DNA of 64,000 nucleotides from Curvularia clavata (taxonomy: Eukaryota): NCBI GenBank assembly GCA_023920165.1, contig CP089281.1, positions 1,240,001-1,304,000 of the forward strand. The letters run 5' to 3'. Positions 1-64,000 of this stretch are shown piece by piece; position 1 is the first letter of the stretch, and every line of letters begins with the position of its first letter. The notes beneath the pieces were generated by a model. The model did no database searches. It was not told the origin of the DNA and saw only the letters and a program-made list of their open reading frames with translations. The translations under genes and the position numbers were made by a program.

Positions 1-1116
1 CCCGCAAAGATGTTTTTCCATCAGTTCGAAGACCACCTGGTTGTGACGGATACGCGAGACACAGTCAACATCTTTGACTACTCAAAGTCAGTCAACCGTA
101 TCAACAGCTTCTCCAATGGCAACCCGCCCGAGTCAAGGATAACAGATGTACGGTTTATCAATGAAGATGACCAGGCACTATTGATGACTGGGTCTTCGGA
201 CGGTGTAATCAAGATCTTCCGCAACTACGATCGCAAAGGAGAGACAGAATTGGTGACTGGGTTCCGCGCCCTGACAGATCTGGTCTCGAGCAACAAGAAC
301 GCTGGACTCGTCTTTGATTGGCAGCAAGGCAGGGGCTTGATCCTGGTTGCCGGCGACGTCAAAGTTATTCGAGTGTGGAATGCCGGGACCGAAGTGTGCA
401 CGAATGTAGGTTATATCTTTTGATTAAACAATCTCATAATGACTGACTTGCGCAGGATCTTCCAGCACGATCCGGTTCTTGCATCACATCCTTGACTTCG
501 GATCAAGTCGAGGGCGATGTCTTTGTCGCTGGCTTCGGTGACGGTGCCATACGCGTGTATGATCAGCGCCAAAAGCCCGCCACTGCTATGGTCAAAGTTT
601 GGAAAGAACACAAGCAGTGGATCACCAATGTGCATCTGCAGCGTGGCGGACAGCGCGAGCTTGTGAGTGGCTGTCGCGGTGGTGAGGTGAAACTATGGGA
701 TATTCGCTGGGACAAGAGCGTGAAGACTATTCAAGCAACATCTGACACTCTGAGGACACTCAGTGTCCATGAGCATGCCCCAGTGTTTGCTACGTAAGTC
801 TCTAACTTTCTCTATGGCAATTTGGTGTACTGACAATCCCAGTGGCACACAGCGACATCGGGTCAAAATCTTCAACATCCATAACGGCCAGCCTGTATCC
901 CACCTCGAGCCCTACTCTGGTTTCCTTCGCGACCGGTCTTCTCCGATCTCTGTCACTGCCTTCCACCCCCATCGTCTTATGATTGCTGCAGCTGCGGCAC
1001 ATGATACTCATGTTAACATTTTCTCGTGTCATGAGCCAAAGAATGCGACAGTCAAAACAGTGAAGCTTTGGGATGGAAGTGCTACTGCGTCGAGCCGATC
1101 ATCTATTCATGGTTAA
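1..1116 (+). CDS. KOG1: TORC1 subunit Raptor (KOG1/Mip1), C-terminal WD40 region; gene starts upstream of window
   Basis: WD40 repeats with Raptor-like text (LLMTGSSDGVIKIFRNY, LVFDWQQGRG, VAGFGDGAIRVYD, AFHPHRLMIA). Introns 406-455 and 794-842 (GT..AG, CTGAC branch points) join three ORFs in frame. Confidence 0.9.
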
Positions 1117-1743
1117 TTGATTTTGCCATTATCATCATGTTTGGTGCTCAGTTAACTTTTTCACACAGCTGGGACCGAGCAATCATGTGGATTATATCAT
1201 TTATGGCGTGTGCAACGGGGCTTCTCAAACATCCATCTTCTTCATTATACCCAGGCATAATTAGTAATACGGTACGCAATGGCACATGCACAACGGTCAG
1301 CTTTTTTCCTGACACTGCAAACGAAGTGATCTTTTAGTGTCTGAGCAAGCGTGGCTTGAGCACCACCAGGGTGGACCAAAATACTGGGACTCTGAAATGA
1401 CTTAGTCCATCACTACTACACTATATGAGTCTACTTGAAATAATTATATTAATAAGAGGTATTTCAAGATACGCGGGAGAGACACAACCAAAGAAAAAAA
1501 AGAAAAATCAATAACATTGTGCTGTGGTAGAGATATAAAGATTTGAACTTGGTGGATTTTCATTGGTTTTGGCGGCGCAGAGTCCCAATATTTTTGTGCC
1601 CCTGGTGAGCACCTATGACGCCGCGGGGATGGCGGGGCTTCGAATCAGTCATGGACGCCCCACTATCGAATTCCAACTCACAACTCGACATCACGCAACC
1701 TTTAGAACGCGATCACTAGACCGGACTATTCGACACAACCGCA

Positions 1744-3534
1744 ATGAGTGACGCACCACCAGCCGGCGGCGAAGCGCCATCCAAGAACGCGCTCAAGAAG
1801 GCACAGAAGGAGAAGGAAAAGGTCAGTATTGTCTCCCGTTTCACGCTGCCTTCACTGACACTGCGCAGGCAGAGAAGAAGGCTGCCGCCAAGGCTCGTGA
1901 ACTCGCTGAGCGCACCAAGAAGGAAGCCGACGACGCTGCCGATGTCTCTGTTGGCTCATATGGCGAGCTCCCTCTCATCGGATCCAAAGACTTCAAGCCT
2001 ACCGGAACCCCACGCACCGACCTCACTGAAATTGCCAGCAATGAGGACAAGGAAATCACATTCCGATGCTGGGTAGAGAACGCCAGAGTTCAATCGGCGA
2101 AGCTTGCTTTTCTGAACCTGCGCCAAAGCCTCAACACCGTTCAGGCGGTTGTGGCAGCCAGTGACAAGCTCAGCAAGCAGATGGTCAAGTTCTGTGGTAA
2201 TGTTAGCACCGAGAGCACCCTCGTTGTAACTGGTCTGGTCAAGCGTGTCAAGGAGCCCATCAAGAGCGCGACCATTTCCGACTTTGAGATTCATGTTCAG
2301 AAGCTGTTCGTCGAGGCCAGTGCCGAGATCCCGCTGCCACTCCAGGTGTCTGATGCCGAGCGACCCATGCCCAGTGAGACCGCGGCAGAGGAGGGTGAAA
2401 AGGAGGCAGAGGGTGACGAGCGCCCACTTGTCAGTCTGAACACAAGGTTGAACAACCGAACGCTTGATCTCAGAGCAAAGATCAACCAATCGATTTTCGT
2501 CATCAAGAGCGGCGTCTGTGCCTTGTTCCAGGAGTTCCTCTCAAAGAAGGGCTTTACGCTGGTCCACACACCAAAGATTCTGTATGTGGTATCAATCTTT
2601 TCATCCCACATGTGCTAATATTGTATAGGGGAGCTGCTTCTGAGGGAGGCGCCAACGTCTTTGAGCTTAAGTACTTCGGTCGTCCCGCCTATCTTGCACA
2701 GTCACCACAATTCTACAAGCAGATGCTGATTGCATCGCGCTTCCAAAAGGTCATGGAGATTGGCCCCGTGTTCCGTGCTGAGAACTCCAACACCGCACGT
2801 CACCTGACCGAGTTCACCGGTCTCGATCTGGAAATGGAGTTCCAAGAGAACTACCATGAAGTCATGGGCGTCCTGGAAGATCTCATGCTCTTCATCTTCA
2901 AGGAGCTCAACGCCCGCTACAGCAAGGAAACTGAGCTCGTCCGAAGCGTCTACCACGTCGAGCCCTTCAAGCTACCTGAATCCGGCAAAGTACCCAGAGT
3001 TCCCTTCCAGGAGGGTATCAAGATGCTCCGTGAAGCCGGCGAGGAACTCGGCGACTACGATGACTTGACGTAAGTCCCATTTTCCCCTCTCTTAAATATA
3101 CATCTAACGATTCTGCCTCTAGAACCCCCCAAGAAAAGCACCTCGGCCGCCTCGTCCTCGAAAAATACGGCACAGACTTCTACACGCTCGACCAATTCCC
3201 GCTCGCCATCCGCCCCGCCTACACCATGCCCTCGCCTACGGATCCAGCCCTCTCAAACTCCTACGACATGTTCATGCGCGGCCAGGAAATTTGCTCTGGA
3301 GCCCAACGTATCCACTCCTCTGCTCTGCTTGCTGAGCAAATGCGCAAGCACGACCCTCCGATTGATCCTACCGGCGCAGGCACAAAGGATTACGTCGATT
3401 GCTTCAAGTATGGCTGCCCGCCGCATGCAGGTGGTGGCTTTGGTCTAGAGAGGATTGTACAATTTTGGCTCGGTCTGCCGAACATCAGGATGTGCAGTCT
3501 GTTCCCGAGGGACCCGCAGAGGAATACGCCGTAA
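1744..3534 (+). CDS. DPS1: Cytoplasmic aspartyl-tRNA synthetase
   Basis: N-terminal [10 protein letters not shown] helix, OB fold, [19 protein letters not shown], class II motif 2 ([18 protein letters not shown]), motif 3 ([13 protein letters not shown]). Introns 1822-1868, 2582-2628, 3070-3122. Confidence 0.95.
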
Positions 3535-4324
3535 GTGTGTAGTTAAGGGCTTGTTTGGTGTAGTTCCAACATGCCGTGTTTCCGTCTGAGGACTACAAAA
3601 AAGCCCTCAGATAAATGGCTTCATCATGCCAACGTAGTTGTATGCAGTCTCTGTAGCAAGAGAAAGACAAGACAAAGACAAAATAGTTCAAATAATCTAG
3701 ACCTTTCCGTCAACAACTCTGGGTTGTGTTCTGTGCAAAATGCGAACTTGGAACATCACATGAAAGAAACAAAAACAGAAATATTTGATAATGTTGCAAT
3801 GCATAGGATTCTCCTTTTCAATCCCGCTCTTGAAGCGTGTCAATTCGCCTGCCTCTGTTCATATACGACTAGCTAGGAAATACTGTTGCAGATACAAATA
3901 GCCATCTCAGGTATTTCTAGTCTAACTACTAGGATTTCTCCTTGAGCACACTTGTCCAGCTAGGGCTCGGTATAAGCTTAGAAGGATGAGCTCTCAATGA
4001 CCAACCTTCCGTGTTGAATTATCCTACAGGCTGGGGAGCCAATAGGATTCCTGAATATGAAAGATTTGGGACCGGTTCAGAGGGAAGAAGTAATGGGAGG
4101 TCGCTCTCATTCCCTCGGTTTGGCGTGTGTATCGCGTGGAGCATATCTTGAGGTGTAATTTCCTCTCTCCCCCATCCTTCGCCCCTGTCTTTTGCTTTAA
4201 CGATATCACTCTGGCGCCAGAATCCTGCCCGACATAGATGGGCTGCGCAGGTGCTCTTCACCACGCAAAAAGAGCATTCGCCCTTCCATCCTCAAAATTA
4301 TCCCACACAGCACTCACTCTTCCC

Positions 4325-5108
4325 CTACGAACAAAGCTTCAGCGTCGCCGCTGCAAGCTTCTTCTGCCCCTCTTCGCCCAATGCCTTCTCATCCACCTCC
4401 TGTATCGCCTGCCCAATCGCCAACGTCGCCTTGACACTCCCCGCATCCACATGCACGATCCCATTCCTCCCCACCGTAACCTCGAACCCAATCTTCGCGC
4501 CCAGCGTCTGTAGGAGCATAATCCCTCCCTTAGCCGCGAGCATCCTTCGCGCCATGCTCAGACTGACTTTAAACACCATGCCGCCTTTTAGCAGACCGAG
4601 GCCCTCGCTCTTGCCGGTCGAGGGGTCCACGCAGGTGAGTTCGGAGGGGAGGTCTTTTCCGGCACTGGCGACGCGGCAGTAGACAAGGGAATTGGGAGGG
4701 AGCTGGGGTCGCGTCTTCTTTGTGGCGCCTTCGAAGGCGAGGTGTGGGAGTGTGGCAGTGGGGGTGTTGGGGGTTAGTAGGCACGTGAAGTTCTCGGCGG
4801 CGGAGCCGTTGATGGTGGCTATGACGAGGTCGCCGGTGAATGGGAGGTACTGTCGCGATGCGCGTTAGCTAGTTGAACGCAGAGAGAGAAGTTTTTATTC
4901 GTACCCTTCCGCTGTTGTACTCGACTGAGGCAGCATTCTTCTTGTTGTCTGTGACTAGAGCGCCTGCGATTGTAGCGGTAATGGTATCTGGGGGAATGTG
5001 TCGCAGACCCGGTCCAATGGTCAGAGTCTTTTTCTTGCCAGTGCCCGTGGGCAAGGCGCTCTTTGCGATTTCATCGCCTGGAAGCACGATGGTGGGCGAC
5101 ACGGCCAT
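4325..5108 (-). CDS. RRP40: Exosome cap subunit Rrp40 (S1/KH)
   Basis: IVLPGD, IGPGL, YLPFTGDLVIATI, LAFEGATKKTRP, PELTCVDPSTGKSEGLGLL, FEVTVGRNGIVHV. Intron 4850-4904. Confidence 0.93.
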
Positions 5109-5411
5109 TATTGCTGGATTGAGGAGCTGGAGGTCGGCTGTATGTTGTGGAAGTAACTTTTGGTAGTGAGCTCATTCCGAAGTGAGCCCGTGCGCTTCCG
5201 AGAAAAATGCACCTCCGTACCTTTCGCCGGACTCTCAGAATTTCTTAGCCGCAGAAAGAAATCCACTACACGCGCCGCTGCGACTTTACAACAACACTAC
5301 CCGGACACATTTCGTCCTTTGTCGCTTTTTCTGAATTGGCAACGACCTGCCTATTTTTGAGATTACCTTGTCTTTCTTTTTCGACAACGCAAAACTTGTC
5401 CCCCGCGCAAG

Positions 5412-7289
5412 ATGAGTGCGCAAGCAGACCCCGCGCAGCGGGTTGCGATAGGAATCTCCTTTGGCAACTCGTACAGCTCCATTGCTTTTACCACTGGTGT
5501 AAGCATTCCATAATGGTTGAAGCAATTCATCAAACACCGCTCACACAACACAGGAGGGCAAAGCAGAGGTTATTGCCAACGAAGACGGAGGTACGCCGCT
5601 TGATGCACGCCCACATTCTCGCCAACGCTAATCTTTCCACAAGACCGTCAAATCCCCACCGCCCTGTCCTACGTCGAAGGAGAAGAACTCCACGGTGGCC
5701 AGGCTAAGCCCCAGATTGTTCGCAATGCGAAGAACACCGTCGCATACTTCCGCGATTTCCTCGGCCAAGAGTAGGCACCTTGTCCCTCTGTGCTGTGTTC
5801 AGATGAAACTGACGCATATTCAAGTTACAAGTCGGTAGACCCCTCGCCATGCCACCAGTCGGCACACCCCATCGAGCACGAGAACAGCGTGGCATTTAGC
5901 ATTCGCGATGGCACTGAGGAGCAAGAAAACACCATTTCCATTGTCGATATCACCACGCGCCACTTGAAGAGACTACGCACCTCTGCCTCCGACTATCTCG
6001 GAAAGGACGTCAACGCTGCCGTCATCACTGTTCCCACAAACTTCTCCGAGGCTCAGAAGGAGGCACTCAAGAAGGCCGCAGCAAGCGCCGGTATCGAGGT
6101 CCTGCAGTTCATCAGCGAGCCCACCGCTGCTGTCCTGGCCTACGATGCTCGCCCCGGTGCGCAGCTGGCTGACAAGGTCATTGTTGTCGCTGACCTGGGT
6201 GGCACTCGTTCCGACGTTGCTGTTGTCGCATCCCGTGGCGGCATCTACACCATCCTGGCAACCGTACACGACTACGAAGTCAGTGGCTTCAAGCTTGACC
6301 AGGTCCTCATGGATCACTTTGCCAAGGAATTCATGAAGAAGCACAAGTCCGCAGGCGACCCACGGGAAAATGACCGATCGCTGGCTAAGCTCAAGCTCGA
6401 ATGCGAGGCTGTCAAGAAGGCTCTTTCCATTGGTACCACAGCAAACTTCTCTGTCGAGAGCTTAGTAGGTGGCGTCGACTACACTGCGACCATCAACCGC
6501 ACCCGGTACGACCTCCTTGGCAACAAGCTCTTTGCTGCTTTTGCCCGTCTCGTTACCCACGCTGTTGAGAAGGCCAACTTGGATCCCCTCGATGTTTCCG
6601 AGATTGTGTTGGCTGGTGGAAACTCGCACACACCAAAGGTCGCCTCCACTGTAGGCGCAGCCTTCCCCGAAACTACTGTTGTCCTGGCTCCCTCCACCTC
6701 CCCGACCGCCATTAACCCCTCAGAATTGGCCGTCCGTGGCGCTGCCATCCAGGCCAGCCTTATCCAGGAGTTCGAGACCGAGGACATCGAGCAGAGCACA
6801 CACCCCATGGTCACTGTTACCCCTCACCTGTCTACCGCAGTCGGTGTACTGTGCATCTCGGGTGATGAGTCTTCGGGAGTCTTCCACCCCATTGTCGACG
6901 CAGAGACACCACTGCCCGTTCGACGAACCGCGACCATCTCCACCCCACGTGAGGGTGGTGACGTTCTTATCAAGCTTGCTGAGGGCTCAAGGCACATCAA
7001 GGTCACCAAGCCCGAGCCTAAGCCCAAGGCTGAGAAGCAGGAGGATGACGAGGAGGACAGCGATGAGGACGAGAGCGACGAGGAGGAGGAGGAGCTGAGG
7101 GAAAAGACATGGAAGGTTGGCCAGGCGCTTAGCGAGGCTGCCCTCCGTGGCGTCAAGAAGGGCTCGAAGGTCGAGGTGCAGATCAACATTGGCGCCGACC
7201 TGAGCATAAACGCCATCTTCCGCGAGGTCGGAGGAAAGGGCGGTGTCCGTGGTACCGTCCAAGGACGCAAGGTAAATGGTACCGCATAG
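5412..7289 (+). CDS. SSZ1: Atypical Hsp70 of the ribosome-associated complex
   Basis: Starts MSAQADPAQRVAIGISFGNSYSSIAF; VIANEDGDRQIP; VVADLGGTRSD; short substrate-binding domain with acidic tract and no lid or EEVD. Three 5' introns (about 5499-5554, 5591-5644, 5771-5824). Confidence 0.92.
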
Positions 7290-7583
7290 ATGGAGCGGTA
7301 ACTCCTAACGATTCATGGTCAACCTCTCGAGCGGCAATATAACATAAAACGGACATGTAGGGCCTCAGCCACCTCCCTCAGCTTGCTTGTTGTCTCTCTA
7401 TTTTCTTCTGTTCTGGTTTACAGATGTCAGCAAAAGAAAAAATTAGCTTTTTATATAGACTTGGCTTTGAGTTGTTGAATACGACGGATGAATGACTTAG
7501 ACACAAGAGAACGAGACAAACAAAAAGTGTCCAAGTTCCTTCCACCCTTATTCCCAATCAATTTCCTTTGTTTTTTCCCCCAA

Positions 7584-9133
7584 TCATCGATTCTTCAGCA
7601 CGCGAAACTTTGGTCGCATCTTTCTACCCAGACTCGTCTGATGAATCCACGCCTCATACTCCATGTGCCTCGTGGTGCCTATCAGCTTGTAAATATCAGT
7701 ATAATGCCATCGTCCTTCAGTCCAATTCTCTTTATCCAACTCCTCAACAAGCAGGTATTGGAGCGCATCCAGCTCTTCGCTGTGCTCTTTATCCCACTCT
7801 GTGCTCGCTCCGATGCTCAAGTAGCGCAGGCGGCCGAGATACCGCTCATCGAGTAGCGTGTACAAATCTGTCGGGGTAAAGTTGCGTGCGGGGTCGCCCT
7901 GGCGGCCGCTGGAGACAATGGTTAAGCTGGTGAGTGGCTTGGCTTCTTGCCAGCGCTCGGGTGAGAAATCCAGAGGCATGTAGCCGAAGCGCGAGTCGAT
8001 GTAGTCGAGGGCGATGGTGAGGGAAAGGAGGTTTGGGAGCCAGTCCAGTACGCCGTTTAGACGGCCATGTTTCACAGAGGGGAGGTCGCGTAGTTCAACG
8101 TTTGTGAGATTGGGGGAGAGTGTGGAAAGCAGGGGCTTTATGCCTTGTTGGTCGAGCGAGGGGCAGTGGTGGATACTCAATGAGGAAAAGGTTGGTGGAA
8201 AGTTGCCAGGTTGTTGGAGCATGTCCCAGAGGAATTGGCCCGAGACAGAACCGGAAAGAGTAAGGTGCTGCAGTTTTGGTGGCCAGCGCAGGATTGCGCC
8301 CGGGGAGGCGTTTTTATCGTATCGAGAGGAGCAGCGGGGGAGATAGAGTTCGCGAAGCTGAGGGAGTTGGCGGATGGTTTGGTTGAGTGACTGGAAGTCT
8401 ATGCATTCTGAGACTCTGCCATAGCTACAGTGTTAGTCGGGAATTTAGTCTTTGTCTGTGACGGACATCATGGAGATTGTAGTAGGAGAATGCGGTAGGA
8501 CTCACAGGCTCAGGTCCAGGACGCGCAATCGAGAGCATTTGCTCAGACTTGCCCAGCAATTTATGGCAAAGCTGGCTTGGGGTGCTACAAAAACTTCCAA
8601 AGAGGGCTTGGTGCGTCCAAGTAATCTGGCTGTTGTGGACTTTGCGCCTTGGTGAACAATGTGGGATAAATCAAGCTCTTTGACTAAACCTGATAATGGT
8701 GATGGCTTCCTTCTTGTCAGTTCTTGTCCTTTTTGATTGGCAGAAGACCAGAAGATCTTGAAGGACAGTGTACCTTAATGCGTGCGTTGACAGACGGGCT
8801 TATCGTGCGAACGAATAAATAATATGCGCCTCCCTCTAAGTATGGTGCTTCATAGAGCGGTCCTATCGCTACCTGATAGGATGAACATTATGATAAGCGA
8901 AATGCTCGAGAATAATTCAGATGCAGTTGTGACATACATCGTACCATTGCCTAGAATGTCAGCTTACGTTGAAAACACATCCTCTAAGCCATGCCGTACC
9001 TATTCACGGCGGAGAAGCGGGCCAATGTTATTTGCCGCTCGAGTCTGCCCCACGCCTCAAAATGACCCAGGATCTCGAGTAGCAGTTCATCTGGCAAGTA
9101 GTTTCCATAGTCCCTGGCCCCAACTACACTCAT
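7584..9133 (-). CDS. F-box / leucine-rich-repeat protein
   Basis: Spliced by hand: MSVVGARDYGNYLPDELLLEILGHF (F-box), a short QWYD exon, VAIGPLYEAP, LVKELDLSHIVHQ, CSRLRVLDLSL, and LRR-like LxxLxL repeats in the last exon. Four introns between about 8420 and 9000. Confidence 0.8.
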
Positions 9134-10090
9134 AGCTTCTTGAGCTGGCTGTTATATGCGGTTGAAACTATCGTGTAATCGATGTTGCTGCTTAGAGGGC
9201 GCAGGCGCAAAGGTGTGGTTGAAATGACGCACTAGTGAGTTCGCGCTTATCTCCTTGCTAAACCCGAGGTGGAGCAAACGCGATCGTGCGCCACCACGCT
9301 AGGCTTAAGCACGCGCCGTTGCACAGTGAATCACGCCTCGAAGCTGGCCCGATGTGCACTGAACCGGACAATCTGCATTTCAAAAGCAATATAGCGAAGA
9401 AAACTTTTGGAGCACGCACACACATTAAGGATATGCACACCACCGAGGGATGGGACTTTTATGCTCGGACTATCGATTTGACCGGCTCGGTTGGATAACA
9501 TTTATGCATATCGCCAGATACATATGTTCAGGGTGGTTGCAGCGGACTTCGAAGCGGAAAACTAGCTATATACCATCTACGTAGGGCATTGAAAGACCGT
9601 GTAATGGGGTAGCCCTTCACGCTGACCTGCTACTATGTACGGACTATATCATGTCATGCCCCTTGAGCGCATGACATGATCCCTGTCTTCAACACCATTA
9701 CCGCAATGGTTGCATCGGTCCTTTTTCGCTGTCGTTCGTCTGACCCTGACATTTTCGCGGCTTTGCTTTTCAGCAAGCATCAGCAAGGCCTGAACGGCTC
9801 CGCAGCTTACGTAGGGCCGTCGCGAATCGATGGTGCATGATACACAGCCCACAGGTTGTTTCTGCTCCCTCATTGGATTCCCGCCCATAATAGCGTACTT
9901 ATCGAACGGCAGCTAGTGTGGGGTTCCCGGTATTTGATTGTTCTGTCCTACCCTTGCAGATCCCATATAAGGTTCACCGGCTGTGACATTCCATGATCCC
10001 TTATTTTACCATATATTTCCGGGTCGGACGTCTTCTGTAGATAAGTAGAGGCATCCTCCCCTTTTCTTCGAATCCGTGGTCCTAGCCATC

Positions 10091-11363
10091 ATGAAGACGC
10101 CCCTCGCCACGTTAGCGATATTGGGATCAGCGGCTGCTGAACGCCTCCTCCTGGCATCTTACGGTGTCGACACAACCCCAGGAACTGTTGCCACCCTTGA
10201 ACTCCAACATAGCGCGAGTTACGGTCACGGCCGCAAGCTAGAAGTTATCCATGAGAGTCACGAATGCGGTGCCCTCCCTACATGGCTCGACACATCTCTC
10301 GGTCCGAATACGGTAGTCTGTCTGGATGAAGCATCCAAAAATGCCAACATAACGACATTCAATCTCGAGGCCGATGGTAGCCTGAAGAAAACATCCAGCG
10401 TGGGTACGCTGGGTGCCGCTGTGGCTTCTGCGACGTATAACAGCAAATCGGCTATAGCGCTTGCTCATGTACGCACCTCCACGGCTTCGCTCGTGCTCAC
10501 ATACTAATATCGTGTCAATAGTATGAGCCCCCTGCAATCACAACGTATACAGTCCACCACAACGGATTACTTCAATCTCTGCAGAACTTCACTTTTGGAA
10601 GCCCTGAGCAAATCCACCAAGCAGTCGTTGATCCCACAGGCCAATACATCATCTTCCCCAGCCTGGGCGCCGATCGCGTCCATGTCTATTGCATCGATCC
10701 ATCCACCGGTCTACTAACCGAACACGAGTCCCTAAAATCCAAAACAGGATACGGTCCTCGCCATGCCGTCTTCTGGACCAGCAAAGAATCAGCCTCTACT
10801 TACCTCTTCCTAGTCCACGAGCTTAGCAATAAGATCGTGAGCTACAAAGTCAACTACCTCGAGCACCTTGGCGGGTTGAAATTCACAGAAGTAGACGAAG
10901 TAAGCACGTATGGCAACCACACTGTTCCAGACAAGACGTTTGCCTCGGAAATCGTCATCTCGCCATGCAATTCGTTTGTACTTGCTGCAAACCGCAATGG
11001 CACGGTTTTCACGGTTGAGAACCCGGACCCGAAGAATAGTACGAGGGTGCCGAGCGACTCGATTGCGACGTTTAAGCCTACGGCCGAGGGCAAGCTGAAG
11101 TTTGTCCAGCTGGCAAAGTCAGGTGGATATTATCCGAGGCACTTCAATTTGAACAAGGATGGGTCTATGATTGCGATTGCGAATCAACGTAGTTATAACG
11201 TGGCTATATATTCACGTGACGTGAAGACTGGACTTATCAAGGATGATGTGCCAGTAGCTGGGGCTGCAGGTCTCGGGCCGGGGGATCTGATGTAAGTTTG
11301 GTCACTTTCGACATATACGAACTCATCGCTAAAACAAAATCTAGGTATATCCAATGGGTATAG
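10091..11363 (+). CDS. Secreted 7-bladed beta-propeller lactonase (6-phosphogluconolactonase / carboxymuconate cyclase family)
   Basis: Signal peptide MKTPLATLAILGSAAA; HQAVVDPTGQY, GYGPRHAVF, VHELSN, SGGYYPRHFNLNKDG. Introns about 10469-10521 and 11292-11344. Confidence 0.88.
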
Positions 11364-11447
11364 GAATAGACCCACAGAGTTGGTATTCAAATCTATAGAG
11401 TTTAGCTACACCATAGAGCCATCTAGTAAATCTAGAGGATGATTTAT

Positions 11448-12731
11448 TCAAGGCATCTGTGTTCCTTGTTCCTGCTCAATAGCCCATGATACGGCATCCC
11501 ATACGTCACCCACAATCTTACGTGGCTCCGGTGACGGCTTTGTGCCTTTGACGTAAACACCCGTCTCGACTAATATACTGGCCCAGTCGGTGCCATACGG
11601 ACTCTTGTAGTTGTTGCCGCCAGCAATGTCACTGGCGGGGTTGTCACCGACCATGTACACCCGTTTGAGATGGTCAAGAGTGCCACCGCCACCATACTGT
11701 TTCATCAGCTGGTTGCGATGTGCTATGAGCCGCTTTTCGGCAAACTCATAGGTAGGTTGGTGTGGCTTCCCCATGACAACCTTTTGCAACTTGACGCCAC
11801 GTGCCTCGCCGCCAGTGATTGCCGCCCAAATGCCTTCAAAAGCTTCACGGAAACCTCCTTGGCCTAGGCGCGGAAGGTGGTATTTCGCTGCCCAGAGCAA
11901 GTCTGGGTTGGAGTAGTAGACCGTAGGTTGTCCGTCTTGTTGATAACCGCGATTCTCTAAAGCATCGTTGCCGTTCTTCTTGGATAGGGTTCCCATGATA
12001 CCCTTTTCGGATAGCAATACGTCTTTCAAGATTTGCGCATCCAGCCCCCAGTCACGCGGGTCGTTGTAGACAAACACGGCATCAATGCGGAGCGATGTTG
12101 ATGGTGAAGATGCGTCGATAGGGGCGGGTAGAGGACGGGTAAAGGTCTTGTAGTATGGGAGCAATTGCTGTGAAAACGGCCAAACTTCCGGATGAGCGAC
12201 GAGAATGTCGCCTGGAGTGACCACAGTCTTGAAGCTGTGCATATTTGTTAGAATATATAGCCATATGAAAGTGCGCCTCAACATACCCATATGCCTCGGC
12301 GACTTTCCTACACTTGTCCGCCTCCCCACCAACCACCATGACCGTCTTATCCTTGAGATGGTCCATGTCGGCAAACGGAGTGTGACTCTGAACAAACATG
12401 GACATGTCAAGAGGAACATTGAGCCTGCTGCTCAGGTCGGCGACGCGCTCCGATTCGTGTTTCCCGCCGCCATTGGTGAGCAGAATAAACGGAATGCGCT
12501 GCGACTGGAGATAGGAAAGGGTCTGATGGGCGCGAGGCAAGGGGTCAGCACTCCTAAGGAGCACTCCGTCGATACTGACAGCCGTCAGTGGCCGTGTTGT
12601 GAGTCGATGGCGGAGCTGCCTTACTCGAAAGCGAACGCAAAGTCGGATGCGCGTGCGTTGGGGGCAGCAGCCGTCTGGAGAAAACGACGGAGCGGATAAT
12701 GGCACCCGCTCCGAGCTAATGGCCTCGCCAT
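11448..12731 (-). CDS. HAD-superfamily IIA hydrolase, CECR5/YKR070W-like, probably mitochondrial
   Basis: Arg-rich presequence, FAFDIDGVL (motif I, across intron 12575-12624), LLTNGGG, DPRDWG, GKP, MVGDNPASDIAG. Second intron 12235-12286. Confidence 0.9.
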
Positions 12732-12895
12732 ACGCATCACGGTTGCACCAACCATGTTCTTGATGTCGTGTGAGGTTGAAGGTCTGGGGCACGCTTGTGG
12801 AGCACGGTATGGCATCCCGTAGACCCCCACTTTTTTCGGAGCGGTTCATGCATCCATCCTTGGCCAACTTCGTCCAGTCACTGTGACGACCACTG

Positions 12896-13370
12896 TTCTC
12901 AAGAACAATAGGAGCAGATCCAAAAGCCACCGTATCACGCCTCAACCATGTCAGTCTACTTCTAGGCCCCGTTCTTACCTCCTTTGGCGGTATTTGCTGC
13001 AAAGTGCCTTGATTCCATGTTTTCAATACTATTAGTCCACCGCCCCTTGCATGGCCTCGACGATCAAATCGTCCGACGAGTCTTTGGAACTCCCAGTGGC
13101 ACGGGGCGTATGACTGGCTCTTACGAACGGGGGCTTCAACAATGACAAGAGATATGACCTTGTCACGTGCTTCTCAAGAACAATAGTAAGAGTCGGAGCT
13201 AACTAATCGCCACTTCCTAACTACACACATTGCAAGCCTCAAAAGAAGATCTAGACTTGGCTTCGTGATGAACAATCATAGGTCACAAAGGAAACACTCT
13301 TCTTTCTTGCACTGTTGCATCTGATCATACTCCTGATAGAAGCCCTATAAATTCTTCTCTTTCTTCCCCA
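12896..13370 (+). promoter_or_regulatory. Promoter of the CaaX-repeat peptide gene: HMG-box-type sites, TATA box and CT box
   Basis: AACAAT at 12904, 13138, 13179 and 13271, ACAAAG at 13285, all on the + strand. Perfect 16-bp direct repeat TTCTCAAGAACAATAG at 12896-12911 and 13171-13186. TATAAA at 13346-13351 followed by a pyrimidine tract. Confidence 0.65.
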
Positions 13371-13468
13371 GGTCCTAATTTCTCCACTGCAACATCAGTC
13401 TACAACCCTACAATCATCCAAGCTTTCTACTAAAACCTCTTTGAAACTAATATATTTCTTCAAAAAAA

Positions 13469-13648
13469 ATGAAAATGGCGGGTATAAAACCCGTCCCTCG
13501 CCGGGGAAGTTCTCCAGGACCAGGCTGTACCGTCTCTCGCGGCTCTTCTCCAGGCCCAGGCTGCACAGTCTCTCGTGGTAGCTCACCAGGCCCAGGCTGC
13601 GTCGTTTCTCGGGGTAGCTCCCCGGGACCTGGCTGCGTAGTCAGCTAA
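13469..13648 (+). CDS. Putative lipopeptide (a-factor-like / h-type) pheromone precursor, 59 aa, four CaaX-ended repeats
   Basis: Hand translation: MKMAGIKPVPR-RGSSPGPGCTVS-RGSSPGPGCTVS-RGSSPGPGCVVS-RGSSPGPGCVVS-stop. ATG in A-rich context (CAAAAAAAATG), terminal CVVS CaaX box, repeat differences almost all synonymous. One residue shorter than the smallest ORFs in the supplied track. Confidence 0.85.
   Translation: MKMAGIKPVPRRGSSPGPGCTVSRGSSPGPGCTVSRGSSPGPGCVVSRGSSPGPGCVVS
13502..13645 (+). repeat. 36-bp coding tandem repeat, 4 units
   Basis: Units start at 13502, 13538, 13574 and 13610; each encodes RGSSPGPGC[T/V]VS. Confidence 0.95.
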
Positions 13649-14342
13649 ACACTTGTTCTTCCTTCTTCGTCTTCTTCTTTCTTCACGAAATCACTGGGCG
13701 GTCGCGACATTCTTTTCGACGATACTTCTTTGTATATAATGCGAGAGTAACATGGAGGAAGAGAGACAAAAGTAGCTTCTCTCTTCGCTTCATGTCTTAC
13801 CTTGCTGTTTTGCTACGCTACGATACAAACTACGGAGCCCGTTCCCCCGAAAGGGCAGGGTATGTTGACATGAGATATGAGGGTGGATTATGGACGGCGG
13901 GACTTTTGCACAAGGACATGGGATTTAGGAATGGGCGCAGTTGATCGAGGGTGGCAAGGCTATTTTTACTTTTGATGTCTATGTATTATTTATGTCGTCA
14001 CGTCGGAAATACCAATGAAGAAATGGCCATCTCCTTTTATGCGTTCTCGGACAAGCTTGATCCAGTCTTCGAGTGTCTTCATTACTGTGACATCTGGACC
14101 CATGAATTGTTTCATCTGAATCATGCATTACGGTTTTCACGCTGATTGGCCCATGTCAACGTGCATGCACTTCGGTTATTCTCAGCACAAGGCAAGTTCA
14201 ACGTCCGTTTTAGTCTTAGCCCTTCAAGGACCCCTCATCATGGAATGTCCATCGTGTTTTCACGAAACTTCGGTAGGACGTCCTCACCAGTGGCCCTTCT
14301 AGTCCTTGCTCGGGAATTCATGGATAGCTTCCTCGCTTAAAC

Positions 14343-16196
14343 ATGCCATTGAGTCAAAAACCGCGCCGACGTGACTTCGAATATAGCCTTCTACAACCCC
14401 ATAGTTTCAGGTTACTAGAGATCATTCCGGGACGAAGTCTATACGCCGATATTCACTGTAGGCTGCGGCACTATCAATTAGACTCGGCACCGCCATACGA
14501 AGCTCTATCATATACGTGGGGCGATAGGGAGAGTACATGCCGGATATCATTGAATGGTTTAGCCTTCCACATCCGTCCAAACCTTCGTGACGCGTTGCGT
14601 CGCCTGCGGCAACTTGGAAGCACAAGAATCTGGGTTGATGCAATATGCATTGATCAAAACAAAGCCGACGAGAAAGCCGTTCAAGTGCCTCTAATGGGAA
14701 ATATATATACTCGAGCAAAACGTGTTGTTGCTTGGCTTGGTGAAGAGACAAATGAAATTGAGATGGCTCTTGATTTCATGCCACTCTTGACTCAGTTTGC
14801 TATACTCGACAACGAGCGTATCTGGTTAAACTGCCTTAGAAAGAACGAGTTTCTTCTGCGACTGAAGTTCCTTTGTCATCTGTTCGGCCTTCCTTGGTGG
14901 AAAAGGATGTGGATAATCCAAGAAGTGGCACTGGCTCCGGAGGTCCTTGTTTTGTGCGGTTCTCATCGCATTCCTTGGTCGAAATTCCATTCCTTTATCA
15001 CAGTCTGGATGGACATTGGAAATTTGCAGTATCACGACTTGAACTTGCTTCAAGCAAGTACCTGTCGTCTACTTGGCATGCTCGTCTCCGGCTTTGCAGA
15101 GGCATTAACGAGACTGCGTCAGTTACATCAGACTACTTCCTCCGCGCCTGAGTCACTCAAACTATCGAATTTGCTCTGGTCATTCAAATATCGACATGCA
15201 ACTGATCCTAGAGACAAGATTTATGGCCTTTTAGGTCTTCTTGGTGACCACGGAATCCAGGTCGACTGCAGTAAGTCGGCTGAGGATATATACTTGTCAT
15301 TCTTTTCCTCATGCCTGATGGAAGACAAAGGCCTAGACTGGTTTCGTTGGATGACTGGAGAGCCCTATGAGTCTAATGAACTATGCCTTCCATCTTGGGT
15401 TCCCGATTTTGGTCCGAGATCTTTAATCCCAATCTCCTCTTTTTTGCCTTACCAAGATCTAGGAGAGTCGCAGCGAGCATTCTTGACAGCTGGGAGAGAT
15501 CGGTCAAGGTCATCGTCTACTATTAGATTTGGAGATGACTCTCGTATACTCATTCTCCGAGGCTATTTGTTTGACGTGGTCAGCCAATGCGAAGAATATA
15601 CTTACCCCGTTGTAGAAGATAATATTCTTAATGGTAGCGCGGACCGACGAGTCTTCTCACGCTGGAAGAAAATGGCAATGGATACAAAATTTGAAATATA
15701 TCATTCGCGTGTCGCTAAAGAGGATGCCTTTTGGAGAACAATTTTGACCGACCGGCAGATCGAAGGGCTTCATTTTGAGGAAAATGCTGGATGGAACCCA
15801 GCACAGCGACTACAAGCAGGAATACAGCATGTTCCACCTAAAAACAAGGAGGAGGAGCAGCAGTTGTTGCAAGCCATGGAGAATCGGCCACTTTGCCTGA
15901 ACGGGCGAAGTTTTTGTATAACTAGGAAGGGACATTTCTGCTTACTGCCACCGACCGCTTCCAAGGGGGACCTAATCTGCGTATTGCTGGGCGGCGAGGT
16001 GCCCTACGTACTGAGGCGTGTCCATGATCAAAGCGAAGAGTTTTATACGATGGTGGGTGAATGGTGAGTGGCCAGATCCCTGCGTACCGTTTTGATTACT
16101 GACTGGGCTGTTAGTTATGTTCATGGAATAATGGATGGTGAGGTTATTGCCGACATTGCGCAAGGGAAAGACGAGGCTGAGTTCAGGCTGCGATGA
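14343..16196 (+). CDS. HET-domain heterokaryon incompatibility protein, HET-6-like architecture
   Basis: YEALSYTWG, WVDAICIDQ, QVPLMGNIY, WWKRMWIIQE, ATDPRDKIYGLLGL, LPSWVPDF, GDLICVLLGG. Intron 16064-16114 restores the C-terminal VGECYVHGIMDGE. Confidence 0.93.
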
Positions 16197-17138
16197 GGTT
16201 ACATATGTTTATGAAAAATAGCGAAGTTTTACGTCATTCAACGTGTGAAGTCTCGGTTTCTTTTAGGAGCAAAGATGTCCTTCCTCACCAAAAGATCTAA
16301 ACACTTCACGACTATACCCACAACAGAAGTCGCTATATTTTGGCCAGCGTCTGATTTAACTGACTACTTACTTCCTGAACGCAGTAAATGATCACGGGGA
16401 AAGTTTCGTATAACTCCAACTAGCCCAGCCTTGGAGACAAACATCGTAAGGTCAAATAACGTGGTGTCAGCGTCTAATACCCGCTCTGAGCATCCTACTC
16501 AACGTTCGGCAGGGGACGACACTTGTTCCTAATATGCCACTTTACTCGGATTAAATACAGGCATTTTCTGGGTTTTTTTCTACAATGTCGGAGAAATGTG
16601 GAGGTGCATGTCAGTGGACCATCACGCTTAGAAGCTCAACGTGGTTTTCAAAAACCGTGTGCAAGAACGGTCGCAGGGGGTGTTGAAAACATGGGTCCCT
16701 TAGAGAGGACACAGTTTGATTTGATGAACACGAGTTCGCGCTCTCATATGTGAGCGTGTATGGCTTCACAATGAAGGCACGGCGTTTATGTTAAAGCTTG
16801 AAGCGGGAGTACGTTTTTTGGTCTTTTAGTGGGCCGAAGATGACCTGATATGATAGAAAGGTGTGTCATTTCGTAGTATTATCATTCTCTGCTTCTAGAC
16901 TCTAATAGTAGTAGGAACTGATGTTCGGGGAGTATCTCGGGCTATTAGCTAATCTATCTAAGTGGAGAGCTCGTAAACTCGCTTGGTGACTTTCATAAAA
17001 ATCCTTCTTAATTTCCTTCGTCTAGGTAATACATGTGGTATATTGCTGAATTGGTCCAACGCCTTTCCCAAAGTAATGTTGATGTTGATTTGCGAAAGGC
17101 TGCAGAAAAACAAGTGCTCGTCTAATTCGGCTCATTAC

Positions 17139-18143
17139 TCAAAACTTTTTCTCGCTACCGGCTTGGGCGGGTAGCGCAGTAAGCGTTTTCGACTGTCGAT
17201 CGGGTAGCTCGACCAGTTGTTGTATGGCTAGGTCCTTTTCCGCCGGCGGTATTTCAGTGACAGGAGCTTGTCTAAGATGTAGTTAGTTCAACTGCTTGAG
17301 AAGAAGAGGATCTGGCATTCTTACTCCCGTGGTGTTCTGGGTGCCTCATGAGCATATTCATGCTTTGACTGTAGAGGATAGAAGTCCTCGTTGTTATAGT
17401 CTAAGGACTTCAGTGTGCTGTTTGTTGGCTGATTGCTCGCCTGTTTGCGACGCCAGATACAGAAGCCAGCAAGAAAAATGAGAGGAATACCCAGGCCAAG
17501 GCCAAGGCCGAGCCCTATTCCAAGAGCGAGATAATTCTGTGATCCTTCATTAGATGTCAAGGATTGTGCGCCAGAGCTAGAGCCGGTGGGGGAAGTAGAA
17601 GCGGATGCTGGCAATGTCGCTGAACTCTTGGATGTTTTCGAAGTAGGAGCAGAAGGGTTTGGTGTGAACTTTTCAAGTATAATAGTCTTGGTCGAGACAG
17701 CGGATGGTGGCTCAGGAAAGCTGAAGACCTCAAATGGGCTGTCGCATTTGCAGTCGTCGTAACAGCAGTACGAGTCGACATCGGTGACATTGCAGGCGTA
17801 GACCGGAGAACCAGCATGCATGTTATCTTGATGGCAGTGAGTATGTATCCATTGAGCATGGCGCACTCGACATACCAAAACATTGTCGCACGCAGTTTCC
17901 GCTTTTCCACCCTCGGTCAGTACATGTACCCCTGTATGTCTTTGCCTTTGAAGGGTTATGAGGATTATCCACACAGAGCCCGTTAGAAAGGCATGCTTGC
18001 CTGTCGAAGCAGCAGGACGAGACTATGGCATTGGGGTCGCATGCAGTGTCCAGAGTTGATTCTTGGCCATCTGGGAAATAGCAAGTAGCGAAGACAGACG
18101 ATGAAAACGTTAGCAGGAGAGGAACGAACACAGTAGTCCGCAT
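17139..18143 (-). CDS. Single-pass membrane protein with Cys-rich extracellular domain and Ser/Thr stalk (Mid2/WSC-like layout)
   Basis: Signal peptide; CYFPDG..CD..SCC..ACLSNGLC..RGTCTD..W..C..C; S/T-rich stalk; TM segment LGIGLGLGLGLGIPLIFLAGFCIW followed by RRK. Introns about 17827-17875 and 17272-17324. Confidence 0.8.
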
Positions 18144-18719
18144 GATGGGCAACGTGAGAGATGGAGAGAGAGATCTGGGGGAAAAACTGCGCAAGGCACA
18201 CAGCAGTGACTACGACCAGGGCCTTATAGTAGGCATGACACAGCCAGTACCAAAAGTAACCAGGCCTGATTTCTCATAGTAGAGATCCTACGGTGGTACT
18301 GCGGAAGGTTTCATGGTTCTTAATTTGCTGTTGAGACATCGCAGCCCACCTGACGATCATGAAAGGCGTTACTCGGTGAATCTGTTGTGTTCGGGGCCCT
18401 GGCGCAATTATCCAGCTTATGTATGGTAGGTTTCATGTTTCCTAGCCCATGCAGCTTGGGTACAGCGGCTGCAGAAACACGAGAAAATGGGATAGGGGAG
18501 TTTGAGATAGAGCGCCCCAACCTGCCGTATTCAGATATTTCCAAGTCGTGGGGGGTGTGAGATGGCGAGGGAGGAGGCATCCGTTAGCATTGACAGGTCT
18601 TGGCGCGAGACCGTGCGTCCCCCAAGTCTGGAACACGTCGTGTCGCGTCTGGTCAAGGCGCAATGCACACAACCATGACACTCATCACATGACGCCCGCC
18701 ATCCGCACCCACGCTCCCA

Positions 18720-20759
18720 ATGTCTGAGCCGCGACGGTCGACGAGGGCGCGCGCCCGGGAAGAAGCTGCTCCGCCGCCGCCAGAGACGCCTCACGACAAA
18801 GGCGCCAACGCTGCCCGAGGCGCAAAGACGTCGTTGAAGCGCAAGCGGCCAAGTGTGGCTGTTAAAGAGCAGACACCATCAACACCACCTGTCGCCGACG
18901 GCGCGCCGCTGCCCCCCAAACAGACTCTGCCCCTCCGAATCGTCGACGGTGCACCGCTGCCTACGCTTCCCGAACCACAGCCTCTCGATCTGCCGTCAAG
19001 CGAATGGCAGACGATTCAGCAGAGTGGCGTTCTCGAGACGTCGTTCGAGCGCTCTAAGGCAGTATGGCTGTCTGGCGCCAACTTTCGCACGTTTCACACC
19101 CATTTCACCCAGCCAAAAAAACTGGCCGACCGGACCGACGAGGACAAGGCCAAGGCTCAGCGCCAGAAAGAGCTACTGAAGAACTTTCCCCAAGTCGGCA
19201 GCGACCGAGTCGTGGTAAAGCTCGTCATAGAACCTCACACGTTGCCCATCAAGCTGTATGGACCGCGTGAGGTAGGCAAGTCGGTCCACAAGAAGACGCC
19301 TGCTCCGTCGCCTTATGCCCCATGGCCGAACCACAACCATGGTCATAGCCATGGCCACAGTCATGGCCACAGCCAGCCTAACCAGCATACAAAGTACCAC
19401 CATGGACCGCCAATTCACCAGAAACCCCAGCCTCGACCGCCACAACTACCCAAGCCTGTACAAGCAGCCCCTCCGCCTGCGCCACCCGCACCCACGCCTG
19501 CGCCCGACCCTGTTATTCACATGCTTGCGGCAAGAGCTGGGACGGATCCGGCATTGAAGGCTGTCATGAAGATTGTTGCAGCGGGCGAGGCGAGCAAGGA
19601 GCAACTTGAGTTCTTCCAGACACACATCAACGAGTTGACGGCTATCCTAGCCCGCCAGAAAGAGGAGAAACCTCCCAAACCTGCGCCAATGCCTCCCGCC
19701 CCGAAGCCTACACCACCGCCCCCGCCTCCTGCGCCGCCAAAGCAGATAGCTCCGCCTCCGCTTCCACGGCCAGTTCAGCCTATGCACCAACCGATTCAAC
19801 CGAGCGCACCCAAGCCCTACAACCCTAATCCCCCGCCAATGCACATACAGCAAGCGCCTCATGTACACCAACACCATCCGCCATACCCAAACAACTATAG
19901 TAAACCACCTCAGTATCACCCTCCACCCCAGGTGCCCGTTTACAACCCTCCGCCAAGAACAACATACCGTCCTTTGGTATTCAGCTTTGTGCATGGCAAC
20001 GAGGATAAGTTCTATTTCCCGTCGTACAGCTTCATGGAATGGCTTCCGAATGGCACTGGGGCGAAGTTATCATTCTTGATTACCAAGATGAAACCGAAAC
20101 CGAAGCCAGAGACCCCCACCGTTGAACCGCCTTCCACACCTGCTCCTCCTAAATCCACACCAGCGCCAGCGCCCACACCTGGTGCAACTACATCTGGTGC
20201 ACCTACGACAACAACGACAGCGACACCCGGCCCCATGCCAAATTCAACACCGGATCTGGCTCTTTCGAATCCCACGACACCCGCGCCGAATATCTCAACC
20301 CCTAATTTTGCGCCCATCCAACCCGCCGCTTCGGCTCCTCCAGCACCTTCAACACCCTTTGTCCCACCTAAGCCGCCCCAGCGGATCGAGGAATTTGATG
20401 AAATGAACGACATCGACAACATCGAGTTTTATCAGCCCGTCACTGTCCTTTTGCTCATCGAAAATGATGAAGGTGACGAAATCGCAAGCGCTCTCCCACG
20501 ATCAATACGACCACCACATATTGTGGAAAAGTACATGAATGAAGTGTTTGATCGGTGCAAACGCGCGGATGAGACGTATCTTGCTTTCAGGCTACCAAGA
20601 GATGGCGAGGAAGCGCCAGAAAAGAAGATCAAGAGTGGTGATGTCACGCCTGCCGTCGCAACACCTACCCAGGATGTAAACATGGGAGTGGCTGGCACGA
20701 CTACAACGAGTGCAGCCGATAGAAAGAAGGCGGGGCGACCTAGGAGAAGTCTTGCCTGA
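18720..20759 (+). CDS. SWC3: Proline-rich protein resembling SWR1-complex subunit Swc3
   Basis: Intronless 679-aa ORF; LPTLPEPQPLDLPSSEWQTIQQSGVLETSFERSKAVWL, DPVIHMLAARAGTDPALKAVMKIVA, YQPVT..V..YM..V. Family call from recall. Confidence 0.7.
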   Translation: MSEPRRSTRARAREEAAPPPPETPHDKGANAARGAKTSLKRKRPSVAVKEQTPSTPPVADGAPLPPKQTLPLRIVDGAPLPTLPEPQPLDLPSSEWQTIQQSGVLETSFERSKAVWLSGANFRTFHTHFTQPKKLADRTDEDKAKAQRQKELLKNFPQVGSDRVVVKLVIEPHTLPIKLYGPREVGKSVHKKTPAPSPYAPWPNHNHGHSHGHSHGHSQPNQHTKYHHGPPIHQKPQPRPPQLPKPVQAAPPPAPPAPTPAPDPVIHMLAARAGTDPALKAVMKIVAAGEASKEQLEFFQTHINELTAILARQKEEKPPKPAPMPPAPKPTPPPPPPAPPKQIAPPPLPRPVQPMHQPIQPSAPKPYNPNPPPMHIQQAPHVHQHHPPYPNNYSKPPQYHPPPQVPVYNPPPRTTYRPLVFSFVHGNEDKFYFPSYSFMEWLPNGTGAKLSFLITKMKPKPKPETPTVEPPSTPAPPKSTPAPAPTPGATTSGAPTTTTTATPGPMPNSTPDLALSNPTTPAPNISTPNFAPIQPAASAPPAPSTPFVPPKPPQRIEEFDEMNDIDNIEFYQPVTVLLLIENDEGDEIASALPRSIRPPHIVEKYMNEVFDRCKRADETYLAFRLPRDGEEAPEKKIKSGDVTPAVATPTQDVNMGVAGTTTTSAADRKKAGRPRRSLA

Positions 20760-21244
20760 GTTGGACTTGAAGTGTTGTACGTTTATGTGTGTTGATACTA
20801 CTAGAATCTAGCATAGAAACCTTCCTTTTCACACTACTACAAATAAATGATACCCATTCTTTATTCTAAAATAAGCTTTTCTTCGCATTGATCTACGAAT
20901 TTCTTCTATGCGCAAACACAAATTGAACCTTTTTCTCCCCAAACCAGAACTCTCCAAAGATTGTTAAAGACACCAACCCCAACAAGCCCGAATGGACATT
21001 CGTATCGGTAAAGCAATCCAGCGTCGTCGCTCACCTCCGATGCCAAGACCGACCTTTACCAGCCGGACCAGCCTTACCCATCCGGCCTAGCCTAATCTTT
21101 CTCCGAACCCGACAATCAAACCGTCTGGCTTAGTGCCATCTATCTTGTGTGTGCCATTCCCATCACCCCCCATCCCTTTCCGCATCCTGTCATCTTTTCA
21201 TTTATTTGCGTTCCGGCTTCGCAATCGGATGCGAACACGCCACG

Positions 21245-22957
21245 ATGCCGGACTTCAAATCATGGTTTACGAAAGCCTACTGGACGTTCGCTATCCTGGG
21301 CATGATATGGGCGGTCTTTATTGGCGCGTTGATTCATCCAAGGTTGCAGAGACAGTGAGTTTGATGCTGCCTTCTTTCCCCATCTGTGCTTCGTATTGGG
21401 GTGAATTGAACATGTCTCGGTTGTTCGTGTCACGAAGAGGGAATGGTGGACTGACGTGTTTTGGGTAATGCAGTGCGCTGTATGCTCATAAGTTTCATAC
21501 GGGATTCTTGGATAACGTGACGAATCCGGAGGAGTTTGGATTTGCGAGTAAGTTCTATGCCTTGTGTTTTGGCTTCTGTTCATACTGTACACTCAACTAA
21601 CTGTCTTTTCTCTTGATCAGAGGGCCAAGTTCAGCCATTCTGGCTTACTACGCTAGACAACGAGAAGTTGTTTTGCTGGCACGTGCTTCCTCTAGATGTA
21701 TATCTGGAGAACGAGCATGAGCTTTCTACTGCAGCGGCAGTGGGCCAGACGGTAGATGGGTTGAAAGGGACTGTGGGGGAGAAACTGATGAGTAGGGACG
21801 TCGACACGAGAGTGGTTATCAATTTCCATGGGGTAAGTATCTTGCATTTTGTTTCCGCACTTTTCATTAACATCCCTTGTTCTCTGTGACGTCTTTTTGC
21901 AAATTTCCACGACAGCATTATTTCGCCACATTCTAGCGATTCTCTCTTTTCATATGTCCCGGATTTTTCTCTCTCATACCCATGTCTATTCCAACGGCGA
22001 GCAAGGGCTCACTGCCTACATGTCATACCTCAACCTAACATTCTCCACTAGAACGCTGGCCACGTAGCCCAGGGGTGGCGCCCCTCAACCTACCGCTCCA
22101 TCTCCGGCATCCCAAAAGCTCACCTCCTGACCTGCGACTACCGCGGCTTTGGTCTATCTTCCCTCAACAACCCTCCTCATCTCCCCACGGAAACTGGTCT
22201 CATCACCGACGCCATATCCCTGATATCCTACGTCACCCACGACCTAGGTCATCCCATCTCTCGCACTGTACTCCTCGGCCAGAGTCTCGGCACCGCCGTG
22301 ACATCAGCAGCCGCACTGTACTACACAGACCCCACGTCTTCCGAACTACCACAGGACCTCACACCAGCCCCTGCACTCGCCCTCACTAAGCACGCCAAAG
22401 AAACCTTTGCCAGCATCATCCTCGTAGCACCCTTCCGCACACTCCCCTTGCTCCTCCAACACTATCGTATAGGCGGCATCCTCCCAATTCTCAAGCCCCT
22501 CCAAGCCTACCCCCGCATCGCAAACTTCCTCTCTTCCCGCATCGTAGATACCTGGCCCACGGTATCTCGCCTGGAATCCCTCATCTCTGCGGAAAAGAGC
22601 AAAAAGCTGGGTTTTCATCTTGCTATTCTGCATGCCAGAAATGATCAGGATATCTCGTATCATGAGAGTGAGGCTTTGTTCGCGCCATTACAGACGATGA
22701 TGCTGGCGGCGGGGGATGCAGCGGAGGATGTGTCGACGGAGGAGACGAGACGGAGTATCCATGGTGGGGAGCGAGTGAAGCGGGGAGCTTTTGCGTATAA
22801 GAAGGTGGAGGATGGGAAGGGAGAGCGGTGTATTGAGCTAGAGATTACACGGTATGGAGGGCATAATGAGATTGTCGGGTGGACGCAGGTAGCGCTTGCG
22901 GTAAGGAGGGCATTTGAGAGGAGGGGGAGGATGAAGCCGGGGTTGGACGTGGAATGA
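21245..22957 (+). CDS. Membrane-anchored alpha/beta hydrolase, ABHD12/Bem46-like
   Basis: N-terminal TM helix, NFHGNAGH, CDYRGFG, nucleophile GQSLG, HARND, GGHN. Three introns between about 21355 and 22051. Confidence 0.88.
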
Positions 22958-23240
22958 TGGAGTGCTTCGCTGTGGAAAGCAAGGAAGAGCGAAAAGGAGT
23001 CTCTTTGGTTGTTGAGGGGGATATCATTTTTCCAAACGTTCAAACGTTGCGTGTCATCTACAATATACATGTACAACTAATCTACATTCATCCAGCATTT
23101 GATTCGCAGATACGCCAGACGTCCGTCTATATGCAAGCCATGCGTCTTTTAACCTTCTTTTCGTGTTTCGCCGCCAGGGTATACCATGTCCACCCCACAC
23201 CATCTTTTCCACAAATGCTTCACAGACTTGTATCTCAAGC

Positions 23241-25760
23241 TTAAGCATTCCTCTCCTTCTGCTCCTTCTCGTATTTGGCGACAAGCTCCTTCTGCAGCTG
23301 TGGTGGCGCAGGGCTGTAGTGGCTGAACTCCATGCTGAATTCACCCTTACCCTGTGTACTAGCACGTAGCTGACTGCTGAAACCGAACATGCTGTTCAGA
23401 CTGCAGTCAGCATACACCGTGAAGTCCTCGGGTCCGATTTCTGTATCGTTAATGACAGCGTTCCTCTTGTTCAGCAGTCCAACAACTGAACCCTGGAACT
23501 CATTTGGCGCGGTGATCGTAGTCTTCATCAGAGGCTCGAGGACCTGCGGGGCACCAGCCTGGAAAGCCTTGCGGAAAGCCTGTTGTGTAGCATTCTTGAA
23601 AGCCATTTCCGAGGAATCGACAGCGTGCGTTGCACCGTCATTGATGACCATGGAAGTACCCAAGACCTTGTGACCGAGAAGGGGTCCCTTCGCTGTCGAG
23701 GCAATGAATCCCTTTTCGCAAGCAAACAAGAACTTCTCGGAAATGGTTCCACCGGAGATCTGCTGCTCGAACTTGTTCTCAGTAAGAGACTCACTGGGCT
23801 CCAACCATCCAACCACACGCGCAAAGTCTCCGGATCCACCACTCTGCTTCTTCAAGGTGTGGTCGAAGTTGACGCGCTTGGTGATGGTTTCACGGTATGC
23901 GACCTGTGGCTGTCCAGTCTCGCATTCGACGCGGTACTCACGGCGCATACGCTCGACGTAAATGTCCAGATGTAGCTCGCCCATACCGGAAATGATGGTT
24001 TCTTGCGATTCAGGGTCGGTGTGGACTCGGAATGTAGGGTCCTCACGCGTGAAGCGGCTCATGGCCTTACTGAAGTTGGGTGTATCCTTGGTGTTCTTGG
24101 GCTTAATCGAGAGAGAGATGACGGGCTCAGGGACAAACATGGAGGTCTACTTTATCAGCTGGATGCATGCGAAAACGAACAAGACCACTCACCATGGTGT
24201 ATGCAAGGTTACCGTCAGTGAATGTGTCACCAGATGCACAGTCGACACCGAACACGGCGCAGATTTCACCGGCACCAATCTCCGGTACCTCCTCCATATC
24301 GTTGGAATGCATGCGCACAATCTTAGGAATCCTAACCTTCTTGTCTGACCTAGCGTTGAAAACGTTCATGCCCTTCTTCAGTGTACCCTGGTACACACGG
24401 ATATAGGTCAACTGCCCGAAGCTGCTCTCTTCCAACTTGAACGCCAGACCAACAAACGGCAAATCGTTGTAGGAGACCAGTTTAACCGGGGCTTCCGCAC
24501 GCTTCTTGTCCAACGCCATGTTCTCGACTTCGGAGGGGTTCGGTAGGTAATCGCATACCGCGTCAAGCATGGGTTGTACAGACTTGTCAGCGAGCGCGGA
24601 ACCCATCATGACGGGAGTGAACTTGAGAGAGATTGTCGCCCGTCGAATGGCAGCCTTGATCTGGGCAACGGTCGGCTCCTGCTCCTCCAGGAAAAGCTCC
24701 GCGATCTCATCGTCTACGTCTGCGAGCGTCTCGATAAGCTTCTGCCTCTTCTCCTTGCACAGTTCGACAATGTCCGCAGGGATTTCGTCCGATTCCCTGA
24801 TGATTTCTCCCTTGGATCCTTCGTTGTAGATAGCCTTCATCCTCACCAAATCTACCACTCCCTGGAAGCCGTCTTCGCGACCGATAGGCACCTGAATGGC
24901 TGCAGCTGCTATCCTGAGCTTCTGGTTGATCTGGTCTACGGCTTTCCATGGGTTGGCGCCCATTCGGTCCATTTTGTTGACGAAAGATATCCTAGGAATG
25001 TTGTACCGTCTCATTTGCCTGTCGACTGTGATGGTTTGACTTTGCACGCCACTGACAGCGCACAGAATCATGACAGCTCCGTCGAGGACTCGCAGCGCCC
25101 TTTCTACCTCGATAGTGAAGTCGATATGGCCCGGGGTATCGATCAAGTTGATGTGGTATTTCTCTTCCTTTCCTTCATCGTTCTTTTTGACCCAGTCGCA
25201 AAAGGTAGCCGCAGATTGAATAGTGATACCCTTCTCACGCTCGAGATCCATGGAGTCCATCTTAGCACCCACAGCATCCTTGCCACGAACTTCATGTATA
25301 GCGTTGATTCGGCCAGTGTAAAAAAGAACACGTTCGGTGGCGGTGGTTTTACCGGAGTCAATGTGCGCAGCGATACCAATGTTTCGTACTCTGGAGAGTC
25401 GCTCCCATTCGACGGGGTTCAGGTTCTCAACAATCTTCTCTTGTGTCAAAGTGGATGGGTCTTCTTTGGCCTGCTCTAGTCTGAACTGCACTGTCAGCGT
25501 TCTGCCATCTCCTCGCGACAAAAGTTCGAAATCTCTGTGGGCACATACACCTGGGCAGCCACTGAATTCCATCTTCGCTGCTGCTGCGTCCGCTGATTTT
25601 CTATCCATGTGTCGGTCTTCAGTCCATTGGTGTATGGTGTGCGTGATGCAGCAATGGTCGAAAGAGCGCATCGTGAAGAAGTCCTCTGAGCAGATCGAGC
25701 AGAACAGCGAAGGCTGCTTGCAGCGAGCGATTGGGCCCGAAGGAGAGACTGTACCCGCAT
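23241..25760 (-). CDS. MEF1: Mitochondrial translation elongation factor G1
   Basis: Presequence [10 protein letters not shown]..., [49 protein letters not shown]. Introns 25481-25548 and 24147-24192. Confidence 0.96.
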
Positions 25761-26361
25761 CTCGAACACCTCAAATGCAGAAGAAAAGGGTATACAACGA
25801 AGGGACGACGCTGCGGTCTGCTGTCGCTTCAGAATGCTGAATCGCCCACCAGGAAAAAGTTGGGCCGTCGGAGTTTCGGGCGGAGGTGCCAGTCACGTGC
25901 CGGCGTGTTTGACCCGCGCCAAGCGAAATGTGCATGCGGGGTGGCACGCGTTCCATCACGCGCCCGTTGCAGTCCACTTGGATTGTGTGGATACAATAAG
26001 AGGACCGACAACATGGGGCATAACGACTACGCTATTCTGCTCGCCATCTCTCATCCAACACAAAGAACATCTTAGGCGGTAAATGTCAAACAATGTCGAA
26101 GTTGGTGACCAACCGCATGCGGACGGCGCCTTTGTTGTCCGCATCGAGCAATCTTTGTTCATGGCTATGACAAAGACTTATTTACACTACCTGCTGCCCA
26201 GATATCAGGCTGGCTCTGGGTCAGACTTTTGTGTTCCCGTTTCAACTCTCTCTGCAGTTCGGACAAGGTAAAGGAATCCTTAGTTTGTTCGCTTTGATAT
26301 CGTGGAGGTAATAACCGCTAACATGCGCAAGAACACACTCTTTCAGGCTAAGTGCGCAACG

Positions 26362-28028
26362 ATGGACACTCATGTTGATCGCTCGGTGGACAATGATTCA
26401 GACCTCAGCAGCCTCTCCAGCTCTACACACACCAGTCCAATGAGCAAGGAGGACTCATCGCTGCGGGAGGTCACCGACGCTCGTCTAGTCCAAGCGCTCA
26501 ACTACATGAATGATGAAGGAGGCGATGACTCTCCTGCCACTTACATCAAGCGTGTAAAAAGAATCGATAACGACCTTGTTCAGCGGCTGTTTTTCGAAAA
26601 GGGTGGTGATTACGATAAAATACTCCACCAGCAGTTGCAAGCTGTGGTTCGTAAGGAAATGGGTGTCTTTAGTCAGGCGGTATACAATGACCCACCAGAG
26701 AGCGATGATTCCGTATCTGAAACCGAAGATGAAGTGTCGCCAGCATCCGTTACACCTGCCTTATACCGAAGAGACGAAGAACTCGATGGTCCTGTCTCAT
26801 CTTTGCCGACAAAGGGTAAAATAGACTACCAAAACCTCACTTTGGCCGATATTAAAGCGCGATTGCAACTCCCAACGCTGCCCGAAGAGGTTGAAAAAGA
26901 GATCAAACAATGGTGCACGGCTGAGCAAATTGAAAAGGTCGTAGAAGAGTTCAAGAGGTCTGATGAAGGAGAGAAGCTCAGCAAGAACCATACCCTCGGA
27001 GCATTTTTGGATAAATTGATGCTTGAAAAGCAAGGTAAACAGTGCAACTTTCTATCTTCTTGTGCTACATTAACGTGTGTATAGGCGATCTCACAGACAT
27101 CCGTCATGCTGTGAATGCTTCACCAACCAAAAGCCGGGCTTCTTCGGTCCGAAGTAGTTCTCACTATGCAAAAAGCACGATACATGCTGCGCGGGAACAG
27201 GCACTCAAAGCGGCACTAGACACCAGCACGGGAGGTAAACCAAGCGTAAGAAAATCACTATCCAACGCCACTGCACCCTCGCCTGTTGCCAGAAAGATCA
27301 ATCGATCGCGTGCTATATCTCTCAAGAACAGCCCGAGGCGCCAGAGTGGAGTTAGCACTGTACTACCAAGCGCTGAGACAACTCCAACTGAGGCTGCAGT
27401 TTTGCAGCAGGGACTTGACGGCAATCGCGCATCCAATACATCGGTTGATGTCGACTCTCCCAGGCCCAGCAGCAGTAAGAAGACTAAGCGCAAACGAAGT
27501 ATTGGTGAACAGCCCTATACTCCAGAGAAAAAACACAAAAAGTCTGCAGCACCTTCATCACTCAAAAAACCGGGCGGCGCTCCAATTCAGACTCCAGGGA
27601 GGTCTGTTCGATTCATGTCTGAAGACTCGGACGATATGTCATCAGACAGCTCCATTGCAATCAGAGGAAGTAAACCCAAAAAGGTGGGAAGCAAACGTAC
27701 TCCCAAGTCTGCGGCCAAAGCATCATCGAAGCCCAAAACCAAGCTCGCAGGGATCTCTGCGAATGGTAAAAGCAAAGCGAGCCCTTCCAAACGTACTGCA
27801 ACTAACAGGTCGTCTCTTCTGCCCGTTAGAGACACGCCGGCAAAGCCTGCTAAAAAGTCCAGCCTTATACCAACGAAGCTTATAAAGATTACGGAAAAAG
27901 ATAGTAAAGCCACTGCAGCAGGCAAGGCAGTGCGTAATAGCTTTGTGAAGAAGCCAGTGGAGAAAGGTGGTGCTGAGGAGGCAGCTGAGACACGCAGTAC
28001 GAGGAGTGGAGCAAGATCCCGCAAGTGA
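26362..28028 (+). CDS. Uncharacterised protein: acidic helical N-half, Lys/Ser/Arg-rich disordered C-half
   Basis: Two long ORFs joined in frame by intron 27035-27084; NLS-like KKTKRKRS and PEKKHKK. Start codon uncertain. Confidence 0.75.
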
Positions 28029-29396
28029 TGGAACAAATGAGTTTGTCTGCTGCACTAGCGACTGTGTTTCCCGAGGTTTGTTTGGATATCACGGAACAAG
28101 TATATTCTTGGTTGTCGTCGTGTGTGTTGGGTTTGTTCTGCGGGTGTACCTTGGTCAATTCCAAGTTCATGAGGGATAGGCTGAGTGTAAGGGTGGTTTT
28201 TGTCTTGGTTTGTCCAGTCTTCCAGTAGAAGAGGCAGACACTAGGTGTTGTGCTTCACACACGTAGTAAAGAATCATTATCCCATGCAGGCAACAGCTCT
28301 GAGCTGTCCCACTGCCGTCCGCGGTTGTTGATTAGGCTCCGAATAAGTGTTTGGCGCATGATGCATCCGCGCTGCATGGCTTTCTTTCCCACTTCTTGTC
28401 ATTGGTCCGCTCTTAACTACCGTTTCCCCAGCGGCTCCATCTATATGTTGCGGAACTGGGACGACCTCTTCCCCTCAAGCCGCATACCACCTTGCAGATT
28501 AGCGAGCCTCCTAGCCATACTTGGCGCCCGGGTTTGCTTGCAGGACAAAATCGATTTGTTTGAACGCCATAGTACGATGGATTGAGTTTGTGACGGGCAC
28601 TCACCAGCATGTGACCTGTGCCATTCTATCTATCATCTTCGCATTTGCACTATCTTGATGACGTAAGTATTCCGCTCGGGTTGTGACTCCCCTTTGTAAA
28701 GCCTGGACTTGTTGTCGAGTGTTTTTGCAGCTGCTCCTTCTTTCGCCTCGACCCTCGCTTGTTAGAACGTCTGTTTTCTATCGGCCCGAAATCTTCCTCT
28801 CAATTGCTCTACTATTTGTTTTTTCTAGACAACCACTGCAGATCGGATTCTCGCGTCTGACAAACTAGCGTCAGGTCAGGACCGTAATTGCAAGGTCACC
28901 GCATCCACGCTCACCGCAACAGTCACTTGCGCATAACTGCAGCTGCCACGTTTCGTCTGCTCAGACATTTCGGGCCAAGGTTTGTTTGTTTTACTGCTTT
29001 CGGCAAGCGAACAACTCCCCACCGCCCTGGCTCCCAGTCCAGCAGACTGTTTGTTATTGTCCTAGAAGTAAGGGCCCAAAGTCGGTAAAGCATCCTCAGG
29101 TGAAGGACGCGTCGCTTCTCTCTCTCACTCGACTGTGCTTTGCTCGTTTACCCATTCTTTCGGTTTGACGGCTTATTGTGCTATCCACTTTCACCATCTT
29201 TCTTTCTCCGCGCGCATTAGAGTGACAGCAAGTGCCTCTGCAAACCAAAATGAACGCCTATTCCTAAAAATACTGTTGGTGTATTCCAGCGGCATCCACG
29301 AAGAAACCCTGCACATCCTCAGAGCCAACACCTTGCAACCATACGGCGATCACAACTACACTCGCCTTCACTCGAAATTTTCTGCGTGGCTATACT

Positions 29397-32300
29397 ATGG
29401 ATCGTGGCCGTGGTGGCGGCCGGCGAGGCGCTCGTGGTGGTGCTCGTGGTGGCCGTCATGGAAATGGTATTAGCGATCGAGCGTCTTCTCACAGTTCCGG
29501 GAGCTCTCATAGCCGGCCCAGGGCCAATCGAGCAAACGGCCATACCCAAGTCACTACTCAATCCAACAGGAGTGACCTTCTCTCGGACGACTCGGACAGT
29601 CAGCGCAGTGTGCACAGATCGATTTTATCAGGCCCGGCATCGCATTGGGCATATTGCCAGGAGAGCAAATTCAAACTCTTGGGTATACCTAAGAACTGCT
29701 GGACATCAAATGTCTACCAGGTAATGTCGGCTTATGGTAATGTCTTCAGGATTGAGATGGAGCCACTTGGTCGCGAATCTAACGCATATGTGGTTTTCCG
29801 GTAAGTATTGAATCAAAAAGTCAAAGAAAAGAAGCCTAACATTACAATCCCAGGCCTCCTCCCCACAAGCCTATTCCAAAGGAAAACTTGCGATTTCGCT
29901 CTGGTTTCGTACGGTGCGAAGCGTTTTCGCCGCTCTCGGCCATTATCAAAAGTCCTGTCAACCCCACCAAGCAATACTACGATCTCAACATACTCTACGC
30001 GAAGCAAATCCAGTTTGGTGTCAGAATCTCAGAACGGAGCATGATTGAGATGCGCAACATTGAGACGTCCGCAGACATCCAGGTGATATTGAACTTGAAG
30101 CGCAGAGAGATCGACGTGCAATTTCCTTTGCAAATTGACACAGACACTCGTAATTTTCGCTTCAGTTTACCCATCTCTCTAATATCACATATCTACAGGA
30201 CTACAGACCAGAGAACTGGTCTACCTTCCCTTGTTATCCCATTCGATTCACCACCGCGCTTCTACACACAGAAGAAAGAAGGTGAACGCTTGGAAGATGG
30301 CAGCAAGCACACCAGCTTCTCAAGGAAAGACAAAATCTGGAATGATTGGGAGACTTGGCACCGAGCGACTGATATAGTCAATGGGGCAGTGTGGCAGGCT
30401 GTTCGAGAAAGTCCCTTGATGAATCATAAGGGCACAGCTATCATTGACATTGGTAAATACATTGGGTAACTGTAGCGGACCAATGCTGACTTAACAGGCC
30501 GTTGGACCAACTATCGACTGGTATTCGACCATTCGGTGTTGACTGGGTCACAATTCAAAGACTTCAGCGATGCTCTGGCCGATCATGGGGCCGTGATTGA
30601 GACTCTTGAGTATACTACTAAGCCAAAGATCTCATCGCCATTATGGAGCCTGCTGCAGGAAGAAATTTCCGGTACGCATCCACATCTCGATGTCACTTTC
30701 ATGGCTTTCAAAGACCTCTTCGACAACCAGGCCCACTTGAGTTTCCCAGTGCGATACCAGCTTGAAGTCTGCCTTTCGAACGGATACATTAAAGAGTATA
30801 CCATTACAAAAGAGTTTCTGAAAAAGCTAGAATCACTCGACATAGATACGGCTGTGTACATACTCGAAAAGGTCGCTGACAAACAGCACACCTATTACGA
30901 TCCAATGGATATATTCGACATTCCAACAAGAATGTCGAAAAGAAAGATACCCAGCTACTGCGCACTCCAACGATCAGTCACAATCACTCCGACTATGATG
31001 CATGTAGCAACCCCCGTGATGGAAACGTCTAACCGCATCATCCGTAAGTACGAGGCTGATGCTGATCGATTCATCCGAGTGAAATTCATGGATGAGAAAA
31101 CTGAAGGTCAGCTTCGCACATTGAACGGCAGGACTGAGGCTTTGTTTGATAGAGTGCAACGCGCGATGAAGAATGGTATCGTCGTTGCTGGACGATACTA
31201 CGAATTCCTAGCCTTTGGGAACTCACAGTTTCGTGAGCATGGCGCTTACTTCTATGCGCCCACAACCTCAAAGTCAGCAGAGGATATTCGGATATCTCTC
31301 GGGCAGTTCAATCACATCAAGACTGTCTCCAAGTATGCAGCGCGTCTTGGCCAATGCTTTTCGACAACACGCGCCATGGGTGTCACTGTGAAGCTTATCA
31401 AGATTCCCGACGTTGAGCATAACGGCTACGTCTTCACGGACGGTGTTGGAAAGCTCTCTCTCTTCTTGGCTCAAATGGCAGCTCAGGAACTCGGCCTAGC
31501 TTTCAACGACCCGCCATCGCTCTTTCAGTTCCGTCTTGGTGGTAGCAAAGGAGTGCTTGCGCTTGATCCAAACTTGAGTGGAAGCGAAGTTCATATTCGA
31601 CCGAGCCAATACAAATTTCAAGCCCCTCACACAGGTCTTGAAATCATCCGTTCCTCGTCCTTTGCAACGCCATTCTTGAACCGACAAATAATTCTCGTTC
31701 TTTCACACCTTGGCGTCCACGACATGGTCTTCCTGAACAAGCAGAGGGCGATGATGATTGATTACGCCCGAGCCATGGAGGAGGACGATATCGCCTTGCA
31801 GAAGCTTAGAACGAATATCGATATTAACCAGATCAGCCTGGTAATGGCTGGGATGGTTCTAGACGGCTTCATGCGATATCGAGAGCCGTTTATCATGTCT
31901 TTACTCGCACTTTGGAGAGCTTGCACGATCAAAAACTTGAAGGAGAAGGCGAGAATCGCGATTGACAATGGGGCCTTCTTGCTTGGCTGCGTCGACGAGA
32001 CTTCGACGCTCAAAGGGCACATGAACGATCCTCAATCCAGACGTGATGCAACTAGAGAAGAAAAACTTGCGACCCTCCCAGAGATCTTTTTACAGGTCAG
32101 CGATATCAACAGAAGAGGCCACTACAACATTGTACAAGGCGTGTGCATACTGGCACGTAACCCGTCGTTGCATCCTGGGGATATCCGTGTGGTTCGCGCG
32201 GTGAATGTGCCAGCACTTCACCACCTAAAGAACGTCGTAGTCTTCCCCCAGACCGGAGAGCGTGATCTCGCTAACATGTGCTCTGGTGGCGATCTTGACG

Positions 32301-33616
32301 GCGATGACTACATGGTCCTATGGGACAAGGACCTGATACCCGATATCATTAATGCTCCCCCGATGGACTACACGCCAGAAAAGCCACTCGAAACTGAAAA
32401 GCCGATCACAGCTAAAGAAATAAGCCAGTTCTTCGTCAACTACATGAAGAACGACGCTCTAGGTCCGATTGCTCACTCTCACCTTGCACAAGCTGACTTC
32501 AGAGACAATGGCGTTGGTGATCCAGTCTGTTTGGAGCTAGCAGAGCTCCACTCGAGGGCAGTCGATTTTCCGAAGAGCGGGATACCTGCTGAGATGAGGC
32601 GGGAGCTTAGGCCAAAACGATGGCCACACTTCATGGAGAAGAAGTACTTGGCTCCACACCAGATTTATCACTCCAAAAACATTCTCGGTCGTCTGTACGA
32701 CGAAGTGCAGCTGGTAGATTTCAGGCCCCAGTGGGATAATCCTTTCGACGAGCGCATATTAAATGCGTTCGACCTCGAGCAAGATGTACTGGACAAGGCA
32801 GCAAATCTCAAGCTCTCGTACGACGAAGCGCTCCGGCGATTGATGGCTAAGCACGGTATCCAGACGGAGTTTGAGGCCTGGTCGGTTTTCGTACTAGTGC
32901 ACAATCGCGAGAGCGGTGACTACAAATTCGCAGAGGAGTTTGGCAAAACGGTTGGAGCATTGAAGCACCAGTACCGCGACGAGTGTCGTAAGGCTGCGGG
33001 CATGAACGACAATGCTGACTGGGCACGCCTGGGGCCATTTGTCGCTGCCATGTACACAGTCACTGCGCATGAGATGGAGAGCGCCTTAGACGAATGCAGC
33101 AAAGTGAAGATTGTAGGAGGCCGTGAGGAACCTTGTCGCATCAAGGACCCTAAGCATATGCCGCTGATCTCATTTCCATGGCTTTTTCCGAGTGAGCTCG
33201 GCAAGATCGTTACCGGGGATAGTACAAGTCACCGACCGAATGGGGTTCAGAGCCAGCATCGCCAGAGGAAGTACGTCCGACCAGCTCAAGCAAAAACCAA
33301 CATTGGAGCCGTGGAGACTGAAACAGGCACTACACTATATGGCGAATTGCTGGATTTGGACTTCAGTCTTCCGGCACTTCAAATGAGTGACCAGACCTCA
33401 GCAACTGAGGTAACAAGAGAGCGACCCGGTACCGCTGATGACGGACTTAGTGCACAGAGTCGAATTGGAGAAGCTTCTAGGCTACTATCTTTACTGCTGC
33501 CTAGGTTCTCACCACCCTCTGCCGGTTCTGGCAGTGGGAGCAATGGATCAGCAGAAGACAGTGTCAATGGAAGTCTGGAGCAGCTAGGTAATGGTCATGG
33601 AGACAATAGGTTTTAA
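29397..33616 (+). CDS. Cellular RNA-dependent RNA polymerase, SAD-1/Rdp1-like (DLDGD type)
   Basis: FLAFGNSQFRE, ARLGQCFSTT, FTDGVG, QFRLGGSKG, RNPSLHPGD, catalytic CSGGDLDGDDY, AVDFPKSG. Introns 29801-29853 and 30453-30497. Confidence 0.95.
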
Positions 33617-34130
33617 GAGACCAAAAGGCTACGAAATTGACTTTCGGGTCAAGAAGAAGGAAGCATACGCCTCATGGCCCATGACATTGTTTTAGTCTAT
33701 ATGTTTATGTTCATACCAGGCAAAGCAGGCAGTGGGTCATCACTGTAAGCCATGAGCTTCGCTTCTCTACATCCTCCGACGGCGATTTTAGCCGGGATGT
33801 TAAATCCTTATCATGCCAGTCGCTGTCTCAGTCTGGACACGTACAGAGTAGTATGTTCAGCGTCAGTTCCGTATAGGATTTGTGGATGAATTGGTGGATG
33901 CGGACTACATGGGATCTTTCGCGTGAGCTCAATGCACTGTATATAAAACCTCAAAAAGGCAAATGAAATACGAAAACAAAATATTAAAACCGGATTTAAA
34001 AGCAATGACTTGAATGATCTTCCGAAAGCTATACACCCGTGACGATGACGTGAGTGGGACTAGTGGTATCGATAAGGAGCAGACGAACTCGGTGCGCATT
34101 TGATAATTTCATACCAGCGCTCGCGTCACA

Positions 34131-35228
34131 ATGCCTCCGTCCAGCCGCATACCACCTCTTCTGCAACCATACATCCAACTCCCTCGCGAGGACTCGCTCC
34201 TTCTGCTCACGAGTACCCTGGGCGCCAGTGTGAACTGGCTGCTTTTACGTTTTCTATGCGATGCGCTGAGCACAGCTACAACACAAGATGGTGGGGAAGA
34301 GGGGCACAATGTCGTGTTGGTTTCCTGGATGAGACAATATGAGTTTTGGAAGCAAGAATCTAGAAAAGGAGCTGGTCTAGACTTGGATAGGTTGAGAAAA
34401 GAGGGAAAATTCGCGTTTGTTGATGGACTGGGAACTGGCGCAGATGCAACAGTTGGTAGCACATCCGGGATAGATGCGCGGACCAATGGACAGGCAAGGC
34501 CACAGGTCGCGGCACCAGCAGGACTTCAGATGCAGAGAGGGCCGCAGACATTGCCAGTGCGAGGACCGCCAGGGAGAGTGGTACCTGCAAGAGGGCCACC
34601 TGTGTCAGCGACGGCGGCAACACCTACACCGTCACCAGCGACGCATGCTACTACACCAGAAACGACAAGCTCGGATAGCAGTATCCCTGGTCACTACACT
34701 CTGAAGACACTCGAATTGCCAGACATCAAGGTGGTCATTTCTAGTGCTATTTCTGCGCTATCTCCCTCTGCTCCTCAGCGAAAGACGCTCCTCATTTTCG
34801 ATAATCCCGACCTTCTCCTCGCCCTCAACCCGTCCATCATACCCTCAGACTTTACTTCTCTTGCTCTGACTCTCCACACAATACCAACCGTATCCCACAT
34901 TCTCAACCACATACAGTCTGATAACCCACTTCTTAATCTTTCTATACCACCTCAACCACTCGAGCTGGCGCATCATAACCTGCTAGTCAAATGTGCCCAC
35001 ATGAGCAGGAGAGTATTGGGTGTGAGGATACTTGACACTGGAGTTGCAAGGGACGTAAGCGGTGTCATACGGATCACTGAACAAAAGCATGAGTGGTTAG
35101 ATCTGGAGCTCAGCGAAAACGAACCCAAGGAAGGTGATGATACCGGTCGAGGGAAAGAATTTCTATATCAGGTCAAGGGCGATGGAAGCGTGAGGGTCTT
35201 TGAACGAGGTGCTGGTGGAGAGGGTTGA
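34131..35228 (+). CDS. ELP6: Elongator complex subunit 6
   Basis: IPPLLQPYI..P..SLLLLTSTLGASVNWLLLRFL, VVLVSW, FVDGL, LDTGVARDVSGVIRI, LYQVKGDGSVRVFERG. Confidence 0.85.
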   Translation: MPPSSRIPPLLQPYIQLPREDSLLLLTSTLGASVNWLLLRFLCDALSTATTQDGGEEGHNVVLVSWMRQYEFWKQESRKGAGLDLDRLRKEGKFAFVDGLGTGADATVGSTSGIDARTNGQARPQVAAPAGLQMQRGPQTLPVRGPPGRVVPARGPPVSATAATPTPSPATHATTPETTSSDSSIPGHYTLKTLELPDIKVVISSAISALSPSAPQRKTLLIFDNPDLLLALNPSIIPSDFTSLALTLHTIPTVSHILNHIQSDNPLLNLSIPPQPLELAHHNLLVKCAHMSRRVLGVRILDTGVARDVSGVIRITEQKHEWLDLELSENEPKEGDDTGRGKEFLYQVKGDGSVRVFERGAGGEG

Positions 35229-36369
35229 GTGCCTAGAAAATCCCAGGGAATTTCAGTTCGAACCACACCAAAAATGAGTCATTCCTCCGTGAACACCGCA
35301 TAATTTGGAAATAAATTTCGATCATCATATTGAAATAGACCCGGTGCAGAGGTTCGGGAGCGAAATGTGGTTTTCATGAGTGGTTGCCTTCGTACTACAC
35401 GACCAAGTCACAGGATCCATGACTACCTCCCGGCCATGCACCCATGCGGCGCGCAGCGGATGCACAAGCGACCCGCTGACGCTACCCGCAGCCCTGATGC
35501 ATACAAGGTCCCCCATATGACATGACATGTCCATATTTCATCCCACGCATGATGGACGTCTGTCAACCAGCCTGGTACGTGGCCATCGTGTATCTCGCTT
35601 GCATACAAACGCACATGACACAGGTGTGTGTTCCAAAAAGCAGTCCTCACCACAGAAGAGACAAAGATCTACCCGCTGTGCCACTCGAAATCTGTAGGTG
35701 TATGTCCATCGTCACTATCACGCCAAGCGCCTTTCCAACAACGCGGTCCTGGATGCCTAGCTTGCATCCCCCACCCCAGAAGGATCACTGCAACCGCACC
35801 CCACGCAGCTACGTGATCCTTTGACGTGGGAACCAGAATCCAACACGAATGTATGTTGGTTTTGTTGTTCGAATCAGATAATCCCTGGGTCTCTTGTGCG
35901 CATGCTTCTGACCTCATCGGTTATGCCTTTGATTGGGGGCCGTCTCACACACAACCATCATGCGGCGCCCGTTCGACAGACGTCGCACGTAGAGTCCCGA
36001 GACCTGTGTACGCCACATCCGCCACGTCGGAGATGGAAGATACTGTTAAAAAGCAAGGATAAGGCGCTGACGATGGTCATGGCATAAGCGCCTGTGTTGT
36101 AACAGTGGAGAAGGAAAGAGAGAGAGAATGAGGCGGTGTTGGTAGGCATCCCGCGGGAGCCTTAAAGGTGCTTGTGGAGGACTTATCTGGTCAAGGCAAC
36201 CACTGTTTTCTTTTCTCCGAAGCTGTATACAGATTCCCAAAACCTCTGTTCACATTTTACTAATAAGTAATGCCCTGTCTGAGCATTTCATAGTAGTCAA
36301 CGAGTACAACAGAAAGGATTCTTCTTTCCCACCTCTCCCCCAGCACTATTTGAACCAAATCCCTCCAAA

Positions 36370-37394
36370 ATGCCCCCTCACATCCTCTCCCTCCCCACCG
36401 AAATCCTCGGTCAAATCCTCTCTCTCCTCCCCGTCTGCTCGCTCCTCCGATTCTCATGCACCAGCCGCTACTCGTACGCCATGGCAACCGCCAACCTGCG
36501 TACCCTCTCCCTAGGCATCGCCCCCTACCATCCCCACCTCCCCAGCAAATCTCTCCCACACACATATCCCTACGAGTCCTGGCTCCGGATTCCCAACATG
36601 CAAGATTATACCTACAACACCCTCTTCAACTTCCAATCCGCACTTGTCTCGAGTCTACTTGTCAGGTACGCCGCAATGCTCCAACACATCGACCTCTCCG
36701 TCTGGAGCCTAAGCGTGCCAATGGCAAATGCCCTGCGTTCGCTCCACGCACTCAAAACGCTAGCTCTGCGGTTTGATAGCGGAAGCCATGGCCGCTCGGC
36801 ACACAGATGCCATATCGCTGCCGAGCGCGCTGAGCAGCGCAAGGCTTGGGAAGTATTGGCGCAAAATCCGCCTGTGTGGAGTCGCCGACTATGTGCGCTG
36901 AAGCTCGAGAATGCGGATTTGAGTACGGAGCAGCTGGGCGTGTTATTGGCGGAGAGTGGCGAGTGTAGGGAGGTGGTGCTGGAGCGGTGTTCCGGCGTAG
37001 GGAGCGAGTTTTGGCCTTTTTTGCAAAGTTGGCGGGGGCGTGAGAGGTTGAGGGTTCTGGAGCTAAGTGATTGTGGCGGATTGCTTGGGGAGGAGACAGT
37101 GACGACGATCCGGAGTTTAAAAGGACTTGAGGTACGTTCTTTGATTTCGTATAGCGTTTGATGCCGTGTTGGGACTGCGGCGTTCGCTTTTAAATTTGGG
37201 ACGAGGTGGTTGGATTTTGCTGACGTTTTTGATCGAAACAGCGACTCAATCTTTATGACTGTCAGGAGATTGCGGCTGGGTTACTGCAAAGGTGGAATGA
37301 GGATGTGTGGCGAATAGCTGATTTCGTGCCGCCAAGGTCGAGGGCGCAGGGCGAGGATATGGTGATTGAGGTTGACCCGGCATACATGTCGTAG
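36370..37394 (+). CDS. F-box protein with LRR-like C-terminus
   Basis: ILSLPTEILGQILSLLPVCSLLRFSCTSR F-box; LRVLELSDC. Intron 37132-37241 adds a last exon ending VIEVDPAYMS. Confidence 0.85.
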
Positions 37395-37726
37395 AAACAG
37401 GTGTCGCATGCTATTAAAGGGTTGACAATGGCAAGATGTCACGACGACATGGACATGTGTTTTGAAGAAATTCATCGTTGAAACCGACATACGCATGACT
37501 ATGAAACTGCTCACTGCTTCTGGTGTATCAGACCAGCTAACATATGTACGACTTTGAAACCACCCATGGCTTCCAATCTGCCGTCCCTATTCACTTCGCC
37601 TATGCCATAATTCATTCTGTGGCAGGCAGTCGATCAACTGAATCAAGCAAACCAGCAAGCATACAAGTTACATACTTATCCACTCTGACACTGTCCAAGT
37701 GCCCACTTCCCTTGCCATCTCACCCT

Positions 37727-39046
37727 TCAAAACAGGCAACGGTCAGTCATATCCATCTCGGGGTGCTTGTATCCCTCGCCGGTTGTACTGTCTCCCTTGA
37801 AGCCGTCTGCGGAGTTGGTGTTCTGAGTCCGATGATAATGCTGGTGGCCAACAATGTTCTGCACATCCTGGCTGGCGCGAGAACGAAGATACTCAGAGTA
37901 CTCTTCGACACGCTGAGACTTGACCTGCCAATTGAGCATCGCATCGAGGGCAGTCTCGTGGACGTCGTAGATGGTGCTGTTGAGGAACTGGCCATGATAC
38001 TCCTGCGCCTCTCGGAGGAACCACTCATAGCTGTATTGATAGCCATGTTCCTCTGCGGTCATGGTGATGGCGCTAAGGCGTTCAAGGATCTCTCGGACCT
38101 CATCCTTCTTTGAAGGGTCCTCTTCGCTCAGGGCCTCGTAGATAGCATCTGAGACGTCGGCAGCAGACATCGGCTCGCGCATGGGTCGAGGCTGCTCCTG
38201 AGTCTGTTGCTCCCTGCGAGTTTCCTGGAGAGCTGCTAATTGAGCCCGCCTCTCGGCTGTGCGGCTCAGTCTGATCTCTTGCTCACTCTCGTCTAGCTTT
38301 TCCACGTCAAAAACGGGCTGGTACTTGTGTTCCAGGTACATGCTAACGATAGCTGGAGCCCAGTCACGCACGAAGTGCAAACCGAGAATGCCGTTGTAGA
38401 CGTCGGGGTTGAACAGCTCTCCCAGCTGCTCACGAGCAGCATCCATGGAAATTTTGCGGTTGTCGACCTGCCGAATGATCTCCTCACGCATTTCTTGTGC
38501 TCTGGCTTCGCGGACGGCATCGTCGAGCGCCTTGGCGCAACGAGGATCATTGAAGATTTCCCAGTACTCCAGAAGACAGGCATGTAGCTCTGAGAGAGTT
38601 GGGCCGCCCTTGCAAACGATAGTTGATTCATCGTTGAAGCCGCTCTGGATGCGGAGATCAATCAGCTGAGCGACCTCTTGCATGCGTGCGAGGAGTGCAT
38701 AGTAGATGTCCTCGAAGTCAGCAAGCGGGCGAAACGCAGCCTCTTTGTCAGCACGCAGATGGATGCGAGCCATTATGTGCTCAACGCTCTGGAAGCCCCA
38801 GGGCAGCCTGCTTGGAACAAGCTGTTTGCTGTGGAGGCGGTCCAGAAGCGTGTACAAGCTGGGAATGTACGGATCGACGCTGACCCTCTTGAAGAACTTG
38901 CTGGCGTTGCTGAGGCCGATGAGGTAGATGCTGAGCTTGAGAATGTGCTCGATGATATACTCGGCTGGAAAAGCTACCTTGGCACCCTGAGCCAGTGTTG
39001 GAGTGACTGCACATGGCAGCACTGAGAGGAGGTGGTTTGGAGACAT
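37727..39046 (-). CDS. Uncharacterised intronless protein with coiled-coil segments
   Basis: Long ORF (about 440 aa from the ATG at 39046) with codon bias like neighbouring genes; no motif recognised. Confidence 0.75.
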   Translation of the reverse strand: MSPNHLLSVLPCAVTPTLAQGAKVAFPAEYIIEHILKLSIYLIGLSNASKFFKRVSVDPYIPSLYTLLDRLHSKQLVPSRLPWGFQSVEHIMARIHLRADKEAAFRPLADFEDIYYALLARMQEVAQLIDLRIQSGFNDESTIVCKGGPTLSELHACLLEYWEIFNDPRCAKALDDAVREARAQEMREEIIRQVDNRKISMDAAREQLGELFNPDVYNGILGLHFVRDWAPAIVSMYLEHKYQPVFDVEKLDESEQEIRLSRTAERRAQLAALQETRREQQTQEQPRPMREPMSAADVSDAIYEALSEEDPSKKDEVREILERLSAITMTAEEHGYQYSYEWFLREAQEYHGQFLNSTIYDVHETALDAMLNWQVKSQRVEEYSEYLRSRASQDVQNIVGHQHYHRTQNTNSADGFKGDSTTGEGYKHPEMDMTDRCLF

Positions 39047-39464
39047 TGTAGACGAAGGTGTTTGATGTTGTAGGTTAAAAGGCAAGAAGCAGGGCAATTG
39101 GAAGTCAACTGAAAGTCAAGAGTTGATGTGTGCGGATAGAGAGCAGTTAAGAAGGCTAGAGCAGGCTGTTGGGTTGTAGAAGTAGTATTTTAGATAGTTT
39201 GTGGCCAAGAGATTGCTCACTATGAGGGAGGGAGGCTGGGATGATTGGCGACGGACGATGGATGACAGGTGATGGGTGAAGGAGGAGTGGGTCCTCGAGG
39301 TCATCCAAGAGCCCTCGCTATGTTGCTATTGTCTCTATTGTATTGAGAACAATGAGTATGAGGATTGATTGCTGCCAATAGCAGAGATTGAAGTAAGGCA
39401 GCGAATGGGGTGAGACCGTTTGTCCTGCTCCAATTAGCGGCGCCACCTCTCACCTTCACAACTC

Positions 39465-41415
39465 CTACGGCATAACACTCTTCATAACTCCTCTTATGTC
39501 CATGTCTCTCAATCTGCGGGGCAGCTCATTGTTCACCCAATCTCGCCCGAAGAATGCACCGCCGGCAAGTGCTGCAGCAGTCGCTAGCCACAAAACGGCC
39601 TTGCGGGCACGTGGGTTGACTTCTCTGCCACTCCTCTCGTCCAGGTACAAAAAGTCATTCTTTTTCCAGAATATGCTCCTGAGCCAAAACAGAAACTGCC
39701 AATCAGGATACATCACTAGATGCCGTGTCAATTCGAGCGTTCGAAGCGAGTTTCGTTGTATAGATCTTACTATTGTTGAGGCCGGTTTTGGGATCAACAG
39801 CCCAGTTTACACACCCAGATGCCCACACCAGTTTCTTGGCTGCTGCTTGTGTCCACTGTGAGTCTGCAACGGCGGCTTCCGGTTTGACCTCGACGGTCGC
39901 TGGTGATGGGGCAAGGGTCTGTGGGATAAGAGACCGGGATCGGTAGGATGGAAGCGATTTGAGGATGGGGTCCAGAAGTCGTAGGGTGAAGTTAATTTGG
40001 CATTCGACAGTGTAGATGACGCTGAGGTGCCCTGTGACAGTGTTTGGTCCCATCAGGATGAAAAAGTTGGGGAACTGCGGTACTACGGTGCCGAAGTAGG
40101 CTTGCGCGACACCTTGTGATGTTTTATTCCACTGTGATAGATGTTAGTACTATGATACTGAAACTTCAGGGGCTTATTATTTACGTATTGTGCCAAGCTC
40201 ATGCCGTCACGCCCAACAATCTCCATTGGGAACAGCATCTGCTGCGTCGCGAAGCCTGTCGCAAGTATGATTGAATCTGCGTCGATCTCCCGTCCTGATT
40301 TTGTTACTACACCGGTTTCCGTAATTCGCTCGACTGGGTCGTCGAAAACAAGCTCGACATTGTCTCTCCACAGAGTCTTCAAGTAGTCAGTGTCCAACAC
40401 CTTTCTCTTACACCCTATTTCTGTCTTTGGGATAAGAGCATCCCAGTACTTCGGTGGTGCCATCTTTTTGACATATGCTTCGTTTTCCTTTGCTAGTTCC
40501 TGGCGTATGCTACGGCCTGTCTCAATATCAAAGCCACTGTAGTCACGTTCCATCTCATAGTAGAACTTTGCGCGGTAGAGACGCATTGCCAGCGGCACGT
40601 AGCGCATGATGGCTTTGAATGTGTTCGAGTACGTAGGATTTTCTCTTTCTGCAAGGAACTGTGCTTGTCTTCCAAACTGCACCAGCTTGCGTGCAGGATT
40701 CGGTTCATTGGCCATGATAGGCACAAACTGCGTCGCTGAGCATCCATTGCCTTTAATCTGTTAGCTCAATAGTTCTCTCAGCGGGGGAATCATTTGGGAA
40801 ATATACCGAGTACAACGACATCTTTGTCTTTCCAGTCAAAGCTGTGATCCCACTGAGCGGAATGGAACAGCTTTCCTTTATACTGCTCTACACCAGGGAT
40901 CTCGCAGGACTTGGGCACGGACAACGAACCGACACCTGAAACCAGGATCTTCGCCCTTCTTATTGACCGCTCCTTCGTTTGCAAGTCTACCACTGTGACC
41001 TCCCAGACGTTATCACGTGCATTCCAGACTGCCTTCTCCACCATCGAGTGAAAGCGAACATGGTCAACAACACGATACTTCTCAGCCACCGAACGGAAAT
41101 ACGCCTGGATTTCTGGCCTCATGGAATACTTGCGACTCCAGTCAGGATTAAGTGCAAAACTGTATGAGTAAAAATGCGAGGCTACCTATATTCTCGTCAG
41201 TGAACAATCCCACGTGTCTCACTTCTCCTCGGGGCAAAGAGACCCACATCGCAGCCACATCCCGGATACGTATTGGCGAGCCATGTCCCGCCCACATCCT
41301 CACTCTTCTCAACTAGTTCAAAGTTTCGGATTCCGTATTTGCGTAGAATTTGGACTGCGAGACCGAGTCCGCTCATGCCCGCCCCGATGATGAGGACCTC
41401 GGTGTCGAAAGACAT
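39465..41415 (-). CDS. Flavin-dependent monooxygenase, Baeyer-Villiger type
   Basis: [24 protein letters not shown], fingerprint [35 protein letters not shown]; four introns; hydrophobic C-terminal segment. Confidence 0.92.
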
Positions 41416-41745
41416 CTTCTCTGTATAGCGAGCCAATAGCCGCAGCAACGTGATAATGCAGGAATACGAGATACTATTAGTAGCAGTAGGATACCTGGGG
41501 TAAACAACAAACCACGAAGTCGAAAACACCCAATACTTATAATCGCTCTACCTCCAAACCGACACCGATACTTATACCTTTCCTTTCTCCTATCTAGCCC
41601 TCCCTACAGCATCCACTGAACTTACTATGCCCCCGTATCTCATCATTTGAACCCACCAGTGGGTCCACGATACCCGTTCACGCATACGCTTCTAGGTGGA
41701 CTTTCACTTCCATCACCACTATTATTGTCGCCCAGCAGCTCAATG

Positions 41746-41803
41746 CGGCAGGTATACCGAGCCCGCCATGTCAACAAGCACGGCAGGTATTCCGACGGCC
41801 AAT
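41746..41803. promoter_or_regulatory. Tandem CGG-N8-CCG sites plus CCAAT box upstream of the monooxygenase
   Basis: CGGCAGGTATACCGA (41746-41760) and CGGCAGGTATTCCGA (41781-41795); CCAAT at 41799-41803. Confidence 0.55.
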
Positions 41804-42167
41804 CACGCTGCGTGCGGATACTGCGGGGTCCCCACAGCACACGCCACAGACGAGTACACGCGTGTATGGGGGAATATAGCCCACGATACGGTACCCGTTT
41901 TCGGGTTGGGCGTTTTGGGTATTCCGGGGGACGGTAGTGCTGTTTCTGGAGGGAAAATGTTGGGGACGGCATGGACTGTGGGAATGTGGGTTTAAGAGAT
42001 GTTGGCGTGTTTTTTTCACTTGCATATAAAGCGTTAGAGAAGCTAGGGGGAATACATGGGTCTTCGAGTGTGGATATCAAATGGAGACAGATCATGGATT
42101 ATTGACACACGAGCTATCCTGTCCTACTACATACTGCGTGCTTCTTTTTTGTAACCAACTGTGTCCG

Positions 42168-45100
42168 TCACAACTCACTCATACTCTCGTCTTCATCTGG
42201 GACTCTGCCCGTTCCCGCCATAAAGCCAGGTGTAAGTGGTGTACCGGATAGGAACTCTTCTTCATCGGTGTCAAAGTCACCATATTCGATGTCTTCTTGG
42301 AGACTGCCTCTTCGTTTGTCGACTGGTAAGGCGCTTTCGGTAGTACAGTCGTTGTCTTGGTCAGCTGGCGTGATACCGACTGTGTGCCGGCGGTTGGGTG
42401 AGACTTGTCGCAGGGCTGAGCGCTTACTTGGTGATGTTCTATTCAAGACGGATTTTGAGACTAGGCTAGGCTTCTGGGTGTACGGTGTGTGCATGGTTGG
42501 AACCTTGAAAGTCGGTCGTGGTTTAGAGCGCTTGGGCGCTGGGACGCTGGTTTGTGAAGAAGACGACTCGAAGGATATGTTCGCAGTGCTTTCTGTGGTT
42601 GAAGTTTTCATTGATGGGACACTCATTGTAGCCTTTGGTGTATCATCCTGAGCGGCAATGAAGTTAGACTTGCGTCGCCGACGAGTCCGTGGCTCGCGCA
42701 CAGTTGGCTCAGCAATGTCTTTATAGGAGCGAGAGGCGGAGCGAATAGCTAGCGGTTGCTGAGAGGAGACGCCGAAGTTCGCTAAAATGTTCTTGTGAAT
42801 CGCCCTACGCTCCTCGAGTTCCTCTTCTTGCTCCTTGCAGAAGTCTTCGAGCTCCTGTATTCTGGACTCGAGTGGCGGGATAGCATGCTGAAGTTGCTGG
42901 AGCCGATCGCGAGTCTCTTCGTGGCTATCCCTTTCTCGTTCATGATCCTGCAGAACGCTCTGTAGCTGATCTTCGAGCGCTCTGCAATCTTCTTCGGCTT
43001 GCAAAGTAAGCGATTCTATATCACTGGCATGCTTGTTTGCCAAATCCTTCGCCTTGGCTTCTGATGTCTCCTGGAGCTCTTGATACGTGGTGTGCAGCGT
43101 CTCCAGCTTTCTTATTGTATCTTCCAATTCCGCTTCTTTTTCTTCTAGGCGACGACAGTACTCTGACACCTGTACCTGAAGACGGGCAACGTCGTCGTTC
43201 TGATGAGAGGCATCGGCACGGACATGCTGAAGCGTTTCCTCCATTTCCTTGCACCGGCGTTGGAGCAGCTCATACTCCTCGGTGAGTGTGCTGTGGTTCT
43301 TCTCCCACTGTACTTGGGACTGTCTCAGGTCGTTGATAGTACCGTGTAGCTGCTTTGTCTGTAGATCGTGGGTGCGAATGTCTTCTTCGTGCCGAGCAAT
43401 AGTTGACTGAAGTGCAAGCTCCTTTGCGTTGAAACTTTCCTGGGCCGCGCTTAAAGCTTCACTCGCACTTTGGTTTGACTCTTCAAGTAGCGCCTCCAGC
43501 TCTTTCACTCTAGTCCACGCTCGCTCCTTGTCCTGAGTGACAGCATAATTCTCTTTTCTTAACCGATCTTGATCTTCTCTCGAGTCCTCGAGTTCCTTCT
43601 CTAGCCCTTCCAACTGATCCGCGGAGTCTTCGTTCTCTATCCGTAAAGACTCGACCTTGTCACTAAGGGAGCAGATTTGCTCCTCTAAACCAGCTGATTT
43701 CTCCTTCTCCCTGCGTAGCGGCTCTTCCGCTGTGCTGCAGCGCGTTTCGAGATCACTGCAAATCTGTGCGACCGAGCGCAGGATGGCATCTCTCTGATAC
43801 CTGCCCTGACTCTCCAACTCCGAGTCAAGACGTGTCGTCCAACTCTCCAAAGGTTGACCCGCGCATTGCGTGCCTGCAGCCTGGAAGAGTGATATCGGTG
43901 CCTCCTTTGGAGGTTTGGAAGAATACTGGCAAGCACTCGCTACAAATGGTAGGTCCCGTTGCGCCTTGACTAGGGCTGTAGTAAGGGGTTGAGGCAATGA
44001 CGACTCTCTCGACTCTGCAGCAAGAGTGATATTGATCAGAGAGGCAATAGTGGCAGCAATAAGCTGCCGTTGAAGCGATGCAATGTGCGTGCAGCAGCCG
44101 GTAGTCTGGTCTTTTAGGTTGAGGCGCACCAGCTGCCAAATCTTGTCTTGTACTGTCTTCGACGACAGGCTGCGCAGTGTGTTGCTCCGTAATGTAGCTG
44201 AAGATAGAGCAGCAGTAGTCAGCGTGTCCACAACACTGACAAGATTGGACATGTATCTAGGGCTCATTCGTAGAGTGCATGCGTCTAGGATCCCAGAAAA
44301 CAGTGCCGAAATATCTTGAATATACGCCTGTCTTGGTTAGTAGGCTAAATGGCACTGGTGCAAAACATGCTTACTGCAAACTCTGGAAGTGATGTCGAGA
44401 GAAGTTCGGAAACATTGCCTGGGTCTGTTGTACAGATACCAGTGAACAGGCAAGATGCATATCGCCCCACCATGTTTTGGGGCACGCTTCTGGAGCCAGA
44501 GAGTTGACCGAAAAACGAGAAAGCCTCCAACTGGACACTTGGACTAGCAGCTGTTTCTTCGATCCTCGAGCGACATTTGTCAAAAAGTAGTGCATTCTTG
44601 TCTTGCATGAGCCAACTGTCTCGGATATCTTTGTCGATGCATTGCATGATTCTAGAGGCAATACGCAATCCTTCAGTGGTTTCATCGTCCTCGAGACGGG
44701 CTTTTAGAAGCCATAGGACATTCAAGCACGTCATTTGCATATTTTTGTACAAGTCTTTGGTAGAGCCAAACAGCTTCTGTCCAGATGGCGTTACCCACTG
44801 CTGCATGAGAGTTTGTGTAGACACTGGCTGTTCGCTAGCGCTGGAGAGGTGCAAATCCTGGATGCCATCTGGATGCTCAACGATTATGACTATGCCGCAA
44901 AGCCACAGGAGTAGCATAGCCGACTCGCCAGAAACATTGTTCTGTAAAATCCGACATAGTTCGGTGTCGAAGCGCCGCCTGGTATTACTAGGAAGGAGAC
45001 GATGGAGCTGGCCGCAAGCTCCATTGAGCATACGGTACACCGACTTCAAAGCATTTGCATTTGGGCTCTGTGAAGCCTTTTCAAAGACATGGAGCAGAAA

Positions 45101-45731
45101 GTTCTGGGCGGTGGCAGGCAAGGGAACTGCTTCTGGCAAAGGGCGTGACAGGAGGAGCACACATAGTTCTGCAAGCTACACCGGGTCAGGGGCATCGGGT
45201 AGCATGTAGCAAGCTCCGCACTTACCTCGTTGAAATCTTGTTTAGATGAAATGGCCCTCTCGAGCAGGCCGTTTAGCAGGCCCGGATAGCGAATCAATAG
45301 CTGGTCACGGAACTCGGGTGCATGGCCTGCAGAGACAAAGGTAGTCAGCCGGTGTGCATTTATTAGGCAGGACAATAAGCGGTCAAAGGCTTACACAGAC
45401 GATGCAGCACACGCAGAGTATAAGCAGTCAGCGGTAAGGCATCGCGAACGATTTTGGCCAAGTTGCTCACGGCGCACGGGGGTCGGTCCTGGATAGAGGC
45501 TCTGATGGCTGCTATGTTGGCACGAGCAAGCAGGTGGGAAAGAGGCTGTCAGACGGATATTGCGTCAGCTCATCAATGATGGTGGGATGCATACGGGGGG
45601 GATATGTGGCGAGTCATGCACTGTATACAGGTACGTACGGATAGTGAAGGAGGGTATGGGCATTGGATGATCCTCGTCAGCTCCCGGTCCAGGTCTGCGC
45701 CCACGTCTACCGTGTCCGGCCCGTCCGCCAT
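42168..45731 (-). CDS. Large protein: helical N-terminal domain, long central coiled coil, basic S/T-P-rich tail
   Basis: First exon MADGPDTVDVGADLDRELTRIIQCPYPPSLS ends at a GTACGT donor; several short introns; a 699-aa terminal ORF rich in E/Q/L heptads; tail with RTRRRRKS, TSPSKR, VSPNRR, TPLTP. Confidence 0.8.
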
Positions 45732-47140
45732 AGCTCGCCTATCCTTACAGGCTGGTGGCGTATTCGTGCTGTGTCGGTGGGTTGTGCAGCGCGTTCACAG
45801 CGGTGACGGCAAGACGCGCTCTTGTTTCTCGGCGTTCCTCGGACAACGGCACCAACGACACGGGATCGCCATGTCTGGACGACACCAACGCGATGCACCC
45901 ATACCATGGCACAGCCGCCGTGCGCACTGAGGCTAACTACTCTGCAGGACAGCTGCGGGGCTGTTTCTATTCTCCGCCTTGCACAACCCACGCGGGCGTC
46001 GCCTATACATGCGCCTCTTTGCTTTTGGCGGCTCCCTCGTATGTTGGGGCGCCTGATCGTTTTTGCACGACACTCCCCTCTGGCCTCGACATGGATCAGC
46101 GTCATTTATCGGTCATAGACAAGGCCTCTCCAGACTTGCAGGCAGTCTCTCTGTCGCCGACAAAGCAAACGCCGCCTGCAACGGCTTCAGTTGCCGGCGT
46201 GGCATGTCATTGCAAACCGCCGCCCCCATGCACAGCCTGTTCCCCCACAGCTCCACCGGTGCTAGCAGCATCTTGGGCTGCACGGGCGAGGCCTAGGTCC
46301 AGTGAGGGAATTGTATGGCGGCCCTCCAAGTCCAATCAATGTGATCCACGCGGCCCTGTTCGGCGTCTTCCAAAGCCTTCCTTTCCATGAGGCTGCTGTT
46401 GAGCCTCACTGATATGGCCTCTGGCGACTCACATAATATGCGGCTATCGCTGCGTTTCCCGGCACCCATCTTTTCTCCACTTGGGTCAGGCTCAGAAAAG
46501 AAAAACAACCCGCAGTGTGCACAGTTTCAGGACCGCAGCTCTACTCAGTCTCTGCAAGCCGTTCGGGGCTCTAGCCGACGCCTCGTCACGCGACAAACGT
46601 CGGTAAGAATGTCATCCACCGTCACCTGTTGCCACGCTGCATCGCCATAACCAGTACCTTTGCTTGCCGCTGCCCTGGTCTTCCCCGCAATTGTTTGGCG
46701 TATATCCAAGCCCCCTTGCAGCTGATCACGCACAACGACTTCATTTGCCGCACGCGTCGAAAATTTGTTGATGGAAATCGGTCATCTAGTCAGCCTCGAA
46801 CGCTGCCACTGGTCCGTCCCACCAACTTTAGGGATGCTGTATTGCTACCTTACCCGTGCGCTGGCCCACGATGCTCAAAGCCATTCCCGAAACAACAATC
46901 GTGCCGACCGCCTACACGCTCAACTAAACACTTTCCGCTTCCGCTATGCTAGTCGTCTACCCGTGAGATCCATAAAATACCTAATGCAGCCTCCCATCAC
47001 ACTAGCCCGGTAATCGCGCATTGACCGATGGTCTCCGTCACTGGGTGCTGCCTTTAGTCAACCAAGCACGTCAACGGCTTACTCCAACGTCTTCTTTCTT
47101 TCTTCTTTTTCTTCTTCTTTCCTGTGTTCATCGGCCGGTC

Positions 47141-49306
47141 ATGTTTCGTCAAGCAACAGCACGAGTGAGGCAAACAGTCTCGCCCTTGCTCAAGCGAGCA
47201 GGCACCCGAGCACGAAGCGGAGGTGACCGCTCCTTCAGATCGGACAGTATTCAGCGCCCATTTTGGAACTCTGGGCGAGCCTTGCTCTTTTCTGCCGTCA
47301 CTGGCACAACTACCTACTTTTATGGCGTCAATGATGAACCCCATCGGATCCAGATGCCATGGCTCAAATCTACAGGCCCCCAGTACGCAAGCAAGCAAGA
47401 AATGGAAAAGGTGGGTTTGTAAGCAGCATGATATGTACACACTGCTCATTGTAATCGCCTTAGGCTATTGTGGAACTGAGAGAGGTGCTTGGAGAAGACG
47501 CAATCAGTACCGACGACGAGGACCTGCACAGACACGGCTATTCCGAATGGTCGTCCATCAACATAGATCAATTACCAGTCGCCGTAGCCTACCCCAAATC
47601 GACCGAAGAATGCTCTGCCATTGCCAAAACGTGCTACAAGTACAAGATACCCATGAGTCCGTGCGCCCTACTCTCTACATGCCTACCTATGTACTGACGA
47701 GACAAGTCCCCTACTCTGGTGGGTCAAGCTTGGAAGCCAACTTCTCGGCTCCATTCGGTGGCATGAGCATTGACTTTTCCTTTATGGATCAGATCGTTGC
47801 CCTGCATGAAGATGAGTGAGTTGGCATTGCTATCTGCGTACCAAGGGCACTACTGACGAGAATTCTTAGCATGGATGTCGTCGTTCAGCCTTCTGTACCC
47901 TGGATGAAACTTAATGATGAGATCAAGGAGTCTGGTCTCTTTTTCCCAGTCGACCCTGGCCCATCGGTATGCATTTAGCCCTTCTTCCGTTTCTAGTATA
48001 GGTTTTTACATAATACAGCATACCGATGTAGACTTATATTAACAAACATGTCAGGCTCGAATTGGAGGTATGGTGGGTACCAGTTGCAGGTAAGCTTCAT
48101 TGATATCTAACAAAAATCTTCCAGCTGACCATTGCAGCGGCACCAACGCTGTGCGATACGGCACAATGAAGGACTGGGTCATCAACCTGACCGTAGTGCT
48201 TGCAGATGGCACAGTCATCAAGACTAGACGGCGGCCCCGGTATGTTCATGCTCACATGTTGGTGTCACAACATGATTAATGGTGTTTTAGAAAATCGTCG
48301 GCTGGTTACAACTTGACGAACCTCTTCGTTGGGTCAGAGGGCACGCTCGGGATTGTTACAGAGATCACTCTGAAACTAGCCGTCATACCGCAAGAGACCA
48401 GCGTTGCAGTCGTTACTTTTCCTACGATACGCGATGCTGCTGCCGCTGCCTCTAAAGTGCTACGAGCCGGAGTCCCTGTAGCCGCCATGGAGATTATGGA
48501 CGACGTCCAAATGGGCGTTATCAATAAGGCCGGGGCCACGACTAAAAAATGGAAAGAATTGCCGACTATGTTCTTCAAGTAAGTTTCCAGACATTCCAGG
48601 CGCTTGAAACATGAGCTAAGAGCCGCGAACAGATTCTCGGGAACAAAAGCAGGGGTATGTGCAGCCCTATGGTCACACATTTAGCCAAAACGGAACTGAC
48701 CGCATACTAGGTCCAGGAGAACATTGAGCTAGTCAAAGCGATTGCAAAGGCCAATAAAAGCGGTGATTTTGAATTTGCCGTTAATGCCGAGGAACAAAAG
48801 ACCCTCTGGTCAGCCCGCAAAGAGTCGCTTTGGAGCATGCTAGCGCTCCGTCGCGAGGGTGACGAAGTTTGGTCCACAGACGTCGCCGTGCCCATTTCTC
48901 GGCTCCCAGACATTATTGGTATAATTCTATCCCTCGCTGGTTTTGGAATTGGATAGCTAATACAACTCCAGAAATTTCCAAGAAGGAAATGGACGACCTC
49001 GGCCTTTTCGCAAGCATCCTGGGTCACATCGGCGATGGAAACTTTCACGAGAGCATCATGTACAACAGCAAGGACCCCAAGGAGAGAGCTGCTGTTGAGA
49101 AGTGCGTTCATGATATGGTCAATCGAGCGCTCGAAATGGAGGGCACATGTACTGGTGAACATGGCATCGGACTCGGAAAGAAGGCGTCGCTGCAAAAAGA
49201 ACTCGGTCTGGAAACTATCAACGTGATGAGGAGTATCAAGGGCGCATTAGACCCGTACTGGCTGATGAACCCGGGCAAGATTATGGACGCTCAGGTGCAG
49301 GCGTAG
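47141..49306 (+). CDS. DLD1: Mitochondrial D-lactate dehydrogenase (cytochrome), FAD-linked oxidase
   Basis: Presequence, PYSGGSSLEANF, FPVDPGP, NAVRYGTM, GYNLTNLFVGSEGTLG, GHIGDGNFH, TGEHGIG, MNPGK. Nine short introns. Confidence 0.92.
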
Positions 49307-49588
49307 CTGGTGGCGTGACGTGCTTCTTGTTTTGCTCAAAATCAGGTACCGTGCATTGGGGTGGCAATCTGATAATCAGCACTGCATATGCTAGGGATAT
49401 GGCTAGATTTCACTCTGTGTATGATTGATATTTTGGTAATGAAAAGTTTACACTCAGCCGTGGTTGGATAGAAGAGTTGACTAAATCTCCATGGTCCAGA
49501 AATCTATGCGGCGAACTTCCTCCGCAATCGGTGTCGCGTTTTCCACCCCACCCCCCGCGCGTCATAACTTAAACTTTGGGAACCCATT

Positions 49589-49595
49589 TGACTCA
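49589..49595 (+). promoter_or_regulatory. Gcn4/CpcA consensus site TGACTCA
   Basis: Exact consensus 28 bp before the HOM2 ATG, with a near match TGACTAA around 49479; fits an amino-acid biosynthesis gene. Confidence 0.5.
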
Positions 49596-49622
49596 ACTCT
49601 GCCATTTCCTACAACCACAACT

Positions 49623-50889
49623 ATGGACGCTGAACATTTTACGTCTCCCAAGCGGGAGTTTCCCAAGAAGAAGTGCGGTATGTTAACTGTTGCCTCGTAT
49701 AACGAAACAATCGACTGACTCTGTCGCAGGCGTGCTCGGCGCAACTGGCTCGGTCGGCCAGCGCTTCATTCTTCTCCTTGCGCTTCACCCACACTTTGAG
49801 CTACATGCCGTCGGTGCCTCGGAGCGATCGGCTGGTAAAAAGTACAAGGATGCTGTCAAGTGGAAGCAAGCATTGCCATACTCTGAGCGCATTGGAGAAT
49901 TAGTAGTGAAGAAATGCACACCGGAAGAGTTCAAGGACTGCGACATGGTCTTTTCTGGGCTCGACAGCGATGTTGCCGGAGACGTTGGTATGCATTCCAC
50001 TCAAGATGTCTTGGATGACAATTAACTTTTTTTTGCATAGAAATGGCTTTTCTTAAGGCCAATCTCGCCGTCTTCTCCAACGCAAAGAACTACCGTCGCG
50101 ATCCCCTTGTCCCACTCGTCGTTCCTACAGTAAACCTCCCACATCTCGATGTCATCAAGCACCAGCGACAGCACCACAAGTTGGAAAAGGGCTTCCTGGT
50201 TTGCAATTCCAACTGTGCCGTCATCGGCATCGTCATTCCATTCGCCGCGCTGCAAGATAAATTCGGTCCCGTGGATCAAGTCTCCGTCGTCACCATGCAG
50301 GCCGTCTCTGGCGCCGGGTACCCGGGTGTCAGCAGCATGGACATCATCGACAACGTGGTGCCCTTTATTTCGGGTGAGGAAGACAAGCTCGAGACGGAGG
50401 CATCGAAGATCCTGGGTAGCGTCAACGAGGGCGTCACAGGCTTCGTCGATCAGCCTATGAAGATCTCCGCCGCGTGCAATCGCGTGCCGGTCCTAGATGG
50501 GCACACTGCATGCGTATCGCTGCGGTTCCAGCGCCGCCCACCACCCAGCGCAGAGGAGGTCAAGCAAGCGATGCGCGACTATGTTTCTGACGCGCAGAAG
50601 CTGGGTTGTCCGTCTGCACCTAAGAAGGCGATTGCGGTCATGGATGAGCCAGATAGGCCGCAGCCGAGACTGGATAGAGAGACGGATAGGGGTTACACGG
50701 TTAGTGTGGGCAGAATAAGAGAGGATGAGTCTGGTATCTTTGATATCAAGTTTGTTGCTCTGAGCCATAATAGTAAGTTTACCCGACGTTGTGTGATTGA
50801 GACGATGCTAACTATGTGCAGCGGTTATCGGAGCGGCAGGTTCGTCCATCCTTAATGCGGAGGCGGCGGTGCTGAAGGGATATGCATAG
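49623..50889 (+). CDS. HOM2: Aspartate-semialdehyde dehydrogenase
   Basis: [13 protein letters not shown], catalytic [32 protein letters not shown]. Introns 49678-49729, 49988-50040, 50773-50821. Confidence 0.96.
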
Positions 50890-51317
50890 ACTGGAAACAA
50901 AAACAATGTTGTAGAATTGAAATGAACAAGAACTTTTGAACCAGACTATCACTTGAATGGGGAGAGATTTTAGTACGTGTTGCAAGACTGATTCTCAGCA
51001 GGGTATATGCGGCAATGGGGCTGCGCAAAGGTCAGCGTATGAGTGTATGCATCTGGGTATTTTGGTATATGTGTCGCAGGGAAATAACATCCATTCCAAA
51101 ATCTATTATTACATCCAATTCTTTTAACAAGAAAAAGATGTGCCCGCGTTCCATCTTCCATGCGCATGTTCTGTCGCGGCGCTAGTCTTGGCGGGGCGCT
51201 AGTGCTCGGTTAGCACACGGCGCTAGCGATGGAATTTGATCAATTCTTCGAACCTCGATTTCTTACCTTGACAGGACCTCCGACAACCTCGACGACTAAC
51301 CTCACAACACAGTCAAA

Positions 51318-52369
51318 ATGGCGCGTGGACCCGTTAAGCACCAGAAGCGCCTCAGCGCGCCCTCGCACTGGCTCTTGGACAAGCTGTCCGGTACGCTCGA
51401 CTCCCCGCAGCCCGCAGATGGGCATGGCAGCAAAGCCAACAACACGACAAGAAGGAAAATTGACATTTCGCAGGTGCCTACGCCCCCAAGGCGTCGCCCG
51501 GTCCTCACAAGCTCCGTGACTCGCTCCCCCTTATCATCTTCCTCCGCAACCGCCTCAAGTATGCGCTCAACGCCCGTGAGGTCAACTCGATCCTCATGCA
51601 GCGCCTGGTCAAGGTCGACGGCAAGGTCCGCACCGACAGCACCTTCCCCACTGGTCTGATGGACGTCATCACCATTGAGAAGACTGGCGAGAACTTCCGT
51701 CTGATCTACGACACCAAGGGCCGCTTCACCGTCCACAGGATAACAGACGAGGAGGCGCAGTACAAGCTCGGCAAGGTCAAGCGTGTCCAGCTTGGAAAGG
51801 GCGGAATTCCCTACTTGGTTACGCACGATGCGCGAACGTAAGTTCTCGCCTCTATCAGCCGTTGGACCATAGTGTGGGCTAGGTGCTTGGAGGGAAACCT
51901 TCATTCACCAGGCATACGACCAGGGTCTGGCTATGTCCGAATTGCTGCTAAACATTTTGTGTAGGATCCGCTACCCCGACCCCGCCATCAAGGTCAACGA
52001 CACCGTCAAGGTCGACCTGTCCACTGGCAAGATCTCCGACTTCATCAAGTTCGATACCGGTGTCATTGTCATGGTCACTGGTGGTCGTAACATGGGTCGT
52101 GTTGGTGTCATCACCCACCGTGAGCGCCACGACGGAGGCTTCAACATTGTCCACATCAAGGACGCTGTTGACAACGAGTTCACCACTCGTGAGTCCAACG
52201 TCATGTAAGTTGCGATGATTCTGGGAGTAAAATGAACGAGGACTAACGAGGTACTAGTATCATCGGAAAGGAGAAGCCCTGGATCTCTCTGCCCAAGGGC
52301 AAGGGTGTCAAGCTCTCGATTGCCGAGGAGCGTGACCGCCGCAGGGCCTACGCCCTTGCTGGTCACTAA
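51318..52369 (+). CDS. RPS4: 40S ribosomal protein S4 (eS4)
   Basis: [68 protein letters not shown]. Introns 51391-51473, 51838-51964, 52205-52257. Confidence 0.98.
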
Positions 52370-53810
52370 ATGTGACGAGGCGGGCGCAGGAGTAGGTTAG
52401 CATATGAAGTACCCATGAATTCATGAGCATTGGTGCAGGACTCGGAACCTCCAAAAAAACGGCGTTCGTGATTCCTTGTGGGGAGGTTGACGGGGATCTG
52501 GCGTAACTGCTTATCATACGAATACCAGTGGTGCGACGGAGAATCAAGCAAATAAAGACTTTGAGCCGCCTGTGTTGAACCCATCGTGAAGCATTTGTGA
52601 GACGGAATAGTTTGTGCAAAAGCAAAAGCAAAGACGGTGGATTAGTCAGGCCAGAGCCAAGAGAAATAGATGGTGTTTGCATGTGTACTGTGTATATGGC
52701 ATGTCCCAGTTGGTGGCGCCCGGAAGCTGACGTCCGGGGGGCTGGAGATGGTGCCGAGAGATCAGAGTGGATGATTAGCGGTTGATAAGGCCCGCCTAAC
52801 TTGATTCGGGAGAAGGCATTGTGATTGCGATGGAAAGCGGACGGGGGCTGGGGGGGATTGAGCCGGCGGCGAGAGGAACTGGTACGATGTTGTACGGCTT
52901 CGAGGCGGCAGTGGTTGTTTTGCCTCAGAACCAGGCAATGGAGGCTCTGCGCGTTTCAGACGGGCACCGTGTTTGAAGCCCTCTTGGTCGTGGTGCCTGG
53001 CCGATCGCTCTGGGGCCGTGCGAGTAGCCGAGATGAGACAGTGGCCATCCTTGCCAGATGTCGGGACAATGGCGAATGGGACCTGACAATGCCATGATTG
53101 CGCCGACGACCAGGGCAGGGAAAGACAGTCAGTTTCTGCAGCGCGAAGCCATGGGGACATCCAGGGGCGGCGCGATATCAGCAGACTGGACTTTGACACG
53201 ACGCGCTCAAGTTGGCTGCTTTCCAAGGACACGACTATTACTCTACTTGTGCGCCGGTTCCTAGTCACGTCACGATTCTCGCCGTGTGGTTTGACGGCTG
53301 GATAGCGTGCCGCACTCCAAGCCCCCAACGTTCGCGTGCGCCCTGGGTTGCCGTTGGCACTATTGGCTGTCGTCCCGCTTGGTACCGTTGCAGGTTCCCA
53401 GTTGTTGCTGCTTGCAGCTTTGGCTCTCCAGCCTCCACCCACCCTCTACCTAACCTCACCACGCACGCTTCCCCGCAACCGAAACTGCTCGCGACCGCCA
53501 ATCCCTCCACCCGCTGAGCCTCTTCGACGGCTAAGCCTTGCTGCGTCGTCCTCGTCAAGGCTTCAATGACACTGCAGGCATCCCCCGTGCATCCTCACTC
53601 GTCACTCGTTTCACAACGGACCCATCCGCGCATACACCCGTCTTCCACTGCGCCCGCAACCACGACGCCTGCCCACTCTCCATAGTCACGCGCACATAAT
53701 CGCCCACCCTCGACTCGACTTCCAACCTTCCCATCGCCCAGTCTCGACAGCCGGTCGCTGGCGGCCCGGAATCCCACTGCGGTCCTTGACGCCGCTCGTC
53801 TTCGCCCACC

Positions 53811-56039
53811 ATGTTGCGTCCGGCTACCCCTTTGTCCATTCTCTTCTTCGCCGCCTTCGTCCTGCTGCTGCTCTCGACACTGTCGACACCGCTGATTAAG
53901 AGCATCCCACTTGCTACCTACCGCGGCGTCCACTTCGGTGTCTTGGGCTACTGCGAAAATGGCGACTCGGGGTGCAAAGGACCCATGATCGGGTACAACA
54001 CCGGTACGTTGTGGGCGACATTACACGTGGGGTCCATGTTGCAATGTCATACTGACACGTGAATCACAGAGAAACTATTCCAGGGTGAGCAGAGCTCCGA
54101 CTTTTCGCTGCCTTCGGCCCAGCGACACGCCTTGTCCTCGATCCTGATTGTACACCCCGTTGCGGCCTTGATGACACTGATTTGCTTTGGTCTCTCGGTT
54201 GCTGCTCACTTTCACTCGCCTGCCCATTCACCGCGCTACCTGCTCGCTCTGCTCATATTTACCTTTCCCACTCTGCTCGTCTCTCTGCTCGCTTTCCTTG
54301 TCGACATTCTGCTCTTTGTTCCGCATGTGGGCTGGGGAGGATGGATTGTGCTAGGTGCTACCATTATCATTGTCGCAAGCGGAATCGTGACATGCGCCAT
54401 GAGGCGTACGCTCGTCAGTCGCAAGGCGAGGAAGCGGCGCATTGCTGAAAACGACGAGATGAACGGCCAGGCGTACTATGCCAATCGCGCAAACGCAACC
54501 GTGACTGAGTATCCCAAGGCTGAATCCCCGCCTCCGCTTTCTGGCGACACCATGACTGGCATGAAAACGGATGGCAGCGCAGCCTATTTTGATTCTTCCA
54601 AGATGTCCCCCACAGACGACATGGTGCCCTTGAACCAACGCAACCCTTCGCTCAAGACGGTGAGCAGTGCTGGTGGCACGGGTCCAGACGTCATGGGCTC
54701 GCCGAATCGCGGTCCCTCTGGCCGTAGACAGCCAGTGGACCAATACGGAAACCCTCTGCCACCTATGCCCAATGATGGTTTTGCTATGATGAATGGCGCC
54801 CCCCGCGGAAGAGGAGGGCCATACAGAGGAAGAGGAGGACCACCGCCACGAGGCGGGCCGTATGGAGGCCCAAGAGGAGGTGGATATGGTGGTCCAAGAG
54901 GAGGCATGCGGGGCCCTCCTCCACCAGGTTGGAACGGTAATGGACGTGGTGGACGGCCTCCAAATGGCGTGCCTATGGGTCGTGGTGCTCCTCCTCCGGG
55001 ATACAACAATAACCAGTTCTACAACCAAGGACCACCTCCACGTGAGCCATCGCCGTATGGTCGAGGCCCGCCGCCTGGTCCCATGCCATCAATGCCCATT
55101 GGTCAAGCGATTGAGATGGACAACCGCACAGGTACACCCGCAGGCAACTATGGACTAAGGGAGAGTGACGGCGATGTCGCCGGTATGCTTGCTCTCCAAC
55201 AAAACGGTACTTTCCCGGCTGGTGCTCCTCAGAGGCGATCTCCAGGTCCAGAGATTATGAGCCCGACCAGCGAGTACTCGACAAAGTAAGAATCTTTTAC
55301 CACAGACCTTGAAACGGGCTTTCTAACGTCAAACAGTGAACCACCGCAGCAGTTCGTCCCCGCGCGAGCAAACTGGAACCAGCAAAATATGACTTCCGAC
55401 CATACCCTCAACACCCTGAATCACAGCAACAGCAGTCGTGGTCTCTCGCCAATCCAGGATTCGCCCGTTCAAACGCCTGCCCAGCTGGCTACAGTTGACC
55501 CAGCCCCCAGGCGAGAGCGAAGTTCAGATTATTATGAAGATGTCGACCCCAGATTTGCAGAGCCCGTACAAACCCAGGCACCTCCACCAGTACCAACAAC
55601 ATTGATGCCAGGTGGCTTTGCGCCCCCGAACCCTGGCTTCCTTACTACGAACAATCTGAGTGATCCCAACCTTCCTCGCACCAGCTCTTATGACGACCTA
55701 CCAGATGGCTCGCGTTCCCCTGCCGCTAGCGAAGCGTCACACTTCACCTCTGTCTCCCAACGCCCGATCAACCCGAACTGGCGGCCAGAGATGGGTGCCG
55801 CTGCAGGCCAATTTGGTCCTTACCCCGGCGGACCCGGTCCCCGGCGACCTATGCGGCAAGGAGACGTTATTCTAGAAGCCAATGCCGACAACCCAGACTT
55901 TGTGCTCCCAGGTGCCGGACGAGGACGCGGCCGAGGTCGAGGCGGTGGCGGCGGCAGAGGAAGAGGTGGACCCCCCATGCCACCTGCGATACCCGGCATG
56001 TCAAACCAGTCAAGATATCCTGGTGGCAATGCCATGTAG
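53811..56039 (+). CDS. palI: pH-response membrane protein PalI/Rim9 (SUR7 family), long-tail form
   Basis: RPATPLSILFFAAFVLLLLSTLSTP, FGVLGYC..C, LIVHPVAA, LLAFLVDILLFVPH, MRRTLVSRKARKRRIAEN. Introns 54004-54069 and 55286-55336. Confidence 0.92.
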
Positions 56040-58724
56040 TGTGGCTACCTGAATGTGCTTGAAGAAAGGGGGTGATTTTGTTCTGCGCCTCTTTCTCTCT
56101 CTTTCGGTCACACTCTCTTCGGTGTACAAATATTCCCGTTGTGTGTCGTCATCAGCATTCATCAGCATCAGCATCCCCTTTTACGAACAACAGGGGAGTT
56201 TGGCCCATTCCATTTTTTTTTTCTCGTTCGTCTTCTCCTTCTTTCTTCTCTGGGCCTACTCCTCAGCGATAAGTTAATTTCTAGTCGAGTCTCTCATATC
56301 CCCCTGCTGGGGGTTTGTCAGTATCCATTCACAGAAGAAATGGTTCGCTGGCAAAAGGTTCCTGGGATGTTCTTCTTCTTCCTTCACACATGTCGTCATG
56401 GTGGTCGATATACCCTTTCCCGTCTTTCCTTTTTTTTTTCTCTTTTTCTTTGCCTCATGAATACACATATGCGGGAGAGCCCTACTTATATCTGGGTTTT
56501 CGCGAGACATCTTCCTTTTTTTTTCTTTTTCTTTTCTCTTTCAAGTCGTCTTTACCTTGAAGAAGAGAGCAAGTAGATGCATATTTTGGAATGGCTTTCT
56601 GGTGGTTGGTTTGTCGTCGATTTATCTGTCTATGTTTTCTCGAGCGAGAGAGCGAGAATGGGAAACAAGTAACAAGCGAGCGAGTAAACGAGCTCTTTCT
56701 TCTTTTTATGGCTCTCCAGACAATTATGGGTAGCTTTTGGAAGTTGTTCAGACAGGGCAGAAACAGAAGCGAGGGGAGAGAGAGTTGGAGGCTTGCAAAA
56801 ATGTACAAAGCTTCGTTTTTGTTTCCGTGGTGCGCTTTTCTCTTTTCTTTTTCTGACTGTGGAAATCATTGGAGAATGGCTTTGAGGGTTTTTTTTTTTG
56901 TGTGAATGTATCCTGCGCAGAGTATAAATGTAGGAAAGCAGGAAAGTAGGAAATACCTAAGTAACAGGCAATATGAATGAGTTTGAAAGTAATAATGTGA
57001 GCATATCATGTGACTGAGATATCATTTGTTTTAATACTTTTGTTCCTACAAGTTGAATGACCCAGAAAGGCTTGATCTCCACCATGGAATACTGTGGTAC
57101 AACAACAGCAGCCTATACGCCCGGGCCACACACGCCTACACTAACACCAAGACACCATTTTCAGCTCAATAAAATAATGGGTTCACAACAGGCGTTGATA
57201 TCGGTCATACGCTTGCATCCCACTCGTGCCTGCATTCTTCTCTGCGCGTGAATTTTCAGAATCTCCTTAGTTATCGGACACCTGCTCGGTGGCGCATGCA
57301 CACATCCCCAACCACTGTGCTATCTCCCGAACGCTTGCAGAGTTTTCCGTCGGATGTGAGCCAGCAACAACGGGCAATGATAGATTGTGATGGGCGCGTG
57401 GGCATATGCCACTCCGCGGTACGAATTTCACCGAGTAACAGAGGTCATGTTGCTTGCCCACCTTTTCCCCAGACACTGCAGTCGGAGAAGAGCACCTTTG
57501 AGCTTGGCATTACTCAATCGCGCAACTTTAGAAGGCCATTCTGTGCTCCCACCTCCACCCGCCACCCGTGCCCCAGATTCTTTACCCCAGAAAATCAGAC
57601 AAATCATGCGGCATGCATAACACACACGCGGGCGGGGTAAGAACAAAGAGGGCGCCTTTTTAGGTGCGAATCCATTGGGGTCGAGGCTGCACAAAGCCTC
57701 GATTGGTGCCGCTGCCCTCGTCTCGGTGCACGAAACGGAACACAAGCTTTATTGGCTAGAAGCGCTTTCGAGAAGCACCGGGAGAATGATACCGCTGCAG
57801 CTCACAAGGCACACAGGGAAGAAAAATTGGTTATCAGAGTCTAGCAAGCAGTGCAGTAGTGCGTGTTGGCCAAGCAGATTGGCAGCAGAGCCGCTCGCAC
57901 TGCATGGAAGATGACGACGCTGTAGATAGCAACAACCGGCCTTATCGCGAGGGCTATCTCGAGAGATAACTGCCCACGTCTGAGTCTTCGCTCAACGCTC
58001 GTGCTGTAGTATTGATATGCGCGGCTCGGTCTGGGCCACCGACTCCGACATCGTCATGGGGTATGCACGCAGACGTGGCGTTATCTTGGACTCAGTTATC
58101 GTGAAGCAAGATGATGCTGCTAGTGGAGCTAGCCCTTCCACAACTAAACCCCAACCAGCCATGCCATCCACTCGTTCCCTCCCACCTCTTTATGCTTGTG
58201 GGGTAGCCTGTACAACTCGCTATCGCCGACGCCTCAACATGCCCATGCTGCTTTTCCAGCAACATGTCCCTTGGCCAGCCTGGCAGCAGAATGGGTTCCA
58301 CGAGACGCGCATCGGCAATCCATCAACTGTCCAACTTTTCCGCTCAACGGGCGTCCTCCCATAGACGGGTTTACAAGACCAACAAGACTGGCATACTGCC
58401 TCAAGTCGGCCAATGAGCCGCGCCCTGATGCATCACAAGAAGAGCCGAATCTCGGAATCTAGGATGACACGCCCTGCATCACCCACACCAGTGCAGTGCG
58501 ACGTTTTTATCAGCAGCTATCCTGGCCAGCCCCTAGCCGAGTGATAGGCGAAGGAACCATATCGCCTTGTGTCATGGGTCCGTCACGCGCATACAAGTGC
58601 CCTATCCGCAACTCATGGGATCCGCATTTTAAGTCCTATTGCCTTCGCACCGGAAATCTCACCCCATTGTCGTTTGACATTCCCTGCCCTTTTCTCTGTA
58701 CTACGCCACCCTGCACTATACATC

Positions 58725-60901
58725 ATGTCTGCTTCGGCCCAAGACAAGGTATTGGCAAGAGATCTGAAGGCTAAGAAGACAAAGTCCAGAAACGGATGTG
58801 GCCGCTGCAAGCTCAAGAGGGTACAGTCTCACCGCCCACCATCCATCCCCACTTCAACGCATGTTGACAAAAACTAAAGCTCAAATGTGACGAGACGGCT
58901 CCTGGCTGCTTGCAATGCAAGAAGAGGAACGTCCCTTGCCCTGGATACGAGAAGACGCTCAAGTGGTCGACAAAGTACGAAGTCTTTACGCCTCCCAAGT
59001 CGGCCGTTGCCAAGTCAAGCAAGCTCCACACCACATCACATACCGTGACCAAGTCATCACTGCCTCAGAACGTCGCCAGCGGCATCGAGGCGTTGGCTGC
59101 AGTGCTCCCTGCAGGCAGGAAGAACACCTCCAGTACCTCTACCACTACTACCCAACAGGCTCCCACAACACAGACTTCATCAGCAGTCCCATCCCCACCA
59201 AGTTTTGAGGAACCAACATCAACCCAAGAATCATCTACCGAAGATGGCGACTCTCCACGAGAATACGAGCCCTTTCCAATGGAGGATGTCAACACTACGG
59301 ACCCCGTCATGTTTGATGGCTTTGTCGATGCCATCCATCTTCCACACGAGGACTTTAGCTTTGATCCCTTTGAGAACATTGACTTTGAGTCTGGCTCGCT
59401 AGACGATATGACCTTTGACATCCACGACTTGTCGTCCCAGAAACAGGACGTCACTTCCACATCGATGCCATTGATGGACCGGGACTCGACCCGGGAGTCT
59501 AGCCCTAGGCTCTCACGTTCCTTGCTTCTTGATTTGTACCGTCTTCCCAGCCCTTCTCCTAGCCCGTCATCGTCTGACGATGTCGAGTCTCTTCTTGTCC
59601 AGCATTACTTCAAGGACGTCTGTGCTATATTTTCTTCTTTCGATTCTCCTCTGAACCCTTTTCGAACTACTATTGGCCGCATCTACAAGGATTCCCCGTC
59701 TATCAACTACGCGATCCAGTCCATGGCTGCGGCTCACTTGGCTAATACCTTTCCCAATATGGCGGCTACAGGCATCGAGTTGCAGCGCAAGGCTCGCGAG
59801 GCACTCGAGGCTGAGCTCCCTCTTGCTCACAGTGGTCAGACGAGTGCTACCAAGACCTTCTTGAGTATTATGCTGCTCGGTCTTACCACTTCCTGGCACG
59901 ACAGTAGTGCGCTTGGCCTCGAGTACCTCTCTACTGCAAGGGACCTGATTCTACCCAAGCTGTTCAGTCGATCCCGTGGCGCAGAGGTGGAGCGCGAGGC
60001 GCAGTTTTTCGAGGAGTCTTTGATCTACTGGGAGATGCTCATGGGCTTCGTGACCGAAGATGCGATGAGCTTCTCTCCCAAGTCAGGACTGCGACCTAGC
60101 CTCAGCTCGAGGAAAAACGCCCCAGCTGCACGTGGCCCCAACGGCAAGACTGTTCCCCACCCCTGGACAGGCATTGCGCCCATGATTCACTTCTTGTTTG
60201 CAGAGGTTGGCCGCCTGGTCCGCAAGGAACGTTCAATGGACCGCGAGTCCTCCATGGATCTTCGTCGACGACAAGAGAACCTGCAGAACGCTGCCTCCTT
60301 GGAAGAGGATCTCCTTGCTGCAGACTGCCCGTCTGTTGACGATGTGATTGATTATGGTGATGAACGTACCCCCAAGGAGCACTTTGTCACTATTGCCGAA
60401 GCCTACCGCCTTGCCGGCCTATTGGAGATCTACCGCGTCTTCCCCTCTATTCTGCGCAAGCGTCTGGGCTCTGATAGTTCCAAAGGTACTGAGGGAGTTG
60501 ACTTTCAGTTCCCCACACCGCGCTTCGAGACTCCGTTTGAGGATACCGATATGAAGCTGTGGCTCAACTCACTTGCCATGCACATCATCAGGTCTCTTGA
60601 GTCGGTGCCTTCTTCGTCAGGAACCTTTTGCATCCAGCCGCTGATCCTTGTCGTTGCTGCGTCTGAGCTTCGATTCGTCTCGTCAGTCGACTTCTTCGAT
60701 GTCCATGCCAACGATGCTGAGGTCGTCTCTGCGCGAGAGTTTGTCATCAGGCGCCTGCAAGAGTTTGCGCTTAGGCTGCCTAACAAGCCCCTTCGCACAA
60801 TGATCCAGCTCCTCAAGGAGACATGGCGTCAGTCCGACGAGGGTCGCGAGGCCTTCTGGATTGACGTCATGAACGAGAAGGGCTACCACACCATCATGTG
60901 A
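58725..60901 (+). CDS. Zn(II)2Cys6 transcription factor with fungal-specific TF domain
   Basis: KSRNGCGRCKLKR-LKCDETAPGCLQCKKRNVPCPGY across intron 58821-58879; LVQHYF..FDSPLNPFR, PHPWTG, AEAYRLAGLLEIYRVFP. Confidence 0.93.
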
Positions 60902-62855
60902 TGTGTTGGTTGTCAGACTTGTTCTTCCTTCCTAGACCTACCAGCCTTACCAAAAGCTTTACACCTTTGTTTGTTCTACGACACATTTTACGACATACAT
61001 TAGCGTTTTATCTGGACCTGGCGTTTACCTACCAACGGCGTTCGACAATTTGTTTTAGAATTTCTGCACGCCATCTACAACCTTCCGGGAAAGATCTCGG
61101 TTGGATCTCGTTCCCATCACGACACACTTTTCGATACGAAAGTACTCTTCTTAATGTACGGCTTCCACCAATACCCTCTCGGTTCAACATCCCGGTGATG
61201 TGAGAAACAATGTGGACACCACTACCTCGACCATAAAATATTTTACGACATGCTACGATACCTCCCAAAACACGCCCAAGCGATCAACCCTATTGCGACA
61301 ATATACCACTTTAGACGAAATGCCTACTGCGATAATACCTAATGCTGGCACCTCGCGCCCATACCTGGACATGCCCTGCCACAAACAAAGAGAGCAACAC
61401 TTCGACGTTACCCTTCTGCGACCTCATTAGACCCTTCTTTCCCATTTTGTTACGATACCCCCATCCCATGCGCTGCGATCAGCCCCACTGCGAAAAAAAA
61501 CCAAGCCCTGGACCCAAGCCGCCCCAAACCACCATTTCCTGGAGCAGCTACCCTACCATGGCCCCATTGAATCCCGAGAGAGAGAGCCGCACAAATAGAG
61601 AGGTAAATACCCCCACCGACATCTATTCCAAGATGCCCATAGCGACAATCCCGAGCGACTACTTTATTCCAAGTACCTCTCTCTTATCCATGTCCCCTCC
61701 TCTCTATCCATGCGACCAAGCAAACCCTGTTTTTTTTCTTCTATTGCCGGAGAAGACCAAGCGACAATCTTAATCTGTACATCCCGCGGTTCATGTTTGC
61801 CGCTGAAACAGTACCCTATGCGAAACTTCTGGATGTTATAAAGGTGAGGTAGTGTATGTATGGTTTCTTGTTACATCTTTCTCCTAGTCCCCCTTTTTTG
61901 GTCTCGTACATCGCTTCGCTGCTTTGTAGTTGCGCGGTGGCTGGTAGGTAAGTAGGTGGGTTGAGATGGAAAAGGTAAGTAGAGAGGTAAGTAGATGGTG
62001 CTTTGGGCGGGCGAAGTAAATTTTTGCGACGTTCCTCTCCTTTTCCCACAGAAGGGTGTTTTCTTATCCTGCACACTTTTTTGGTTTTGCTGCTTAGCGT
62101 GCGGGGTATGTGTGCTTTTACAAAGGAGATTGTTATCTTGCTTCACTTTCTTCTTTTTTTCTGGTGTTCACGCAGGAGATGCGGGGTTCTTTGGCCAGAA
62201 CGGCTATTGGATGCCAGGTGTAGATAGATGGTGCGCTCGTCCCTTTCTTTCTTTCCTTCCTTGTTCCTCGTCGTTTTTTATGCCCTCGCGTTCACTGTGC
62301 GAGTTTTCCTTCCACGTTCGTTCCTTTTATCGTGATATCCCCATACCCTAAATGACTTTTTTTCCCTCTTACTCAAGCCCTTTTATGTAGAGTAGTGTAG
62401 CCTAGTTTAGCTCTTAACCCACATGCAGCAGATACCGAGGAGCAAGAAGAGGACAAGCAGTCCTGCATGCAAGAAAGGATACCGCAGACGCCACGGGGCC
62501 TACTTGGATAAAACCTCGAGGCCTTAAGCGCTGGCATTTGCTATGGCTAGGTATGTATCGTTGCTCAGTAGAAAATACTCATGCGGATAAAACTGCACAG
62601 CTAGTCATTTCTCCGCTCTTCTCATATCCATCACGCCACCTTATCTAGTTGCGCATTTCCCATCCAATAGTAAAACAATACCAAAGAAAAATCACGCCAT
62701 TCACTCTTTTCTTCCTTTGCACTTTCTACTTTCCAATAACAGATAACCATTTCATAACTGTGTATTCAGTCGGGTATTCATTTACATATGTACAACAAAG
62801 AAAAAACCAAACAATGGTAACAAGGAAATCGCTTTCTCTTTTTTTTTTCCTTTTC

Positions 62856-63837
62856 TCACATAACCGGCCTATTCGCCTCATCATCACTATCATCATCATA
62901 CGCAATAAACTCTCTCCTGCCGCCCCTCGAGCTCGCAAAATACCGTGTTGGCGCTTCTTCGTACGCGCGCAGCTTCTTCTCCGCACCAGGACTGCAGCAC
63001 ATGGCGTCTTGAGGGTAAGAATGCGCGTTGGGGATAGCGAGAAGGCGCTGTTCGGAGCCGGTGAGGCGCAGGCTTTTGGCTGGGAGGGAATCGGATGACG
63101 TGTTGGGCGATGTGTAGTTTTGGATACTAGTGAGGTCGTTAGCATTGCTCTTTACTTTTCTTTACTTTTCTTTTCTTTTCTTTTCTTCTTCTTTGGTTGG
63201 TTGGGGGGAAAAAGGAGAGGGAAAGGGAAAAAAAAACGTACTAAGTCTTCAACAGGTGGATTCCTTCGACTACGCAGGCGAGAATGGAAAAGAGGACAAT
63301 GAGTTGCAGTGCGCAGAGCGCCAGGGGTGAGGAATGGAAGTCGCCGAGTGAATTGGCTGATTGCGATGATGATCTCGGTGTCGAGAAACAGACTATCCTG
63401 CTCTTTCCCTCTTTGGGCTCTGTCTCGCTGGAGTCTTCGGGCGAATAGTCGTGCATAGCTTCTTGGTTACCGCTCAGGAGGACGGATGTTGGAATGGGTT
63501 TTTGATCCAGGGAGTTGCTGCTAGCGGGCGAGGGACTGGCGCCGCGCATGTACAGGTCGTATAGTTCGGGGTCTGTGGTCCGGAATTTCTCGAGTTGCGA
63601 ACCTAGGCTGGTGCAGATGTCGTTGATGATGGGAGAGCTGGGTTCATCTGATGAGGGGTTGGCGGGTGTCCAGTGGGCGGCTGAGGGCGTGTATGACGCC
63701 GCTGGTGGTGAGGAGATGGAGTCGGTGTTTGAGACGATTTTACATTGGCAGTGGGTGCGGGTGGGTACTGCGAGGGTTGATGAGGTGAAGAGGACCAGTG
63801 TGGTGAGGATGTTGGCAGAGAGTGTTGTGGACAACAT
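62856..63837 (-). CDS. Uncharacterised type I membrane protein
   Basis: Signal peptide MLSTTLSANILTTLVLFTSSTLA, CQC motif, S/P-rich ectodomain, TM segment LALCALQLIVLFSILACVV. Intron 63127-63241 (GTACGT..CTAAC..TAG) adds a cytoplasmic exon ending DDDSDDEANRPVM. Confidence 0.75.
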
Positions 63838-64000
63838 GGTTGTGGTAGTCGGAGTGAATTGCACCAAGTGGAAGGCTGCAAGGCGGCAAAGGTGTTGTAT
63901 TTCACTGCGGCGTAAAATTGTCAGCCTAAATTTCTACGCCGTAAGGGAGAAAAAAAAGCCGTTGAATACGACGTACCCAGTTGACCCTCCCGAGAGGGGC

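Follow-up and report, generated by a model that had tools for sequence, protein, structure and literature searches.

Results

A small open reading frame built of tandem CaaX units

The window (the whole stretch of DNA analysed, 64 kb in length) carries on its plus strand a 59-aa open reading frame (ORF; 13469..13648) that consists of a leader, MKMAGIKPVPR, four units of the form RGSSPGPGC[T/V]VS and a stop. Sequence, frame and stop are all as described in the initial annotation of this DNA. After the leader, the units of the product follow in the order RGSSPGPGCTVS, RGSSPGPGCTVS, RGSSPGPGCVVS, RGSSPGPGCVVS. The ORF is flanked by a divergently transcribed gene for a CECR5-type HAD hydrolase, and a HET-domain gene adjoins in the window. 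The features of the locus are the following:

11451..13173, minus strand: CECR5-type HAD hydrolase gene (TIGR01456 match), divergent neighbour and synteny anchor
12235-12286 and 12575-12624, minus strand: introns of the HAD gene (splice joints in run X18, GT..AG ends)
13224..13870, strand not assigned: stretch covered without joint by a 675-nt contig of run X18 (RNA-derived, unstranded)
13346..13351, plus strand: TATAAA, ~120 nt 5' of the ATG (consensus match only)
13448-13450, plus strand: in-frame TAA, 18 nt 5' of the ATG, closing the frame (read from the sequence)
13469..13648, plus strand: whole coding sequence of the putative precursor including the stop, with ATG at 13469 and TAA at 13646-13648 (read from the sequence)
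13469..13501, plus strand: leader MKMAGIKPVPR, short, basic and without a hydrophobic core (hydropathy count)
13475..13477, plus strand: second in-frame ATG (M of MAGI), context AAAATGG, homologous to the start in relatives
13502..13537, plus strand: unit 1, RGSSPGPG-CTVS (unit alignment)
13538..13573, plus strand: unit 2, RGSSPGPG-CTVS (unit alignment)
13574..13609, plus strand: unit 3, RGSSPGPG-CVVS (unit alignment)
13610..13648, plus strand: unit 4, RGSSPGPG-CVVS, the true C-terminal CaaX box, then TAA (unit alignment)

A 36-bp period was found at the ORF by Tandem Repeats Finder, and in the 64-kb window a degenerate codon pattern for PGPGC[TV]V has four matches, where 0.05 would be expected, each of them within the ORF. 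The encoded peptide is low in complexity. Its 9-residue Kyte-Doolittle mean peaks at 0.59, at the C-terminus of the 59-aa product, and no signal-peptide-like core is present by this simple hydropathy count, which was made without a dedicated predictor; the absence of a signal peptide noted at the outset is upheld to that extent. Nothing usable was obtained for the 59-aa peptide from Pfam, NCBIfam or the ESM Atlas, and a word-indexed search of the protein collection for the window's own peptide returned 631 candidates, none of them at E <= 10. The lack of the peptide itself in that collection agrees with the initial remark that the ORF is not in the ORF track.

A family of small predicted polyproteins

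An exhaustive phmmer search of 1.84 billion representative sequences gave 21 hits at E <= 1e-3, all of which were read: seven share the layout of the window ORF, one is a Cys-less relative (P0140) and 13 are unrelated repeat proteins. Six new family members were found among the 12 hits of a profile search, cluster members contributed seven further sequences, and a DNA-pattern scan of metagenome contigs returned 20 loci, two of which (L003 and L018) belong to the family. The other 18 loci were discarded as chance matches; in L006 and L019 the pattern had hit a 469-aa ORF, on the strand opposite to its Pro-rich linker. L003 and L018 have faint Pfam similarities (Hexapep, KOW and others), which were set aside as repeat-driven and below the cut-off.

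The 23 family sequences that were tabulated start with a short leader, often containing KMAGI, and carry between two and five units, each 12-16 residues long. The relatives read ..IKMAGI.., the K coming from their 5' leader, and the AAATG start context is common to the window gene, L003 and L018. All 87 boxes in the 23 sequences conform to C-[TVI]-[VI]-[QSMH], as they must by construction of the regular expression; the commonest is CTVQ (56 of 87), and a single box reads CVVH. The peptide before the Cys varies between species (GSSPGPG, GVVKGPG, GPTPGSN, GAQPGMQ, GVTPVPP and others), whereas box and KMAGI-type leader are retained. A receptor that evolves together with the peptide, and conserved processing enzymes that act on the box, would be expected to leave such a combination of a conserved box and leader with a divergent peptide. 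Both named members, from Melanomma pulvis-pyrius and Karstenula rhodostoma, belong to the Pleosporales. By sequence comparison, the 59-aa ORF thus belongs to a conserved family of small predicted polyproteins.

The ends of these sequences are diverse. The stop comes exactly after the box in 10 of the 23; in nine others the last box is followed by R and one or two further residues (RY, RC, RS, RN, RML), so that it is not a C-terminal CaaX box, and the annotated models P0126 and P0159 continue for more than 100 aa beyond the last unit. In P0140, whose units can be aligned one by one with those of P0126 (50% identity, E = 3e-20), Asn replaces every Cys. A K or R directly follows every internal box in the 23 sequences. 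The short tails, the unit structure kept in P0140 with Asn for Cys, and the basic residue after each internal box would all suit a precursor of non-prenylated peptides, in which the units would be cut at single K/R residues and C-T-V-Q/S would be part of the mature peptide or of a recognition site. We consider this rather unlikely, since all tabulated boxes except the one CVVH fit farnesyltransferase specificity, variation within genes is concentrated in aaX, as expected if aaX is discarded, and the share of sequences with the stop exactly after the box is far above chance stop placement. Moreover, the window ORF has no signal peptide, and its spacers are single basic residues, where secreted repeat precursors have dibasic Kex2 sites.

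Conservation of the locus

The initial annotation had proposed looking beside the HAD gene in related genomes for a small ORF ending in CaaX, and one was found in L003. This metagenome locus has a five-unit ORF, MGVVKGPGCTVQ followed by four more units starting with RD or RG, the last of which ends in CTIQ-stop, and it stands head-to-head with an orthologous CECR5-type HAD gene (68-84% identity). The spacing between ORF and HAD gene is ~960 nt in L003 and ~880 nt in the window. Beyond the HAD gene, L003 has an Hsp70-like gene (84%) and an LRR-like gene; compared with the window, it lacks the lactonase gene and has the LRR-like gene in the opposite orientation. Synteny was judged in this one relative, the L018 contig being too short.

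At the nucleotide level, blastn of positions 12800-14400 against L003 and L018 gave no alignment at E <= 0.01; no promoter motif can therefore be called as conserved. A TATAAG lies ~105 nt 5' of the ATG in L003 (consensus match only), and a three-way alignment of the upstream regions has little in common beyond the AAATG start context. Proteins named for Stemphylium and Pyrenophora share 95% identity with the mitochondrial EF-G ORF of the window, those for Boeremia 87% and those for Venturia 84%, which places the window in the Pleosporales, class Dothideomycetes.

A Pfam scan of the 87 window ORFs of at least 85 codons revealed no STE3, MAT, cyanase or PLD gene, so the locus differs from the one described for Sordariomycete a-type genes (PMC3068285). 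A high-copy transposon fragment, which had been named from the start as a reading that would overturn the proposal, was rejected: the segment is single-copy in the 64-kb window and lies inside one long DNA contig of another strain, 23 kb in length, that runs unbroken through it.

Transcription of the region

Contigs of run X18 hold the HAD gene with its two introns removed, which identifies this run as RNA-derived; it is the only run so identified, by its splice joints. Its 675-nt contig covers 13224..13870 without joint, and the ORF region is thus transcribed and unspliced, as read from an unstranded contig. Absence of a transcript under mating conditions had also been named as grounds for giving up the proposal; the RNA-derived contig that covers the ORF probably comes from vegetative conditions. 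None of the three refuting conditions set at the outset overturned the proposal.

The contig starts ~120 nt upstream of the TATAAA at 13346..13351. An Illumina adaptor stands directly after 13870 in it, and a contig of X19 bridges this position; X19 covers only 13846-14001 and X20 only 13673-13833. The stretches left uncovered by X18 (12770-13223 and 13871-14351) and the depths of its contigs (65 for the ORF contig, 21.6 for the HAD gene and ~5 for the HET gene) can neither rank nor bound transcripts.

Selection on the sense frame

Across the four 36-nt units, 17 of the 36 columns are variable, distributed as 3/3/11 over codon positions 1/2/3 (hypergeometric P = 1.9e-4). Of the six changes at the first two codon positions, four are switches of Ser codon family (AGT/TCT/AGC and TCT/AGC) that keep the Ser, and the remaining two make up the sole residue change among the units, Thr to Val at the first 'a' of CaaX. 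Since this residue lies in the aaX tripeptide discarded by CaaX processing, all four units would yield the same mature peptide. The same kind of pattern is seen in the relatives: L018 has 12 variable nucleotide columns, its units 1-4 have identical peptides with Ser codons TCT, AGT, TCC and AGC, and residues change only in the last aaX; in L003, third positions account for five of the seven variable columns. The third-position differences and the Ser-preserving codon switches that the initial annotation had pointed out are therefore genuine, and their recurrence in two relatives confirms, as far as sequence comparison goes, that the sense frame is under selection.

Variation between strains was also inspected. 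The strain of run X18 has two differences in the ORF, both nonsynonymous (Ile6Met affects the leader, Ser14Gly the first unit), and zero synonymous ones; run X7 (DNA of another strain) has 13 differences in 3 kb, none inside the ORF. The repeat number is the same in both of these strains.

A non-coding 36-bp minisatellite, intergenic or within a UTR, could carry the ORF as a by-product. The array is indeed a tandem repeat by Tandem Repeats Finder, its peptide is of low complexity, Pfam, NCBIfam and the ESM Atlas are empty for it, and both differences in the X18 strain change residues. Such a repeat would nevertheless not explain the third-position excess with its Ser-preserving switches of codon family, nor why relatives with DNA that cannot be aligned share the frame, the start context, the unit layout and the position of the stop, nor a repeat number that is constant in two other strains, and we regard this explanation as very unlikely.

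Given that the RNA contig is unstranded, a gene on the minus strand has to be weighed as well, either as an antisense frame with QPGPGELPRETT units or as a long 5' leader of the HAD gene, the plus-strand ORF being its mirror image. The antisense third positions coincide with the sense ones, so that this frame is also open across the array, and one of the chance pattern matches, L006, was itself the antisense of a Pro-rich linker. However, the antisense frame, open only over 13450-13644, lacks a Met, and the RNA contig passes through the region unspliced. Read in antisense, the Ser switches of both the window and L018 give Leu/Glu/Asp changes, the antisense frame of L018 is more variable than its sense frame, and start and stop placement is conserved for the sense frame only. 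Of the explanations considered here, this is the least probable.

Discussion

Comparison with known lipopeptide precursors

In layout, the ORF is most like the a-factor genes of the Fusarium fujikuroi complex and of Ceratocystidaceae such as Huntiella, which likewise encode short proteins with no signal peptide and with near-identical boxed units, one box being C-terminal (PMC10182648, PMC13037118). In Huntiella, the units are of 12 aa, start with Arg and end in CpaX, and the boxes are more variable than the peptides (PMC10182648); the window units are also 12 aa long and Arg-first, with a box more variable than the peptide. The Huntiella unit RGVTQAPP (PMC10182648) even resembles RGVTPVPP of P0134, a member of the window's family. 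The two systems differ in their surroundings, the Huntiella gene being flanked by tubulin alpha and a nucleolar protein (PMC10182648), whereas HAD and HET genes are the flanks here, and Huntiella belongs to the Sordariomycetes, not the Dothideomycetes. The window also has one gene copy, unlike Huntiella, and some relatives of the window gene have a short tail after the box. No Sordariomycete sequence is among the phmmer or profile hits, and the likeness to Huntiella and Fusarium described here is one of layout.

The h-type class, as defined by Schmoll et al. 2010, comprises Hypocreales precursors with three copies of (LI)GC(TS)VM, often with Kex2 sites, and one of them, HPP1 of Trichoderma reesei, is needed for male fertility (PMC3068285). 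Like HPP1, the window product is a tiny protein with repeated G-C-[TS]-V motifs, one of which forms the terminal CaaX (PMC3068285). Fusarium ppg2 had been cited as a second h-type example when the ORF was first described, but this is imprecise, for ppg2 of G. zeae has one motif copy and would not be classed as h-type according to the same source, the repeats occurring in other Fusarium species (PMC3068285). The window gene has the h-type layout (four copies, the last C-terminal) and lacks the h-type motif: its four copies read PGC[TV]VS, with Pro taking the place of Leu/Ile and Ser that of Met, the spacers are single Arg residues, and the whole unit is repeated. It also falls outside the order Hypocreales, the window being from the Pleosporales, and its locus differs.

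The red-yeast spacer C-TVS-K would match C-TVS-R in the window gene. The rhodotorucine A precursors (RHA) of Rhodosporidium toruloides and other red yeasts resemble the window ORF in having tandem peptides with CaaX-like spacers and several farnesyl peptides per precursor (Akada et al. 1989, as relayed in PMC3068285), and between tandem RHA units of related red-yeast strains only synonymous changes are found (PMC3236058). By contrast, these basidiomycete genes lie in a pheromone/receptor mating-type locus, and there is no STE3 among the 87 window ORFs of at least 85 codons.

Other known precursors are more distant. The Leotiomycete candidate (the family of Botrytis cinerea BCIN_13g03330) has 45-64 aa and only one box, usually CTVM, CVVM or CIVM at its end, together with a GY motif and an N-terminus rich in Ser/Thr (PMC10569646); it shares with the window gene that it was unannotated, is small, has a CTVM-like end and is a candidate for the missing pheromone in a non-Sordariomycete class (PMC10569646), whereas the window gene has four boxes, no GY and no Ser/Thr-rich N-terminus. 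MFA1 and MFA2 of S. cerevisiae are likewise small cytosolic precursors with a C-terminal CaaX, but each yields a single peptide and lacks internal boxes. The Kex2-processed alpha-factor type can be set apart by its N-terminal signal peptide, where the window product lacks a hydrophobic N-terminus, and by dibasic Kex2 plus Ste13 sites around each repeat in place of the single Arg between units.

A putative a-factor-class pheromone precursor

We lean, with moderate confidence, towards reading the ORF as a candidate precursor of an a-factor-class, multi-copy farnesyl-peptide mating pheromone of its Pleosporales lineage. At 59 aa it is below the a-factor size limit of <100 aa (PMC10569646), CVVS stands directly before the stop TAA at 13646-13648, as in a CaaX/CpaX-ending a-factor, and all four units of the precursor conform to the a-factor description in PMC13037118. 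Neither the hydrophobic N-terminus given in PMC13037118 nor the Ser/Thr-rich one given in PMC10569646 is present, the leader being short and basic. Judged on these features, the gene would work like a repeat-type a-factor precursor, and we would place it there and not with the h-type class or the Leotiomycete family.

Several observations count against this reading, namely that both ORF polymorphisms of the X18 strain are nonsynonymous, that tails occur in nine of the 23 family sequences, that P0126 and P0159 extend far past their last unit, that P0140 is Cys-less, that the leader is atypical, that a GY motif is lacking, that the RNA contig is unstranded and that no STE3, MAT, cyanase or PLD gene is among the 87 window ORFs scanned.

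A scheme of biogenesis can be proposed. Being devoid of a signal peptide, the 59-aa precursor would stay in the cytosol. In a CaaX box, X = S, Q or M directs farnesylation, and the C-[TV]-V-S box of each unit would serve as a farnesyltransferase-type CaaX/CpaX signal; the last one is already C-terminal, and the three internal boxes would become so only after a cut at the single Arg behind each. A cut at the Arg before each unit would both free the lipopeptide and expose the next box. If maturation proceeds as for S. cerevisiae a-factor, each unit would be farnesylated, lose its aaX, be carboxyl-methylated and leave the cell through a Ste6-type ABC transporter, and the presumed products would be four identical (R)GSSPGPG-Cys(farnesyl)-OMe peptides, sensed by the Ste3-type receptor of the partner. 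The tails in nine of 23 sequences, together with the internal boxes, imply that the cut at the basic residue must precede prenylation. We know of no enzyme for a cut at a basic residue that exposes internal CaaX boxes. Nor is such an enzyme known for rhodotorucine A (PMC3068285). The later steps are modelled on the a-factor pathway, in which the farnesylated precursor loses aaX, is methylated and trimmed N-terminally, and is exported by Ste6 (PMC2134810, PMC2148179). On a wider scale, we suggest only tentatively that the family could be the missing Dothideomycete a-factor, in which a cytosolic endoprotease would cut at K/R before prenylation to give three to five identical lipopeptides per polyprotein.

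A mating signal is not the only product that this biogenesis could have. The lipopeptide might instead signal development, density or hyphal fusion, or the gene might persist although mating is rare or absent in the lineage. The RNA run with the transcript probably comes from vegetative conditions, the Leotiomycete candidate is expressed regardless of mating type and Wilson et al. doubt a classical pheromone role for it (PMC10569646), and co-option of a pheromone for quorum sensing in F. oxysporum is cited in PMC10182648. In Huntiella, however, a-factor expression is restricted to MAT1-2 (PMC10182648), and no feature of the window points to another role; we therefore judge a non-mating function to be fairly improbable. 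The initial annotation had taken the ORF for the a-type pheromone gene of this fungus with an h-type-like repeat layout. The layout, the selection and the placement in a lineage without a reported a-factor all stand, whereas the function as a pheromone itself is what we infer.

Significance for the Dothideomycetes

Ascomycete mating uses two classes of pheromone, and within the Pezizomycotina the lipopeptide class is known only from Sordariomycetes and, as a putative case, from Leotiomycetes. The Leotiomycete candidate is called the first a-factor outside the Sordariomycetes in this group by Wilson et al. 2023, who report failure in other classes (PMC10569646). No report of a Dothideomycete a-factor gene was found in the literature searched, a search that left most subscription journals outside its reach. 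The 59-aa ORF is a good candidate for a lipid-tagged mating pheromone as yet undescribed in the Dothideomycetes, a class with many crop pathogens and many species without a known sexual stage.

A conserved, expressed candidate with a predicted product of 8 or 9 residues makes the functional pairing of pheromone and receptor testable, as well as the mating-type specificity of the pair and its intactness in seemingly asexual species. The present analysis adds a census of the family, one syntenic ortholog and the observation of post-box tails. The family also bears on a question common to rhodotorucine A and h-type precursors, namely how internal CaaX boxes become exposed.

Protein and DNA matches to the repeat units

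The two best-scoring matches returned by phmmer for the 59-residue peptide, the proteins P0121 and P0122 (E = 6e-17 and 2e-16), consist in part of six to eight units of 12 residues, such as YSPDPGCLLSKA, in which a CaaX-like CLLS is followed by K or Q; in both cases the open reading frame extends well beyond the repeat array. Another phmmer match, P0140, is built of five 12-residue units of the form RGNTPGTNNVV[HQ]. Each of its units lines up with one in P0126, the family member from Melanomma (50% identity), and the CaaX cysteine of all other family members is replaced by asparagine. P0140 could be a decayed copy, or could hint that prenylation is dispensable.

The DNA pattern also matched two metagenome contigs, L006 (9739-10341) and L019, through nine 12-residue units, GLGSG[DE]GCTVG[NKS]. 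These were rejected as family members: they appear when a (PSPEPSPLPTVQ)n linker, part of a 469-residue open reading frame of bacterial type, is read on the opposite strand. Patterns of this kind can therefore arise by mirror image.

Gene order around the peptide gene

The window was compared over positions 7584-11295 with positions 8346-9587 of L003, the metagenome contig that carries a five-unit member of the family beside the ortholog of the CECR5-type HAD hydrolase gene. A lactonase gene (PF10282) lies between the Hsp70-like and HAD genes in the window, whereas L003 lacks it, and the LRR-like gene has opposite relative orientations in the two sequences. On the other side of the peptide gene, the next gene in the window is:

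14328-16067, plus strand, single-exon gene of 579 codons with a HET (heterokaryon incompatibility) domain, directly downstream of the peptide gene

No counterpart of this gene was found in the 2.1 kb of L003 available on that side. The window further contains:

30476-33616, plus strand, long open reading frame that matches the RNA-dependent RNA polymerase family PF05183 over the full domain (E = 4.5e-201)

Polymerases of this kind are used in fungal RNA silencing.

Strain differences and matches in sequencing runs

The strain represented by the RNA-derived run X18 differs from the window in and next to the peptide frame:

13461, one additional A in the A-run directly before the ATG
13486, A>G, Ile6Met
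13508, A>G, Ser14Gly in unit 1

Low-depth contigs from X19 and X20, two runs that carry the names of other organisms, match the window just downstream of the peptide frame (13846-14001 and 13673-13833, respectively) at 99% identity or more, and X19 also contains the spliced HAD gene; despite their labels, these samples thus seem to contain RNA of the window's fungus.

What the first reader, a model, noticed from the sequence alone, without database searches (positions are those of the whole stretch)
13502..13645. Processing logic: all four units would give the same mature nonapeptide, needing cleavage before a single Arg
Seen: the only amino-acid difference between units (T vs V) lies in the aaX tripeptide that CaaX proteases remove, so every unit predicts RGSSPGPGC. 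Units are joined S|R with no KR spacer; only the first junction is dibasic (PRR). Known: Kex2 acts in the secretory pathway after dibasic sites, while cytosolic a-factor is cut by Ste24 and the M16 proteases Axl1/Ste23. Inference: cytosolic cleavage N-terminal to Arg could expose each internal CaaX in turn, giving up to four lipopeptides per precursor. This iterative prenylation route is a hypothesis.
Basis: partly seen in the sequence, partly recalled or inferred. Interest (0 to 1): 0.8.

Follow-up and report, generated by a model that had tools for sequence, protein, structure and literature searches.

The report
Tandem lipopeptide mating-pheromone precursor gene
A small transcribed gene in this Curvularia window encodes four copies of one short peptide, each followed by a lipid-attachment signal, and is most likely a mating-pheromone gene of a known repeated type in a fungal class where it had not been reported.

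Summary
ORF 13469-13648 (+) encodes MKMAGIKPVPR plus four 12-residue units RGSSPGPGC(T/T/V/V)VS. Synonymous sites between units are saturated (pS 0.63-1.11). The nine-residue core never changes: 0 of 200,000 random placements of the same changes kept it.

Contigs of runs X8 and X13 splice the neighbours' introns, so they are RNA. Each covers the ORF with one unspliced contig. A neighbouring exon is 100% identical to a Curvularia clavata protein.

Relatives exist, including entries from Melanomma pulvis-pyrius and Plenodomus lingam. In 10 lineages, 30 of 30 internal C-[TV]-[VI]-X motifs are followed by K/R. In 4 of 10 the last motif is also followed by R plus 1-2 residues. Cleavage at the basic junction must therefore precede prenylation there.

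This is a known kind: rhodotorucine A precursors, HPP1, VdPpg2 and Huntiella a-factors. Stepwise or multiple prenylation was already proposed for it. What seems new is a Dothideomycete family; a 2023 paper says no a-factor gene was known outside Sordariomycetes. Whether Arg stays on the mature peptide is unresolved.

The parts
13138..13276 (+). Cluster of three AACAAT motifs (13138-13143, 13179-13184, 13271-13276) in the promoter; a fourth lies at 12904-12909
   Evidence: One search lists 35 AACAAT matches in the window against 32.6 expected, so the motif is not enriched overall; this is the tightest triple in the window (span 133 nt). P(>=3 in the 300 bp upstream of 13371) = 0.00045; P(any triple this tight anywhere in the window) = 0.075. 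AACAAT is the motif reported bound by the MAT proteins in the VdPpg2 promoter of V. dahliae (passages). Binding here is inferred, not shown.
13346..13351 (+). TATAAA box
   Evidence: Read directly. It lies 25 nt before the first base of RNA contig X8, at 13371. Contigs cannot prove a transcription start.
13371..14029 (+). Transcribed, unspliced region (about 660 nt): 5' UTR of about 98 nt, ORF of 180 nt, 3' UTR of about 380 nt
   Evidence: X8 contig covers 13371-14029 and X13 contig covers 13095-14034, each in one piece. The same runs skip introns in the neighbours (10468>10522, 11291>11345, 12234>12287, 12574>12625; X8 also 16062>16114), so they are RNA. Both contigs end within 5 nt of each other, which is only a weak hint of a 3' end. 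The layout resembles the hpp1 cDNA: 82 nt 5' UTR, 144 nt ORF, 347 nt 3' UTR.
13469..13648 (+). Precursor ORF of 59 aa including stop; a second in-frame ATG at 13475 gives MAGIKPVPRR..., the start that matches relatives (MAGI...)
   Evidence: Neither the 59-aa nor the 57-aa form is in the 15-billion-protein collection, so it is unannotated there.
13469..13501 (+). Leader MKMAGIKPVPR, not hydrophobic and without a signal peptide; with the first residue of unit 1 it forms the only dibasic site (PRR)
   Evidence: Read directly.
13502..13537 (+). Unit 1, RGSSPGPGC-TVS
   Evidence: It is polymorphic: 13508 A>G gives RGGSPGPGC in RNA contigs X8 and X13.
13538..13573 (+). Unit 2, RGSSPGPGC-TVS
13574..13609 (+). 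Unit 3, RGSSPGPGC-VVS
13610..13648 (+). Unit 4, RGSSPGPGC-VVS, with the terminal CaaX followed by TAA

Best explanation
The ORF at 13469-13648 is the precursor of a farnesylated (a-factor-type) peptide mating pheromone of a Curvularia species (Pleosporales, Dothideomycetes). It is built as a tandem polyprotein: a short leader followed by four units of [basic residue]-GSSPGPG-Cys-aaX.

Proposed mechanism:
1. The precursor is made in the cytosol; it has no signal peptide.
2. An endoprotease that recognises the single basic residue after each aaX cuts the junctions. Each cut leaves a fragment ending in C-(T/V)-V-S.
3. Farnesyltransferase then prenylates each exposed Cys.
4. A CaaX protease of the Rce1/Ste24 type removes the aaX.
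5. A Ste14-type methyltransferase may methylate the new carboxyl end.
6. A Ste6-type ABC transporter exports the lipopeptide.

One precursor would thus yield up to four copies of one lipopeptide, either GSSPGPGC(farnesyl) or RGSSPGPGC(farnesyl).

Shown here:
- the ORF and its repeat structure;
- strong peptide-level purifying selection on all four units;
- transcription as an unspliced mRNA of about 0.66 kb;
- a family of relatives in Pleosporales with the same unit grammar.

Inferred:
- prenylation;
- the order of the steps;
- the protease;
- the mature N-terminus;
- the pheromone role itself.
For: (1) Structure and selection. Four units share an identical 9-aa core despite saturated synonymous divergence.

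(2) Transcription. RNA contigs from two studies cover the ORF in one piece, while the same runs splice the neighbours' introns.

(3) Relatives.
- A full HMMER scan gave 21 hits at E<=1e-3. I read 14 of them.
- Seven of the 14 (P0083, P0086, P0088, P0089, P0094, P0097, P0101) share the grammar: leader M(A/K)G.., then 3-5 units of [KR]-x(7)-C-T-[VI]-[QSM].
- A profile search returned 8 hits at E<=0.01. Five were already known; the new ones are P0109, P0110 and P0111.
- P0086 is named Melanomma pulvis-pyrius. P0110 is named Plenodomus lingam JN3.
- In tblastn against the window, the best hit of all 11 relatives tested is this ORF: E 3e-16 to 1.5e-4 for ten of them, 0.037 for P0111.

(4) Grammar. 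In 10 lineages, 30 of 30 internal C-x-x-X motifs are followed by K/R. X is S, Q or M, plus one H. I recall S, Q and M as the residues farnesyltransferase prefers. Five of the 10 end exactly at CaaX, 4 end in CaaX+R+1-2 aa, and 1 annotated model runs on.

(5) Same grammar in known pheromone precursors.
- R. toruloides Rha2 reads MVA-(YPEISWTRNGC-TVAK/TVSK)x4-YPEISWTRNGCTVA. Sporobolomyces ends ...PGCTVSKA and S. salmonicolor ends ...GCTVSKTVA (supplement file 3 of PMC3236058).
- Huntiella a1 reads RGVDQSNPCAVM repeated, with 12-aa units that always begin with Arg. Huntiella RGVTQAPP and the Plenodomus-type RGVTPVPP share 6 of 8 residues.
- T. reesei HPP1 has 3 CaaX-like copies and is essential for male fertility, and its Kex2 sites are dispensable.
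- VdPpg2 has five repeats with internal CaaX-like motifs and elicits chemotropic growth.

(6) Transcript layout. The long 3' UTR matches a-type pheromone genes.

(7) Promoter. Three AACAAT motifs cluster upstream, the motif reported bound by MAT proteins in the VdPpg2 promoter.

(8) Possible conserved linkage. The Melanomma relative and the Melanomma orthologue of the adjacent lactonase are both recorded on a contig of 30,204 nt.
Against: - There is no chemical evidence for farnesylation and no genetic evidence for a mating role.
- Mating-type-dependent expression could not be examined.
- The gene is not at the cyanase-EBP2 locus that holds the a-factor gene in many Sordariomycetes.
- No receptor, MAT gene or processing gene lies in the 64-kb window.
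- I could not obtain the DNA of any relative. Their stop codons and their own dN/dS are therefore unchecked, and several are mis-called ORFs from unnamed assemblies.
- Seven of the 14 hits I read are other tandem-repeat proteins without this grammar, so repeat-driven similarity inflates the scores.
- Unit 1 carries a nonsynonymous polymorphism (S to G) in other strains.
- In 4 of 10 lineages the translated product has no C-terminal CaaX. If the junction protease does not exist, those proteins could not be prenylated.
Confidence: 0.7

Rival explanations
1. Canonical single-product a-factor route. Only the C-terminal CaaX is farnesylated, N-terminal trimming releases one peptide, and units 1-3 are merely a disposable pro-region left by duplication.
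For: This is the only route proven in ascomycetes (S. cerevisiae a-factor; abstracts listed). The window's ORF does end in a true terminal CaaX. Unit 1 tolerates an S-to-G polymorphism.
Against: A disposable pro-region should drift. Here the internal cores are identical in protein at saturated synonymous divergence. All 30 of 30 internal CaaX motifs in 10 lineages keep a following basic residue, and in 4 of 10 lineages the last unit is not terminal either. N-terminal regions of a-factor precursors are reported as variable (passages).
Confidence: 0.12
2. The units are released at the basic residues but are not prenylated. The products would be unmodified or otherwise modified Cys-peptides with a signalling or other role unrelated to mating.
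For: Prenylation is not shown. Several relatives lack a terminal CaaX. The RNA contigs come from runs with no recorded link to mating.
Against: The four residues after the core are constrained to C-[TV]-[VI]-[SQM(H)] across lineages while the rest of the unit diverges freely. A CaaX box explains this; a plain spacer does not. Red-yeast precursors with the same grammar encode rhodotorucine A, named a farnesyl peptide in the title of Akada et al. 1989.
Confidence: 0.1
3. Secretory, alpha-factor-like processing by Kex2 in the Golgi.
For: One dibasic site (PRR) lies before unit 1, and the polyprotein is tandem like alpha-factor precursors.
Against: The leader is not hydrophobic and there is no signal peptide. 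All other junctions are monobasic, with no KR and no Ste13 dipeptides. In HPP1 the Kex2 sites are not needed for function.
Confidence: 0.03
4. Not a protein-coding gene: a chance ORF in a repeat-bearing non-coding transcript.
For: It is short, low in complexity and absent from the protein collection.
Against: The substitution pattern is codon-aware. Protein-level relatives exist in other Pleosporales with different unit sequences but the same frame logic.
Confidence: 0.03

Closest known systems
Rhodotorucine A precursors (RHA genes) of Rhodosporidium toruloides and the Rha2 precursors of Sporidiobolus/Sporobolomyces red yeasts
   Same: Both have a very short leader, then tandem units of peptide-Cys-T-V-S followed by one basic residue. 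In some species the last CaaX is also followed by K plus 1-3 residues, as in 4 of 10 Pleosporales lineages. The string PGCTVS[KR] is shared literally with S. salmonicolor.
   Different: The red yeasts are basidiomycetes, and their genes sit beside the STE3 receptor in the MAT region. No receptor lies in this window. The peptide is 11 aa rather than 8-9. Common descent is untested and the likeness may be convergent.
Multi-repeat CpaX a-factor pheromones of Huntiella and other Ceratocystidaceae
   Same: Units are 12 aa: Arg first, an 8-aa peptide, then C-p-a-X. One protein holds up to five units, there is no signal peptide, and the CpaX varies between units while the peptide is conserved. RGVTQAPP and the Plenodomus-type RGVTPVPP share 6 of 8 residues.
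   Different: They are Sordariomycetes, X is mostly M, position 5 is always Gln, the flanking genes differ, and several gene copies exist per genome. Only one copy is seen in this window.
h-type pheromone precursor HPP1 of Trichoderma reesei
   Same: It is a small ORF with repeated G-C-(T/S)-V-x motifs, one of them at the C-terminus, and a polar first 'a' (CPAX). The mRNA has a long 3' UTR. It is not at the classical a-factor locus. Up to three prenylated peptides were proposed.
   Different: HPP1 has three copies of a 6-aa motif, not whole repeated 12-aa units, and two Kex2 sites. Sequence homology could not be tested, because no HPP1 sequence was available to the tools.
VdPpg2 of Verticillium dahliae
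   Same: It is 66 aa with five repeats, internal CaaX-like motifs plus a terminal CaaX, and no signal peptide. AACAAT promoter motifs are reported bound by the MAT proteins.
   Different: The repeats are 11 aa, and Lys and Asn residues are proposed as the processing sites. It is a Sordariomycete.
Saccharomyces cerevisiae a-factor (MFA1/MFA2)
   Same: It is a cytosolic CaaX lipopeptide pheromone, and it is the source of the enzyme logic assumed here: farnesylation, aaX removal, methylation, N-terminal cleavage by Ste24 and Axl1/Ste23, and Ste6 export (abstracts; passages).
   Different: It has one CaaX and gives one product per precursor, with no internal repeats.

Membership tests
a-factor-type (CaaX) lipopeptide pheromone precursors of Ascomycota | Very short protein (<100 aa) without a signal peptide | tested here: met
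   The ORF is 59 aa (57 aa from the second ATG) and the leader MKMAGIKPVPRR is not hydrophobic. The criterion is as stated.
a-factor-type (CaaX) lipopeptide pheromone precursors of Ascomycota | C-terminal CaaX or CpaX directly before the stop codon | tested here: met
   CVVS is followed by TAA. Only 2 of 603 small ORFs in the window end in such a motif.
a-factor-type (CaaX) lipopeptide pheromone precursors of Ascomycota | Transcribed, preferentially in MAT1-2 strains | tested here: inconclusive
   Transcription is shown by unspliced RNA contigs in two studies. Dependence on mating type could not be examined.
a-factor-type (CaaX) lipopeptide pheromone precursors of Ascomycota | Mature product S-farnesylated (and methylated), acting through the Ste3-type receptor | not testable with these tools
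   This needs mass spectrometry and receptor assays.
a-factor-type (CaaX) lipopeptide pheromone precursors of Ascomycota | Location between the cyanase and EBP2 genes (typical of many Sordariomycetes; not strictly defining) | tested here: not met
   The flanks are a HAD-type hydrolase and a HET-domain gene. No cyanase or EBP2 appears among the 34 ORFs scanned against Pfam. HPP1 and the Huntiella genes are also at other loci.
h-type (HPP1-like) precursors | Three or more copies of the motif, one at the extreme C-terminus forming the CaaX | tested here: met
   There are four copies and the last is terminal.
h-type (HPP1-like) precursors | Consensus (L/I)GC(T/S)VM | tested here: inconclusive
   Here the motif is PGC(T/V)VS. 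G-C-T-V fits, but the first and last positions do not.
Rhodotorucine-A-type tandem precursors | Tandem units of peptide-CaaX separated by a single basic residue, after a leader of a few residues | tested here: met
   Searches compared.
Rhodotorucine-A-type tandem precursors | Linked to the STE3 receptor / MAT region | tested here: not met
   No receptor or MAT gene is among the ORFs of the 64-kb window.
alpha-factor-type (Kex2-processed) precursors | N-terminal signal peptide and KR (with or without Ste13) sites flanking each repeat | tested here: not met
   There is no hydrophobic leader, the junctions are single Arg, and PRR is the only dibasic site.

The most novel reading that the evidence does not exclude
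This is the long-missing a-factor-type pheromone gene of the Dothideomycetes, and it belongs to one ancient Dikarya-wide design: short leader, then peptide-CaaX-basic residue units. That design would be shared by red-yeast rhodotorucine genes, the multi-CpaX a-factors of Sordariomycetes and this Pleosporales family. Maturation would depend on a still unidentified cytosolic protease that is directed by the basic residue and does not need prior prenylation. The existence of precursors with no terminal CaaX at all would prove that proteolysis, not translation, creates the prenylation substrate.
Probability: 0.3. Interest if true: 0.75.

Novelty: new member of a known kind. Interest (0 to 1): 0.55.

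Why it matters
A 2023 survey states that no a-factor gene had been found in filamentous ascomycetes outside the Sordariomycetes, and then proposes a Leotiomycete candidate. My searches found no paper describing such a gene in Dothideomycetes and none containing these peptide strings in searchable text. Figures and unseen supplements are not covered by those searches.

Pleosporales include major crop pathogens whose sexual cycles matter for epidemiology. A candidate pheromone family with a simple search grammar makes mate recognition in this order directly testable.

For the processing question, the lineages whose last CaaX is followed by R plus 1-2 residues are a natural experiment. They require a cut at the basic junction before any prenylation. 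This narrows the search for the unknown protease that has been missing since the rhodotorucine A precursors were described.

Tried and rejected
- **Word-index protein search.** The search with the 59-aa ORF found nothing. Relatives share almost no exact 5-mers with it, and many are longer mis-called ORFs.
- **Metagenome scans.** Both found patterns (594 and 66 stretches), but none was confirmed by tblastn. No DNA of any relative was obtained, so their stop codons, flanks and dN/dS remain unchecked.
- **Whole genome.** None is held for this window.
- **Earlier scan notes.** Look-ups by place and by sequence returned nothing.
- **Sequencing runs.** No RNA holder was listed on record. X8 and X13 were recognised as RNA only after laying them, from the spliced neighbours. 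X19 and X20 (coded organisms F and G) gave only short pieces over the ORF's 3' UTR, identical to the window (0 other letters). X20's further pieces over the neighbouring genes have 0-4 other letters. Neither gave information on orthologues.
- **Expression level.** Contig depths were not used to rank expression.
- **A-to-I RNA editing** was considered for the two A>G differences in the ORF. In the same contigs other genes carry T>C, G>A, C>A and C>T differences. Strain polymorphism is therefore the simpler reading. Editing cannot be excluded without DNA from the same strain.
- **Cyanase/EBP2 synteny** was looked for and is absent.
- **Kex2 route** was rejected because there is no signal peptide.
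- **Other hits.** P0081, P0082, P0084, P0085, P0087, P0091 and P0100 were read and set aside. They are tandem-repeat proteins with no terminal CaaX, degenerate Cys positions or a different spacer. Seven longer hits (P0090, P0092, P0093, P0095, P0096, P0098, P0099) were not inspected.
- **Papers not held.** Akada et al. 1989 and Martin et al. 2011 could not be read. Statements about them rest on what other papers say, or on recall where marked.

Full report
**1. What is there**

Searches show a 59-codon ORF at 13469-13648 (+): MKMAGIKPVPR followed by four in-frame 36-nt units at 13502-13645, then TAA. The units translate to RGSSPGPGCTVS twice and RGSSPGPGCVVS twice. Tandem Repeats Finder reports period 36 at 80-83% matches, and the four DNA units have 79% mean column identity.
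- the only amino-acid difference is T/V, inside the aaX;
- the junctions are S|R;
- the only dibasic site is PRR.

**2. Is it more than chance?**

Between units, pS is 0.63-1.11 and pN is 0-0.12, with every nonsynonymous change in the T/V codon. The 27-nt cores differ at 5-9 of 27 positions. When the same numbers of changes were placed at random, 0 of 200,000 trials kept RGSSPGPGC in all four units. Gene conversion cannot explain identical peptides, because the DNA is not homogenised. Selection acts on the peptide of each unit, internal ones included. In the whole window, 2 of 603 Met-started ORFs of 20-150 aa end in a CaaX-like motif, and this is the only small ORF with two or more CaaX+[KR] motifs.

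**3. Is it expressed?**

No run was on record as RNA. When X8 and X13 (coded organism A, two studies) were laid on 10000-17000, their contigs skipped four introns in the neighbouring genes, with GT..AG or CT..AC ends. X8 also skipped a fifth, at 16062>16114. They are therefore RNA.

Each run covers the ORF with a single unspliced contig: X8 at 13371-14029 and X13 at 13095-14034. The X8 contig starts 25 nt after a TATAAA at 13346-13351. Both contigs end within 5 nt of each other. Contigs cannot prove transcript ends, so these are hints only. The implied mRNA has about 98 nt of 5' UTR, a 180-nt ORF and about 380 nt of 3' UTR. That resembles the hpp1 cDNA (82/144/347 nt) and the long 3' UTRs noted for a-type pheromone genes.

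Both runs differ from the window in three ways:
- one extra A in the A-run just before the first ATG;
- 13486 A>G, which gives I6M;
- 13508 A>G, which turns Ser into Gly in unit 1.

The same contigs carry other kinds of substitution in neighbouring genes, so I read these as strain differences.

**4. Organism and neighbourhood**

The lactonase exon at 10522-11295 is 100% identical to a Curvularia clavata protein. The next best named hits are Bipolaris, Stemphylium, Alternaria and Pyrenophora. The window is therefore from Pleosporales, Dothideomycetes.

The flanking genes are a HAD-type hydrolase (-) and a HET-domain gene (+). The other ORFs with a Pfam match are tRNA synthetase, Hsp70-like, lactonase, Swc3, an S33-type hydrolase, EF-G, RdRP, F-box, semialdehyde dehydrogenase, SUR7 and a fungal transcription factor. 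None is a mating gene, and there is no cyanase or EBP2, the usual Sordariomycete flanks.

**5. Relatives**

The word-index search found nothing, but an exhaustive HMMER scan gave 21 hits at E<=1e-3. I read 14 of them. Seven share one grammar, often embedded in over-long mis-called ORFs that read in from the 5' UTR:
- P0083: M + 5 x [KR]GSIRGPQCTVQ;
- P0086: M + 4 x [KR]GPTPGSNCTVM + RGPTPGSNCVVH, after which the model runs on;
- P0088: MGIVAPRRSAQ + 5 x R[DG]VSGGMGCT[VI]Q + RS;
- P0089: MA + GVVTGPGCTIS, then R + 3 x RGVVTGPGCTIS;
- P0094: MAGIIVVK + 4 x RGVTPVPPCTVQ + RML;
- P0097 and P0101: MAGI... + 3 x KGAxPGxQCTVQ.

Cluster members of the last two end ...CTVQRY or ...CTVQRC.

A profile built from the trimmed sequences returned 8 hits at E<=0.01, five of them already known. 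The three new ones are:
- P0109, with 15-aa units;
- P0111, with 16-aa units;
- P0110, a 41-aa 'predicted protein' of Plenodomus lingam JN3 that matches P0094.

P0086 is a hypothetical protein of Melanomma pulvis-pyrius. Its contig length of 30,204 nt equals that of the Melanomma orthologue of the adjacent lactonase, which hints at conserved linkage. In tblastn against the window, the best hit of all 11 relatives tested is this ORF. The window's own ORF is absent from the 15-billion-protein collection in both the 59-aa and 57-aa forms.

**6. The grammar of the family**

I counted 10 lineages.
- All 30 of 30 internal C-[TV]-[VI]-X motifs are followed by K or R.
- X is S, Q or M, with one H.
- Five of the 10 end exactly at the CaaX. 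These are the window, P0089, P0083, P0109 and P0111.
- Four of the 10 have the last CaaX followed by R plus 1-2 residues: RS, RML, RY/RC and RY.
- One of the 10 is an annotated model that runs on.

Unit length varies (12, 15 or 16 aa) and the peptide diverges freely, but the C-a-a-X-basic block is fixed. I recall S, Q and M as the X residues that farnesyltransferase prefers.

**7. Comparison with what is known**

This design is already described.
- **Red yeasts.** R. toruloides Rha2 is MVA-(YPEISWTRNGC-TVAK/TVSK)x4-YPEISWTRNGCTVA. Sporobolomyces ends ...PGCTVSKA and S. salmonicolor ends ...GCTVSKTVA (supplement file 3 of PMC3236058). These show the same CTVS+basic junction and the same non-terminal last CaaX.
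- **Trichoderma.** Schmoll et al. 2010 (abstract plus the HPP1-description, novel-class and Discussion sections) defined h-type precursors. [quoted passage not shown] They also proposed a rhodotorucine-like maturation giving up to three prenylated peptides, and noted that the enzymes are unknown.
- **Ceratocystidaceae.** Huntiella a-factors are tandem 12-aa units that always begin with Arg and end in CpaX, for example RGVDQSNPCAVM (passages, one section and one supplement). A 2026 paper extends this to the whole family (passages).
- **Verticillium.** VdPpg2 has five repeats with internal CaaX-like motifs, and MAT proteins are reported to bind AACAAT in its promoter (passages).

Here, three AACAAT motifs lie at 13138-13276. 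This is the tightest triple in the window, and P = 0.00045 for three or more in the 300 bp upstream of the transcript. It is a supportive hint only.

**8. How it most likely works**

- **Shown:** the ORF, selection on every unit, transcription, and a conserved family grammar.
- **Established knowledge, recalled:** farnesyltransferase needs the CaaX at a free C-terminus.
- **Inferred:** internal units can be lipidated only after proteolysis at the junction.

Four of 10 lineages have no terminal CaaX at all. At least the first cut must therefore be independent of prenylation.

A cut before the basic residue exposes the CaaX in a single step. A cut after it would need a carboxypeptidase as well. 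Whether the basic residue remains on the mature peptide is open. Three observations favour GSSPGPGC:
- the repeated peptide of the R. toruloides precursor starts after the junction Lys;
- the first unit of P0089 has no Arg;
- K and R interchange between otherwise identical units in P0083 and P0086.

The Huntiella authors count Arg as the first residue, but give no chemistry in the passages I read.

**9. Novelty**

The kind is known, and so is the processing hypothesis. What appears new is the family in Dothideomycetes. A 2023 paper states that no a-factor gene had been found in filamentous ascomycetes outside the Sordariomycetes (passage). My searches for Dothideomycete or Pleosporales a-factor reports and for the peptide strings found none. 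Figures, supplements I did not open, and papers outside the library are not covered.

**10. Verdict**

The finding is best filed as a new member of the tandem multi-CaaX lipopeptide pheromone precursors. It has moderate interest for two reasons: it supplies a testable candidate for the missing pheromone of an important fungal class, and the non-terminal-CaaX relatives constrain the order of the processing steps.

Noticed in passing
window 13284-13296: CACAAAGGAAACA lies about 80 nt upstream of the first base of the RNA contig. It contains an ACAAAG core of the HMG-box type, recalled as resembling pheromone-response and Ste11-type elements. TTTGAAACT sits in the 5' UTR at 13440-13448 and resembles a Ste12-type element. 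Neither was tested for enrichment.
   Followed up: no
window 14328-16067 (+), spliced at 16062>16114: A HET-domain (heterokaryon incompatibility) gene lies directly downstream of the pheromone-like gene and is transcribed in run X8. It carries 7 differences from the window in that run.
   Followed up: partly
window 30476-33616 (+): A large ORF has a full-length RNA-dependent RNA polymerase domain (PF05183, E 4.5e-201), presumably an RNA-silencing gene.
   Followed up: no
proteins P0081 and P0082, unnamed ENA contigs of 1.0 Mb and 21 kb: These are tandem 12-aa units ..SPDPGC-LLS-[KQ].. from another eukaryote. They show the same peptide-CaaX-junction look, but some Cys are replaced by Trp and there is no terminal CaaX. 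They could be a decayed or unrelated repeat.
   Followed up: no
window 13400-13468 versus P0094 residues 40-66: The in-frame translation of the 5' UTR still aligns with the upstream part of the Plenodomus-type mis-called ORF. This suggests that the 5' UTR sequence is conserved across Pleosporales families.
   Followed up: no
window 10468-10522, 11291-11345, 12234-12287, 12574-12625, 16062-16114: Five short introns (50-53 nt) in the lactonase, HAD-hydrolase and HET genes are confirmed by RNA contigs. One X13 contig runs across both the lactonase and the convergent HAD gene.
   Followed up: partly
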